Below, piece after piece: positions 1 through 64,000 of a stretch of DNA of 64,000 nucleotides (positions within the stretch are counted from its first letter, which is position 1; each line of letters begins with the position of its first letter). Both the position numbers and the translations under genes were made by a program. Origin of the DNA: Penicillus capitatus (taxonomy: Eukaryota; Plantae; Chlorophyta); contig OZ287710.1 in NCBI GenBank assembly GCA_965649825.1, forward strand, positions 124,001 through 188,000, given 5' to 3'. A model generated the notes under the pieces. It did no database searches. It saw only the letters and a program-made list of their open reading frames with translations, and was not told the origin of the DNA.

Positions 1-72
1 GTGCCCTTTACGTCTCGGTAGTACTTCGGTTCCTGTCTCTCTGCCACAGAGGCGTCTGAAATTTACGTGTAG

Positions 73-1648
73 TATTTGGAAGAGACTCCTCAGGAAGCAT
101 ACTTCAGAAAAGTGCAGACGGCACGGGTTCGTAAGAAGAATGCAGAGCTGCATTCGCTGCGATGTGACATCGAGTTGAAATTGGGCGTTGCGAGAAAGTT
201 TATGGACGAGGAGCGATTGTACTTTCCACACAACATCGACTTCAGGCACATCGATCTCCTCCTGCGCTTCTCAAGATCTCTCTGCATAACAGGGGCCGAG
301 CCTATCCCATTCCGCCGCATCTGAATCACATCGGAAATGACATGTGTCGTGGACTGCTCCTTTTTGCAGATGCTCGGCCGCTCGGTAAAAATGGACTGGA
401 CTGGTTGTATATCCAGATTGCGAATCTCTATGGAGCGGGCGAGAATAAGAAGAGCATGAGAGATCGGCAGCAGTTTGGCATGAAGAGTCTGGATAAGATT
501 CTGGATTCAGCCAACGATCCGTTGGGCGGTTTGCAATGGTGGATGACAGCAGATTCTCCCTGGCAGCTTCTGGCCACGTGTATGGAGATCAGAGATGCTC
601 TCAACCATGACAATCCAGAAACGTTCCTCAGTCGAATGCACGTTCATCAGGTCCACCCATCTCTCTCCTGAATCGGATAAGTCATGGAATGCGTTTGCGG
701 TACAGGACGGATCTTGCAACGGACTTCAGCATTATGCTGCACTGAGTAAAGATGCATCGGGTGCCGAGGCCGTCAACCTAAGACAGGGAGAACGGCCAAA
801 TGATGTTTACACGAAGCTGTCCAAAAGCGTCAAGAAAACAGTGGAAGAGGATGCGGCGGCGGGGCATAAGTATGCCCAGATTCTGGATGGTCATGTCGAT
901 CGGAAACTGGTCAAACAGACCGTGATGACATCTGTCTACGGCGTCACCTTTGTCGGCGCCCGTCAGCAAATTGAGAATCGATTGAGAGAACGGGGATGGG
1001 AAGACAACAGAGAGCTCTTTTATATATCGGCCTATGCTGCCAGGGTCACGCTGAGAGGACTGCACGAGATGTTCAAAAATGCCAAGGATGTGATGCATTG
1101 GCTGGCATCCTGTGCCGAGAAAATCGCATCGACTGGGCGCATTGTGTCATGGACAACGCCCCTTGGCCTCCCTGTGGGTCAGCCTTACCGCAATACAGTA
1201 CATAACGCGTGTATTCAACTGACCCAATACGCTTGTACGCTTCTAGGATAAGCACTCTGTCAAGACAGTGGTGCAGACGGTCTCTTTGGCAAAGCATGAG
1301 AGAGATATGCCCATTCTGAAGCGCCGGCAGCGAACGGCCTTTCCACCCAACTATGTCCACTCCATCGATTCCACACACATGATGCTGACCGCCATAGAAT
1401 GCTATCGACAGAATGTGACCTTTGCAGGCGTGCACGATTCTTTTTGGACCCATGCTGGCAGCGTCGACGCGCTGAATCGAATCCTTCGGGAGCAGTTCTA
1501 TGAACTGCATTCGAGGCCGTTGATCCAAGAACTCCGGGAACAGTTTCAGGAGGCATACAAAGACACGGGCGTGGAGTTCCCTCCTGTTCCCGAGAACGGC
1601 GATTTCGATCTGAAAGAGATCTTGGATGCCCAGTACTTCTTTAACTGA
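73..1648 (+). CDS. RPOT: Organellar (mito/plastid) T7-like single-subunit RNA polymerase, 3' part (gene starts upstream of window)
   Basis: Spliced frame gives [45 protein letters not shown] (motif A), RKLVKQTVMTSVYG (motif B), AFPPNYVHSIDSTH, VHDSFWTH (motif C), ending QYFFN*. Introns at 246-292 (GC-AG), ~651-706 and ~1198-1246. Confidence 0.97.
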
Positions 1649-1784
1649 GGATTGGGATGATCGGCATCATCTCTCATAGATGGAGCGATTTGAACAATGC
1701 ATGTCATCGCACATTTTCACTGTAGAAATCAAAAACTCAAAGGACACAAAGAATCCAACAGCCAGGCCAAAAAATCCACGACGT

Positions 1785-2579
1785 CTACGTGGAAGGTGCT
1801 TTTGCTTTTAAGTCGTTAGCGATTCGTCCCAATTGTCCCTTAACGGACATGTCGATTTGATCGGAGTCAAACTCCACGACAAAGCCTCCGATGAGACTGG
1901 GATCTAAAGCAGGCTTCAGTTTTACATTCTTCGCTCCGCTGAGCTTCTGTAGCTTCTTAGCAATTTCGTACTGCGCCGCTTCACCCAACGGTTGAGCCGA
2001 TTTCAAAACCGCGACCTAAATCCAAGAGATCTCTCACTCAAAACCGCCATCTCTCACTTGGGTATCTCTCTCACTTGTGTCTCGGTCATCTGACAGTAAT
2101 ACTCTTCGAAGCCTTCGCAGATGTCGGGCAGCATATCGGTTCGGCCTTTCTCCGCGACAAGGCGGATAAAGCTCTCTGTCTGTTCATGAAACCTCCCTTT
2201 TTGGCAGATGGCAGTTAACACCTCTTCTATTTGCTCCTCAGCCACCGATGGCGTCGACAGAAATTCTTGTAAGTCGCTGGACTCTCTAATGATCCCTGCG
2301 AGTCGATCCATATCGGAATGGATCTCTTCGAGTTTGCTTTCGGATTCGGCAAGCGTCGCCAGTGCATTCGCATAGGACGCCACCACTTCGTTGTTTTCAG
2401 CCTGTATGACGACCTTTGCAACGCGGGTGGCGTTTCGAAGAGGGACACACCATGAGCACGATCCGTCGTGCCTCGCGGTATCGGCGACAGGGACGACGGA
2501 AAGGAAGGGCAATGCTAGATGCCCTAGATGCTACCGGCATATGGGTTGCCGCGCGGCTGACGGGACACTTGAGCAGCAT
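1785..2579 (-). CDS. atpD: Chloroplast ATP synthase CF1 delta subunit with transit peptide
   Basis: Exon 1 MLLKCPVSRAA...RRIVLM is transit-like. Intron 2450-2402, then VVASYANAL..., KLKPALDPSLIGGFVVEF..QIDMSVKGQL. Confidence 0.93.
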
Positions 2580-2690
2580 CTTCGCGTTCGCGGCAACGTG
2601 CGTTCAATCCAAACACAGAAGAACAAATTAGACGCCAAGACACTACTGCAGATCTCCAGACGTCCCATCACCTATTCTCTGTCTGGTCCA

Positions 2691-3032
2691 ATGAGTTCCT
2701 CTATTGGCATGCGTCTCGTGGTGGCCGATAACTCGGGGCTGCGTATTGTCAAGTGTATACAGAAGGCATTGAAGGTCGGCGACATTGTCAAAGTCGTCAC
2801 CGTACGCAGCAGTAAACAAATGGCGAAGATGCACAAGGCAGTGCTCATCTCGACGAAGAAGCCCTTCCGTCGCGCCGATGGCAGCCACGTGCGATTTGAT
2901 ACGAACTCCTGCGTCATTCTGGACGATAAGGGATCGCCGATCGCCAATCGCGTGACGGCGCCGATACCGTATGAACTTCGAACAAAGCAGATGGCGAAAC
3001 TCTTCTCGTTGTCCAAGTTTAAACCGATATGA
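2691..3032 (+). CDS. RPL14: Ribosomal protein uL14, probably mitochondrial, intronless
   Basis: LVVADNSG, RRADGSHVRFDTNSCVILDDKGSPIANRVTAPIPYELR are uL14 signatures. Start codon uncertain (2541/2691/2709). Confidence 0.88.
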   Translation: MSSSIGMRLVVADNSGLRIVKCIQKALKVGDIVKVVTVRSSKQMAKMHKAVLISTKKPFRRADGSHVRFDTNSCVILDDKGSPIANRVTAPIPYELRTKQMAKLFSLSKFKPI

Positions 3033-3054
3033 CGTTTCTCACACTTTTGAAATG

Positions 3055-4032
3055 TCACTCTTCTGACAAAGGCATCTCCTCTGAAGTGCGAGGTTTGACA
3101 AAACGGGAACCCCGTGAGCCGTCGTCCTCCTCGTCTCCCCAGCTGGTGTACTCTTTCTTCGTTTTGGGTACATGCAGCAGGCTGCCGTCGATTTTGATGC
3201 CGGCGTCATCACCACCCACAATATGATCGATCAGTCCATACTCCTTGGACTCGAGGGGTGACATATAGCGATCGCGATCAGTATCCTCTTCAATCTTCTC
3301 AACAGGCTGACCTGTGTAGTCGGCCATGATGCGATTGATATTGGCTTTGTGAAACATGATCTCCCGTGCCTGGGCGCATAAAAATGCATAAAAAGAAGGG
3401 AGGAGGGAGCGGACTTGGATTTCAATGTCTGCTGCCGGACCGCTGGCACCACCGAGTGGCTGATGAATCATGATCCTGGCATTCGGCATGCTGAAGCGCT
3501 TTCCTCTGGCGCCGGCGCCCAGGAGAAAGGCACCCATCGATGCCGCCAGGCCAAAACAGTACGTCGCAACATCTGCCTTGCACAGCATCATGCCATCATA
3601 GATCCCCATTCCAGCCGTTACCGACCCGCCTACACAGCAAGCAGATCACACTTGATCACTCTTCCCTGATGTGACACCTGGTGAATTGATAAAGAGTTTG
3701 ATGTCTTTCGTCGAGTCAAGAGAATCCAATAAGAGCAACTGACTGACGATCGCATCCGCCACGAAATCATTCACTTCGCCTCCCAAGAAAACGATGCGCT
3801 GTTTGAGTAGCAGTCCAAAAGGATCGCCGCCCAAGTCCTGTGTTCGCGGAGCCAAGATCGGCTGTCCTTGCGCCTGGAGCACATGTGGGGCGGGACGTTT
3901 GACAGACGGAGTCTTGTGTCGCGTTCCGCGCGTAGTCGACCGGACAAACGCACAGGGTGTTGCCCGTTGGGGTATCAAACGTGAGGACACCCGAGTATTG
4001 CGCTGCGACGCAACCACGGAGCGTTGAGCCAT
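3055..4032 (-). CDS. CLPP: ATP-dependent Clp protease proteolytic subunit, plastid ClpP type
   Basis: Transit-like N-terminus, then [31 protein letters not shown] (catalytic Ser), [10 protein letters not shown] (His), DTDRDRYMS (Asp). Confidence 0.96.
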
Positions 4033-4115
4033 CTCTTGACGTAACCTGCGCAAAATGTGAAGACAATCGTGAAGGAACCACGCGTCATCCAGCTCCAAAC
4101 GTCCACTCGTCTGCC

Positions 4116-4642
4116 ATGGTGACGAAAGGCATCGGTATTCCTATCAAACTGCTTCACGAGTCCGAAGGCCACGTTGTCACGGTCGCTGCTCACGTCACTA
4201 CCTCAGCCGAACGTACCAACACCATGCTTGACGCCCAGGTCGAGCTCAAGAGTGGAGAGACGTATCGTGGCGATCTGCATGATGCCGAAGACAATTGGAA
4301 TGTCCAGCTGACCGATGTCACTGCGACAGCACGCGTTCGTTTTACCGTGTGTACGGATAGAGTCCGTCGTCAATGGGTGTTTGTTCGTGCAGGATGGTAA
4401 GGTTTCTCATTTGGATCACATGTTCATCCGTGGCAGTCGAATCCGTTTCATCATTGTACCAGAGATGCTCAAGAACGCGCCGATGTTTAAGAGAATCGAT
4501 CCGAAGCATCGCGTAAGTGTGATGTCACACTTTATATCACCGAACGCGATGTTGTCTGCAGGGAAAGAATATTGCGATGGGAGTGGGCGGCCGAGGTCGA
4601 GCAGCTGCGGCCCGTGCCACTCTCAAAGCCACTCGTCGATAA
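4116..4642 (+). CDS. SmD3: Small nuclear ribonucleoprotein Sm D3
   Basis: [16 protein letters not shown]|[11 protein letters not shown]...[29 protein letters not shown]-rich tail; three introns. Confidence 0.97.
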
Positions 4643-5030
4643 GAGTCCAGCTCACTGTCATGTCGGCTCAATGATGGGACGTTAAGCGAGATGGCAGCTG
4701 ACTGTGTATTCTGAGAACGAACCCCCGCCTTCTCCGCCGGCTTTCAACAGCGTCTGTTAACTCTTGTCTTCCAGCGTCAGGCACTACGTCGCGTGCCTGC
4801 GTTACGTCGTTTTTTCTTCACTCGGCGTCCCGTCAGCGTCTTTGCGTCGAGACGCATCTCAGCGGTTTCGTTGTTTCGTGAGACCCTCGTTTCATATACA
4901 ACTACGCGATGTATGCTCCAGTCGGTCAGCAAGAAAGTGGAGTCGAACAAATAACGAACGAACCTAATTGGTAACCTCCCCCACGTTCCGCGGCGTGACG
5001 CCGCAGCGTCCTCCGTGACGTCGGATCTTT

Positions 5031-7351
5031 ATGGGTGTCCGTTCTAGGCGCTCGGACTACGAAAGAGAGTATAGCAAGTACATCGATCCCAGTGTCCTCC
5101 AGCAGTTAGAGGAGCTTCCACGCGCCACTTCGGCGCCACCTCACTTACAGGACAGAATAGGCGCCGTACAATGAACATGCTTTCGACAGACGAAAGGATT
5201 TAGTCAACGACGTGTAGGGCTCTGCGGATATTCTGGGTCGCGTCTCGACGTTAGAAGGCGTTGACAGTTTCACAGATATTCGCTACGACGAAGACTATGC
5301 TGCCTTCTATGAACTAACAGCGAACAAGGAACATCTACCTCCACCTGTGGACGGGAATACGCTCTACAATGACATGCAAACGTACATGGTGCAACAGCAG
5401 TACAAGGACAGTGCTGCTTTTCCTGGCGCACCGCGCTTTGGCGCTCCATCTAATGCACATGGTCTGGGTATGGGACTGGGGAGCCAACCCAGTCTTGGCA
5501 GAGGTGAGAAAGAGTGAGAAGAAGTGTGATGTGACAGGATGGTTGGTTCTACAGGATTAGAAACTGTGGAAGAACAGCCGCGTAAATTGGTTGTGGACGA
5601 GTCCTTTGAAGAGGCGCTGAATCAACTTCAAATCGGAGGCGAAATTCAAAGACCCGGTTCTCAACCAGCACCTAATCTCCTGCAAGGTGATACCCGACTG
5701 CCTTGTGCCTCTCTCACTGATGTCGTTCTCTGCAGCGGCCATTGCCGCAGGAGCAGGTCACATCAGAAGCGCCTCGGCCTTTCCGCGTTTCGACGTGGAT
5801 GGGTTTCCAGGCATGACAACAAATGCTCCTATGCCGACGTCCAGTCCAGGTGTGGCACCTCCGGCGGCAGGGACAGATGGATTCGGTGGTGCTTCTATGC
5901 AGCCGCAGAACAACAATATGTTTCCAACTCCTGCTCAGCTCGATCTGCACGCTGCTTATCAAGCTGCTTACCAGGCTGCCCTTATGCAGTCTCAGAGCAA
6001 TCCGCAGATGGTGATGCCGCAACCTGGAATGAATATGGGAGCCAATTCGTTTGGCAATGGCATACCGCAGCGTGGAATAAAGCACGATCGTTCCGTAGCC
6101 CAAACGCGAGACCCATCCGTGCAAACATACTACAATCCGCAACATCCTGTTCCTCAACAACCGCAGCAGCCTCAGCAACCAATGGATTACAATCGAGCAG
6201 CACCGAGATATGATGTCTATTCAGCAGATGAGACGCCATCTGGCCCCACAGATCAACGCGGTGGACGTGGAAAGCGCTACAATCGACGCGATATGCGTGA
6301 AAGAGAACGTGAGATGAACTACGGTGGCGGCGCTGGCGGCGGCGATGCTTACTTCGACAGTCAGTATTTTAAATTTAACTCCATTGATGAAGTGGTGGGT
6401 CAGGTGATGCAAGTCGCCCAGGATCAGCATGGCTGTCGCTATCTCCAGAGAAAATTTGACGAAGGTCGTGCGCAGACAATTGCCTGTGTCTTCCCAGAGA
6501 TTCTGGAGAATATTGTTCATCTCATGAAAGACCCCTTTGGAAACTACTTGATTCAGAAACTACTGGATAAATGTTCAGAAGAGCAAAGAACTGAAGTCGT
6601 GAAAGCTGTTGCAGAGAAAGGAGAATTGGTGACGATTGCTTTATCGACCCACGGAACTCGCGCTGTCCAAAAACTCATCGAGACACTCAACACAAAAGAG
6701 CAACGCACATTGGCCATCACTGCCCTGAAGCCAGGAGTGGTGCACTTGATCAAAGATCTGAATGGAAACCACGTCGTGCAGCGTTGCCTGCAGCGCCTAG
6801 GACCAGAAGATTCTCAGTTCATCTACGATGCCGCAATCGGCTGCTGCGTCGAGATTGCCTCGCATCGTCATGGCTGCTGTGTGCTTCAGAGATGCATTGA
6901 CTTTGCAACACACGACCAAAGAAAGAGCATGATCATGGAAATCTCTTCCAATGCCTTGATCCTGAGTCAGGATGCATTTGGTAACTACGTTGTGCAGTAC
7001 GTGCTGGATCTTGGCCAAACAGATGCCTCCCAGCATATTATGACGAATCTCATGGGGCATTATTCAGAGTTAGCTGTACAGAAATTCTCATCCAATGTGG
7101 TCGAAAAATGCCTGAAGCTTGGAGGATTGGACGATGCCAGAGAACGGATCATTCGTGAGCTCATGCACTCTCCAAGTCTCCCCCGTTTGCTGCAAGATCC
7201 ATACGGCAACTACGTCATCCAAAGTGCACTGACGGTTACAAGTGGATCCTTGCATCAATCACTCGTCGAATGCATTCGGCCCTTTCTCCCATCTCTCAGA
7301 GGCACGCCTCACGGAAAAAGAATCCTTCAAAAAGTGCGTGATACCCTCTAG
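5031..7351 (+). CDS. Pumilio/PUF RNA-binding protein (APUM7-12/Puf4-5-like), 8 PUM repeats
   Basis: N-terminal RATSAPP and DIRYDEDYAAFY...LPPP motifs in exons missed by the ORF track. Repeats DQHGCRYLQ, DPFGNYLIQ, HGTRAVQ, DLNGNHVVQ, HRHGCCVLQ, DAFGNYVVQ, QKFSSNVVE, DPYGNYVIQ. The TRM code predicts roughly UGUAUAUA (inference). Confidence 0.96.
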
Positions 7352-8059
7352 CATCGACCCGGCCATCTGTATCCTGTCTCATGGTGTGGTGGGTTGTGCA
7401 GGTATTGGCTTCTTTAAAGGATCCTTTTCAGCCTTAAATGCATTACGTGAAGAGACAAGGCATAGGGGATTATGGGTTGTGACGTTTCATTGTTTGCTCG
7501 GTTTGTGGATCTTGATAATCGAGGTGCTTTCTTACTGAATAAGAGTGCCGAGATGGTCAGTATTTTGTGCATGTGTCAAGTGGGACTCTCTTCAGGTTTA
7601 GCCATTTCTGGGAGGTTCAGATCAACTGTCATCGTTCACATGTCCATGATGAATTCGATTCACCAAGATTTTCTCTCGATTAAGAGAATGAAACATTCTC
7701 TCGACAGAGCTTTTGCTTCGGACGTGTAAGAAACCGTGCTCTGGAGAGTCCTCCTTTTGCTGAAAGGGATGCATTTATTCGCAGCAGCCTGACGGTGTTC
7801 TCTATTGTTATGTCTATGTGCAACACGTAAGATTTGTGTCATTTCAAGACTTGGAAGTGTATCTGATGATTCATGCACAGAAAAGCGTGAGTGTGTCTGT
7901 AAGGACCTTTGTGTAATGCCAAACTCCATGCTTTTAAGAAAGCACCATCTACATCGCCCTTCATTTAAAGCAAGCATTTAACACATGACTGGCTGTCCGT
8001 CACACATGTGAGATAGATACACCATCACACATCCCTCATGCCTTCATTCCTGCCTTTCT

Positions 8060-9062
8060 TTAGTCATCATCTTCGTCCATGTCTTCGTCCTGGATCTTGG
8101 GCGCCAGGTAATACGTAATGTGTCCAATTTCGTGCATGGTGTATTCGACTGCCAAAGGCTGCTCGTCTGCCAGACGCAGAATGACGCGACTGGTCAATGG
8201 AGCGGCTTTGGTGAAACTGTGCAAGTACTTTGCCGAAAAGGGCAACGAAACAGGCGACTCCATCTCAATACAGATATCATCGGTCTCCTACATGAAAACA
8301 GCTGTTTGGTTTCGTATTCTCTCCTGAAAGGTGCATACCATGTCTCCTGAAGTGTAGGGAGGCAGTGTGATTTCGGCATTGCCAATATCTCCTGTTGTTG
8401 AGAATCCGACTCCCTCTTTGGAAACGGAGATGATAACTGCAAACAGAGAGCACAACGCAGAATGGTATTGTTACTTCCAGATCATCACAGATCATCTCAC
8501 TTGAATCGCCGATTCCGCTCAGATCCCGAACCACACGGAGAAACTCTGAGGACGGCATGCCGACAGTGACGGCATAACTGGTGTCCGGAACTGCCAGCTG
8601 CTCGGCGTCGATATCCATAAGAGAGAGCTCAAATTTCGAAAGCCTTCGACTCTCTAATCCATCATTTCTCACACTTTTCTCACTCTTATGCCCACGCACC
8701 TTGATTTTCGATCGAAAAATGCACTTTGTCTTTTCCTTCTTCCGCCTTGATGCAGACGACGTCGTTGTTGTCGCAACATTTGAGAAGTTTACTCAAACTC
8801 CCAACAGAGATCCCTGCACACGTCTGACGCCGTGTCGTCGTACGTTGCTGCACTTGCCTAAACTGCGGTTCTTATCGCAGCGAAAGTGGTCAAACGCGTC
8901 TTGGCGCAGAAGAAGTGAGACAAGGGCGATGTGTGACGAGTCCATGGCGTGAAGGCCGAACCCAGCGGCAGTACAGTCGAAGTTTGCCGAAGTAACGAGA
9001 TCTTTGACGGATTCGAGGATCTTCTTTAAGAGACCGACTTGCAAAAGCCTTGCCTCAAACAT
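8060..9062 (-). CDS. PCNA: Proliferating cell nuclear antigen (divergent)
   Basis: [52 protein letters not shown] (K164 equivalent), YYLAPKI; first intron 8857-8814 is GC-AG. Confidence 0.96.
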
Positions 9063-9293
9063 GGTGACAACACGTTCCGAATGCGATGATCGTCGCGGTG
9101 ACTTGTGCACGTTGGAAAATGTGCGGAACGAATTTCTGTTGTCGACGTCGCTTCGTCAAATCGTAATGACGCCGATCATTTCGTGCGTTCGTTATCCTAT
9201 CGGAAGACGGCAGATGCGATCCGTGATGTGACGTCGCAGAAACGAGGCGAGTAAGGTCATAAGGGACAAAGATCGGTGCGCGCACCGCTTGAT

Positions 9294-12200
9294 TCAAGGC
9301 AAAATGACGTCCTGCTTGTGGTGCCACTCGTTTAGAATGGCCGACGATTCCGGAAAAGTCTCTTGGATGGCTCTGAATGTGCTCAAGTGCTCGATCTTGC
9401 GGTAGGCATCTGGGAGCGCACTCGCCTCCGGCCGTTCCTGATGACGGGGACAGATGACACAAACCGACAACTTCTTTCGTCCAGTATTCGTCGGAGAGAA
9501 GTACTTTGCATAGCATTCCTGAAAAGCATACAGACGTTCCGGATCTCGGCATCTGAAGTGCAGATGCGAGTACCAGGAGATCGGCTTTGGTCAGCTGCTT
9601 GATCGCCTGAACTTCCTGTTGCTTCACATCGAATTCATAGCGTCGGGTGGTGATATGGTACCACACATTCCTAACCGTCTCTTTCAGATTCTTGTCCTTT
9701 TCGAGTTTTGTAGCGATCAATGCGTTACGGTGCTGCTCAAACTCGTCCGATGGCATTTCCATCTGTCACACATCGGCGATAAGACGAAAGGAAGGTACCG
9801 GATCGTTACGATAATTGTTTCGAGCGATTTGAGAAATTCCTCAACTCTCGCTTCGAGATGGTTCGGAGGAAAACGCTCGGATACAACGAAAACAGAGAAT
9901 CCTAACACGCCATATGTCAAACAGCACTGACTGTAGACGAGATACCCCAATTGCTCCTAAACAGACAACATAGATGATGACATGCTGCTGCGCAATACGA
10001 ACCTTCGTTCTCAAGGTATTGAAGCACGGCTCATCACAGATCTGTCCAATCATATCCAGCTTCGATCGCAGCATGAGATTATCTCGGTCGCACTGGAAGT
10101 AAGCTTCCAATGCACTGTTCTCTTCTTGGGGATTCTTGGAAGGCATCCTAGTAGACAGGACTACATAAAGCTGCTCTCTAGACGTGCCTCCTCACCAGAT
10201 CATCTGGTAGTCGGGTAACAGTTTGAGGCATTGGGGTAGTTGCCGATCCGTTGCTTTCAGTGTACAAGCACCGATCATTTGGCGTACCCCTCGACACAAC
10301 TCCAGCGCTTCTTGGGCGGTGACATTGCCATAGATGAGACTCTCGATGTGGACGTTCTCCAACAGCAATCTCCAATGCATCTGTGTGGAGAAGAGGGCGT
10401 GGATGATCGAGAAGCGTCAGGTGATCTTTACTTGTAGGTCATTGATTGTCAGAAGGCGAAGCGCTTCGAGGACTTCATCCACGTGCCATTCAGATGGTGT
10501 CAATGTGTGCTCCCTTAGATACTGAACGTGCTCTCCCACTTTCTTATTTTCATTCTCATGTACGCGCACCAATTCCTCCTTCCTCGTTGCAAAAGCTTTG
10601 GCATCGATCTGTCGACCAACAATCAAATCCACGCAAATATGTGAGAGATATGACTTGAGTGGCAGCGAAGGTTCGAAAGACGGACTGGATCAAGAGAGGG
10701 AGCTTTTCGGAGAAACCCAGGAAAGTAAACTCGACGCCCGTCAGATACTGATGGATCACACATTCCAGACGTGCCATTGAAGCCATGTAGCACTCCTCTG
10801 TCAACGTGTCATCGAGCACAGAGGCAAACAGAGCACAACACGCTGCTGCTTTGGGCGTTGCGTGAAACTTCATGCGCCCCGTTTCTGGATCCACAGACCC
10901 AGAGAGATGAAAGCGTGCACTCATTTTTGGAGTCTTGTGCAGAGAGTCGACCTTGTGCCACACTCTTAGACCTTCCCACATACAGAGATTGCGGATGACA
11001 GCAGCGAAGCGATGCGCATCCAACCCGATTCATCTGCGAGAAGGTTTGGTTTGATGAAGGACGGATGTGGACCTGCTCCGTGATCCGGATCGGCATGCAG
11101 TGTGAAATCGTGAGGTATATAAGGATTCCTACTCAAAGCAGTTGACAAAAGAGTGAGAGCAATTACTTCAGGGAGCACTTGGGTGGCAATTTTAGCTGCT
11201 CGACAGGTGGTTGCTCGTTGAAGGACTTCAGGAGCTCTGGATGTAATTGGCTCTGTATGTAGTGAAAGTCGTAGCGTGGATCGTGTCCCTGCTGTACAGT
11301 TGCGAATAGAGAGCGATCGTTTGTGTGGCCATTGGTCATGGAGGTCGCCATGGAATCGTATTCATGTGTCTGGAGATCAATTCTGAAACCTGAAGCTGTT
11401 GGATGCATCAACGCAATCAACTTGCAAATCTGCAGAGCGTCCCACGTCAGGTGAGGGAACAGGCAGAGAATGCGTGACCATATCAGGATCCCAGTCTTCG
11501 AACATGTAATCACACAGCACTTCATCGCCAGGCTCGACATGAAGCATGTTGACACAAAGCCTGCCATCGAATCGCATTGCTAGATGCGCCAGTAATGACA
11601 GCGGCTCACTCAGAAACGTAGTTTGACCCTTCGGTCTCCTCCAAGAACTTGACCTTGATCTTTTCCATGCTCTCCAGCTCGTTATAGATCCATTGCTGTG
11701 GTCCACGATCACGCAACATCTCGATATACTTGAAGAGCAACATGACAGGGGCTAATCCATAACCAGGATCTGCATTCAGTCCTGCATCTGTCAGTGACAT
11801 CGTGATCTCAAAGAGGTAAACACAGGAGTTGGCACTAAAGTCATCTTCAGATACTCCTGCCGACAGTTCAGTGGCCCAACCTCTCCTCTAAACACGCAAT
11901 GCATTCCATCACTATCAAGGCAGGCGCATTGGCCATGAACCTTGAGTTCAGAAAGAAGAGATCCTGGGCCTTCGTGGCCAATCAAGTGTGAGACATAGTG
12001 CTCGGCTTTCTTTCTGTATGCCGACATTAGACTTGGATACTGAAAGGTGACACAGATCTTGTGCATCTGATTGATGGATGGTAGAACAGACAGGGTTTGT
12101 CCCTTCAGTCCATTTTCAGCAGGAGAGAGAGCGAAATTGAGAGTCCACTTCAAATGGATGCTCGGTGTCTTTGAACGAGATGGGTGGTCCCAATCCGAAA

Positions 12201-13234
12201 GAGACGGAAGAGAAGAGCGAAACGACCCAGGACTGCATCTCTTCTAAAGATGCCCCTCCCAGCACCGCCAATCGCATTCTCTCTGCCGAATAGTGTGACC
12301 TACAAACCATTTCAGTCTGTCTCACTCATCCAGACTTAGCATCTGGATCAGACTTATAAAATCGAAGGAGTGCCTCTCGTACGAGGATGCCCTTCGACGT
12401 CGGTTCATCTTTCAGTGACGCCTTGTTTCCGTGATGGAACTTTGCGTAGACATGTCCCTTCTTTGCCTGCGGTCAAGTAGACGCACACAGAAGGAGATGA
12501 TCATCACATCTCACGCTGTTCTGCATGAGGCTCTCGAGTCTCCAAGTGTCGTCCTGTCGAGCCAAAGCGAATTCGGAATCCACTGCCAGGACCTCGCGAT
12601 CCAATGAGTCCTCCAAACACAGAGGCGAAACAAAAAACTGCGCAAATCGATCCATAGCCCCATGCAATGCCGATCCATTGACTTTGAAGTAGTAAACAGT
12701 GCATTCCTGATTTGGCCACCTCTCAATTCAGCTATTCCAACAGATGCATCATCCATACCCTGTCTGTAAATGCATTTGTGAATCCTCCGTTCTGCTGTAT
12801 GTATTCATCGTAGGCATTTTCATCTGGGAATTTCTCGCTCCCCATAAAAAGCATATGCTCCAGATAGTGTGCCAATCCCTAGAGGAGTGAGGTCAGAATT
12901 CTCACGCCAAGGGAAATGTCGCACTTCATGATCCTCAGGATCAGAAAAGCTACCCACACCGACGGACATGGCTACGGCTGCCTTCTTGGAAGGCCCTTCA
13001 TCGTCCGAGTCGTCCGAGTCCAGACTCATGGCACGACCATCTGTCTCCTGCTGTGTACGTCACGTCAGAGAGGGGGCGGTACTCGATGGATCAACAGACG
13101 GGCGTTGGTTCATGAGACGCGCCAGAAGAAATCTCTGGGTCATAGATGAGAAGCGCCTGCAGTCCATTTTCCAAAACGATCCGCTTGTAAAGACGTCTGT
13201 CGTTTGGCGATTTCTTCACTTCGACGTCCTCCAT
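9294..13234 (-). CDS. M16A insulinase/nardilysin-like zinc metallopeptidase
   Basis: MEDVEVKKSPNDRRLYKRIVLENGLQALLI, an acidic insert (DSDDSDDE), GVGSFSDP, GLAHYLEHMLFMGS (HxxEH), HLIGHEGPGSLLSELK, FNTLRTK; many introns. Confidence 0.94.
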
Positions 13235-13242
13235 GAATCAAA

Positions 13243-14894
13243 ATGCGCCGCAATCGAATGTGCGATATGACAGTTGCCTCAGACAGAGGTCGTTGCTTGT
13301 TATGGAGTCCCTGGCTGAAGAAAGGCATAAACGATATGGGACAATGGATTGGGCGTCTGAGGAAGCCCAGGGTGTTGATTCTGACAGGGCCGACATGCAC
13401 CGGCAAGACGGCACTGTCCATTGATTTGGCACAGAGACTGAACGGCGAAGTGATCAGTGCCGATTCGGTTCAAGTCTACAGAAAACTGGACATTGGATCT
13501 GGCAAAGTGGGATGGATATTTCTCTCCCTGTCCGTTGGCAAAGATGGACTGGGCTTGGACAGATACGCCCCGAAGAGATGCAAGGCATTCCTCATCACTT
13601 GTTGAACATCTGCGATCCGACGGAAGAGTTTTCGGCCGGAAGGTTTTATGATGAAGCACGGGAGGCGACACGAGATGTGCTTTCGGTGGGAAGTGCCTCT
13701 AGTAGTAACGATGTTGAATGTCATGTCTTATAGAGAGGCAAAGTGCCGATTGTTGTGGGAGGGACAGGATTTTATCTTAAGTGGTTTGTCCATGGCACTG
13801 CCAAGACGGGTGCTCCAACTGCCGAAATAAAGAAAAGAGTTGAGAACAAGTTCAGAAATGTTTGAGTCTTCGTCTAGCTGCTTCTGAAATGTCACATCAG
13901 AGTTTTCTGCCAGGCATGGGCAGAGGCCGAAAAACAGAAAGGAGAAGAACTGAACGAAGATGAGAAATGGGCGGCGGGAATTGAACTGTTAAGAGCGACT
14001 GGAGACGAAGTGGCAGCCAACAGGCCCATTCTTTCACCATCTGCCGTCCATTAAATGACAATGTCACCTGTTCAGGATATCTCGGGAGCGGAATAACTAT
14101 TACCGTCTCACTCGTGCTCTTGAGATAGCATCGAGTCATGATGGAATGATGGCAGATCTCTCTGTCGATATAGACCGCCCACTCGACTACGACTTCCGTT
14201 GCTTTTTTCTGGACCGTCCTCGTCTGGAACTGTATGAACGTATCGAACAGAGATGCGAAGATATGGTAATCGAACTCTTTCTGCTCTCAACGGCCTACGG
14301 TTTTATCCAGATCCGTGATGGTCTTCTTAAGGAAGCGCAGTATCTGCTTGATCTCGGCCTCTTACCAAATCAAAACTGCGCCGCACGTTCTATCGGGTAC
14401 AAGCAGTCCATGGAATTGTTGCTGGTACGAATCAGCCTCTTTGACAATTGGCCTCACTTATGGATCTGCTCGACGAGAGACTGAAGAGACAGGAAACAGA
14501 GTTAACGGATGAGATACTGCTGGCGTTTCTCCATGATTTCAAATCGGCGACAAGAAAACTCGTCAAACAGCAGATAACGTGGTTCAGAAACGCAAAACTC
14601 TATCACTGGATAGATCTCTCATCTACCTCTATCGATCCTGCCAGCCAGATTCTTAAGAAATGGACGAAACTTGCCCTTCCAGGTCATGAACACAGCATTC
14701 ATCTCTCTCCGAAAGAGTGTGATTCAGGACTCAATACAGAGATGCCTTTTCTGAGCAAGGAAGAAGAGAAGGCACTCAAGCGTTATGTTCCTAGACTCCA
14801 CTACTTCCAAGATATTGCACATCGGCGAGAATGGATCGATCACATGAACCAGTGGTTGGGATTGAGGGAGAACGCTTCTGCTGTCCTGCCTTAG
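13243..14894 (+). CDS. miaA: tRNA dimethylallyltransferase (bacterial MiaA/IPT9-type tRNA-IPT)
   Basis: GPTCTGKT P-loop, [65 protein letters not shown]. Start could be 13243, 13258, 13267 or 13336. Confidence 0.95.
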
Positions 14895-14896
14895 TT

Positions 14897-15522
14897 TTAT
14901 GCCATGAATTTCAGACATCGTGTATCTGTGTGTATCGCATAGCACTTCTGGCAACAAAACCGAGCACCGCATCTCGTACAACGATACCTAACTACCAGAT
15001 CACACTTTCTGCCATGTCTCACACATTCTTACGGTGCCATAGTGCCACAGACAGAGCAAAGCTTCCGTGGAGTCGAATGCCGTGGTGACCGTGCAGCCGC
15101 CGTCAAGTAAGAGGGCACATGAGCTGGGAGTCGATCCAACTGAGCCTGTCATTGAAAAAGTGTCACACAGATCATCCACTGAAGTCACACTTCTTGTAAG
15201 AGTGTTGTAAATGTCTTGACACCATGCCTCTGTTCAATCATGCTTCGCGTCGTTCGCTTTCGTGCAGCTCCCGATTCTTTGCGGCGTTTCTTCGGAGCAG
15301 ATGGCTTTTCGCCTTCATCCATTTCAAATTCCTTGTCACTGCCTTCTCCCTCTTGATCCATATGATCCATTTCTAACTCATCCAGATGTGCCAGAATTGC
15401 CTGACGCGAGATGGAGGATGAGAACAGGGGAAAGGCGGAGACTGTACTTGGTGCTGGAATTCGTCATCTACAACGGCCATCCTGTCCGAGACTTTGCGTA
15501 TCCGTTCGCTCCGTCGACCCAT
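14897..15522 (-). CDS. SWC6: SWR1 complex subunit 6 (Vps71/ZNHIT1, HIT zinc finger)
   Basis: Manual splicing: RKVSDRMAVVD..HLDELEMD..KTFTTLLQE..PSYLTAAA..RKLCSVCG..YRCTRCGARFCCQKCYAIHTDTRCLKFMA*. Confidence 0.9.
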
Positions 15523-15642
15523 CTTTTCTCCTTCGTATGTCAACGCGCACGCCATCATGTCTGGGTTGAAGCGGGTCTGAGAATCTACCGTTGCCGGTAA
15601 CGGACGTCATCGTTCGTTGTGTCTATTCCCGAAAATCGATCG

Positions 15643-16350
15643 ATGGCCAAGATGGAAGACGTCTGGGACGATGCGTCGGAAGAACCCCTTGACAAAGACA
15701 CGCGCGTTCACCTAAGTCACCTCTTCACGGTTTACATCGCCAGCTGCCTTTCACGTTCCGCACACCGCCGTTTCGCAAATCAGGATGGATTTCGAACGGG
15801 TGTCGCTCTGGCACAGGAGGAAAAAGTCCAGACCGGGTTCGACACCGGCATGCTTTTCCAACAACTCCCCCGTAGAGATGAAGCACGACTGTATACAGGA
15901 TACAGTGAAGGAATGAGAGAGGGCATGCGATGGGGAACCTATCAAGGTATTCTGATAATGTACCAGGCGATCGCATCCAAGGGAGAAACACCTGTCGCTT
16001 TTCCGGAGGTGAAAATGAGGCGTCTCTCCGTTATACGTTCCGACAAATGCTGCTTTGTTTAGTTGGATAAAGCTGTTGAGCTTGCAAAGAGTATCAAGCC
16101 TGAAGATGCTTACAACTCTATCTACCATCGATTGGTCGAAGCTAAACAAGCAGATCTCAACGCGTCAAGAGGTCAACATCTCACTCTTTCTCACTCTTTT
16201 CTGTTTTGATTTCGTGCAGAGGTGTCGGTTCTTCCGGAAAGAATAGAGAAGGGTAAGGAGATCCATGAAGAAATGGCACAGCTGCAGAAGATGGTCGAGA
16301 GATGGAAGGAAAAGAGGGGATCGTTGGCCGATCGATCTTCAAATGAGTGA
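15643..16350 (+). CDS. YAE1: YAE1-domain protein
   Basis: MEDVWDDA..DGFRTGVALAQEEKVQTGFDT|GYSEGMREG matches the Yae1_N pattern; spliced frame continues to TGA at 16350. Confidence 0.75.
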
Positions 16351-16366
16351 TATTGATGGCACCGAT

Positions 16367-17443
<1,077 letters not shown>

Positions 17444-17518
17444 GAGAAGCGCAATAGAAGTGAGCAACAATGTCTTAAAATGCGACATTCTCTGTCATTA
17501 CCTGTCATTCTCTTCATC

Positions 17519-19100
17519 ATGCCGAAACAGAAAGCGCAGACGAAGACAAAGGCCCAGAAAGCGGCAGACAAAGCGAAAACGGAACAGAAGAAGAAAGTAT
17601 AGCAAATCCAATTTGAACGTGCAACGAAAAGGATGCGTGAGTGGTGGATAGGTGGTGGAGGATAAGACATTCGGACTGAAAAACAAAAACAAAAGCGCCA
17701 AAGTGCAAAAGTGAGAAGATTTGCATCGACAAGAGAATCGTTGAAGAAGTGTGATGTGATGTGACGCGACGCAAGGTTTATTCAGAATCAGTACAATACG
17801 ATCTCTCAGGTGCAGAACAAGGGCCGCCCAGTCGAAGACAAGAAAGTGCGAGCAGTCCTTGTGGGAGACACGTCCACATGGCACTCGATTTTTACAGGAG
17901 AAGAAGAAACTCGAGGCAGAACGGCAGAAAGAACTGGATGATCTGTTCAAAGTGGCCATCAAACAACCAAAAGTCCCAGTGGGTTGGCAGAAGACCACCG
18001 TCTATTAGCAGAAGGAAATGAGAGGATGTGTACAGGGGTGGATCCAAAGTCTGTGCTCTGTGAGCATTTTCGTCATGGCGCCTGCACAAAGGGTTTCAAG
18101 TGCAAATTCTCACACGACTTAAACATCGAACGGAAAGCTGAGAAGATTGATCTCTATACCGATCGACGAGATGATGACAATATGGAAGACTGGGATCAAG
18201 ATACGCTTGAGAAAGTGGTAGAGGAGAAGCACGGAGCGGAGAACAAAAAGAAGACCAATGCCACCACCATCATCTGCAAATACTTTCTGGAGGCTGTCGA
18301 GAAGAAACAGTATGGATGGTGTGTGCATTGGAAGAGGATTGCTCTATGGAATGATGTGACTGACGGGTTTTAGGTTTTGGAAATGTCCAAATGGAAATGA
18401 ATGCATGTATCGTCATGCATTGCCTCCTGGATATGTACTGAAGTCACAGATGAGTGAACTGTTGGAGGAAGAGGCTCAAAAGCCTGATGTATCGGAGAAG
18501 ATCGAAGCCGAACGGCAGAAAGTGGAGGCGATCACACGTATTACCGAAGAAGTGTGATCTGCAGCACATCGGCAATGCGTTGCTCAATCTGTCGCCATCA
18601 TTCAGGTTTTCAAAGAATGGCATCGGAAACGGGTACAGGCAAAGGAAGAGAAGAAACAAAAAGAGGATGCGGAACGGATCAGGAAGGGTATCCTTAACGG
18701 AAGAGAAATCTTCTTGCAATCAGGTCGACATCTTTCTGTTTGTTCATCCATGGTCGATCCGTCTGTTCTCTATCAGGCTTTGTGGCAACGGACGATGCCA
18801 GTGCCAGCGATGCCTATGCTCGGGAGGTGGATGTCGAGGAAGAGATCAAGCGCATGGAGGAAGAAACAAAGCAGAGGGCAGAGGAGACAAAGCGACATGC
18901 GGAACAAAGTACTTCACGTATATACATCGATTGTTTGTCACACTTGTTTACTCTTTCTAGATCCGACATCCACGACGACACACTTGAATCTGGAAGAAGT
19001 CGGTGAGGAGCTGTTTGCAGATGATGACGATCTGGATCCGGACGAGCTAAAGGAACTGGAAGCTGAATTGGAATCGGGTCTCACTGTCGAAGGGACATGA
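17519..19100 (+). CDS. ZC3H15: CCCH zinc-finger DRG family regulatory protein 1 (Tma46/ZC3H15)
   Basis: VVEDKTFGLKNKNKSAKVQ, DPKSVLCEHF..CTKGFKCKFSHD, IICKYFLEAVEKKQYGW|FWKCPNG..CMYRHALPPGYVLK. Confidence 0.95.
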
Positions 19101-19339
19101 CAGGATATCGTTGACATTTGCGGTTCGAGAACAGCCGCGGCTGTGACACACGGTCTGTAGAGAGTCTGTCTTTCTTTGATAACCCTATACCACGCATACC
19201 TCTCGTGGCTCAGCACCATACGATTGCTTGATGATGGGCGCCACGTGGAAGACTCTATTCATTAGATGGTCGCGTTTGATGATTTCGACGATGAGTTGTC
19301 GCGTGGAGGCGTTGCTGTCATCGATATAACGCTTGTCAG

Positions 19340-19750
19340 ATGTCGGCATCGAGCAGTCAGTTTCCTCATAATCTGACAGACGAGGCAGAAAGCGCTTTTC
19401 GTCCAGAGTCGACGCAGGAAGGTGTCATCACGCGAGAAGTCATCGAGAAGGTCGTCTAATATCTGCTTGTTGAGAAATGAAGCGTGGTCTCTGCAGCGCC
19501 TCTTTCGCAGTGCGCATTTTGTCCAGATCATCGAGGAGAAGCTCTTTCAGGGCAGAGCCAAAGAATGTGTCGCGTAAGACATCCGACTGTTTGTTTTGGA
19601 CCTCATGGTGAGAGTATCAGATATCAGAGGCTCCTGACCGAAGAGTTGCTTTTCTTGGCGCCTCTGGCGGACAGTCAACCAGCGAGCAGTTCTTCTCCGA
19701 ACAAAAATCCGATACCGTCGACAGCTGAGAAACGCAGCAATGCATCCTAG
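19340..19750 (+). CDS. Small SSXT-domain protein (SS18/GIF/AN3-like SWI/SNF subunit), ~105 aa
   Basis: Two introns (46 and 47 nt, GT-AG) give ITREVIEKRLFRSAHFVQIIEEKLFQGRAKECVAYQRLLTEELLFLAPLADSQP, which aligns with the SSXT consensus (ITTEQIQKYLDEN..G...EC..YQ..LQ.NL.YLA.IADSQP). Confidence 0.75.
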
Positions 19751-19927
19751 ATGCCGCCTGATCTAGAAATCTTTAAATGTGGACACTCTTTCCGTGCGCA
19801 TACACTTCAGCAAGAGGACAGAACATTACACAAGGATGTTCACTCTTTAAGGAAACCGCTACAATGTGCTGCTGCCCATTGTGTCTTTGTGTGACGATTC
19901 CCAGCCCTTGTTCATATTTCCCACTCG

Positions 19928-20205
19928 TCAGCGATACTGCGATGACAACACACGTGTCAGAAAGAGGGAGAGAAGAAAGTAGGTGTGCTTTGGTGAAGCC
20001 GATGTCTTTAGCACGTTCTCTGAAGCACTGACGGCAGATGTTAATCGAATACTTGCGAATCAACCCAGCACGGTTTCCGCAGACACGACTAGAGGACGGC
20101 CGCGATGAGATGGCATGGCACATTTAACGAGAAAGGAGATTACCAGCACCGCGTTCCTTTGCCGAAAGCTTTGGAGTGCGAATTCCAAAGATCTTTGTGA
20201 CCCAT
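19928..20205 (-). CDS. RPS29: 40S ribosomal protein S29 (uS14)
   Basis: [20 protein letters not shown]|[34 protein letters not shown]|YR*; last intron 19988-19937 is GC-AG. Confidence 0.96.
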
Positions 20206-20455
20206 TCTGCGAACAAAGGCGGCGCTGTACGTACCAACAAAACATCTGTCAACATCATATAAAGCAGGATGAACGGTGCGGGCACCGCGGATTAGGTTTT
20301 CGTGATGGAAGAAAGCAGGGATACTGAAGAGAATGACTTTACGTTTCCTCAGCTAACCAACGACGCCAAAGTACGGCCGAGTGCTATTTCTTGGCAATGA
20401 GATGTCGATTCTCACACCAGAAGATCGAATTTCCATCCCATACCGTGTAAGACTG

Positions 20456-21048
20456 ATGCTCTCAGGCTCCTTTGACGTCCACGTCCACCGTCCGCGACGC
20501 AACGACAGGGATCGTTCAACCCATCTCCACCGACCAGGTCTCTTTCTCACGTTGTAGTTTCCGCCACACGTGTTGCCTCTAGGCGAGTTCTGGGGAAACT
20601 TTGCCCAGAGCAAAAGTGCGGCCATTTCTGTTCAGACGAAAGAGGATATTGAGGCATACTGTATCATGTAGGTGACTCTGGCTCCAGGTTACAGTCAGGT
20701 TGGATGGATGATGCGATGTCAACGGAATCCCAAACTCGGCATCGGTGATATTCCATTCAACAAAGCGATGTCCAAAGCAGAAGTCGCGAAGCATTGCACT
20801 GTTGACGATGCATGGATCATTGTCCGCAACAAAGTATGGATGGACGCCATCTCCATACCATCGGAGAAAATGTGTGTCACGGGTAGGTGTACAACATGAC
20901 GCCCTATCTGGACTATCATCCCGGCGGCATTCCGATACTGGAACGCAGCCTAGGCAAAGACGCGACATTGCTGTTTAACAAATACCACCAATGGGTCAAT
21001 GTTGATGCACTATTACAAGCTTGTTGGCTTGGCATCGTGCAAGAATAA
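20456..21048 (+). CDS. Cytochrome b5-domain protein (RLF/CYB5R4 N-terminal-like)
   Basis: VTLAPGYSQVGW, EVAKHCTVDDAWIIVRNK|VYNMTPYLDYHPGG..GKDATLLFNKYHQWVN (both heme His). 5' exons less certain. Confidence 0.88.
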
Positions 21049-21113
21049 CTTATGTATATGTCACATCGTCTGTGAGTAGCGTATGTTCGTTCGTTCGTTC
21101 GCTTATTGTAACC

Positions 21114-22902
21114 ATGAATCCGTTTGAAGGGCTCTCTTCTTTGCATCCCAAAGAGGAAGCGCCTGCGGGTCCATCGCAGAAGCAACTTGATTTGCAAGCG
21201 TATCTAGAATCAAACTATGGGTCGACGTCGGGAACGAAGAAGAAAAAGAAAAAGAAGGCAAAAGCGAGAGCAACGTCTTCTCTGCGCATCGTCGATAATG
21301 ACCTCACTGGATTCGCGGCAGTGGAAGAGACGATAAAGGTCAAAGAAGTTGGTAAGTCTCGAGATGGTATTCCCTGGACAATGACGCGAGAACGAGCAGA
21401 TCCTGATGGACCTGTGGTGGTCAATCCGTCTGAGGCAGCCGCTTTTGAACGGTCACAGCAGAAAGTGTGTGTCCACCATCTATGCCGGATCAGACCATTC
21501 AGTCCTTCCTGTTCCGCAGAAGGAAAAAGGAAAACGTGGAGATTGGCATACGGTTGTGTGTCATGATAGATGCGAACCATTCATAGAGTGAATGTGCTAT
21601 GCCTTGCAGGTCGAAGAGAATGAAGAGATGGAGGGTTCAACTGAGAACGTTAGCAAAGAGCAAGAGGCAGCGGATTTGTCACCTCCAAGGCGAACGTTGT
21701 ACGATCTTCCTGTTCGCGATGCAGAGGGCGATGACCGTATGAAAAGAAAGCTGAGTGATGACGGTTACGAGAGTGTTGTTCATACAGTGATGGAAGATCT
21801 ATCCCCTCCTCGAAAACCGACAGGAATGACAGAGGATACAGAAGATGCAGATCTCTCGCCTCCACGCCGTCCGGTTAGCACAGATAGAGACCTGTCACCT
21901 CCCAGAAGATCATCGACCCGAACTCAGCGTACACAAGAGAGGATAGGATAGAGAGTTCTGAGCGTGGCTGTCTGCAGGAAGAGGTGGTCCTGAGAAGAGG
22001 AAGATGATGGACGGAACGTCAACAGGTGTTATCTCGTCGGAACAGATGAAAGCCGAGAACCGCAAGAAGCGTTACCAAGAGAAAGAAAGGTCATCATCTC
22101 GACGCTTATGCACATCTGGCAGATGCGGTAATGATGTGACGTGTCTCAGGTTGTATGGTCTGGATGATCAAGCAACAGGGAAAGGTGCTGAAACAGTGTA
22201 CCGTAATCGAGATGGCCGGCGCGTCACACGTGAAGAACTCGAGAAAGAGCACGCCAAGGTCAACCACACCATAAAGTCCTCTCTGCATGTATGCACGTGT
22301 CGTCTCTTCAGGAGAAGAAGAAAGTGAAGTGGGAGAAGGTTGAGTGGGATTCCGGTCTGGCTCAACAACGAGATGCCAAGAGATACAAAGCAGCTCTCGA
22401 ACGAGAAGTCATGTTTTCACTGTTTTGCACCTTCGCTGACCTCCGAGTGCATCATGATGCAGAAAGCCAAGTCATTAGGCAGAGTGCGAGAGGACGAGGA
22501 TTTGGACGCTATGTACAGAGCACGCCGTCGATGGGGAGATCCCATGGGTCACTTAGACAAGAAGTCCAAAACCACGACGACGCATACCGAGCTGCCGCCT
22601 GTCATCAACGAGACCAATCGCCATTGGTTTGAGAAGTCCGGTAAACTGGCGGCCTTTTGACGACGTAGCGAATCATTCTGGGCTTGTTGCTCTAAGGGTT
22701 TGTGATTCCGCAAGAGATACCGGAGCACAGTTGGATTCGACGCGGCGTGGCTGCTCTTTCCAATCGCTTCAACATTCGCCCAGGTCGTCACTGGGATGGC
22801 GTCGATCGCAGCAATGGATTCGAAAAAGAGTACGCCAAGTATATGAACGAACGTGCTGCACGCGAGAAAGAGGCAGCTCAGTGGTGTATGGAGGACATGT
22901 AG
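21114..22902 (+). CDS. BUD13: RES complex pre-mRNA splicing factor Bud13
   Basis: Repeated [50 protein letters not shown]. Confidence 0.95.
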
Positions 22903-22934
22903 ATACATCTATCCGACGATCTCTTTCCCCTCCT

Positions 22935-24075
22935 CTAAACAGCATGGGCAAAGTGTTCGTTAAGGCTTTGGTATTCTTCAATCCTGCTGTGCAGGATCGA
23001 CTCGACAGGTCCCATCAAACGCTCGAAAGCATCGCGTCCCATACTGAGGACACAGACGTCTGTCTTTGCTGTGCAGTCTGCCTGTCTCTTCTGTTCAGAC
23101 ACGAGGGCGATTTCGCCGAAAAATCCTCCGCGGTCGATCACTTTGACAAGCTTCTTTGTGCCCTGTTGTCTGGCACATGTAATGGACAGGAGAGCGAAAG
23201 AGTGAGATCAAGGCACTTCAAAGGTCTTGTAACATTCGATCACGCCTTTCTCGACAATGTAGAATTTTGCGTCGCTTTTGAGGTCTTCGCCTTCGTGGAT
23301 GATGGATTCTCCGGCAGAAAAGGTCTCTCGTCGCAAGCAGTCGGCAATGACAGTGACGTTTTCGCGACTCAGATCTCGAAAGATCGGCATCTTCTCCAGG
23401 ATGTCCTCACATTTCTTTCTCTTTTCTGCCATAGACGCCACCAATAGCCTCCGAAACGAACATCGATCCATTGCCCACAGAACAGCATCGGATAATGCCT
23501 AGAGCGGGACTCTTGGTGCAGGCATTGGCAGATGGCCCATCGTCAGACAGTGATGGTGGCTGCGCGTGGGCAGTTGTACATCAAAGCCAGTTCACCAAAC
23601 GATCCACAATTCTCATACTGAAACAGAGTGCTGCCACGCTTCGATGCCTGAAAGATGCCTTTCTCGATCACATAGAAGTTGTCGCCATCTTCGCCCTCTC
23701 GGATGATCATTTGACCCTTCTCGATCGGCATTTCCGTCATCGAGAGCAAGACCTCTTTCAACTGGCTTTCGTCCAAGTCTGACGGAAAGAGTGAGATTGG
23801 CCTTAATAGAGGAAAAGAGTGACCTGCAAAGAGGAAGCAGTCTTGAATCGCGTCCATGATGCGCTGGTTGGTTTCATCTGATTTGACAGTGACGTTTTTG
23901 GGGACCGGCTTCTCGGGAATCGCGTCTTCGACTTCAGCGCTCACCTCGACGCAGCTTCCATGCAGCTTCCTTTTTAGAAGTTAACTGATCTTACAGATCC
24001 GCGTCGACCTCGACCATTCTGTCCAGCATCGCCCGCCGCGATGGTATGTGAAACTTTGCTGCATATGTGTCCCAT
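22935..24075 (-). CDS. PKAR: cAMP-dependent protein kinase regulatory subunit (two cNMP-binding domains, no D/D domain)
   Basis: MGHICSK..GRGRRGS|VSAE inhibitor site; CNB-A GSFGELALMYNCPRAAT; CNB-B GGFFGEIALVSEQKRQADC; stop follows CNB-B (no kinase domain). Confidence 0.9.
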
Positions 24076-24152
24076 GCCACTCTTCTATCATCACCATGCA
24101 TGAATTTTCACGCGGCATTCATTAAACGCGTTTCGATTGCGTCGCCCGATCG

Positions 24153-24590
24153 ATGCGTCCTCCTCTCCTCTCGTCTTTGGGCAGATCTGCCGTCCGTGCT
24201 TTTCGGCAACGACGCAACGTCGCATCAGAGTTTCCGACCAGCTTCCCTTCACAACACCGCAAATCCACAGCCGACCGTTTTCGATCGCGCCTTCGGACGC
24301 CCTCTGATCTCAAGTCGCACGTTCTCATGAGCGCCGAAGGTGTTTGACCTCCTGTCCGTTCTAGACTCGGCAGAGATATACAGTGGTACCGATTCGGTAG
24401 TTCGCGTCTGGGACCGACGCCTCTAGCGCTGGATCATCTGCGCCGACTTCTCTTTGTGGAAGGACTCCTCGGACAAGACGGTACGTCATTTTCTAGCTAC
24501 CTTGTCTAAGTACCCTGGGGCCTTTCTCACATGCCCTTCCCCCTCGCGTCTTCCTTTCTCATGTATCGTTTCTCAGATGACGGTATTTGA
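24153..24590 (+). CDS. Hypothetical small protein with mitochondrial-targeting-like N-terminus
   Basis: MRPPLLSSLGRSAVRAFRQRRNVAS... (Arg/Ser-rich, few acidic residues). A 51-nt GT-AG intron joins it to LGRDIQWYRFGSSRLGPTPLALDHLRRLLFVEGLL. Fills a gap in the alternating gene pattern; 3' end uncertain. Confidence 0.4.
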
Positions 24591-24882
24591 CCGAGCCCTC
24601 TTGTTTACGTTCTGTAAGATTCCGTGCTTCTTGACGATATCTGTTCTTACGTTTTCTAGATGAGGGTACATGATCTGAGCCAGTGAGACCCTTTCTCACA
24701 CATCTGCTCCACTGCTCTGTATGTAATTGTGGTTTCTGTGCAGAGGATGATGATGCTTAATGAAGCGTTGATCTGTGTTGTGTAGATGTTGACGATGACG
24801 ATACGTAATCTCTGGCCACACAGATGTAACGCGTGTGCACACACAGACGGCATTAGAGTGTCTGTCCTTGTCCGTCGAGCAA

Positions 24883-27721
24883 CTAAGCCATAGAAGTACT
24901 GGGCTGCATTTTGTTGCCGCTCTGATTTCGGGGGAGAGAATGAAAACCTCCACCACTGCCTTCACCTCGACCACGGCCTCTGCCACGAACATGAGCTCCA
25001 CCGCGTACATGACCGCTTCGAGCGCCTAATAACAAACAGAGACATTAGAATGAAATGCTGAATGTGGCGGCGTACGGTTAGAGTAGTTCTTTCGGACGCC
25101 GCCAGGTCCGTCATCGTCCCAATGTCCTTTTCGTCTTCCTTCTTCATCATCATGAATGCCGCCCGTTCGAAGGGAACGCAGATGTCGTTCATTGATTTCC
25201 AGCAGTAGATTCACTTTGTCTGCAAATTGAACGGCTGCGGTTTGCAGATGACTCGATTCTACGTTCTGCATAACAATCGTGTTGGTTGGCTGATCCCAGG
25301 CTCCGCGAATCTCTTCGTTGATAATCAGCTTGCTCACAATGGACTGCACCTACACAAGAAAGCAGATATTCAACTTGATGCCGCAGAGAGATGCGGCTGT
25401 ACTTTTTCTGGAGGAAGTTCAAACATGTCACACAATTGACTGCGGCTGAGGGAAATGTACTGCTCGGAATAAGAGAAAAGAAATGTCCTCAATGCTTCCT
25501 CTTTCATTTTCATTTTCAGCATTTCGAGCACGGAATCTTTGTTCTGCATCAGATTCCAGCACGACAGGGCCGTGACAAAATCATAAGCTGTCTTCCAATC
25601 CCCTCTCATCATCGCTTTGGTCGCAGCGACCACATGATCTTTGACGTTCTCTGGCGGACCAGAGAAGGTATGTCCAGTATAGTTGTCCAGCAACCACGTA
25701 AAGGGTTTGCTGATCACACGATGACTTGTCGACGAAAGTGCCGACGCTGCTAGACTGGGCACTTCCAGGAGCATGGCCGAGATGAGATGCACACATTCCA
25801 GAAGCTCCAGATTGATGTGCATATGGAATGGCATCTGTCTTTGGCGTTCGCGTTTCTCCTGCTCCGGCGATTTTTCTTGATAGCGATTCATGGCAACTCC
25901 TTGAGCCAAGAGTTCCTTGATCCGTCCTCCGGCATAGAGCTCCGACAAACAGCTCTGAGCATCGGTTATCAAACCGGCTCGAAATGCGGCCAGTCCCATC
26001 TGGGCAGCCGTTCTGTTGTGCAAGACCTGTGTCAAGATGTCCATCATTCCGGCATTGTCTTGCAGATGGCTCATCAAGAGACGGTCGCGTGCGGTGTAGA
26101 AATCATCGTGGATGCATTTATGGTAGATACTCATGAGAGTGGCACGTGCCTTTTCCCTTTCGTCTCCATGAACAAACACAATCTGTCCCAGAACGTCCAT
26201 GGCGACGAAGGGACTCTCTTCCATCTGGAAATCCTGTGGAATCTTTAGTACCATCTGCTCGTAATCGAAATCGTCGGCGCCTTTGTCTTCCTCGTCACCC
26301 GTCAAATCACCATCCACACCTGTCACATCAAATCCATATGATCTGTAAGCTCGCACTCAAGCGATCTCACTCGTCTGATCTTCGACAGCCTCTGTCTCGG
26401 ACTGCTTTTGGATGGCTAAGTTTCTCAAGGCGGCGTAAACGGCTTCTGCTTTGTAATAGTAATGCTCCATAAGACGGAGAGCCAACATCGACCTGCCTTT
26501 CATTCCCTCGTGCTCCTGAACAAAAGTGAGGACTTTTCTGCCCAGCGCCAGAAAGAAGACTTCATCCTTGAGTCTCTGCAGATAGAGATGCGTATGCGGA
26601 TCAATAAATTGCAGACTCTTAAAAAATTCATCATCCAAACGCTCTACATACGAGACCAACGGACACCAGGCCATTGCTTCTTCGTTCTCTTCATCTGGCG
26701 CCTCTTTCAGTTCTTCGAGCTGATCCATTTCGACCACGAGTTTAATATTCGGATGCTCTTTGAGAATGTCCAGAATCTGAAAACAGCAATGCACACAGTA
26801 CTTCCACTGTGAGATGCGCATGTGGGTCGTCATGTTTGGATTCAGATCAAATAGAGAGGAGATGACATGTGACAGCACTGTGACTGTCTGAGATTTTCCC
26901 CTCGCGACAGACACTAAGTACTGCAGCATCTCCAGTCTTTCAGTCTTGTCTGTGCCTCTCTTCCCTCTCGTCTGCATAATCTCATGCAGTTTCTCAGCGA
27001 CCATGGCATAAGTGATATCTGCTGGATCCATTGTTCGGAAACTGTCCTGCTTCTTCCCTTCCAGTTCTGCGGCATCGGGCGGTGCGACATCTCCCTGTTC
27101 AGACTCCGTGGAATCTGATAAATCTGATCCCTCCTCTGACGGCAACGGATGGGCACGAATCTCGGCGATCTCTTTGATGTAGTTCTTGTTGTGTTTAAAG
27201 AGTTTGTGTTTGAGAACGGTGAGGGCTTTGAGATTTGAAGGGCTCATCTTTTTGCGTCCCTCCACGTCGGACCACGTTTCTAAGCAAAAGTCCTCCAAAC
27301 GAACCAGCATTCGGACATATCTCTTGGGAATCGTCCCGTCGCCAATGGCTTTGACGGTGCGTTCCATTTGCTGATTGAGTTTGGTGAAGGCTGTCTGGAT
27401 GGCATTCCAGTCATTGATCTTCATTTTTTGCCAGAGTTCGTCGCAAACGGCACGCAGTTCCTCCATGCGCCGTACCTTCTCAGGCTTCACGACGCGTGCC
27501 TCGCCGTCGGAGTCGGAGCTGTCGGTGAAGCCAGTAACATAACGGCCGTCCGGGCGGTCATCCCCATCGCTCTCAACGTCTGAACCCGTATCTGTCGAAT
27601 CGTCCTTGTCATCTTCCGATACCTCATCGCTGCTCGGCGTTTCGGTGTCGGCGTCTGAGCTCGACCCCGACGAACCACGACCCCAGAAACGACCATAAGG
27701 TTGTTTAATTTCAGAGGCCAT
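24883..27721 (-). CDS. EIF3C: Eukaryotic translation initiation factor 3 subunit c
   Basis: RFWGRGSS..acidic N-terminus, KINDW, KMSPSNLKALTVLKHKL, IDPHTHLY, RQMPFHMHINLELLE, FSGPPENVKDHV, PCI domain, RG-rich tail. Confidence 0.97.
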
Positions 27722-27856
27722 GACGCAGACGTTAAAGGCATACACAGAAATGGCTTACATGGCAGAATTTGAATAAAGATGTGACAGGTCAGAGGCGAAC
27801 AACCAACAACAAATTGCTTTGGAAACGGATCGATCGTCACCACACAAAGACCAAAT

Positions 27857-30800
27857 CTAGAGGTCCTCAAACTGAGATGCCCATCTGAAAATCTCTTGTT
27901 TATCGAGCCACGCTTCTCCAGGCAAGGAAGGAAGAGATGCAATGTCAGCACGGATCCATTCGATCACACGATCCCAATCGCGGGACTTGGGCATTTCTTC
28001 CTTCATCTTTTCTTCTCTCTGACAGGCCAGCATCAAGAAGTATAGCAGTCTCCATCTAAGGATCGGATTAATCTTGATCGTAATGAGGGACCATGGAGTG
28101 AGCCCTTGAGTTCCTTTGAAGAGGAGGAAAGAGAGTTTGGCAGTATCGAAACGGTCTCGCACGCACACCAGATCCAGAAAAGCATTGACAATCATGACAA
28201 ACTGCTCCCCATCACAGTTTTCCATATCCGAGAAGTAGTCCTGCATGCATTCCAGCAATTGTAGACTGCTTGGTTCGTCATCCCAGGTCATGAGTATCAA
28301 CAAACGCACAGCGCCACGATCGGCAAGAATGTCGGGACGCAGCAAGGACTTGAAGAGATGTCGCTGTGCCGCAAACTTTCCCAAGACGTGCCTGACATCG
28401 GCATCCAGACCCACAAGGGGATTTCTTGTATCGTCATCCTCGTCCGCCTCTGAACAGCAACATCAGAAAGGTTCTTACTCCAGATGATTGAGTATTAGCA
28501 CCTGGTTGCTCGAGACAGTTGTTCACGAGACGTACGATGCAACGGTTGGTGATGTCCAGGCTTCTCAGCAGCTGTCCTCTGCCTTGAAGGTAAACAATTC
28601 TTGCAAAACGGCATGCTTTGTGGAGGAGCGATTCGAAGAGACTGAGCCACTTCGTTTTGTCTCCATAGCCATAAAGCACTTCTGCAATGAGACATGCAAT
28701 GTCTAGAACGCGTGAGACATCAAAATTGACGTTCCAACGATGATCCAGGTAATCCGACACCACCGACAGGAATCGCAGAATACGCAGATCTGGCCGCTCT
28801 GCATGACCCTGCTCGAATACACCCATCACAGAACGGATCGCCTTGGACAGAGAAACGTACCTGCTCGTCCGCAATTGATAGACTCTGAATGAGCTTTGTC
28901 AGAAACTGTGACAAGAAGTCCTTGGCTGCTTCGTTGCCCTGAAGAACCAGACATCTGAAGCTGTGCTCCGCATGATCGTTGAGTTTCTGCAGCGCAATGT
29001 CGCGAGCGATACGGTTTTCCACAATAACAGAGATAGCATCACCCCAGTCAATTCCGTCAGCATGCAGAAAGACACAGGGCGTCAAAATCACCTTTGCACC
29101 ATGAACTGCATGAGAGATCGTTGTGGTAAATGATGAAGACTTTGAAGATGTATTCGCAGACGACGGACGCGACATTCTTGACGGTTGTAATCATCTCATC
29201 GATATGCTCCCCTCGACTGGTGAAGCTCTCATCTGTCGGTTTCTCAGATGATGTGACACTTCCGCTGCTGCTGTCGCAGGTGCTGTCTCCTCTGCTGCTG
29301 CAAGGTGTCACTCGGCGCATCTTGCGGCGATTGAGATCATCTTTACTGGGCATCGTTTTCAAGAGCTTGAGAATGAAATGCATATAATTTCTCTCGGCCA
29401 AACGGCAGGCCGAGAGCAAAACCAAATTATCATTCAGCACTTCACGCTCGATGATTGGAGGCACAGCTGTGGTCGACTCAACACAAGCATCTGTGGACTG
29501 AGAAGCAACGCCAGAACTGGAATCTTCCGAGTCGTACGGGACATGTTCATATATGAGAATGTAAGCATTGTTCATCCTAAGCAAGGATATTGCAAGAGAT
29601 CCATCAAGTGGTGTGGGAAGCGAAAGTGGTTGTGTACTTTGTGATGCGTTGGGTATCGTGCATATCGATGCCTGTGGTACCTCCATAACAATCTTCCTCC
29701 AGTCTGGCGTCGTCCCAGACCTCCACAAAACTGTCATCGAACCGCCACCACTTACAGTGACTGGCGCTTCGATGTCCAGACGGACGTTCTTTGATGAAGG
29801 AGTAGTAATGCCCTCCATCAATTTCACCTGTATGCACCACGATTCCTTTGAGATGATAATAACACTGTGCGGGATTGAGCTTGGGACTGTCGTCTCCTCC
29901 ATTCTGCACATCCTCCTCGTCTACCATACAGACATCACCTGAAAGACGCTTACATGTTTGGTGATGCCCTCGTTCTGCATAAGACCCGATGCGGTGTAAG
30001 GGAAGATATTAAGTTCCATAGGAAACTCGAATCGATCGTTGTTCTTGTAGGTTTCCATCAACTGGTAATCCATTTCAAATCTCTTGAGTTGAAGGACAAG
30101 AGTCATGGGAGGGGATTTGAGACACAGGCGTTTCAAGGCTGGGACTTTTTTGCCGATGGGCTCGCAATGGTATGCATCGGATCCTTCCAAGAGCTCTCCC
30201 TGAACATAGGCTTCCAGACTCTCATGCAAATTTGTTTTCCCCACAATATCCAAAGAGCACGACGTGTAGGTCTGCTCTGTTGCACTGATATATGTTTCCC
30301 CATTGTCTTTGCAGATGATCTACAGAAACGCCTCAGCGCGTGTGCTGGATGCGTCTTGTCAGAAATGACCTGCTGGACATGGGTTGTTCCCACCACATTT
30401 TTGATTATAGGCTTCATGCCATGACGCACCAAGTGCTCGTCCACGAGTTCCTAGAGGGTAGGTAACGTTGTGAAGGAATGGAGCAGAAAACGGCAGACTT
30501 GTGTTCTTTGGAAGAACTCTAGCGCATCGTGATGTTGTCTCACATCGATACGTGTCCCATCACCATGTGTGAAGCTGTCTAAGAACTCACGGGGATAGTA
30601 GCAACGTCGTCCGCTGCTTTGCAAATAACCAAAGACTTTCTGAAGTGCCGAAAATGCAGATCTGCCATGATCTTCCTTGTGTGGATCACAGTGGGCGGCC
30701 AGGATCGTATCTCTGATGGCGGGCTGCATGAAGAGCTGTTGAATGATGGAATTGATGTAACACGTTGCCCCTCCGTTCTGGAGACCAACGTATCCATGAG

Positions 30801-33800
30801 GAGAACGGGCGGCATTCGATCCAGCCACTTCCCTGACGGAAGCTCTGGGTCCAAAATGAAGTTCATTCAGGCACTCCAACGCAGCCTTGTGATTCAAACT
30901 GCGTTTTCGCATTAGTTGGACGAGAAGATCAAAGGCAGCATGACGCGCACAGTCAGGATTGGTCTTGGTTTTCATGATCTGCACGACTGTCTCCGATTGC
31001 AACGGCTCCAGCAACATCTGTGCTTTCGTCAGCAGAACAGCTTCCGGAAAGAGAATGTCTTGGATCAAGAACGTCACGAGATCACTCTCGGATGAGCGAA
31101 GCTGTGCACTCGGTTCCAACACGTTCAGCAAAACAATGAGCAATCTCAATTGATGACAAAGCTTCATGCCTTCTGGCTGACGCTCATATGGAGCCTCCTT
31201 GATACATTGAATGAGCTCATATGCCAAGGACTTCATATCTTCCATCTAAACAGCAGAGATCTCACGGATTCGTGTGAAAATGATCAGAGGCAGGAGGGGG
31301 ATTTACTTGTTCAGGAGATGGGTGTTTTAGGGAAGGTTGGATGAGATGTTCAATCAATGAATAGAACTCGGCGCAATGCATGGACTCTTGATCCGCTTGA
31401 TCGCGGTGTTTCCTCGCCCATTGGTACAAGGCCTCAGCTGCTGACTCGCTCTTACGACTGATGGCCATGGTGAGCTGGCAGAAGGAATGGCGAATTTTGG
31501 GCAGTGGATTCAACAGTTCCCACATCAGAGTTTCCACGATGCCTGGACAGCACAGAGTGGGAATGTGTCGGGCTGGGAGCTATGGTCTGCCTGGGTAAGC
31601 GAGAAAATACTCAAGTGCCAGTCTCCATTGTTCGATCATCTTGATGATTTGCTCAACGGCCACTTCAATGAGTTGCACATCCGTGATGGCCGGTTCGACA
31701 AACGGCTTCCATGAACGACTGGCGTCGACGGCCACGCCAATGAGATATTCGATCACTCTTCCCAGGACCTGTGCCGAATGGATGTGCTCACGCTTTTCTT
31801 CAGTTGCTGTTCTCGTCACGGCAGGCATCGAGACAGAATCCACTGACATGCACCCCTGCAATTCCGATTCCTGAACACCATAGTATGTCCATCTGACAGT
31901 TATGTCACTCAAAACATGGTCACACATCCTGAGATGCAGCAGTGGATGCCTCTTGGTCGACAGCGATGACCTTTTCCATGGCCACATGTTCCGTCTCGCC
32001 AGTCGTGGTTTCGACGGCGCCCTCGGCCGTATCCTCTCTCACGATACTCATACCAGAAGTCGTGTTTCCTTTTCGCTTCTGTTCGGCATGGTGCTTGGCA
32101 GCAGTAGCTGACCCAGATGCCGAGACATCCATAATACCCGACTCCACATCGCGACTCGATTCGGACACCATCATGCGATCTTCGGACTCCTCCATGGACT
32201 TTTCCTGAACAGTGTCTGCGAGGATAAGTCGCTCTGCAGGTCTTGAATCTTCTCCTTGTGGAGATGAATGTGCACTGCACGTTGAAGAGTTCTTTCTTTT
32301 CAGTCGCCACATTAGGTGTCCCACAATATCTACTCCAATACTGTGCAGTCTCTGCTGAGCCATTGGAATTTCCTCTGCATAGAGATAGAGAACCGTTTGC
32401 TGAATGTTTTCGTATGCGTTACCTGGGCGTACATTTGAAAGATCCACACGTGCAATTGTATCCAAAATATACGCAACACAACAACACCCAAGCTCCTCAA
32501 AGTCATCTCTGGTGGATGCCACATACTTCAATGCCCCGATAATGGCCTAGAGAACGAGGCATTGTCATCAGCGGCGAGAAGAGGTGCTGAGGTACCCTTA
32601 AAGCATAACGCGTTTGCTCAACGGTGTGGTTGAGTGTCTCTGAAGGAAAGAGGTCCTTTTCAAGTGCCTCTGCCAGTTGCTTGGAGGGCGTGTAATTCAA
32701 AGCCTCACTCAGAGACATGAGCAAAGGCTGATGGACAGGCAAACTGTCCAGTACAACGCATACGCTTTCATGCAATGATGCAGAGCACACAGAATCTGCA
32801 AGAAAAACTAAGATCCTGTTCATCTCGTCCTGAAACACAGAGTGACATCATTGTCCATTGGATAGCAGGAAGGTGTGTGACATACAGACTGTGAGAGCAT
32901 GCTCTTTAGATTGCCGACGATGGAGAACTGCTTTTCTGTCGTTGCCTGACCCAGTGCAAAATCCAGAGCATCGATGCAACGACTGATGTAGGTTCCATAG
33001 ATGCCATCGATCTTCGTCTTTTCTTTGCAGAGCTTCTCAATGACAGCCGCACAGCTCATTTCTGGATCTCCTTGGGCCAGTTTTATTAAACTGTCCGTCA
33101 GAGATGTCATGAGTGTCTGCAGGAATTCATTGAGCAATTCGAGGTGCAAGTACAGCTTGATGATCAATGATTTTGAATTGGAGACGACATCTGGGATTGC
33201 CGTATTTAAGAAAATCTTCCACAGGAACTTCATGGCCGGTTGATCGTCGATAGATTCCTGAAAGTAGGAGATAGACTTGAAGAGGCACATCTGGAAACAT
33301 TCAAATGCATGGATGTCCATCTCGGCCACATCCAATTGGCACATTCTTTCATGGAGGAACTCAAAAAGCGTCGCAGAAGAGAACATGTGTGGTGGATATT
33401 CCATTCTGTCACATAACCATCGCAGGACGTCTTCTCTGACATCCTCATGCAACGGATGTAATACACAGACATCCCAAATCCGCTTCGCCAGATTGATGGA
33501 GAGGGATCTCTGCAACGAATGAATGGTGTAGAGAATGTGGTTGATGAGTCTACGGCAGTAATAGATGTCAATCATAGCGGAACTGCTGTTTTGCATTTTC
33601 TCCATCAAAGTGTGATAGCGCTCCAAGGTTGAGACCAAGAGATCCAGAGGATCCACATTGAGGTGCTTGTTGGAATAGCATTCGTCTGCCAAGAGAAACA
33701 TCTCGACGAAGACTTGAACCATGGTGTGCGAAATGCGCCCGTTTTGGAGAACATCGATGGACTTGTGAAGATACTTCTCGGGGAGATCGTAGCAGCCACG

Positions 33801-35745
33801 TTGAAAGTAGTTCTGAATGCATTCTCTGAAATGCGCCGTCTTGCTAGAATCATCCAGTGTGGTCATCTCTAACACTTCCCAATAGAGTTTTAGCAGAGGC
33901 TCCACACAGTCCACCTAGCAGTCAGTCCACGTATTGAGAAACGGAAGTCATGGTCAAGGACAGTGACAGAAGTGTCTTCGCGTTGAAGAATGGCGTGAAG
34001 AATCATGAAGTTCTTGGCAACATAACCAGGACTGCCAATTCCTTTGCTGATGCGATCAATGACGTAACGGACGTGATCCAGATGCATCTTCTTGGAAAGA
34101 GCTGTGGTCATTTGCACCATGTTATCTCTCAGACCCTCAAAAACGCCATCCTGCATAGCATAGGCATATGAGAGTGCGCTCGATGGATGACAGAAAGAGA
34201 TGACAGGTTCGATGAGAGACCACAAGGCATCGATGTGTTCGGTCTCAAAAATCTTGCACTTCACCATGCGTTCCAAAACAGCCAGAACCTAAATTATAAA
34301 GAGTGAGAGTGGAACCAGCATCTAGGCGTGGTTGAACGTGTTCTGCATAGTGCACTTTTTCGACATGTGATGCAAGCATCATACCAACGATATCTTCCCG
34401 ATTCAGCCACATTTCTAATTCCTGCGATCACACGAATGACGTGACGTGTCATGACTTATCGATCGTCGTGGTACTTGAAGGGGGATCGGATCGTCAAAGA
34501 CAGCGACTCCGTCTAAGTAACTCCCCAAACAGCGCACGGCTGTAAGTCTGCCCTTAAAGTTTCCTTGTTTGAGTTCCTCCTTCAGGACATGTCTCCTGAA
34601 CACGCCCACCTGCATGATCCCATTAATGACATATCCTTCCACACGGCAGGAATCGACCGTCTCTTCTGCAGAGGTAGCAGATTCCGTGAAGAAGACAATT
34701 CTGTACAGATGCTCCATGAACGTTGGAGAAGAGAGAAATGCGAAATTAAGATTCTCGATCGGACTCTTTCGAACATCAGACATCGCCATTTTCACCACAT
34801 CATTGAGAGGGCGAAGCATTTCCTTGTCAATCCCCGAGCATGTCATCTATCCACATCGCTCTCCATCTCCGCCGCAGAAGAGGTGTCCCGTTACTTGAGA
34901 AAAGAGTGTCAGAATAGACTCCAAGAGTTCTTCCGATGTCGGATCCATGTACTCTTCGTACACTTGGTGAGAGAAGAACTGCTCCAGCATCTGGAACAGA
35001 CAGGTGCTCACTCTTTTCGTGAGAGCAAAAGAGTGACCGACTTTGCACACAATTCCGAGACAACTGTCACAGATCTCCACAGCCAGCGATTTGGGCCACA
35101 TGTCATCAGATGGATCTGAAGAAGAGGCTCCAGGAGAACAGGAGGGAGATGGCACATGATCCGAGAAGTGCAGGTTCATATAGATCATTGTCTCCGTGTC
35201 AAACAGCAGATCCAAACATCTGAAGGCTCTGAATGCCAATTCTGGAAAAACTTTGAAATCGATCTCCGTTGTCTTTTCGAGTGATGTTAAGGCGATTTTG
35301 TTCAATAGTCGACCCCATGCCACGAATTCAGGCAGTAAATTCTCCGTGGGTTCTTGTCGGAGAACCTGTTTCCATAAGATGGGGAAGATTTGCGTCAGGA
35401 ACTCCCGACTTGGCCGAAATATCTCGGCTGTCAACCTAACTCCGAGACGACGTTCTTAGAAGATGGCGTGTCGTGATGCGGTGTATAGGGTTCTCACCGT
35501 TCCGCCTCGACAAATGTCAGAATCGCTTGGAGACACTGTCGCGTTTCAGCTGCATGCAAGACGAAACGCCGGTCGACCCGAAGTCCTTTTTTCACCGTTT
35601 CGAAGATTTCAAGCGAGTATACTTCAGATACGTCGTCGTCTGGATAGTCCTCTGTTTCATTCGTCATCTCGTGACCGGAATCGCTCGCGGAACTGAGCGA
35701 ATCGGACATATGACTCGCGGCGCCATTCACAGACTCGGCACTCAT
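27857..35745 (-). CDS. Very large ubiquitin carboxyl-terminal hydrolase (USP9X/USP24/USP34-like)
   Basis: Chain of minus-strand exons. Cys box GLQNGGATCYINSIIQQLF, QHDALEFF, LVLQLKRFE, His box YHLKGIVVHTGEIDGGHYYSFIKER, WWRFDD; long helical N-terminal region. Confidence 0.9.
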
Positions 35746-35855
35746 GGAAACAGCGACGACGACGAACGAACGAACGGCACGAACGCACAAACAGGCAACG
35801 AAAGGCAAGGCAATGGACCAGACGTTTGAAATGAAAAGCATCTAAGTGAGGCGCC

Positions 35856-36349
35856 ATGTTCCCGGTATCTTCCTCTGGGCTACGCCTGTCTCTCGGTGAT
35901 GTCCCGACGGACATCCATGTCAGTCGCTACGCAGATCGGCTTCTGTGTTTCGTGACCCAGACAGGCACATGTGGATCCATCCTTCAGGCAAAGTGCGTTT
36001 GGGTTGTTCAAAGGCGGCGAACGACATCGATGGGGTGCAGAACGGTGGTTCGTGGAGACGGGAGCGTCGATGTGGTGATCGAGCCTCTGTTCGGTCGACG
36101 CGATCGCGAGGAGATGTTTGTTTGTGCAAAGAGATTGGCATTAAAGTTTCGCCAAGAAGCACAAGACTCGAGGTCTGTTTAAAGAATCCGTCCGCCCCCT
36201 ATACAAATGACAGCTTTATATGATAATGTAGACCCCTCATTCTGTGCATGGCCTTGCATGAGCTTCCTCCACACCAGATGCAAAAAACTGTCAACGCGGC
36301 TCATGCTGCCTATCTCAGACTGCCAGCGAGAGACACAGAAAGAGTATAA
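35856..36349 (+). CDS. PSMG3: Proteasome assembly chaperone 3
   Basis: TDIHVSRYADRLLCFVTQTGTCGSILQA, VIEPLFGRRD, RPLILCMAL match the PAC3 pattern. Confidence 0.8.
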
Positions 36350-36453
36350 AAACAAAAACACAGAACCTCATTAAATCCAACGGTACTGCACCTCTAAGTC
36401 TTCGAAATAACAACGACAACAACAAAAAAACGATGCGGGCTTGTCCACATGCC

Positions 36454-37962
36454 TCATTGGGTCGCATTATTGGATGTCATACTATTAACGGGGGTAGGTA
36501 TCTGTCCAGACGTCGAAGTGGTTGTGCTCAGCATGTCTGGAAGAGAGGCCAACTCAGCCGCCGGCGTCTCGGGCGTGACAGTGACGTCTTCACCCGCATC
36601 CATAGCAACGGCCGATGTGAACGCCAGTAGATCTGGTTTTTGTGGATAGGAATGCACCATCAGTGTTGCCACTTGTTCAGGTCTCAAGATCTAAAACCAC
36701 AACCCACATGACTTCTATCTCTCTCAAATCGCATTGCTCGATGTCACCTTATGGATAATGGTTGAGCAGAACTGAAGCATTGCATTGTTCTCGACTCTGA
36801 GGATGTCTCGCAGTCGAATCACCGTCTGGTTTGTCTTCAAATGTTCCAGTGCGATTTTGTGTGCCACGGTCTGCGATACAAGTATGGTCTGAATTGTTAA
36901 ATGGAGCTTCTTTCTTTCATCCACCAATCCCTGCAACTGATCGATATACAGTCGTCTCAATTGCACCAGTTCTGTCTTCTGGATCTCGGACAGCTTTAAC
37001 TGACCCAGAACGGACTGCCATTTTCGCAGCTCCTCAATTTCTGAAGTATGATACTCGCGAACAATCCAGACTTTGCAAAGCAGTGGATTGATAACGCACA
37101 GCTTCATGAAGACTTTGCTCACTTCTTCGATCAATTCCCGAATTCGATTTGTCGATCCCCCCGTACTGGAATTAAACTCGACCAATGCTGACGATATCTC
37201 TGTCACGTATGTATGCCAAATCTGCATAACATCTTCAGGGGTCATCTTCTTCAGAGACTCCGTGCTCAGTTTCAATTCTTTGCCCTTGATGGCAGTGAGA
37301 CTCAGCGATGAACGACGGGTGCCGAGTTCCTTTTCGTGTTCAGCCTGATCCGATTCTGCCGCTTGCTGTTGCTGCACAAGCTTGATATGCTCGTCTCGCA
37401 TAGCCAAGACCTTCTCCAGGAGACTGTTATGGCTCTGCAGAGATGCATTCTCCATCACCAACTGCTCAACGCGTTGTTCAAGAGTCGTGATCTGTTGATG
37501 CAATTCATTGATCTTTGCCTTCTGCCGTTCGCGAAAGCGTTTTTGAGCCATACGATTCTTCTCTTGCACTTGGGAATGCTTGGCATCTGTCTTAGAGATG
37601 GCGTTCCGTGGCGTGGAACTGTTGTTCCGTATAACAGTTGCCGATCTTCTGCTGTTTTCGTAGCCAACAATCGCAGGTTTTGTATCCACTATTCCCAACG
37701 CTGTCGCGGATGGCCGATTTTGGAAATACCCTTGGTCCGGCGCCACGAACTGTGGCGTTTCCAGAAACGGCTGAGTGGCATTCAGGTCATAGGTGTCGCC
37801 ATAACTGCCTTGTTGCTGCTGTTGCTGCTGTTCTTGCATTGCGGGCGTCACCACGCGACGCTCGTTTAATGTCACAAGATAACTCTGCAAGGCTTCGTCG
37901 ATGTCCAGGAAGTTGTCAACGAGCTCCACAGATTTAAGACCTTCGCCAGATAAAGCGTCCAT
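36454..37962 (-). CDS. bZIP transcription factor (chlorophyte type, long helical C-terminus)
   Basis: QEKNRMAQKRFRERQK basic region plus heptad Leu/Ile zipper; poly-Q; one intron before the last exon. Confidence 0.9.
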
Positions 37963-38145
37963 TCACTTAATCGATGCTCCTGGCGATGCACCGGACGAGA
38001 GTTACGCGAGGATGAGATAATGAGGGATGCGCGGTTTTGAGTAAAATGACGGAAAACCTCCTCTTCTTATCAAATAATCATTGCGTCATCCTTAGTAAGC
38101 CCTTCTATCAACAGTTATGAAAAGACAGCCACGTGTCCAATCGCA

Positions 38146-39614
38146 TCAGCGATGACTTGTCCCGAACTGTGCAAAGAAGTCAGGGGAGACGTGGTTGGCA
38201 TAGATTTGGTCTCGCTCGTTGTCTCGTTTAATCTTTTCTCTCATTTGCCATTCGAGAACGGAGGCAGTGTCTTTGGCATGCTGGCGACGCAGAATCTCGG
38301 CATGACGGGCGGCTACACAAGCAGCACGCTGCACCGCCATCTCTTGTCGCGCCATCTCCACGCTCTGTGCCTCGCTCTTGATCTTCGCAAGCCTCTTCAC
38401 CTCACACTGTCGTCTCCTGTCGGATTCGATCGCTTGTAGCTCATCGGCACGCATGCCTTTCCAACATTCTTTTCTTGCCTAATCAAAGAGGCTCAAAATG
38501 CAAAGCGTATAGAGTGCATGTCGTGCGTCTTTACGTTTTCGGGAGACGCTTCGTTGAGGAAGAGAGACTCGGCCATACTCTCCAGTTCTTTTGTGTTCTG
38601 CTCCTTTTCAAATGCTCTGCAGGAAAGTGCATTCTGTTGCTTCGTCTCGGCAAGTTGCTGATTGTTTGTATCGATTTCGCCACGATAAGCGCGTCGCCGT
38701 TGTTGTTGTGCTTCGGCCGTGCGCAAAAGCACAACCTGTTGAGCACATATCCGTCCACAAACGGCATAGATTTACAAATGACACAAACATCTTGTTGCTG
38801 AGCCACATGCGCTCTGTGTTTCGCCTCAAGCATTTCTTCAGCGTTTCTTTGTTTCCACTCCTCCTCCTGCTGTTCCCAGTTCGCTCGATTTTCATTCTTC
38901 TGCTCTCGCTCCCTTTGTGCCGCCTACAGAACAGAGATGTCCCAGGAATTCGAACGCCGAAGAGTAGATAGACCCCGAGATCTTCGCCGTCAAACTGCTG
39001 CAGAGACGAGGGGCCGCAACGCGGATCGTCGTCCCCCACTCGACCCGGCAAGTCGATACGCAGCTGGTCACCTCGGTTCAAATCCCATTCACGACGGTCG
39101 GTTTTTTTCTGGTGTTTTGAGCGAGACACGACAGACTGCCCATGCGAATGAATGCATGCTCGGTGGAACCTGTTGCTCTGCCCAAAAGCGTCTGTGATCC
39201 AAGGCGACATCTCTGCGTTGTTGTCTGGCTTCCTCCTGCAATTGACGCACACGGCGGCTATGGTTGCGCTCGATCTGTGCCTCAACGCTATTATGACAGC
39301 GCAAGACATGGATGAAGCGCAATGGAGAGCGCTCCATATTACTTATCGGCCTTGTGTTGTGCAGCCACTCTCTGTGCTTTTTCGGCGACTTGACAATTCA
39401 GCGCTTCAACGTCTATCTGCGAAAACATGCATTCGTTGCTTGTTGAGATTCCAGTCGTCTTTTTGACGGCAGAATGGCGCGCGCCGCTGTATCATGGCGT
39501 GAACAGGATGCCGTCCGTCTCTTTCCTTACCCCAATGGTTCGTCGCTTCGAATCGAGCATGGACCCGAGTCTGTCCGAATCATCATTGCGAATTTGAGCG
39601 ACCAGCTTGCCCAT
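38146..39614 (-). CDS. RIB43A: Flagellar protofilament ribbon protein RIB43A
   Basis: N-terminal LDSKRRTIG, coiled coils, and C-terminal IYANHVSPDFFAQFGTSHR resembling the RIB43A terminal motif. Confidence 0.82.
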
Positions 39615-40016
39615 CCCGCGGCAAAGAGTCCACTCTTCACGGATCAATGTTTGTAATGAACAATGTGAACATGTCAAACGACGTTAAGACCACATGATAA
39701 TTCAATGAGGAAACCCATCGTCACCATATCAGGCGACGTATCCGCACGGACCTAAGAAGAGCGAGGGGACTGTGAAGTTCTAGATAACAATGCGCTTGCT
39801 GTACGTCGTCTTTTTATTGGCCAAGCTGTGATGGATGGAATGCCACTCCGTCGCGGAATAGCGTCCCTGTAAGAGCGAATTGGTATTCAATTATTCTCCC
39901 GCCGTGTTCGCTTGCAAAGTTTCACAATATTCGTTGAAAAGTTAGCGAATCTTACAAAGGTGTTGTCGTTCGAACGCATTTCTTTGCGTTTCCATAGGGT
40001 GACATGCGGAGAGTGT

Positions 40017-40631
40017 TCACACACCACCGCAGACTTTGCCACCACCTTGCCGAGAAAGCAGCCCTGCGCAATTCTCGCTATCTTCGTCCCACAGCCAAGC
40101 AGCACATCCTCCATAGACGTTACTATCGACTACACAGACACTTCGCCACGTGTCCTTCAAAAGTGATGGTTACTGTTGCGGCATGTTAGCTCGCATTCTT
40201 GTTCAGAATCGACCAACCCGAGGGCAACCGCCTTGATTTCGCAGCCATCGCTGTCTGCTTCGGACCCCACCGCTTCGTACACGGTCTCCACGAAGTTGTT
40301 CAGAATGGTGCCGTTGATGCCGCCACAGTGTGTATAGTCATCAGAGTATCTGGTCGTTTCAATGATATAGCCATGACAGGCTTCTTTCTGCGGACTTAAT
40401 TCCCACGCAACACAGCGCTGACGTTTCCTTACGTCTGCAAAAAAGATAAGCATATATGTGTTCCGTTTTGCAGATGGGCTGCGGCGACGTACAGTTGGTA
40501 CATTGTTCGGCACACTCGTTGGAGAACAGTGTTTTTTGGATAAAGGTGCGGCGGTAATCACATTCGGCTTGACAGACTCCAAGGCACGTCACTGCCACGA
40601 AGATAATCGTCGCGAACCAAGAGAGATGCAT
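40017..40631 (-). CDS. Secreted Cys-rich protein A1, two PAN/Apple-like modules
   Basis: Signal peptide MHLSWFATIIFVAVTCLGVCQA; 12 Cys as 2x(C..CxxxC..CxAW..CxG..C); two phase-1 introns (58 and 44 nt). Confidence 0.85.
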
Positions 40632-41017
40632 TGTCAACAAAACAGACTGGTAATATCTTCCAGGGGGTCGGCTTTAATAACGAGCAGTGGGATAGGGAGA
40701 AGTCAAAAGCCACGCTGCCATTGGCGCGACAGCTGGCAAGCAGCTACGCTTTTGCAATAAACGCACTCGGACGGCAAGGAATTTTGAATGAAAAATTGAT
40801 AAAACGCTGAGCTGTACACCACTTCGCGACTTCAGCGCAAGTACTTCGTCGCGAATTTCAGCGTCAACCTCCGCGTCTTGCCCTAACTTGACACGAATAT
40901 CACTGCTGGCTCATTTGTCGGCAGCTAGACGCCGCGTGCTGCAGGCAGCATAAGAGACTGTCTTTTGCCTGAACCTCAGTTATTGTCTTCTCGCTTTGAG
41001 TGCTATCCTTCACAAGA

Positions 41018-41688
41018 ATGAAGTGGTTTCCGACTCGGTTATTTATCGCGTGCTTGACTATCGGCGTCGCCTCGGCGCACATCGTCTGCAAATATCAACG
41101 CATCAGTCTTGGTATAACAAAGACGTCCGCGGAGTGCCAGACAAAGTGCATCGCATGTAGACACACTCTTATTCCAGTCAGTCTCGTCGAAACAAAACGT
41201 TTGCGTGTTGTAGTCGATACTGATGACCCAGAAACGACACGGGATTGCATTGCATGGGGTCATAGCTTAAAAAATGAGAAATGTACTGGATGGATACTGG
41301 AGAACGACCCAGAAAGGTACAGCGATTTCTACGGTGTTGGCTCATACTCCGACGGCTATTACGACGACTACGAAACATGCGTCCTGGTGGCGCACACAAA
41401 CATCAGCGTCGCTCATACGAAGGGCGCCGACAACAAGAGCGGGTGTTTTTTCGAAATGGAAAACTTGGGTTACGCAGAAACACCTGAAGACTGTCAGCCA
41501 CTGTGTGAAGGACGTGAGAGCTCTCGAGTGAATTGGACACTCTATCTGAAAGTTTTGGTTTTGTTGTTTCAGTGACTAGTCAGCGTCATGGAGGTTGTCT
41601 TGCGTGGACGCATTCAGAGGACGAAGAGGCATGCCGAGGCCTCTTGTCCATGCCGACCAACCAGTACACTTCTTGTGGTCGTGCCTAG
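41018..41688 (+). CDS. Secreted Cys-rich protein B1, two PAN/Apple-like modules, Tyr/Asp-rich loop
   Basis: Signal MKWFPTRLFIACLTIGVASA; ECQTKC..CIAW..C; DCQPLC..GGCLAW..CRGLL..C; same two intron positions as A1. Confidence 0.87.
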
Positions 41689-42159
41689 ACGCTGTACGCA
41701 GTGGAACACTGCAACGTCTGTAAACAACAAAGAAATGCCGAAAATCCTGCATCGTGTGTGCGCGTGACTATCAGCCGACGGCGAACGAACAGTCTGCAAT
41801 TGGACAACCCACGTTTAACAGAACACAGAGGGAACACACAGCGCCATTCCCAGCTGTGTTTGACTAGGGAAGGCATTGAACCAAATGTCGAACGCAGCAT
41901 TGGGAAAACAGATGGCGTCTGTTGTGACTGACGTGAGATATACGTGGACGAAGAGAAACAGCCGCATTCATGCAGCAGTCGTTATCGCAAACGAAAGCAA
42001 CGGCGAATTCGAACCATTCTGCTGAAGTTCATTTGAAGGACAGTACGTACATCAACCACGCGGCACGGTCGAATCTTCTATTGTCTGAGTCGAGGTTGCT
42101 GTGATACTCGAAGGACATCGGTCGACACGTTTACGCATAAAAACACTCGGTCATACACC

Positions 42160-42846
42160 ATGAAAAATATGACGGGGGTGCTTCTCGTGCTGTCCACATG
42201 CATGATTTTCTCCACTGCACATAACGCTTGCGAATTCCAACGTGTGACATTGGGTCCCGGCAACTCTACCGATTCTTGCCATTTTCTGTGTATCAACTGT
42301 TCGTGTTTTCCTCGCTGTTGTACAAGTTCGATGGACCTCGTGGTCAGATGACGCCGACGAAGAGGAATCGACCCGTCACTGCATTGCATGGGGGTACGAT
42401 GGAGTGAGTCGCGTTTGTCGCGGTTGGCTGCTGGAGACAGAGCCAGATGACATCGACTATTTCTACGATCAGAAGTACTGGTATTACGAGGGCGGGATTT
42501 ACGACCCTACGGACACAGTTTTCGACACATGTGACCTCGCGCCTCACACTAATCTCAGTGTTGCTCACACAAGAGGAGCCAGAGATAAAGAGGGGTGTTT
42601 CTTCAAATTTGTTCATTTGGGTTATGCCAAGACTCCAGATGACTGTCGGCGTTTTTGCGAAGGCCGTGCGTTATTTCTTAACTGTCATCGTCTCTTTTAT
42701 GACGTGGTGTTTTCATTTGTGTTTTTGCAGTCGTCAGCAAGATACATGGAGGATGCCTTGCATGGAGTCACTCAGAAGAAGATCTGAAATGCGCAGGATT
42801 GTTATCCAAGCCGTCAAACAAGTACACCTCATGCGGACGCGTTTAG
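42160..42846 (+). CDS. Secreted Cys-rich protein C, third paralogue type of the same family
   Basis: Signal MKNMTGVLLVLSTCMIFSTA; CHFLC..CIAW..CRGWLL; HTNLSVAHTRGA..GCFF..LGYAKTPDDCRRFC..GGCLAW..CAGLL..SCG. Confidence 0.85.
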
Positions 42847-43450
42847 CGAGAGACCTCTTCCACATCGAAGACTCAAGCGTATCATAAAACATTTCATTCT
42901 GGTCGTGTAATCTCTCTCCCTCGTTTCAAAGCATTCGATTCAACATTTGATGGACAATCACACATCATCGCCCGTCTAGTGAATGCGGCCTTACTGCGTC
43001 CTCCCTCAGCAGAGTAATAATCATGCGACCGATAGTCGACATGCAGAAGGATGATGGAGTATCTACCCATAGACAGGACATCGCGGTTTTTAGATAAGCA
43101 TGAAGACGCATTAAACATCATGACCAGACTTGGTCGCGATGTGACACGCAAGCGCTTCGCAAATGAACAGCCAGTATTGTGACGCGAGCCACCCAATTCT
43201 GTTTGTTTTTTGCATTCGGCTTCGCCGCGACTACTGTTGTTGCTTTCTTGCGTTCGAAGGGACAATGACCGTATTACTGCTTTTTCTACTTACATGACGT
43301 CGGGGATGCTTGTCACTGTCCTCTTCGCCGTGGAGCGCATCCGGATCAGAAAATGGCGAACACTTTGAGAATAGCCGTCCTCGGTGACGGTCCCAATAAC
43401 TATCAAAACCGGGTGGTCGTCGCTTCGAAGAACCCGTTGGCCTGATCGTG

Positions 43451-43959
43451 ACGTTCATGCCGACCACATATAGAACCTCATTGCCCATTTACACAGCAAT
43501 GTCTTACGAATAGGACTGTGAAGAGTTACCATTGCTTACTCCAGAATCTCCATCAGAGACGTTGCCAAGAATCTGGGATTGAGTCCGGAAGGATGACACA
43601 AAACACGGGTGATCAAAGCCATTGGACAGGAGAAATGACGCGATAAGCAACACGATGGGCAGTACAAGCGTAGAATCGAAGTGGCCGACGTTTACTCAAC
43701 TCAGAAACCGCAGAACGCGTTCCATGTCAGAACTGCCTTCTGCCTTGGAATACACAACGAGGTGAGGACGACGTCACCTCACCGATCCTGTGAAGAGATG
43801 TGTGGCGGCAGGCCGTCAACGCCGTGCGACTGACCCAAAAACTCACAAACCAACTTTGAAGATGCATAAACTAGAAAAGAGCGATCGGCAGAGGAAAAGG
43901 AACTGGCAAAAGCAATTCAAGAAGAGGAGGAAAGAAGAGGAGGACGATTAAGAACCTGA
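43451..43959 (+). pseudogene. RPN3: 26S proteasome subunit Rpn3/PSMD3 C-terminal pseudogene fragment
   Basis: NLIAHLHSNVLRIGL*RVTIAYSRISIRDVAKNLGL..VIKAI..DVYSTQKPQNAFHVRTAFCLGIHNE|AVNAVRL..EKELAKAIQEEE. In-frame stops at 43471, 43519, 43594 and 43636, a frameshift, and a retained 50-nt intron (43762-43811). Confidence 0.85.
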
Positions 43960-44345
43960 CCATGCCAGCCATCTCACACTCTTTAATTCTGCAACATACA
44001 GCTAAGGCACTCGTCTCTCCCTCATCAGCATTCCGATCACGGCTACGGATTAAACGTGTTTGATACTCTGCTGCCAAGGGACAGTGATTGCTTAACGACG
44101 TGACAAAAGGCAGAGAGAACAATCCGAGCTGCAGCGTGCATGATTGCTCAACGCATCATCGTAGGTCGCCGGTACTATGGTAGCTGTTCCGGATTGCGCA
44201 CGAATCTGAGCTTTTTCTAACTTTGCTCCTCTTTTGTTTTCTATGTCGTCTTCCTTATGTCAATGGAATAGAGAAAACATAAAGTCGTCTAGCACGCTCT
44301 CTTTATATATTCAGCCAACTAAACCTCTGAGCGAACCATCGAGCG

Positions 44346-46968
44346 CTAAATTACGATACGTAAAAAGACACCGTCGCTGTAAATAGTGTTGTGTACAATA
44401 CAACATTGGCATCTGTTCAGAAATGATTGTGCATCTATTGCAAAAAAAGCTGCATCCTCTGTAGTCTTGAACGCTTTGTAGAGGAAACTGTACAGTTCAT
44501 CTGCATTTCTCTTGTCGTCCATTACCTTAGCTAATTCTGCCAATGGTCTTTTCGACAAATCACGCAGTGATTGACATGATTCTATCAATCTTCTGCAACT
44601 TTCTGTCACCCTTGGCATTTTTCTAGATGCATGACAAAAGTACCTGCCAATGATTAGCCACAACAAGTATATAGGACAGAAAACCACACCTGAGATTCTC
44701 GATGGTTTCATTATTACTCTCTTCGACTGTTGATCTTTTGTCTCGTCTCTCGACTACCAAAGGATCCGGCTCGGTAAAATTCCTCTTTAGATGTCTGAAA
44801 GTATGGCATGTTGCTTCTTCATTCTCCGACCAAACCAACCTACAAAATCGAGAAGACCCCGTTAGTCCATTGAGCACTGAGTGTCATCGTAGCTAAAGAA
44901 CCTTAGGGAGGAAAAACGAAGAGCGAGGAGAACGAGTGAGATGATGCATTTTGGAGACATCTCCTTATTGAACATAGGGTGGCTTGGATGATGAAACTGC
45001 CTCCCTTCGGACTCGATCAACAAGATGGAGATCTTGAATCTCTTGCACATGGCTACCATTTGATTGTCTAACCTTCCAGAATTGATGGATGCCTTCAAAT
45101 CTGGAAGGGTTTTTCTTTCTACTGCCATGTCTGTCGTTAGGATATAATCTCCCACCTGCCATATAATCTGTGTCACTGCTACTTGTAAATGTCTTACCTT
45201 GAGTTTGGACATTTGAAGATGGAATTTTGCCTTGTGAAGGCTTAACGGGAGGTGTGCTACCAATTCCCGGACGTCCACCACAATCGTTGATCTTTGTCCG
45301 TTGCCCTCATCTGGCATGATCTCTCTGTGTCCCGTTTGGACAGAAGTTGATCGTCTTCTGCGAGAGAGTTCTCTTGTCTCTTCGCTATCATCCTTGGTCT
45401 TGGCGATGTGCGAAAACACATCTCTCTCTTTCCCAATGACCCCCGCAAACGTCATCTTCTCGACAGAATTGTCGTAGTAGATGACATAACGCTTGATGAG
45501 GTTCTCCTTATTCTCCGCCTATATTCAGCTAGATGCATAATATAGCTACAAAGGTTCGTGATACCTGATAGATTTCGACTTGACTGTAGAAAGCAACGTC
45601 TGCATTATAGAAAATGACGTAGTTCGGCTGAAGTTTCCAGAGAATTAAGGAATCCGCCCCATCCAATGAATAGAAATGTACATTATGAAGTAAATTTCTC
45701 TGGCGGTCCTCCACAGATGTCTCATCTTCTCTACTTCTCACCTTCCTGCATGCAAATCGTTCGTTTAATGTTTCAAGTCAAGACTTTTCAACGAACAAGG
45801 AGGAATCCCACTTCAACGCAACGCGTTGTTTCTTCTTGCATCTTTCGTCGCCATTCTGCTCTCTTGTCCGGCGAAGGAATTCATCAAACATGTTCTTCAG
45901 TGTTCTGCCTGGATCTGCAGCAAACACAATCGCCTATTCATCCACTTTCCGCCAACATACACTAGACGTTACCTTCAACGACCCCTTGTAGCTGATTCTT
46001 GATGGACATCTCTCGATGGACCACCAAGATGGATTTCTCTGTTTCAGTGCCTTCGTCAAATGATTCCATGATCTCTTGTTGAATGTCGGAAAGCAGCTTG
46101 TGTAATGCTCCCCATTTGGGTGGAGGCTCCAATACTGGGCACAGATTAGCAGATTTGCCTAGAAACTACACGGTAAAACCCATCACTAAATGCTGTAGAG
46201 CTACCTTCGGCGACACACTCTTTCGTTCTTTTCTTTCTGTTGTCTTTCAGATTAGCACAACCCTTCGTCTTTGAAATTAAGGACAAAGACCAGTCCCTTT
46301 GCCAGTTTGAAGGTATCGTGCAGCATCCATTTTGACCGTACCCGACTGAACTTGGTCATCTCCAACTGATGGAGAAATTCAACGAGATCTAGCGATAAGA
46401 GCACCAGAAACAGTCTGTGCAACTTCTCCATGTCTGAGACTATGTTAATTGCATCCAGTCGGTCGGTTGCCATGATAGAATTTGACAAAGATTTCATCTG
46501 TCTTTCAATAATCCCCTTGGAGATTTCCAGAAGACAATTCTCCACCGCTAGACCAGAACTATGCACACACTCCCACTCGTATTTGTCCGAATGAAAACAA
46601 TCTTGGTACCAATCAATAGTGTCCGTTTGTTTGAGCTCATCCACCAGGTCCATCATAAGATCTGTGATGGCTGTTTGAATTTCCCACACGGTAAGTGTCT
46701 CTTTGTCGATTTCGACAGGACCACCTCGTTCTGCGGAGGTTAGCTGTCCAGCACTTGAGATCGCACGACCAACTGTCCTTCCGATTCTGCTACAAGTATT
46801 GCGTCGTCCGTCGGCGATTGAGCACTGCGTCGTCCGACGGCGATTGAGCACTGCGTCGTCTTCTCTTCAGAAATATCGTACGTCTTGGACACGGGACAGT
46901 TTCCGAGAAATAGATGACGATGACGGTACGGGCGCCGGCTCCTCGTTCGTTGCGGTGCTTTCTTCCAT
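44346..46968 (-). pseudogene. XPF: XPF/ERCC4/Rad1 endonuclease copy, N-terminally truncated with one apparent frameshift
   Basis: IQTAITDLM..ELK, VLEPPPKW, PNYVIFYNAD..QVEIY, VDVRE, GDYILTTDMAVERKTLPDL, LRLVWS..FRHLK..EPD, HhH-like tail. Frame break at ~46255-46263; first ~200 aa of XPF absent. Confidence 0.8.
46800..46860. repeat. 26-bp tandem repeat, ~2.3 copies
   Basis: tgcgtcgtccg(tc/ac)ggcgattgagcac repeated directly with no spacers; it spans a predicted splice acceptor of the XPF copy. Confidence 0.9.
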
Positions 46969-48771
46969 CCGTGTCCGATTGAACGCTTGGGTGACCGAGC
47001 GGTCTTCGCCGGCGTCGCCGGCGTTCTTACACAACTCACACCACGATATATTCTCCCTCTGTCAGTTCTCCTCTTCTCCGAGAACCCTTCTGCAGTCGAT
47101 CGACATCACGAGTCGTCGTAGCTTTCTTGCCTCTCGTATCATCCCTGATCCTCCTTCCAAGGTCTGTCATCCCACACAAGATCAGAGATGATACTTAGTT
47201 GTAGGTCAGTAATCTCTTGTTTGAACCTGCTTTTCGGTCGGCGTACATCGAACAGCGGAACAAGGTAAAAAGGGTCGAATTCAAAATGGGATGTACAATT
47301 TAATGTGCATATCGTCTATGAATGTCTACGAAATACGTCGAGAAGCCGGCAGCAATCGTAAATGCATCCCTACCTTCACTCAATCAGAGAAACGAAAAGC
47401 GGGATGATATGAATGTTTGGCGCAGTGGTATGAATTTGTATTTGGTGGAATGGCACATGCGCCGGTAAAGCGCGGAGTATAATGGATGTCTATGAATCCG
47501 TCCGTAATGTTAAGTACTACTTCTCTCCTCTATAGATGAATGTCAATTCGGACAGCAGTCTTCTCATCCGTTACGCTTGTCTGTTGCAACGAACAAGAAA
47601 GCTAAATAACATTAAACGCCAATCATTTGTCTTGCTCTCATTGTACAACAAATACGAGTTCCAAAAACAGCTCCATGCCAGAACTGATCTGTTTTGTCCC
47701 GTTCCGTCTCGTAACGGAAATCTCATTCTGAGAGATACAACGCATGTCCGTGAGCGTCAAGGACAGGCCTCATCAGATATGTCCAGCAAACGATTTCACT
47801 GGAATGCGACATCATGAGGAGAGAGAAGTGATCTGAAGATTCTACTTGTTTGAATTGCGGCCGTGGGTCAATCTTCCTTTGACTGTGTGCGAAGAACGCC
47901 ATCTTTAATGATCCCAGATTGGGTTCAATAGCCTCCTCGATGCTTCTGCTGTTATCTGGGTCGAAAAACGGCGCATGGTGATTTTCGGCCTCAGCTCATA
48001 GGTCAGGAGTCGTCTCACGGATATCGGATCCATGAATTCCGGATCTTGTGGATACGTGGATGACGTTTGTCAGACTACTTGTCACACATGACTCAGTAAA
48101 CCACACATTACATTCTTTTTAGTGCTTAGAAAAGTGGAAGAGTCGACAATAAGTACGTATGAATTCCAACATTGGATTCCTGGAAACTTAGCTGTCTTCG
48201 GGATTCAACATCTTTCCTCCACAACCCCAGTTTCTCGACTTGTTTGGATCAAAATCGGATATCTTCATTTTAAATCAATTCGTCCAGAAGCTACTTTATG
48301 AAGAGAGGGGAAGGCTATTTAACAAGCGTGACAGCAGTGGTCGTTCGTCATTGTCCGAATCAATCTGAACACGCAGAAGAAAAGTGAATCAAAAAACAAC
48401 GATCGACGAAACCCAGTCTGCCATAGAGGAGCATCTGTCAATAATACCACGCGATGAGTCTTGTCTCCGAACTGGCAAATGGGTATCAGCATGTTCACGA
48501 TTACAACTTTCTTTGAATATGAGAAGAAAGACAGAAATCAGATGGATAGATAGATGGAGAGCGCTCAGAATACACTATTTCACCTCGACGCCATGTCGCG
48601 CTCTCGCGGTAAGAAGACACCTGAACGCAAACGATGTTACAGATTGAGGATCTCAAACAAGGTCATCGTCCCTATTTTTACTGATGATATCACAGTGAAA
48701 GCAAGTAATTCATTGCGTTGACCTTATCATACATTTCTTCGAATTTCCATTGGGTGACATGCGGAGAGTGT

Positions 48772-49386
48772 TCACACACCACCACAGACTTTGCCACCAC
48801 CTTGCCGAGAAAGCAGCCCTGCGCAATTCTCGCTATCTTCGTCCCACAGCCAAGCGGCACATCCTCCATAGACGTTACTATCGACTACACAGACACTTCG
48901 CCACATGTCCTTCAAAAGTGATGGTTACTGTTGCGGCACGTTAGCTCGCATTCTTGTTCAGAATCGACCAACCCGAGGGCAACTGCCTTGATTTCGCAGC
49001 CATCGCTGTCTGCTTCGGACCCTGCCCCTTTGTACACGGTCTCCACGAAGTTGTTCGGAATGGTGCCGTTGATGCCGCCGCAGTGTGTATAATCGTCATA
49101 TGGGGGTATACCATCAATGATATAGCCATAACAGGCTTCCTTTTGCGGACTTAATTCCCACGCAACGCATCGCTGATGTCTCCTTACATCTACAAAAAAG
49201 ATAAGCGTATATGTGTTCCGTTTTGCAGATGGGCTACGGCGACGTACAGTTGGTACATTGTTCGGAACACTCGCTGGAGAACAGTGTTTTTTGGATAAAG
49301 GTGCGACGGTAGTTACATTCGGCTTGGCAGACTCCAAGGCACGTTACTGCCACGAAGATAATCGTCGCGAACCAAGAGAGATGCAT
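48772..49386 (-). CDS. Secreted Cys-rich protein A2 (paralogue of A1)
   Basis: Intact frame and introns as in A1; clustered changes ETTRYSDDY to DGIPPYDDY and YEAVG to YKGAG. Confidence 0.85.
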
Positions 49387-49774
49387 TGTCAACAAAACAG
49401 ACTGGTAATATCTTCAACAGGGTGGTTGGCTTTAATAACGAGCAGTGGGATAGGGAGAAGTCAAAAGCCACGCTGCCATTGGCGCGACAGCTGACAAGCA
49501 GCTACGCTTTTGCAATAAACGCACTCGGACGGCAAGGAATTCTGAACGAAAAATTGATAAAACGCTGAGCTGTACACCGCTTTAGCGACTTCCGCGTACA
49601 TACACAGCCCGAATTCACCATCAGCATCCGCGTCTTGTCCTAACTTGACACGAATATCACTGCTGGCTCATTTGTCGGCAGCTAGACGCCGCGTGCTGCA
49701 GGCAGCATAAGAGACTGTCTTTTGCCTGAACCTCAGTTATTGTCTTCTCGCTTTGAGTGCTATCCTTCACAAGA

Positions 49775-50498
49775 ATGAAGTGGTTTCCGACTCGGTTATT
49801 TATCGCGTGCTTGACTATCGGCGTCGCCTCGGCGCACATCGTCTGCAAATACCAACGCGTCAGTCTTGGTATAACAAAGACGTCTGCTGAGTGCCAGACA
49901 AAGTGCATCGCATGTAGACACACTCTTATTCCAGTCGGTCTCCTTGAAACAAAACGTTTGCGTGTTGTAGTCGATGCGGATGACCCAGAAACGACACGGG
50001 ATTGCATTGCATGGGGTCATAGCTTAAAAAATGAGAAATGCAGCGGATGGATACTGGAGAACGATCCAGAGGTTTACGCTGCTGACGACGATTACGACTC
50101 ATTCTACGGCGATATTTACGGCTTAGCCTACGACAGCTTGTACAGTGTCGGTTCATACTCCGACAGCTATTACGGCGACTATGAAACATGCGCCCTGGTA
50201 CCACACACAAACATCAGCGTCGCTCATACAAAGGGCGCCGGCGACAAGAGCGGGTGCTTCTTCGACGTCGAAAACTTGGGTTACGCAGTAACACCTGAAG
50301 ACTGTAAGGCCATGTGTGAAGGAAGTAAGACATCTAGAGTGAAATGGACGATCTTTCTGAAACCCTTCTTTTGTTGTTTCAGTGACGAGTCAGCGTCATG
50401 GAGGTTGTCTTGCGTGGACGCATTCAGAGGACGAAGAGGCATGCCGAGGCCTCTTGTCCATGCCGACCAACCAGTACACTTCTTGTGGTCGTGCCTAG
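49775..50498 (+). CDS. Secreted Cys-rich protein B2 (paralogue of B1, expanded Tyr loop)
   Basis: As B1, but the loop is VYAADDDYDSFYGDIYGLAYDSLYSVGSYSDSYYGDYET (+18 aa). Confidence 0.87.
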
Positions 50499-51021
50499 AC
50501 GCTGTACGCAGTGGAACACTGCAACGTCTGTAAACAACAAAGAAATGCCGAAAATCCTGCATCGTGTGTGCGCGTGACTATCAGCCGACGGCGAACGAAC
50601 AGTCTGCAATTGGACGCAACCCACGTTTAACAGAACACAGAGGGAACACACAGCGCCATTCCCAGCTGTGTTTGACTAGGGAAGGCATTGAACCAAATGT
50701 CGAACGCAGCGTTGGGAAAACAGATGGCGTCTGTTGTGACTGACGTGAGATATACGTGGACGAAGAGAAACAGCCGCATTCATGCAGCAGTCGTTATCGC
50801 AAACGAAAGCAACGGCGAATTCGAACCATTCTGCTGAAGTTCATTCAAAGTACAGTACGTGCAGAACGGTAGCTTGTCCGCCTATGTCGTCGCGGAATTT
50901 AGATAAGCATTAAGACGCATCAACGTCATGCCTGCGTTGCTGTGAGTTACGTGCCATTCATTAAGTCGAATTGACTATTAGCGAGCGATACGCCTGTCCT
51001 GTCGAACGGGTTTTCTACACA

Positions 51022-53961
51022 ATGGCAGCAGCAACAGACTTTTTGGCTTTTGGCTTTAAACACACTGACGGCCTCGACATTAAAACGCCACTCATGAAGT
51101 ATGTCACGGCCGTCTATGGCCAGGAACGCGCAGAAGATATCTCACATGATATCGACGAAGTCATGAGAAGGCGAAGTGAGGTTGCGAATATCGTCGGCGG
51201 AAAAGTGGAAGGGTCAAAAAAGGATGTCAAAGAAGTCTATGCCAGGTTGGTTTTGGAGCAGAATGGGAGACATTGCTTACCATTTGGTGTTCAGTTACTA
51301 TCGAGCCTTGTCGGTGATGGAGACCCGTTTTTCAATCAGTTCGGATTCGAGTCACGCACAGGTACCTTTCTACTGGATGTGCGCTTCGAATACCGGAAAG
51401 AAATGCACGCAATTAAATATCCATTTCGAAAAAGCGGCCGTGCTGTTCAACATTGCCATACACCTGTCGCAATTAGCTGCTCAGGGAGACAAGCAATCGC
51501 CGTCCGGATATAAGGCAGCCATGAGACAGTATCAAGTAAAGTGTAAGAAATGTGTGAGAAAGAGTGAGATATGACAAAATGCAGGAAGCGGCCACAGCAA
51601 TTGCTCAGACACATGAAGTGGCGTCGAAAGTTGACGACCCAAAACCAACAGACCTATCGACAGAGTTCTTAAACATGGTCGAGAAGTTGACTTTGGCACA
51701 AGGACAGGAATGCGTCTTCTGGATTGCACTGAATGATCAAAAAAGTCCTTTGCTCCTTGCTCGTATTGCAAAACAGGCTTCGATCCTCTATGCGGAGACA
51801 TTGGAGTACTTCTCCAACCCAGTTGTCCGCTCAGATCTGGACAAAGCATGGCAGGTATGACTTAAGTGTGCGGTGGAGGCGGTGAATGTCGAATACCGTG
51901 CATAGGACTTGGTGCAAAGCAAGAGTTGGTTGTTTGAGGCACTCTGCCAGCATCAGGCAGCAGAAGATGCTCGATTGAGACAAGATATCTCGACTGAAAT
52001 ATCGCGACTGACTCACTTGACGGAGTTGTTGCAAACACTGACAAGGATCGGGAAATTTACGTCACATTCTATACCGGAATACGTGAGACATCTGACAGCA
52101 ATAGTGACAGATCGTCTGCAAAAAGCCGAACAAGTACGCAGCAGCATCGCAGCTCTATTCAAGCAAAAGTCTATTGCGTAGGAGAATAATTCAGTCTATC
52201 TGCGAAAAGTGACACCCTTTGATCAATTGCAGAAAATTACTGGTGCCCAGCTCGTGCGGCCCAGTCCTTGCGCCTACCTAGACGCATCATCTGAACGTAT
52301 TTTCGCAGATGTCCTTCCCGCATCCATGTATCCCATCCTCTCTCCCTCTGCATGTGTCTGCTGAACTGACGTAACTGTGAACAGGATGAAGATTCTGAGA
52401 CGTTATGCTCAGTTGGTAGATGATCTCGTCCATCGCCAACAGACAAAGCTCGAAGGCACCGTCAATGAGGCACAACTCGAAGGGCTGCAGCGTCGACTAT
52501 CAGAACTGACGGATGCGGCAGCGGACAAAAGTTCAGTCTCAGTGCTGGAACCATTGAAAGGACGCTTGGAAGAGATTGAACAGTGCGGCGGATGGACGCA
52601 CATCGAAAAGGTCATGCTTCAGAAATCTTAAAGTGACTGCCAGCTGACGTCTCTCATACTCAGATGTTCGCGGAATTGGAGAAACTGAAGGCATCGGTTG
52701 CAGCAGATCTGGATAGTGTTGAGAAGGAACTAGATGAAGAAGCTGCAGAGGACGCTGAGTGTCGTGAACAGTACGGTGAGGAGTGGAAGGCCGCGATTTC
52801 TGCTAAACTGACAGGGGATCTGCGTAAAATCATTGCGTCCCATCGGTAGGTATCTTATTCTTCTGCTGAATACACTGGCGATATCGTTGCAGGGACGGAA
52901 TCGCACGTGGTGGTAAGAATGACCAAATGGTTCAGGAGAAATTGACAAGCAGCACTGAAAAGCTTGCCAAGCTTTCTGTTGCAAACTGTACGGAAGGCAT
53001 ACCAAAATTAGAACCGACCGCAAACAGACCCTCGGCTGATTTGCAGACCGTTCTCACAGATATCAAAAGTGAGGTCGGCGGTTCGCATTTCTTTAGCCAA
53101 AACACGGTTTCTAGATTCAATAGATCAGGCAAAGGCCATCTCAGATGAAGGTGTCAAACTGAAAGCGTCATTGGAAGACATGAAGAGCAAGGACGATATA
53201 TCGCCGAAGCTCGCAAAGATTGGAGAGGATGCTCATGAAGAGTTGCTCGAGACGGAAGTGATGAAATACGATGAGCTGATTCAGGCCATCGATCAGAATG
53301 TGAAAAAGCAAATGACATTGCGCGGAGACATCGACAGAGCATTCGATGACGTCCAACAGACATTCGATGACGTCCAACAGACATTCGACATAGCGGCATG
53401 GAAAGCGAAAGTCCATCAGTACTGCGAAGACGTCAAAGCAGATGTGAGTGAGCACATGGGTCATCCATCCATCACTGAACCACGCTCTGATGAATGACGT
53501 TTCTGCAGATCGATGCTTTCTTTGACATTCAAATGACTCTCGCTGGACGATTGCATTTCTACGAACAGATGAAGACGCAGCTCGGGGAGCTGAGAGATCA
53601 GACCAGAGATTTTGTTCTGCCTCGAAGAGTAGAACGAAAAGACCTCTTAGAGGTAACGCTGACCGATGCTGAGCTCTTCTATGTGTGATCTGAGCTGTGT
53701 TCAGACAATGAGGGGAAATGAAGAGTTGATGAAGACGACAGTGTCTACTGTATCATCTCCGACTTCTGTGGACAGTCCTTCTGCAGAGAGTCCTTCTTCC
53801 GCATGCAAACAAAACCAACCACCACGCATGACCCCGACGGCATTGCATGTCGCTGTAAGGACAGAGCATTTCTGTCAGCAGTCATTAAGGGATTCTGTCT
53901 TTAGATCTTGATCGGTGCCGTTGTGGTCTTCTTTCTTTTTAAACGGTTGACAGAGGAGTGA
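51022..53961 (+). CDS. BRO1: BRO1/ALIX-like ESCRT accessory protein (Bro1 + V domain), predicted C-terminal TM anchor
   Basis: YYRALSVMETRF, FEKAAVLFNIA, LTLAQGQEC, V-domain coiled coils, LAGRLHFYEQM. Last exon inferred (intron 53849-53904); unspliced stop at 53911. Confidence 0.88.
53340..53389 (+). repeat. Exact in-frame 21-bp tandem duplication in the BRO1 V domain (FDDVQQT x2)
   Basis: cattcgatgacgtccaacaga twice, followed by cattcgac. Confidence 0.95.
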
Positions 53962-54567
53962 TCCGTAGCATCAAGCGAATGCCCAAAGAAGCAAGTTTGC
54001 CCATTCTCCCAGTGGACTTCACTTAATAAAGAGCAGAATCTTTCTGCCAAGCTGGACAACAAGAGCATAACGAGATCACACTTCGTATGTTTTTTAGTGA
54101 TAATCGATGTCAAACTCCGCTGTTAAATGAATTAGAGCAATCGATCCTTGAACGGTTAGTTGCTTTATAGCATCTCGTGGATGGGCAGATTAGAGATCCT
54201 GATGATGATTCTTGAATGTCCATCTTTGGTTAAAAGCTGAGCAAAATGAGAGGGCCTACTAAAAATGAAGGAAGGAAGGCCCTTTTGTATTAAATTTGTT
54301 CGAAGTGAAATTGGCAGCGAATTGTATCTGCTCGACATGAAACTGTCTCTTGTGTGTTTGACTGACTTTATGTCACGCCGCGTCTAAACTTCAGCCGCCG
54401 CGATACATCAAACGGTCAAAGGTCACATCACACGCGTCTCATGTTTCCTCGTCGATCGACAAGGCATCATCACCAGCTGACTTCAAAGAGTGATCCGTTC
54501 AAACACGAGATGCACATGTCACATCACGTATGGTCATTCGTCTCCTGCGTTTTTTGAGGTTTTGGTC

Positions 54568-55049
54568 ATGCGAACGAGTCGCCTTCCCTCGCGGCTGACG
54601 GACAGCGCACGGTTCTGCTTATCTCGGCGACCGGTCCCTGTCACGTGTCCCCGTTTCCGGAGCGTTGGGCCAAGGCATCGGGAACGCATTTTCAGGAAAC
54701 GAACGCTCTTCATCACCTATACCTATCCTGAACCCGAAACGGAAAAAGAGAGATCACCTCTCGATTATCCACAGGCACGTGTCGTCTCCTTACACATCGA
54801 GGCGCTCTGACAACGTCCTCTGTTTAGGAATGGGTGACGCCAGAGCCAAGTCGCCGACCCGACATCTTCCCGGAATTTGAGAAACTCGAAACCCCATTGC
54901 CCAAACCGCTCCCCGGAGATCCAGAGCAGCCAGATGAAGAAGAAGAGATCGAAAAAGACAAAGAGAAGCCGAAGCCTGAACCGGAAGAGGATCCAGAGAA
55001 AGATCCCGAAAAAGAAACGGAGGAGGAACCTGAACTCCCGGACGCTTGA
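54568..55049 (+). CDS. Small plastid-targeted Pro/Glu-rich protein
   Basis: Transit-like MRTSRLPSRL...; a GC-AG intron (54775-54827) joins ERSPLDYPQ to EWVTPEPSRRPDIFPEFEKLETPLPKPLPGDPE plus an acidic tail. It recalls a conserved plant chloroplast protein that I cannot name reliably. Confidence 0.75.
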
Positions 55050-55140
55050 CAACACCATTATGACCCACCCCTGAGATCGACAGACGACGTCTCACTCTCA
55101 CAGGACGCGGACGCTCTCGCGCAACATATCTTAAAGAGTG

Positions 55141-55942
55141 TCATCGTTGCAAAGTGTGATGATTGAATCGTGGAGAGAGTAAGACGAAATTGTCTCTGGA
55201 CAACGATGACGCGTTATCGGACACTCTGCTTCGAGAGATTTTTCGGATCGTGATGCCATCGACGACGTTACTGACAGCAGCTGATAGTGGTGGGAGGTGT
55301 CCGTCACCGAACGACATGCACGACGCCCCATCGAAGTCACACTTTTTTCGCGGCGACAGGTACCCAGGTTCCCGCTGTTTCTTGTATAGAGCGCGGAGTG
55401 CATTCCTCTGCCGCAGTTCCTCTGTATCACGCTCTCTTACGCAACTTCCATCTCTGTGTACGTCGAGAAAGAGAGGCAGGCGGCGAGGCGACTGAATGGC
55501 GCCTGTCGTTTGGCGTGCATGAAGAGAGAACGGCATAGATCCTGCACGACACCCGTTCACAGCGTCCCACTCAACGAGCATGCTCGACCTTTCCTCCGCT
55601 CTCCTGTGTCGCCGTGCGTCTTCGCAGTCGTGCGATATGTCTTTGCCGCAGTAAGGATGTCAAATGCTTCGATGATGGCATCCGCAGGACTCTTGCCTGT
55701 CGAGAACACGCGATCCGGCCATGGATTATGCAGCTCTGTGCATAAGGTCATTGCAATGACGGATACCGATAGGTATCGAATGCCATGCCTCGGGGCAACC
55801 GTATCGTAAGCGGTTCGAATTGAAATGATCTCCAATGTGAATCAATCGCTTAGCCGAGCCGCCACAGACAGCTCTTTAGGTGACGTTCATGTTCAAGACA
55901 TACATGAGCATTCGGCAATGGCGATTCCACCATTGTCTGCAT
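55141..55942 (-). CDS. Hypothetical protein
   Basis: ORFs 55557-55835 and 55141-55581 join through a well-formed 47-nt GT-AG intron; 5' exon tentative; no recognisable domain. Confidence 0.4.
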
Positions 55943-56361
55943 GTTTGATAGTCGAAGTGTAGACAGCATACGAATCAAGGCACTAGGCAGATAGACAAAA
56001 AGGCGTATAAGACACATGTCACACCCTCTGATGTTTCCCCCGACTGAATAATAAGACAAGACAATCGAGAGTCGACAAAAACTCGATAGATTTATCATCT
56101 AATGCTGCATTCGGCCCACAAGTGACTTTCTTTGTGTCATTTCATGAAGAAGCAACTAATGAAAAACTCAGTTTCCGCCATGTCTAGCGCAAACGATTGA
56201 GATAATCTAATTGAAATGAAAAATAATCAAGCATAATAAACTCGAATAAGATGCTTCGATGCTAGTATACAGGATAATATAAGTCATTGTCGAACAATTG
56301 GTGCTATCGGTCGGGTAAAACAGTGTCTTATTGATGTCATTGAGTTATTGCGTGCCCTCTC

Positions 56362-58001
56362 TCAATTCATCCACCACCTGTTTTCCCTATGCACAGTGAT
56401 GCCCCTTTCACGGAGCAGTGAACATTGCTCTCCAGAAACACTCGTATCGTTCAAGGCAATTCTACGGAGGCAGCGCATCGACAGCATCCTCTGTACAGAT
56501 GCGTCAGAGATTCGATAACAATGTCCAAAATCGAGATCGTCGAGGTGGGTTAATCCAGAGCTTGCGATATCGACAGCTCTGTCTGTGAGACGATAACATC
56601 CACGAAGGGAGAGGGTCTTGAGATAGGCTGTACCAGATGCAAGCCCTTCCAGTCCATAATCTGTTACTTGCTCACAATAAGCGAGAGAGAGCCAATGAAG
56701 GAGTTTCAAATGCGCCAACTGATGGAGTCCAAGATCGGAGATGAGTCTGTGACAACCGGCAACGTTCAAGATTCTCAATTGCCTTGCCACCTTGCTGATG
56801 CCAAAGAGACCCAGATCCGAAATCTGACGGCAGTACGAGACATCTAAACTGGTGAGATGGGGACATTGATCCAGGCTGAAGAGTACGGTATCATTGACAT
56901 GACAGCAATGCGAAATGCTCAGATGTTTCAACAGCTTGAATCTCTGGACCATTTGGCAGAGCAATCGATTGGAGACCTTGCTGAAAGACAAACTCAAAGA
57001 GTGCAGTTTGGTGAGATGTAGGAGATGGCGCAGTCCACGATCCGTGATGCCATTCACGTTCTGCCCCATCAGTAGATGAAAGGGATTGGGAACAGAGATA
57101 TCCAAACTCACCAAATCCGTCAATCTCGATACCTCTTCAATACCGCTAGGCACCCATCCACGAATATAGAGATGTATTCATGCTCAGGGGGGAAGACCTA
57201 CTTGTCAGTCAATCGATAGTGCCCTCCAAGATTGAGGTTTTCCAATTCTCCCAGCGAAGCCAAGAGGCCAAGACTGTCATCGTTGAAGGTGGTCACCGAA
57301 GGGCAGTGCACGATATTGACATCCAGTGTTTTCAATCGGTTCATTCTGGCCAATTCGTGTGCGACAACATTTGGATTGGCAACAGCACTGACGCGTAGAA
57401 TGAGGTGTTCCAATTGGATCAGCGTCGACACGCCCCTGAGATTCAAACAGCTTCCCCCCGCCATGTGCTCGATACGTAAGGTCCTCAATTTCACCAAGCC
57501 CTGGAGGATCTGCGCAAGCGTGGGTTCACGAATGTCCACGGCGCAACGCGTGAGCATCAGTGTTTGGAGATTGGGTAGATTCTGTATTCCTGACTGCGCT
57601 TCGAAACGGCATCCGTCTATGACGAGGACCCGCAGATTACGGCACGTTTCCAGAACAGACAGGTCCAGATAGGGGAACTCCAGGACACCACGTGTATTGC
57701 AGAGTTCGAGTCTCTTCAGTTGATGTAGGGCGCCGACTCTGTGAAGGTGTTCAAGTTCGGGGTGCTGGCCACGAAACACGACCTTAACCTCTTTTAAGGC
57801 AGGGAACAGGTCCACGAGCTCGGCAAACGGAAACGTGTGCGATAAGTTGTACTGTATACAGTGCAGGAGCTTTTGCGTTTTGGATTTCCATGAGGAACAG
57901 ACGCCACGGACCCATGCGACGTCAGGACTGTCGAGTTCGTTAAGGATGGACGCAAAGAGGTCGTCCAGCAAATCGCCCCACGGAATCTCTAGAGCCTCCA
58001 T
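56362..58001 (-). CDS. F-box/LRR-repeat protein (AMN1-type LRRs)
   Basis: WGDLLDDLFASIL..VRGVCSSWK F-box; repeated LxxLxLxxCxxIT/SDxGL units. Confidence 0.9.
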
Positions 58002-58101
58002 GGAACACAACCCTCGCGTCAAAGGCAAATAGAGAACAGCTGTTCGGTGTGGTTCAAAGACCGTTTATGATGATGTCACGTATATACCTCATTCACAAAT
58101 C

Positions 58102-59673
58102 ATGAACTGCCAGGAATCTAAACGCGTTCAGCGCTTGTTGGAAGAGGCGATCGAGGGACTCAGGTTTGAAGAGATCCTGTAGAGCAATGCTGTCGTGACA
58201 GTTGCGCGATGACGCAGATTGCTCAGTCATGCGACGCCGGAATGGCTGACAGCATCTCCAGAGATCGAATATGAAGTCGTGGATGTCATGCTGTTTGCCA
58301 TACAGCAAATGCGATGTGGATAATGTAGCCTCTGGCGAAGATACTGTCAACATACCGGAAGCATTACTCGCAAAATGACTCGAAGGCGATGATCGAATCG
58401 ACCCTCGATCTCTGGCGTTTGCTTCAGGTGCCGTGCCGTTCTCTACGATTGTGTGTCTTGAACATGTGTATGGATTTGCTCAGCGAGATTCGGAAGCGTC
58501 GGAAGTGTTCCATCAGACAGCCGATGATGCATCGGCCGAAATGCTCGAGATCATGCCTCTCTTCGAAAGGGCACGCACGGCAAGGAATGGCGTTGTTGTC
58601 ATGACTGCTATCTGCACATAGCTCGTGCACTATGTCAAGCAACAGTTATCTGTGACGGTTGAAGAAGATCGAGCGAATGCCGCGAACTTTGCCATCATCA
58701 AGCAACGCGAAGAAGAAGTCTTCGACATCTTTGCATTCTATTTCCTTCCCGAATCGCGTTATCAGGCCATTTCGGAACAAGAGAAGCTCGAACAGGTGTT
58801 GAAGATGAACCGAATTGAAAGAGAGAAGAAGATGCGTGAGATTCAGCACCACGAGAATTCCATTCGGATCTCTGTCGAGTCGGTTCAGGTCTGCCTTATG
58901 TCATCCATCGCTGGGCACTAGACACCGTTATGCATGACAGAAAGAGTTTGAGGATGGTCAGACGGCACGAACAGTAGCCGCTTCAGAGAAACGCACAGCA
59001 GATCATGAGAAATATCGTTCGGCTGTGACAGAGAAGAAAGCACAAGTGAGCAAAAGAGATCTCTTAAGATGACGAACAGATCGTTGATACCGACTGTGTT
59101 TCAAGCTGCATCAACTTGAGGACGCTCTTCAGATGCTCCAGAGCCAAAACGAAGAAGAGATTGCGGCGCTGAGGACAAAGAAGAAGCAATGTGTAGAAGA
59201 TATAGAGGCCGTGCTGCATCAGATGGACAACGAAATGGCCATCCTCTGTCAGAAAGAATCTGAAGTGATGCACATTGTCAGAGACCTCCGAGCCAAAATC
59301 GATGTCCACCTCAACCGTCACCATCAGCTATTGTTAAGTCTGTTGTTTTAGGATTGCGATGAAGAATTGCAAGGCCTTGTTAAACAAAGAACGGACGCCG
59401 AGATGGCAAAACAGCAAGAACTCGAAGCAAAGAGAGAGGCATGTGCTTGTGATACAGGGACAGATGGAACGATGTTTGCTGTGTAGCGAGAGAGACGTGA
59501 GCGAATACGTCAGAAGGCAGCCGTACTGATCCAGACCATCTGGAGAGCACACATGGCAAGTTTTATGATCTGCAGTGTGCAGTAAGGATTTCTCAATTTC
59601 GTGCTTACAGCGAAAAAAGACGATGAACAATAAACCAAAGCCGAAGGGCAAGTCAAAGAAGTCAAAGAAATGA
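58102..59673 (+). CDS. DRC10: Dynein regulatory complex subunit 10 (IQCD-like)
   Basis: Spliced coiled-coil protein: LSVTVEED, EIAALRTKKKQCVEDIE..QMDNEM, IQ motif AAVLIQTIWRAH, Lys-rich tail KPKGKSKKSKK*. Confidence 0.8.
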
Positions 59674-59713
59674 CGCATCGGCCGGCCACTCTCTTTGAGG
59701 CACTCTCTGCGAC

Positions 59714-60076
59714 TCAGCCTTGTGTCACAAAGTAGCCAGATGTGCCTAACATGAGCAGCACGGTGGCTCCCTATGTACGTACAGTATGTCAAGCGCTGTT
59801 GCTCATCTTGTTTGTCCCCTGACCTGGGCAGCGACACGAAGTCGCATCATCCGTTGTGAGAGGGCAGAGTTGCCCTACGCGATACACAATGAGCAAGGAT
59901 GCTTAGAGGACACGAATCGTGTACCCTGTAGAAACTGACGATACCCACGGCGAGAACACCGACGGTCACCGCTCCCCCTGTTCACTCACGTTGCATCGGG
60001 GCACGAGGTGGAGATCTCACGTGCCGACGAGAACGATCGGATTTCGTTTCCTTCGAGGAATAACGTCGTCGTCCAT
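59714..60076 (-). CDS. HIG1-domain (Rcf1/HIGD) mitochondrial membrane protein, ~70 aa
   Basis: Three introns give MDDDVIPRRKRNPIVLVGGAVTVGVLAVGIVSFYRGNSALSQRMMRLRVAAQGATVLLMLGTSGYFVTQG*, with the HIG1 QRMMRxRVxAQGxTV motif. Absent from the ORF track. Confidence 0.9.
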
Positions 60077-60141
60077 TATGCACAATTCTTTATTCTCTCG
60101 GCAATGCAGATGATAAATCGATGCCGTGTGACAGTGACATA

Positions 60142-62047
60142 TCAACAGATCACTTCGATCATTTGCAACGGAGTGTCTTCGAGGCCAACGATGTTCATAC
60201 CCTCTTGACGAAGCTGAGTGAGTTTCTGTAGGAGAGAAGGCGTTATGCGTTCTCCTGGAACGATCAGAGGTATCCCTGGTGGATACGTCGTGATCATGAC
60301 CCCACAAATCCTCCCCAGACTGTCTTCCAATGCAACGCTATACCATCCGTCTGCAGAATGAGGGACTTCGATGCAGACGCACTTTTCTGTTTGGGAAGCT
60401 ATCGCCTGAGATGGCGTCAGGTGCATAGGAGGGATGATCACATCGTGTGGTTCGGGCTGATGGGATGGATGTGAATGATGGATGTGACGTTCTGCAAAGA
60501 CCATGTCTTCAAGCGTCACAAGGCAGAAGAATCACCCGAAATCTTCTGCATGGCATGGATGAGACGTTCGGCATCCTCCGTGACAGAACCTGGTCCAAAG
60601 ATGAAGACGATGACCTTCAGGGCAGCAGTGTCACGCGTGAGATGCAGAGGCGGTGACACACATCTGTGGTGGTCATTTCTGCGACAATGCCAAATTCAGT
60701 ATCGAGTTTTGCTGCCGCGGTGGGCGCATCGATGTTCCAGTTCAGTAGACGGATAGCAATGCGAAGGGGATCGAATGTCAAGACTGTGTCCCTGACAGGA
60801 CTGTCCGATACCAAAGAGATGCTTTCAATGTCCCTGAGTTTCTTCGTTGCTAGCTAAACGCAAGGAAGCTGGCGAAATGAAGAAAGAACAGGCGAAGCAC
60901 CCACCTGCGCGGCCTGCACTGCCTCCTCGAATGTCCCGTTCTCTGTTGCGTGGAGGGCAGCTGCCTCGAGTGAAGCCATCAGAAGATAACTGGGACTCGA
61001 TGACTATGGCAAGCATGTTTTTGGGTGTCTGTATCGTGTATCTTTACCTGAAGGATTCTCAGCCATTTCGAGATGCTGTGAGCGGAGATGTGATCCGAAC
61101 GGATGTGCAGCATGGAGGATTGCGTCAACGATGTCAAGACTTTGTGTGTGGACTGTATGACGACGTCGGCTCCACAGGAAAGAGCATCTGGTGGAAAAGC
61201 AGAATGGAATTTGAAGTGGGCTCCGTGTGCGTCATCTACGATCAGAGGAACGCCAAAATCATGACAGACATCCGCAACCCCTATACAGAACATCTGAGAA
61301 TCGAGACAACGATTGTATCAGTCATGTGCCCTTAACGTCTGAGACAGCACCAAAGTAGGTCGGGGATACAATGAAGACCGCTCCGATATGCTCTTTTTGA
61401 TCTCTGAGTGCACAGAGTCGTCTACGCACGTCCATAGGGTCCACTCTATGACAGATGCCGTTCGAAGGATCAAACTCAGGAATCAAGTATTCGGGTCGGC
61501 ATCCTGTATCGTATAGCTCTCACACAACCGTTTTGCAAACGTGGATACAATGCCTGCCAGCTGTAGCGCATGATAGGCGGATTGGTGAGCATTGCGAGCC
61601 ATCAGACAGATGGATCCAGGTGGACAGAGGCCGAGAAAGGATGCATGAATGCCCACAGTTGTGCCGTTGATGAGATAGAATGATACATCGGCACCAAAAA
61701 TCTCCGCCGCCATTTTCTGAGATGCCGCCAAGACATCTCTCGGACAGGCGAGATTATCCAGACCTGATCAGAACTTCATCAGCCGACAGCAATTGGCAAT
61801 GGCATGCCTTCCAGTTCGGTGTAGTCCAGCTTCAGGGCAGCTTCGCCTAGCAGCCGCCGGAAACTTTCAAGTACAGAACGGCCCATCTACAGCAGATCAG
61901 CCAGCAACCACCATCTGGCAGTTGTCGCCCTGCCTGAAGACAGACTTTATGTCCAGGAACGTGAAGGGACACATTTCTATGTCGTTTTACTCTTTGCTGC
62001 AGAGCTCTTAGCAATGGCCCCTGTTGGCTGCACAAATGCAAGGACAT
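60142..62047 (-). CDS. Bacterial-type (fold-type I PLP) Orn/Lys/Arg decarboxylase
   Basis: SLHVPGHK, DYTELE|GLDNL, FYLINGTT, RNAHQS, VDDAHGAH, GADVVIQSTHK (PLP Lys), FDPLRI, ITTYPPGIPLIVPGERI. Confidence 0.93.
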
Positions 62048-62053
62048 GAATTG

Positions 62054-63677
62054 ATGATGCGTTCTGTCTTAATGTCGTGCGTTATTTGCAGAGCGCCACA
62101 GATTTTTACCTTTCCGTCGCGCATTGCTGCCGACAGAAGATGGATCCACACGAAAACGCGACGCAAAACGCCTTCTCGGGATCACTCATATCCACTCCTG
62201 CATGCCAAAGACACAGAAACTCCTGCATCAACAGGTTGCCTCTCACTCTTTTCTTCTTCAAAATTTGTGTGATCTGAAGCTGTGGCCAAATTTGACGACC
62301 AGAGAAAGGAACTCAAGTGGGTGGACACCGAAGATGCCACGAAATCTCACGGAATGCTCTTTGCTGCACTTCTCTTGGGCACTTTTCCCACCATCTACCG
62401 ATTTCCGTTGAGCCAAGTGCCTTATTTCCTCGCCCTAGCTTCACTGTCTATCTACATCGGCTCACATCGCAGTCTCAATGCGACGCGTCTCGAACAGGTG
62501 ACCTTCAAGCAGGTGAGGAGATTGCTCATCTGGCAAACAGATCTCAAACGCTGTGTATCTGCAGAGTCTGTTCGTTCCTCTTATCTCTTCGTGTTTTCTC
62601 TTCGGATTCTATCTCTTGACAAAGTACTTTCCTGAATTCCGCATCCAGACCTTCATCGATATCCAGTTCGGTCTGATCGGTACCATCGCTGTCGGCCATC
62701 TGATCTCGCCGTTTCTCAAACGCATTCCTCTCTTGCCATCTCGCGCGATCCCTCTGCCAGAATGGCTCGTGCAGAAAGAGGACACAGATCTAGTTCACAT
62801 CACGACTGCTGATATCCTCGGTGCCGTTATTGGAGTGGCCTGTGTCCTCGTGGATGTCTCGACGGGACATCATTTGCATACGCTTAACAATCTCCTAGCC
62901 TGCAGTCTTGCCATCGAAGTGATGCAGGTCGCCTCTCTTCTTAAGCGATGCCTGCTTAAGTATCGTTTTTATCAGGGTGTCAGCATCAAGAGCTTCAAGG
63001 CAGCTTCGACACTGCTCGTGGGTTTGCTCATCTACGATGTCTTCTGGGTGTTTTCAAGCCCAAGTGTCATCGGCGAGAATGTGATGCTGAAAGTGGCCAC
63101 TTCGAATTCGCTCGAGGGACCACTGAAACTCATACTGCCAAACGGAAATGCAAGTGGAGAGTTTCCTTTCTCGGTACTGGGCCTTGGAGATATCGCTGTC
63201 CCTGGTTTTCTGGCAGCACTCCTGCTCAGATTTGACATCTTCCGAGGCGGCGGCGGCCTATCAAGGGATGCATCCATCTCAGATTCGGCATCTCAGGATG
63301 ACAACACTAGAAGCTCTCAGACTGTGGAGTCCATGCCCTTGCATCTATCAGATGCGAAAGCATCGACTGTGGAGGAAGGAGATAGCGATTCAGCTGTTCC
63401 TGAGAGGGAGCGTTCCGATGGTGATGTGACTGCTGGCTCAAAGACATACTTCTTGCCCGTATTAGCTGCCTATCTGATCGGACTGCTGTCAGCATCAGGA
63501 GCCAATGCCATCACACATCAGGGCCAGCCAGCGCTGCTCTATATCGTTCCCTGTATGTTGTTGACAGCATCGAGCGTTGCCTTGATGCGTGGAGAATTCT
63601 GGAATCGACTTCTTGCTTACAACGATCCTACGTCGGACACTTTACAGGGAACTCAGTACAGAGACAACAGCAATTGA
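62054..63677 (+). CDS. Signal peptide peptidase family (A22B) intramembrane aspartyl protease
   Basis: LLIYDVFWVF (YD), LGLGDIAVPG (GxGD), QPALLY (PAL); N-terminal ~60 aa Arg/Ser/Thr-rich extension. Start 62054 or 62072. Confidence 0.92.
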
Positions 63678-63794
63678 GGGTATTGTGGAACAATAGAACA
63701 ATGTATCTGTCGTAGATGCATTAGAGAAAGAATGCTAAATAGCCTTTACGTCGCAGATCACACTTTACCCACCACCACGAAATCAAATCTGACC

Positions 63795-64000
63795 TCACTC
63801 TAATTTCAGCGTTCCTAGCAAATGGCAAAGCTCCTTGCGGTGGGTAACCCAGTCTTCAAAAGATTCATCATGAGATTGTGTGCGGTAAGCTTGAAAAGCA
63901 ACAAGATAGAAGTATCGTTTTAGATAGTGCAGTCCCAGTTGTTTGGTTTGGGGATGAGTACCGATGGCGTACATGCAAGACAGAATATCTTCCCGTAGAC
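63795..64000 (-). CDS. 3' end of a paladin-like (PALD1) phosphatase-domain protein, continues beyond the window
   Basis: GLHYLKRYFYLVAFQAY..SFEDWVTHRKELCHL matches the paladin C-terminal repeat consensus. Confidence 0.75.
   Translation of the reverse strand, partial: LREDILSCMYAIGTHPQTKQLGLHYLKRYFYLVAFQAYRTQSHDESFEDWVTHRKELCHLLGTLKLE

Follow-up and report, generated by a model that had tools for sequence, protein, structure and literature searches.

A lineage-restricted family of probably secreted green algal proteins with two six-cysteine modules of possible PAN/Apple type in Penicillus capitatus

A 64,000-nucleotide stretch of the Penicillus capitatus genome (the window) holds a cluster of small related genes, which raises the question of what kind of protein they encode. 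The original prediction described five genes, each with a signal peptide and two six-Cys modules resembling PAN/Apple domains, and all five (A1, B1, C, A2 and B2; Table 1) were recovered as intact spliced models with a signal-like N-terminus, two such modules and 12 invariant Cys. A search of the window for a sixth family copy found none. All ten introns are GT-AG, 44-65 nt long and in phase 1, and each lies inside the third codon after its module's Cys3, exactly as predicted. The window models, B1 among them, have splice junctions that line up with the intron-free sequences of the relatives L005 and L007; L005 also lacks the intron of an adjoining gene, which suggests that it is cDNA-derived. 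In both B1 and B2 the first intron, of 57 nt, keeps the frame and contains no stop codon, so read-through is conceivable; the spliced form is supported by the intron-free relatives and by Caulerpa gene models, from which those residues are missing.

Table 1. Positions of the family genes and neighboring features, counted from the first nucleotide of the window
Feature	Positions	Strand	Exons or content	Introns	Product or length	Remarks
Duplicated segment, copy 1	39962-42051		A1, spacer, B1, B 3' flank			direct repeat families D1-D7
A1	40017-40631	minus	40631-40493, 40434-40174, 40129-40017	58 and 44 nt, phase 1	170 aa	spliced frame intact
A1/B1 divergent intergenic region	40632-41017		5' UTRs and presumed bidirectional promoter		386 bp, ATG to ATG
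B1	41018-41688	plus	41018-41156, 41214-41513, 41573-41688	57 and 59 nt, phase 1	184 aa
C	42160-42846	plus	42160-42298, 42348-42665, 42731-42846	49 and 65 nt, phase 1	190 aa
Spacer between cassettes	43121-48715		multi-exon non-family gene
ERCC4 nuclease-domain gene	about 44346-47200	minus				ERCC4 match E 7e-13; outside the family
Duplicated segment, copy 2	48717-50863		A2, spacer, B2, B 3' flank			found in L003 as well
A2	48772-49386	minus	49386-49248, 49189-48929, 48884-48772		170 aa
A2/B2 divergent intergenic region	49387-49774				388 bp, ATG to ATG	~95% identical to A1/B1 region
B2	49775-50498	plus	49775-49913, 49971-50324, 50383-50498		202 aa

The mature proteins carry 12 Cys each, and all 12, together with a 'CxAW' motif, are invariant across the 16 family members. 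Cys spacing within a module follows C-15-C-3-C-9..13-C-11-C-12..49-C (17 modules; 16 proteins), and the C-terminus lies 2-4 residues beyond Cys6. Every member begins with a hydrophobic 12-mer (Kyte-Doolittle 2.3-3.3) with small residues at -3/-1 (ASA/H, STA/H, CQA/E), while a hydrophobicity search of all members for a second membrane-like segment found none; by this heuristic, the proteins probably enter the secretory pathway. An N-glycosylation sequon (N-x-S/T) in the linker is conserved, and composition is acidic (D+E 14-20% versus K+R 7-10%). In module 1 of B1, a Tyr/Asp/Gly-rich loop lies between Cys5 and Cys6. Pfam detected no further domains beside the PAN-like modules in family members. 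The profiles of module 1 and module 2 align with an hhalign probability of 98.1% (E 1.3e-13), and intron position and phase are equal in both modules of every homologue read as DNA, including distant ones and paralogue D. These data support the proposed origin of the two-module gene, in which one intron-bearing unit was duplicated internally.

A profile search of 1.84 billion (1.84e9) representative proteins at E<=1e-3 returned 18 matches, two of them spurious. Since the only named matches are four unannotated Caulerpa lentillifera proteins (g2250, g2251, g2252 and g4781), a green algal origin is supported and the family seems to be limited to the siphonous green algae, Bryopsidales. Orthologues were also found in a sister genome. 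None of the members has a Pfam annotation, and the literature searched contains no description of them, in agreement with the suggestion that the family was new to green algae; it is undescribed until now. Both A-like and B-like types may have relatives in Caulerpa (a weakly supported placement), and the A/B split may therefore be old. Our data indicate a real, conserved and new family, tentatively one in which a known type of domain has diverged strongly.

The cluster has grown by duplication. A segment of ~2.1 kb containing A and B is repeated at a spacing of 8755-8812 bp with 85-100% identity, and an independent assembly (L003), collinear with window positions 34390-52756 at 97.6-98.8% identity, contains both cassettes. 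A1 and A2 share 91% amino acid identity (dS 0.21, dN/dS 0.24); B1 and B2 differ by a similar dS (0.20, dN/dS 0.29), the Tyr/Asp-rich loop of B2 being 18 aa longer; C is a B-like paralogue with ~48% amino acid identity to B. The duplicated A/B cassette of the original prediction is thus real, with its repeat ~8.76 kb away, but the sister genome suggests a larger ancestral unit. That genome also has two cassettes, with six family copies in which every reading frame and intron position is kept, including two orthologues of A1 (A' and A'') with the same gene structure (A1 dN/dS 0.24) and, in L001, an orthologue of C (C') with 84% protein identity and a dN/dS of 0.25. This arrangement points to an ancestor with [A B C] x 2, from which C was later lost differentially and whose copies underwent concerted evolution. 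In the sister genome, the inter-cassette spacer is missing from the syntenic position, where retroelements are found instead. Across orthologues, dN/dS is 0.24-0.31, and the genes are under purifying selection.

For the fold of the modules, PAN/Apple is the best available reading, if a weakly supported one. The modules have the conserved Cys framework of that type (core Cys2-x3-Cys3...Cys4...Cys5, optional outer Cys1/Cys6, ~60-90 aa), and PAN_4 (9 of 16 members) and PAN_1 (7 of 16) were the commonest Pfam matches. All of these fell under the curated cut-offs: the best E values among the 16 members were 7.8e-4 (PAN_4) and 1.1e-3 (PAN_1), both sub-threshold, and the best PAN_1 score of the window's own proteins was 15.9 bits against a gathering cut-off of 21.4. 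Other sub-threshold families (DUF7155, DUF4803, defensin-like) had E values only slightly worse. The top solved-structure match by sequence profile was the PAN module of HGF, at a non-significant E of 0.06-0.12, in an alignment that keeps Cys2 to Cys5 in register. For scale, a search with the PAN fragment of HGF itself retrieves the plasminogen PAN at an E of only 0.46.

Structure was predicted for an intron-free relative that is 46-52% identical to the window proteins. The two-module AlphaFold model (pLDDT 84.1, pTM 0.76) has a strand-helix-hairpin-strand order in each module, and this predicted topology, like the Cys pattern, fits PAN/Apple. The top 11 Foldseek matches of the model were HGF N domains, with poor scores (E 0.13-1, TM 0.19-0.35, probabilities 0.4-0.7, rmsd 5-10 A). 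The single-module prediction, with a pLDDT of 82.8 and two confident models out of five, gave no PAN match, only generic alpha/beta matches. The PAN/Apple assignment of the original prediction fits the Cys pattern, the predicted topology and the rank among Pfam matches, but does not reach accepted score thresholds. Disulfides would pair as 1-6, 2-5 and 3-4; a hint comes from homologue L008, whose module 1 has lost Cys1 and Cys6 together and kept the four core Cys.

Alternatively, the modules may be an unrelated, lineage-specific disulfide-rich fold that converged on a common helix-plus-hairpin Cys scaffold, in which case their function could be anything possible for a small secreted protein. 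The sub-threshold PAN matches, the generic single-module matches and the low Foldseek probabilities with their high rmsd are all consistent with such convergence. We nevertheless consider it unlikely, though a serious candidate: PAN families give the best as well as the most frequent Pfam matches, a PAN module ranks first by sequence profile and by structure (among about 178,000 and 350,000 chains, respectively), the Cys2-x3-Cys3 pair, Cys4 and Cys5 align in register with PAN, and genuine PAN modules match one another no better.

The account we favor, with modest confidence, is that these are lineage-restricted (probably Bryopsidales) small, acidic proteins of the secretory pathway, whose two divergent PAN/Apple-type modules make them soluble bivalent binders. 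Each protein would consist of just two tandem six-Cys modules of ~64-65 aa, most likely of a very divergent PAN/Apple type, in which a Cys2-x3-Cys3 helix is disulfide-pinned to a beta-hairpin bearing Cys4 and Cys5, the module being closed by an outer Cys1-Cys6 pair. A unit already carrying the phase-1 intron would have duplicated internally, and the resulting two-module gene may then have diverged into A-like and B/C-like types. The cluster, in which a head-to-head A/B pair is followed by C and the whole set is repeated, would be a local amplification shaped by tandem duplication and differential loss of genes, by gene conversion in patches, by length change in the Tyr/Asp-rich loop and by purifying selection. 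A soluble bivalent binder, lectin- or adhesin-like, is the likeliest mode of action because each protein offers two binding-type modules but lacks an enzyme domain, a membrane anchor and any free Cys; the ligand, whether glycan or protein, could reside in the wall, elsewhere outside the cell or in the vacuolar sap.

The head-to-head layout could point to something more specific. A (minus) and B (plus) diverge from a shared spacer, as predicted, and each of the four cassettes in the two species retains a spacer of ~386 bp. A and B may accordingly be co-expressed and form a heteromeric recognition system, for gamete or self recognition, microbe binding or wound-plug assembly, and the possible Caulerpa relatives of both types would suit an old split between them. 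However, mean column identity of the four spacer copies (88%) exceeds that of neither introns nor coding sequence, so the spacer shows no extra conservation, and its promoter function is presumed from position. Moreover, all 12 Cys are used within modules, leaving none for an intermolecular bond, C and paralogue D have no adjoining partner gene, and L008 carries two family genes on the same strand. We regard the heteromer as improbable. A further proposal, and equally a long shot, is that A, B and C are regulated together and act as partners in a binding system peculiar to Bryopsidales, located outside the cell or in the vacuole: when the giant single cell is wounded, these bivalent PAN-like proteins would cause organelles or wall polymers to agglutinate, after which oxidative cross-linking or Ca2+ binding would take place at their Tyr/Asp-rich loops. 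If true, this would add a second, lectin-like arm to wound-plug and protoplast formation, beside bryohealin and caulerpenyne chemistry.

Small size, predicted secretion, variable copy number and changing loop length would also suit antimicrobial or defense peptides of the cysteine-stabilized alpha/beta (defensin-like) type, a fast-evolving amplified cluster controlling bacteria on or in siphonous algae. Sub-threshold Pfam matches to AtDEF-like (three members), SLR1-BP (three) and a scorpion short-toxin family (two), and a scorpion neurotoxin among the weak solved-structure matches, point the same way. Yet Cys4 and Cys5, with a spacing of 11 residues, sit on different predicted strands and the CxC that defines the scaffold is missing; the modules are at least 64 aa long, the proteins are acidic whereas most defensins are cationic, and the dN/dS range carries no sign of an arms race. 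We consider this reading very improbable. That the genes are functionless decaying duplicates or gene-prediction artefacts, as the lack of any annotated product and the fragmentary ORF calls in databases might imply, is effectively refuted by a dN/dS far under 1 and by 12 Cys invariant as far as Caulerpa, with frames intact in five window and six sister copies and intron-free, probably transcript-derived relatives besides.

Among known systems, the PAN modules of HGF and plasminogen (Pfam PAN_1; PDB 3hmr, 3hms, 1nk1) resemble the algal modules in Cys placement: Cys2-x3-Cys3 sits on a helix, and of the two hairpin strands that follow, one carries Cys4-x-A-aromatic and the other Cys5. At ~64 aa the algal modules are the shorter ones, and no kringle or protease domains are attached to them. 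The Apple domains of factor XI and plasma prekallikrein are likewise tandem six-Cys modules with an outer Cys1-Cys6 pair, but they are vertebrate, about 90 aa long and four per protein, with a serine protease attached; our profile and structure searches returned no match to them. Each of these Apple domains is encoded by two exons, and the intron between them recurs at the same place from domain to domain, a parallel to the intron within each algal module. Plant G-type lectin/S-domain receptor kinases join an ectodomain of B-lectin, S-locus glycoprotein and PAN to a transmembrane helix and a kinase; the algal proteins have no B-lectin domain, S-locus glycoprotein domain, transmembrane helix or kinase.

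The proposal of a bivalent binder draws by functional analogy on secreted proteins that bind glycans or host surfaces: the tandem Apple/PAN adhesins of apicomplexan micronemes, such as Toxoplasma MIC4 and P104 (PMC3261864), and oomycete CBEL, which combines PAN with CBM1 (PMC3532174). Unlike the algal family, these have more modules or extra domains and no Tyr/Asp-rich loop. They were absent from the solved-structure matches (E<=10) and from the profile search, and no homology to MIC-type Apple domains was detected. Ss-Sl2 of Sclerotinia sclerotiorum has the same overall plan. It is reported to be a secreted cell-wall protein with a signal peptide and two putative PAN modules and no more, lineage-restricted and without a close homologue of known function (PMC3338822). 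It is fungal and acts in sclerotial development, for which algae have no obvious equivalent, and the profile search detected no sequence relationship to the family.

Known from Bryopsis are several wound and aggregation lectins: BPL-1/bryohealin (F-type), BPL-3 and BPL-4 (H-type) and BPL-2 (bioRxiv 10.1101/2023.11.22.568388). None of the 16 family members has an F-type or H-type lectin domain in Pfam at E<=10. BPL-2 is reported from Bryopsis only, whereas the present family occurs also in Caulerpa. The Bryopsis lectins and the present family share the same algal order, amplified gene clusters and a proposed role in carbohydrate binding.

The five genes A1, B1, C, A2 and B2, modeled by hand from three-frame translations between 40017 and 50498, agree in every checkable detail with the original prediction of five genes that each encode two six-cysteine modules (see the table). 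All 10 introns are GT-AG, 44-65 nt long and in phase 1, and each interrupts the third codon downstream of a module's Cys3, as had been proposed. Every product begins with a hydrophobic segment ending in small residues, has no second hydrophobic segment, and carries the pattern C-x15-C-x3-C-x9..13-C-x-A-W-x8-C-x12..49-C twice. All five are acidic, and an N-glycosylation sequon is conserved in the inter-module linker. In the B, C and D types, Cys5 and Cys6 of module 1 are separated by a Tyr/Asp/Gly-rich loop of variable length; D is a paralog located on a different sister-genome contig, with introns at the same phase-1 positions. The B2 loop is that of B1 plus 18 aa; a tandem-repeat finder detected no repeat in the loop DNA. 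Intron 1 of B1 and B2 and both introns of D are multiples of three and stop-free, so their retention would add 18-19 residues between Cys3 and Cys4 without truncation; ORF callers had read through those of D.

Features of the gene cluster, its surroundings and the sister loci (window coordinates unless a locus is named)
Feature	Coordinates	Strand	Details
A1	exons 40631-40493, 40434-40174, 40129-40017	minus	170 aa
B1	exons 41018-41156, 41214-41513, 41573-41688	plus	184 aa
C	exons 42160-42298, 42348-42665, 42731-42846	plus	190 aa
A2	exons 49386-49248, 49189-48929, 48884-48772	minus	170 aa
B2	exons 49775-49913, 49971-50324, 50383-50498	plus	202 aa
Intron 1 of B1 and B2	41157-41213, 49914-49970		57 nt
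Introns of D	L002 6185-6238, 6545-6598		54 nt
RIB43A gene	38608-39309	minus	flagellar protofilament ribbon; adjoins cluster
ERCC4-domain gene	44346-47200	minus	XPF/MUS81-type nuclease; multi-exon; domain E 7e-13
Tandem repeat	46800-46860		26 bp, 2.3 copies, 97% matches; inside spacer gene region
Small gene downstream of ALIX	coding 54706-55042		intron borders set by intron-free L005
Intron of small gene	54775-54827		53 nt; GC-AG ends instead of GT-AG
Truncated 5' C-gene fragment	L004 11473-11669		after first sister cassette
Ty3/gypsy retrotransposon and other retroelement fragments	L001 1655-6204 / L004 17621-20618		gag-protease, RT, RNase H, integrase; between sister cassettes

Two JGI contigs, L005 (1-1368; Ga0099817_1595392) and the 69% identical L007 (1-1194; Ga0099821_1071543), contain full-length family genes without introns, and their proteins are colinear with the spliced B and C models over both junctions. 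Some 230-370 bp downstream, both contigs run on into a homolog of the small gene, whose place in the window is past ALIX and 4 kb more distant; L005 also lacks the GC-AG intron of that gene. Because they are intron-free, including the neighbor-gene intron missing from L005, these contigs are most likely transcript-derived, from a species whose genes are ordered differently, which would make them an indirect sign that a relative expresses and splices the gene. Alternatively, they may come from the intron-poor genome of a relative. In a distant, AT-richer homolog (L008; Logan ERR4592244, 2912-3540 and 588-2021), the two introns match those of the window genes in codon and phase; a second family gene lies upstream of it in the same orientation. 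The same donor site is visible in several ORF fragments, whose read-through tails contain …C-x-N-C-K… (T|GTAAG). The profiles of modules 1 and 2 match each other closely (hhalign probability 98.1%, E 1.3e-13), which, together with the repeated intron position, upholds the earlier proposal that the modules arose by internal duplication of one intron-bearing unit. It is well supported that this event preceded diversification of the family, and, with its intron marks, the module makes a clear textbook example of domain duplication at the exon level.

When C or an eight-protein alignment served as the query, word-index searches found matches only in the same organism or its sister. An exhaustive search whose query aligned the exact exon-2 translations of nine genes (from module 1 Cys4 through module 2 Cys3) gave 18 matches at E<=1e-3 among 1.84 billion representatives; two of these were spurious repeat proteins and were rejected as family members. 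Besides D, the family matches comprised the full-length intron-free protein P0006 (on the JGI contig L005), fragments in further ENA and Logan assemblies, and three EukProt proteins of Caulerpa lentillifera, to which a follow-up search added a fourth (together g2250, g2251, g2252 and g4781, the first three being consecutive gene numbers). A metagenome locus scan with the B/C subset retrieved L007 and, under the name L006, L005 once more, and nothing else. The Caulerpa homologs support the green-algal origin, and both host and family probably belong to Bryopsidales. All 12 cysteines are invariant in 16 full-length members, amplified clusters occur in five or more species-level sequence sources, and no family member found carries a Pfam annotation. 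In a rough tree, A, D and g4781 form one group and B, C and the JGI sequences another, with modest support for the split; g2250 falls beside the second group, its placement unclear.

The original prediction assigned the modules to the PAN/Apple type of binding module. This assignment held in that PAN is the best profile and structure match, but the scores are sub-threshold and a model of the single module does not retrieve PAN. For the five window proteins, PAN_1 and PAN_4 matches were sub-threshold only. Over 16 members, PAN_4 (9/16, best E 7.8e-4) and PAN_1 (7/16, best E 1.1e-3) were the most frequent Pfam families, all below curated cut-offs and with others trailing closely. The N-terminal PAN module of HGF ranked first among 177,635 solved-structure sequences (E 0.12 with the module profile, 0.06 with the whole-protein profile), with Cys2-x3-Cys3, Cys4 and Cys5 in register. 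Such weak scores are normal inside the PAN/Apple superfamily, since the HGF PAN fragment itself retrieves the plasminogen PAN at E 0.46 only. An AlphaFold model of an intron-free relative (46-52% identical to B and C; 21-row alignment; pLDDT 84.1, pTM 0.76) predicts a strand-helix-hairpin-strand topology for each module, in which the helix carries CxxxC and the two strands of the hairpin carry Cys4 and Cys5. Foldseek searches of the PDB with this two-module model placed HGF N domains in the top 11 positions (E 0.13-1, TM 0.19-0.35), while the single-module model (pLDDT 82.8, two of five models confident) gave only generic alpha/beta matches. Module 1 of L008 has lost both Cys1 and Cys6, as expected if the two pair like the outer Apple disulfide. 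A divergent PAN/Apple-type module is thus the best hypothesis from sequence and modeling, and one that we consider fairly likely, although membership is not established. If correct, it would add a compact, 64-aa chlorophyte version to the known forms of the module.

The segment 39962-42051, consisting of A1, the spacer, B1 and the B 3' flank, is repeated at 48717-50863. The spacing of 8755-8812 bp and the head-to-head A-B spacers of 386 and 388 bp match the ~8.75 kb and ~390 bp originally claimed, and no further family copy was found in the window beyond the five. The duplicated layout is not an assembly artefact, since both cassettes are also present on L003, a contig of 20 kb in a different ENA assembly that aligns collinearly to window 34390-52756 (97.6-98.8% identity). 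Identity between the copies is patchy: 94-97% in A and the 5' portion of B, 85% in the middle of B, and 98-100% in the last B exon and 3' flank (41559-42051 versus 50369-50863). This patchiness suggests recent gene conversion between the cassettes.

The sister genome, represented by a 2.2-Mb contig of ENA assembly ERZ26696514 (L004, L001), is syntenic and ~80-87% identical to the window. Its order is RIB43A, A'', B'', the truncated C fragment, retroelements including Ty3/gypsy, A', B', C' and ALIX, versus RIB43A, A1, B1, C, a 5.6-kb spacer with the ERCC4-domain gene, A2, B2 and ALIX in the window. Each species therefore has two cassettes, with C kept in different ones and unrelated inter-cassette spacers. 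The A and B copies group by species in clustering, and dS within a genome (0.20-0.21) is half of that between species (0.37-0.54). The simplest reading of these sequences would be an old arrangement of two A-B-C units, followed by differential loss of C and concerted evolution. Recent independent duplication in each species is possible and would also fit the clustering by species; we consider it less likely than old duplication with gene conversion, and the truncated C fragment kept in the first sister cassette argues against it. All sister copies have open frames and identical intron positions, and orthologue dN/dS of 0.24-0.31 indicates purifying selection on the family genes. Between species, the A-B spacer (80-83% identity) does not exceed introns (76-91%) or coding sequence (84-87%) in conservation, which thus provides no evidence of constraint or a shared promoter.

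The window is eukaryotic nuclear DNA, with long exons, tiny GT-AG introns and ~49% GC, a value between those of Bryopsis (45.9%) and Ostreobium (52.4%) that also went into the placement of the host. Rfam and tRNA scans gave no matches. The cluster's neighbors are ordinary (organellar-type RNA polymerase, ClpP, a Pumilio protein, eIF3c and ubiquitin hydrolase), and a bZIP protein, RIB43A, ALIX/BRO1, F-box/LRR proteins and signal peptide peptidase complete a generic eukaryotic set. Since a RIB43A gene adjoins the cluster, the organism forms flagella at some point in its life, which would fit flagellate gametes or zoospores. The ERCC4-domain gene lies within spacer 43121-48715 between the cassettes, in a region of lower GC (44-47%), and is missing at the syntenic sister site, where retroelements take its place. 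The tandem repeat in this gene region is probably polymorphic in copy number, since the near-identical assembly L003 is apparently 52 bp shorter there.

Two binding-type modules, without an enzyme domain, anchor or spare cysteine, point to soluble bivalent binding: the family proteins are most likely lectin- or adhesin-like binders in the wall, medium or vacuolar sap. The proposal that A and B form a heteromer found no support: C and D have no partner gene, every cysteine is used inside a module, and no special constraint is seen on the spacer. An A+B recognition system is speculation. The cysteine spacing and the acidity of the proteins make a defensin-like antimicrobial role unlikely.

Siphonous green algae are giant single cells that seal wounds and re-aggregate cytoplasm within minutes, and they host dense bacterial floras. 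To our knowledge, few of their surface-recognition and plugging proteins are known besides a few Bryopsis lectins. As predicted binders, the members of this order-restricted, unannotated and probably secreted family are concrete candidates for such roles; if their function is ordinary wall structure, the value would be limited to useful annotation. The family merits annotation and a look in wound-response data. That it was undescribed is borne out by open-access literature on Bryopsis, Halimeda and Caulerpa, which makes no mention of PAN/Apple proteins. The family is a divergent, lineage-restricted, probably secreted PAN-like type and not a categorically new system. It differs from the Bryopsis aggregation lectins, which are F-type, H-type or BPL-2, in having no F-type or H-type domain by Pfam. 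Its closest functional analogues are the PAN adhesins of apicomplexans and oomycetes, while the nearest in architecture is Ss-Sl2, a fungal two-PAN cell-wall protein (PMC3338822).

What the first reader, a model, noticed from the sequence alone, without database searches (positions are those of the whole stretch)
50050..50210. Hypervariable Tyr/Asp-rich loop with period-4 tyrosines between Cys5 and Cys6 of module 1
Seen: the loop is 16 aa in A1/A2, 31 in B1, 37 in C and 49 in B2. B2 gained 54 nt built from ~12-nt units giving YDSF-YGDI-YGLA-YDSL-YSVG. A1 vs A2 also differ most here (ETTRYS vs DGIPPY), while the Cys scaffold is fixed. Inference: an antibody-CDR-like variable surface. Tyr flanked by Asp/Glu also suits tyrosine sulfation, DOPA/dityrosine cross-linking (adhesive) or Ca2+/mineral binding.
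Basis: partly seen in the sequence, partly recalled or inferred. Interest (0 to 1): 0.75.

Follow-up and report, generated by a model that had tools for sequence, protein, structure and literature searches.

The report
Expandable tyrosine-acid loop in algal secreted proteins
The flagged stretch is a real tyrosine- and aspartate-rich loop in a small secreted, cysteine-stapled protein family of a probable siphonous green alga; the loop changes length now and then, but its sequence is conserved rather than antibody-like hypervariable.

Summary
The facts hold. Five paralogues (A1, B1, C, A2, B2) encode ~170-200 aa secreted proteins with 12 invariant cysteines in two homologous modules. The Cys5-Cys6 loop of module 1 is 16 aa in A1/A2, 31 in B1, 37 in C and 49 in B2. 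B2 carries a derived 54-nt in-frame insertion.

The "hypervariable, CDR-like" reading is not supported.
- Loop dN/dS is always below 1 (0.07-0.63).
- In B and C orthologues it is no higher than in the flanks.
- Across species at ~50% identity the loop is as conserved as the scaffold, with fixed aromatic and acidic columns.
- Loop lengths are identical in a second strain.
- The 12-nt units are not detectable as DNA repeats. Only the tyrosine spacing is periodic (p≈0.004; 0.02-0.06 after correcting for lag).

What is real is recurrent in-frame expansion of this one loop. A relative has an independent 66-nt duplication, and a distant homologue has a 248-aa loop. The A loop also evolves faster than its flanks.

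Homologues occur in Caulerpa lentillifera, and the modules are PAN/apple-like only below threshold. AlphaFold2 on a homologue gives strand-helix-hairpin modules and a low-confidence coil loop.

Function is inferred, not shown. A conserved acidic-aromatic binding or adhesion surface is most likely; tyrosine modification is open.

The parts
49775..50498 (+). Gene B2, a secreted two-module Cys-rich protein of 202 aa. Exons are 49775-49913, 49971-50324 and 50383-50498. Intron 1 is 49914-49970 (57 nt, in frame). Intron 2 is 50325-50382.
   Evidence: Splice model. The intron positions are shared with A and C, and intron-less or spliced homologues confirm the exon joins (P0063, Caulerpa proteins).
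50042..50188 (+). B2 Cys5-Cys6 loop, 49 aa: SGWILENDPEVYAADDDYDSFYGDIYGLAYDSLYSVGSYSDSYYGDYET. It has 10 Tyr, 12 Asp/Glu and no Lys/Arg. Cys5 is at 50039-50041 and Cys6 at 50189-50191.
50072..50128 (+). Derived in-frame insertion in B2. These 57 nt replace one codon of B1, a net gain of 54 nt, and encode VYAADDDYDSFYGDIYGLA.
   Evidence: DNA alignment with B1 and three orthologues and the offset shift. No significant DNA similarity to the rest of the loop.
41018..41688 (+). Gene B1 (184 aa). Intron 1 is 41157-41213 and intron 2 is 41514-41572. The loop is 41285-41377 (31 aa), which is the ancestral B length.
42160..42846 (+). Gene C (190 aa). Intron 1 is 42299-42347 (49 nt) and intron 2 is 42666-42730. 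The loop is 42419-42529 (37 aa).
   Evidence: The loop is under strong purifying selection, omega 0.07.
40017..40631 (-). Gene A1 (170 aa). The introns are 40435-40492 and 40130-40173. The loop is 40328-40375 (16 aa, HGYIIETTRYSDDYTH).
48772..49386 (-). Gene A2 (170 aa). The loop is 49083-49130 (16 aa, YGYIIDGIPPYDDYTH). The diverged patch at 49092-49112 is unique in the window.
39960..42040 (.). Copy 1 of a ~2.1-kb segmental duplication that carries the divergently transcribed A-B gene pair. Copy 2 is 48715-50850.
   Evidence: Identity is a mosaic of 95-100% stretches with troughs at the A loop, at the shared promoter, and from the B loop to intron 2.
48715..50850 (.). Copy 2 of the segmental duplication (A2-B2). 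B exon 3 plus the 3'UTR (50369-50810) is 98-100% identical to copy 1, which marks a recent gene-conversion tract.
   Evidence: Strain L003 keeps a diverged B2 exon 3.

Best explanation
The flagged stretch is the Cys5-Cys6 excursion of the first of two homologous, disulfide-stapled strand-helix-hairpin modules (PAN/apple-like). It sits in a lineage-restricted family of small secreted proteins, found here and in Caulerpa lentillifera, so the host is probably a siphonous green alga.

Shown:
- The loop carries a conserved acidic-aromatic motif: W-[ILV]-L-[ED]-x-[DE]-P-[DE]-x-Y-x-D-(Y)-F-Y-[GD]-x-G-x-Y...Y-[DE]-x-x-Y-x-[DE]-[YF]-[DE]-T-C.
- The motif is under purifying selection in B and C.
- This one loop tolerates occasional in-frame expansions that keep the Tyr/Asp/Gly/Ser composition. 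B2's extra 18 residues are one such derived expansion, already fixed in two strains.
- Gene conversion homogenises the flanks of the duplicated A-B pairs but has not erased the paralogue-specific loops.

Inferred:
- The insertions arise by internal duplication. This is shown only for one relative.
- The loop is a flexible, strongly anionic, tyrosine-studded binding or adhesion surface presented by the scaffold, and its length sets reach or valency.
- Whether the tyrosines are sulfated or oxidatively cross-linked is open.
For: - Gene models and 12 invariant Cys in 17 genes from four loci.
- N-terminal hydrophobic leaders ending VASA|H, CQA|E and STA|H, read directly from the sequences.
- Sub-threshold PAN_1/PAN_4 hits in 7 of 11 members, best E=8e-4.
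- Exon 1 (C1-C3) aligns onto C7-C9 of module 2, so the two modules are an internal repeat.
- AlphaFold2 on homologue P0063: pLDDT 71, pTM 0.66, each module strand-helix-strand-strand. Loop residues 71-95 are coil with block pLDDT of 42-57.
- Loop omega is 0.07 (C), 0.14 (B orthologues) and 0.24 (B1-B2).
- Loop identity across species is at least that of the scaffold, with conserved aromatic and acidic columns.
- An independent 66-nt insertion at another position of the same loop in L2B resembles the adjacent loop DNA, p=0.007.
- P0071 has a 248-aa D/S/Y-rich loop with repeated YYxxFYN and GYDY motifs.
- Conversion mosaic of the duplicated segment.
- Caulerpa membership of the family.
Against: - No function was tested, so a binding role is inference from composition and constraint.
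- PAN membership is below the curated thresholds, and Foldseek found no PDB match at E<=1e-3.
- The A-type loop does evolve faster than its flanks, so not all loops are equally constrained.
- One Caulerpa paralogue (P0065) has a Ser-rich loop that is not Tyr-rich, so the motif is not universal.
- The duplication origin of the B2 insert is not demonstrable at the DNA level.
- The dN/dS estimates rest on 16-49 codons per pair and are noisy.
- Low pLDDT from a 14-row alignment is weak evidence for disorder.
Confidence: 0.5

Rival explanations
1. The tyrosines are substrates for oxidative cross-linking (di- or isodityrosine, DOPA). These proteins would then be structural components of a cell wall, wound plug or spore/gamete coat, and loop length would set the number of cross-link sites.
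For: - Tyr makes up 16-28% of B/C-type loops, embedded in Gly/Ser/Asp.
- The proteins are secreted and disulfide-rich.
- In coccidian oocyst walls, PAN-domain proteins and Tyr-rich proteins thought to be peroxidase cross-linked are both abundant (PMC3261165). This is an analogy only.
- Siphonous algae rely on rapid wound plugging (PMC7554865; general knowledge).
Against: - Bulk cross-linking substrates should tolerate residue changes as long as Tyr content is kept. Here whole columns, including acidic, Pro, Gly and Thr positions, are conserved, and omega is 0.07-0.14.
- There is no evidence of peroxidase partners or of wall localisation.
Confidence: 0.2
2. The loop is a cluster of tyrosine O-sulfation sites. 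The result would be a highly anionic sulfotyrosine patch for electrostatic protein-protein or protein-polysaccharide recognition, as in PSGL-1, GPIb-alpha or chemokine-receptor N-termini.
For: - Most loop tyrosines have Asp/Glu within two residues, with almost no Lys/Arg and many Gly/Ser/Pro. This matches the known preference of tyrosylprotein sulfotransferases (general knowledge).
- A Caulerpa sulfotransferase (g1631.t1) was modelled on protein-tyrosine sulfotransferase 2 (PMC7554865).
Against: - No sulfotransferase was identified in this organism.
- The motif rules are loose.
- Disulfide-proximal tyrosines (Y-E-T-C) are poor sulfation sites (general knowledge).
- This rival is compatible with the main explanation rather than exclusive of it.
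Confidence: 0.12
3. The segment is a functionally neutral, compositionally biased linker between two modules. Its indels are tolerated slippage products, and its apparent conservation is only compositional.
For: - The loop has low pLDDT and no secondary structure.
- Indels of 54, 66 and roughly 650 nt are tolerated.
- One paralogue has a Ser-rich version.
Against: - dS in the loop is 0.5-1.05 while dN is 0.03-0.15.
- Position-specific conservation extends to 50%-identity homologues.
- C-type loop length and sequence are nearly unchanged between species.
- Cys6 closes the loop back onto module 1, and C1 and C6 are lost together in P0064. The segment is therefore a loop within the module, not a free linker.
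Confidence: 0.1
4. The loops are under diversifying selection as a variable recognition surface.
For: - The A loop has dN 3-12 times the flanks, and A1/A2 carry a sharply localised divergent island that has resisted gene conversion.
- Loop length differs between B paralogues in both species examined.
- The Tyr/Ser/Gly/Asp composition resembles antibody paratopes (general knowledge).
Against: - Omega is below 1 in every comparison.
- In paralogue pairs dS is raised along with dN (1.10 and 0.72 against 0.17), which points to escape from conversion or a clustered mutation event rather than selection on amino-acid change.
- B and C loops are not faster than their flanks.
- There is no length polymorphism between the two strains, and only about 4 non-synonymous loop differences across five genes.
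Confidence: 0.08

Closest known systems
PAN/apple domains (Pfam PF00024 PAN_1, PF14295 PAN_4; HGF N domain, plasminogen PAp, factor XI apple, apicomplexan MIC4/MIC5, oomycete CBEL)
   Same: - Six-Cys module with spacing C-x12-15-C-x3-C-x10-13-C-x-[AG]-[WY]-x9-11-C...C.
- A helix carries the CxxxC pair and is followed by a beta-hairpin.
- The proteins are secreted and the modules are tandem.
- Weak PAN_1/PAN_4 hits, and the HGF N domain appears among weak Foldseek hits.
   Different: - Scores are below Pfam gathering thresholds, and there is no significant PDB match by sequence or fold.
- The Cys5-Cys6 segment carries a conserved Tyr/acid-rich insertion that expands to 31-248 aa. I know of no such feature described for PAN/apple modules.
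Tyrosine-rich wall proteins of coccidian oocysts (Eimeria GAM56/GAM82, Toxoplasma Tyr-rich proteins), which co-occur with PAN-domain wall proteins
   Same: Both are secreted, Tyr-rich segments in an extracellular, disulfide-rich context. In the oocyst wall, PAN-domain and Tyr-rich components occur together (PMC3261165).
   Different: - There the Tyr-rich and PAN parts are separate proteins in an unrelated lineage.
- No sequence homology was found.
- Cross-linking is untested here.
Acidic sulfotyrosine motifs (PSGL-1, GPIb-alpha, CCR5 N-terminus, hirudin)
   Same: Clusters of Tyr flanked by Asp/Glu with few basic residues, in a flexible extracellular segment.
   Different: This is a resemblance in composition only. 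No modification or enzyme has been shown in this organism.
Low-complexity insertions in surface loops that grow by slippage or internal duplication
   Same: In-frame, composition-preserving length changes are confined to one loop. A duplication origin is shown for the L2B insert.
   Different: - The core of this loop is position-specifically conserved.
- The B2 insert is no longer recognisable as a DNA repeat.

Membership tests
PAN/apple domain | Match to the PAN_1 or PAN_4 profile at or above the curated gathering score | tested here: not met
   B2 scores 15.9 bits against a cut-off of 21.4. Across 11 members, 7 hit PAN_1 and 7 hit PAN_4, with best E-values of 8e-4 (PAN_1) and 7.8e-4 (PAN_4). 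None of the hits whose scores were listed reaches its cut-off.
PAN/apple domain | Conserved Cys framework: core C2-C5 and C3-C4, plus the apple-type C1-C6 bond | tested here: inconclusive
   Six Cys per module have PAN-like spacing and are invariant in 17 genes. C1 and C6 are lost together in P0064, as expected for a C1-C6 pair. Disulfide connectivity itself cannot be tested here.
PAN/apple domain | Fold: a helix packed on a beta-sheet hairpin, similar to solved PAN modules | tested here: inconclusive
   The AlphaFold2 model of P0063 has strand-helix-strand-strand in each module. Foldseek against PDB gives no match at E<=1e-3. HGF N-domain entries (7mob_A, 4iua_H, 3hms) appear only at E of about 1-2.
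Hypervariable (diversifying-selection) binding loops, CDR-like | dN/dS above 1, or clearly above the flanks, in the loop | tested here: not met
   Loop omega is 0.07-0.63. B orthologues give 0.14 against 0.24, and C orthologues 0.07 against 0.28. Only A is raised (0.31-0.63 against 0.15-0.22) and it stays below 1.
Hypervariable (diversifying-selection) binding loops, CDR-like | Polymorphism of loop length or sequence between strains | tested here: not met
   Window against L003: all five loop lengths are identical. There are 1+1+0+2+0 non-synonymous loop differences, which is not in excess of the flanks. Only two strains were available.
Coding tandem repeat (mini- or microsatellite) | Detectable head-to-tail DNA repeat units | tested here: not met
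   TRF at minimum score 30 finds nothing in 50042-50188. Lag-12 identity gives p=0.22, and non-Tyr codons p=0.87.
Tyrosine-sulfated proteins | Sulfotyrosine on the protein and a TPST in the organism | not testable with these tools
   Only composition fits. A sulfotransferase modelled on protein-tyrosine sulfotransferase 2 is reported for Caulerpa (PMC7554865).
Dityrosine/DOPA cross-linked wall or adhesive proteins | Cross-linked or hydroxylated Tyr, and wall or adhesive localisation | not testable with these tools
   There are no data here. The only link is the analogy to oocyst walls.

The most novel reading that the evidence does not exclude
A family of secreted two-module PAN-like proteins, so far seen only in Bryopsidales-type green algae, carries a conserved and expandable acidic-tyrosine motif. 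That motif is post-translationally modified (sulfated or peroxidase-cross-linked) and acts in the rapid extracellular assembly that giant coenocytic cells depend on, such as the wound plug, wall or gamete coat. Paralogue-specific loop length would tune valency.
Probability: 0.15. Interest if true: 0.6.

Novelty: new variant of a known kind. Interest (0 to 1): 0.35.

Why it matters
The result defines an unannotated, lineage-restricted family of small secreted disulfide-rich proteins. Only about 20 sequences turned up in searches of 5.8 billion non-redundant proteins (15 billion before clustering), and none has a Pfam assignment above threshold. One structurally defined loop in this family has expanded repeatedly, from 15 to 248 residues, while keeping a conserved Tyr/acid motif.

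If the host is a siphonous green alga, these proteins are candidates for extracellular adhesion, wall or wound-plug biology in giant single cells, where few protein players are known.

There is also a methodological lesson. Length differences and a Tyr-rich composition mimicked CDR-like hypervariability. Rate tests and cross-species comparison showed constraint instead.

Tried and rejected
1. AlphaFold2 on the only window-derived form the tool accepted (unspliced B2, lacking exon 3) gave pLDDT 29 and was discarded.
2. A profile search against PDB sequences gave only a chance scorpion-toxin hit, E=0.12.
3. Foldseek of the P0063 model against PDB gave no significant match. The top hits were ferredoxin-like ABM/ACT dimers at TM of about 0.3, treated as non-specific.
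4. TRF and lag-12 tests for a DNA tandem repeat were negative.
5. A search for a donor of the A2 loop patch elsewhere in the window found none.
6. Rfam and tRNA scans of the window, run to help identify the organism, found nothing.
7. The eIF3c search for taxonomy gave closest named hits of only 38% identity (Picocystis, land plants), so the organism was not identified directly.
8. C was first considered a frameshifted pseudogene. This was rejected because a 49-nt intron at the same site and phase as in A restores the frame and is conserved in L1C and L3C.
9. The 57-nt in-frame segment of B was considered as coding sequence. This was rejected because it diverges with non-triplet indels between species, and spliced or intron-less homologues lack it.
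10. The literature search found no description of PAN-like proteins in Bryopsidales.

Full report
**Context.** The window is eukaryotic: GC is about 49% and the family's introns are 44-65 nt. The finding lies in gene B2. tblastn with the five spliced proteins shows that the window holds exactly five members of one family:
- A1 (minus strand, ATG at 40631)
- B1 (plus strand, ATG at 41018)
- C (plus strand, ATG at 42160)
- A2 (minus strand, ATG at 49386)
- B2 (plus strand, ATG at 49775)

A1-B1 and A2-B2 are divergently transcribed pairs inside a ~2.1-kb segmental duplication, 39960-42040 against 48715-50850. Neighbouring genes are ordinary eukaryotic housekeeping genes: ERCC4, BRO1/ALIX, F-box LRR, signal peptide peptidase, Pumilio, eIF3c and a phage-type (single-subunit) RNA polymerase.

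**Gene models.**
- All members have three exons.
- Intron 1 sits at the same codon and phase in A (57-58 nt), C (49 nt) and B (54-57 nt).
- In B, intron 1 is in frame and free of stop codons, so it is invisible to ORF reading. Prokaryote-style gene calls read straight through it (P0001-P0004).
- I treat this B segment as an intron for two reasons. It diverges between species with non-triplet indels while the flanking exons are conserved. Spliced or intron-less homologues also join the exons exactly as modelled: P0063 has 'CQTKCIEFNATATVDCIAWGH', and the Caulerpa proteins agree.
- With this model, 17 genes from the window and three related loci are intact and share 12 invariant cysteines.
- Each protein has a hydrophobic N-terminal leader with a small-x-small cleavage motif, read directly from the sequence.
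- The mature part is two homologous six-Cys modules. Exon 1 (C1-C3) aligns onto C7-C9 of module 2.

**Checking the observation.**
The B2 loop is window 50042-50188.
- The duplication offset jumps from 8757 to 8811 nt at the loop, which is +54 nt in B2.
- In the DNA alignment, B1, the same-strain-level copy L3B1 and the related-species copies L1B and L2Bb all lack these bases. More distant B-like homologues have 32-33 aa loops. The 49-aa state is therefore derived, a true gain.
- The peptide YDSF-YGDI-YGLA-YDSL-YSVG is present.
- Tyrosine spacing of four residues occurs six times, with a run of five. This is rare in shuffles of the loop (p=0.004), but only p=0.02-0.06 once any lag from 2 to 7 is allowed.
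- At the DNA level there is no repeat. TRF finds nothing. Lag-12 identity is not significant (p=0.22). Non-Tyr codons show no lag-12 similarity (p=0.87). The insert does not resemble the remaining loop DNA beyond chance (p=0.30-0.45).
- At the motif level the insert does contain a second copy of the conserved Y-x-D-F-Y-G unit. An old internal duplication is therefore plausible but unproven.
- A1 and A2 do differ most in the loop. Identity falls to 72% in a 60-nt island within a 92-98% background. Non-synonymous differences are 12-fold enriched there (p=4e-6).

**Is the loop hypervariable?** I compared paralogues, a strain-level relative (L003, from another metagenome assembly) and a related species (L001 and L002). 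The eIF3c orthologue in that assembly, on the L001 contig, is 88% identical. Nei-Gojobori estimates by region give the following.

| Comparison | Loop omega | Flank omega |
|---|---|---|
| C orthologues | 0.07 | 0.28 |
| B orthologues | 0.14 | 0.24 |
| B1-B2 | 0.24 | 0.27 |
| A1-A2 | 0.31 | 0.18 |
| A orthologues | 0.42-0.63 | 0.15-0.19 |

- No comparison approaches 1.
- Loop dN exceeds flank dN significantly only in A and in the within-genome paralogue pairs. In those pairs loop dS is raised as well (1.10 and 0.72 against 0.17).
- Raised dS together with dN is the signature of flanks homogenised by gene conversion around an unconverted island. It is not the signature of selection for amino-acid change.
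- Ongoing conversion is visible directly. B exon 3 plus the 3'UTR is 98-100% identical between the two window copies, whereas strain L003 retains a diverged B2 exon 3 resembling the other species.
- Between the two strains all five loop lengths are the same, and loop substitutions are not in excess.
- Across species at about 50% identity, loop identity (45-58%) equals scaffold identity (42-54%). For P0063 against P0073 the loop is the better conserved part (84% against 71%). Aromatic columns, acidic columns, a Pro, a Gly and the final Thr are all fixed.

The B/C-type loop is therefore a conserved acidic-aromatic motif, not a hypervariable region.

**What does vary.** Length varies, episodically, and always in this loop.
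- L2B in the related species has an independent 66-nt insertion at a different position. Its DNA significantly resembles the adjacent loop segment (p=0.007), so it is an internal duplication.
- A profile search of 1.84 billion representative proteins found 13 proteins at E<=1e-3.
- Family loops range from 15-18 aa (A-like proteins and several Caulerpa paralogues) through 30-53 aa to 248 aa in P0071.
- P0071's loop is D/S/Y-rich, with three 'YYxxFYN' and two 'GYDY' motifs.
- The equivalent loop of module 2 is a constant 12-13 aa.

**Family and host.**
- Only about 20 sequences were recovered from searches of 5.8 billion non-redundant proteins (clustered from about 15 billion) and 1.84 billion representatives.
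- The named ones are four Caulerpa lentillifera proteins: g2250, g2251, g2252 and g4781. Three of these are adjacent genes.
- Together with eIF3c's nearest named relatives being green algae and plants at 38% identity, this suggests the window comes from a siphonous (bryopsidalean) or related green alga. That is an inference, not a demonstration.

**Fold.**
- Pfam gives only sub-threshold PAN_1/PAN_4 matches to module 2, in 7 of 11 members with best E=8e-4.
- A family profile finds nothing in PDB sequences.
- AlphaFold2 on P0063, a B-like homologue with a 32-aa Tyr/Asp loop, used a 14-row alignment and gave pLDDT 71 and pTM 0.66.
- In that model each module is strand-helix-strand-strand. The loop (residues 71-95) is coil, with block pLDDT of 42-57. 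A short strand carries Cys6.
- Foldseek against PDB has no match at E<=1e-3. HGF N-domain (PAN) entries appear only at E of about 1-2.
- P0064 has lost C1 and C6 together, as expected if they form the apple-type N-to-C disulfide.
- I therefore call the modules PAN/apple-like and leave membership inconclusive.

**Mechanism.**
- Shown: a secreted, disulfide-stapled two-module scaffold; a loop with a conserved acidic-aromatic core under purifying selection; recurrent in-frame, composition-preserving expansions; and gene conversion of the flanks that has not erased paralogue-specific loops.
- Inferred: the insertions arise by internal duplication or slippage, shown for L2B only.
- Inferred: the loop is a flexible, strongly anionic, tyrosine-studded recognition or adhesion surface. 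B2's loop has 12 acidic residues, no basic residues and 10 Tyr. Its length would set reach or valency.
- Position-specific constraint on non-Tyr columns favours specific binding over bulk cross-linking or a neutral linker.
- Sulfation and oxidative cross-linking remain open. The composition fits both. The literature adds two facts: PAN-domain and Tyr-rich proteins co-occur in coccidian oocyst walls (PMC3261165), and a Caulerpa sulfotransferase was modelled on protein-tyrosine sulfotransferase 2 (PMC7554865).

**Verdict.** The sequence facts are right. The '12-nt unit' and 'hypervariable/CDR-like' readings are not supported. The interesting residue is a small, undescribed green-algal family of PAN-like secreted proteins whose Cys5-Cys6 loop is a conserved Tyr/acid motif prone to occasional expansion. 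Interest is moderate (0.35), and I rate it a new variant of a known kind.

Noticed in passing
window 41559-42000 vs 50369-50810: B exon 3 plus the 3'UTR is 98-100% identical between the two copies, while the preceding ~300 nt are only 78-90% identical. Strain L003 keeps a diverged B2 exon 3. This is a recent gene-conversion tract private to the window strain.
   Followed up: partly
window 41157-41213 and 49914-49970: Intron 1 of B1 and B2 is 57 nt, in frame and free of stop codons, so ORF-based gene callers read through it. P0001-P0004 in the public collection carry these 18-19 spurious residues.
   Followed up: yes
window 40795-40854 vs 49553-49611: A second divergence trough (67-77% identity, with small indels) lies in the shared A-B bidirectional promoter region of the duplicated segment.
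   Followed up: no
window 46800-46860: A 26-nt unit is repeated 2.3 times at 97% match (TRF score 115). It lies between the two family clusters and overlaps the 5' end of a 199-aa ORF that has no Pfam hit.
   Followed up: no
L002 11368-11564: Truncated, frameshifted remnant of a C-type gene (CTG in place of ATG) next to the long-loop B copy of the related species.
   Followed up: partly
L001 2890-7439: An LTR-retrotransposon-like element (gag-aspartic protease, reverse transcriptase, integrase) lies just upstream of the A-B-C cluster in the related species. Reverse-transcriptase fragments also separate the two A-B pairs in L002.
   Followed up: no
P0064 (Logan contig), protein level: This homologue has lost Cys1 (now Trp) and Cys6 (now Gly) together and keeps the other module-1 cysteines. 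That is consistent with a C1-C6 disulfide.
   Followed up: partly
P0071 (Logan contig), protein level: This homologue has a 248-aa Cys5-Cys6 loop rich in Asp, Ser, Glu, Gly and Tyr, with three 'YYxxFYN' and two 'GYDY' motifs. It is the extreme of loop expansion in the family.
   Followed up: partly
L004 135-677 and 1043-1333: An intron-less B-like gene (P0063) is followed by a homologue of window ORF 54490-54810 ('PEPETEKERSPLDYPQ'). This suggests conserved linkage in a more compact genome, or a transcript-derived contig.
   Followed up: no
window 60142-61731 (minus strand): ORF fragments of an Orn/Lys/Arg decarboxylase (OKR_DC_1, C-terminal domain), interrupted by introns, in this eukaryotic window.
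   Followed up: no
window B and C 'HTN[IL]S' after Cys6; A 'INGT'; C 'NST' in module 1: N-glycosylation sequons lie immediately after Cys6 in all three paralogue classes, so the base of the loop is probably glycosylated.
   Followed up: no
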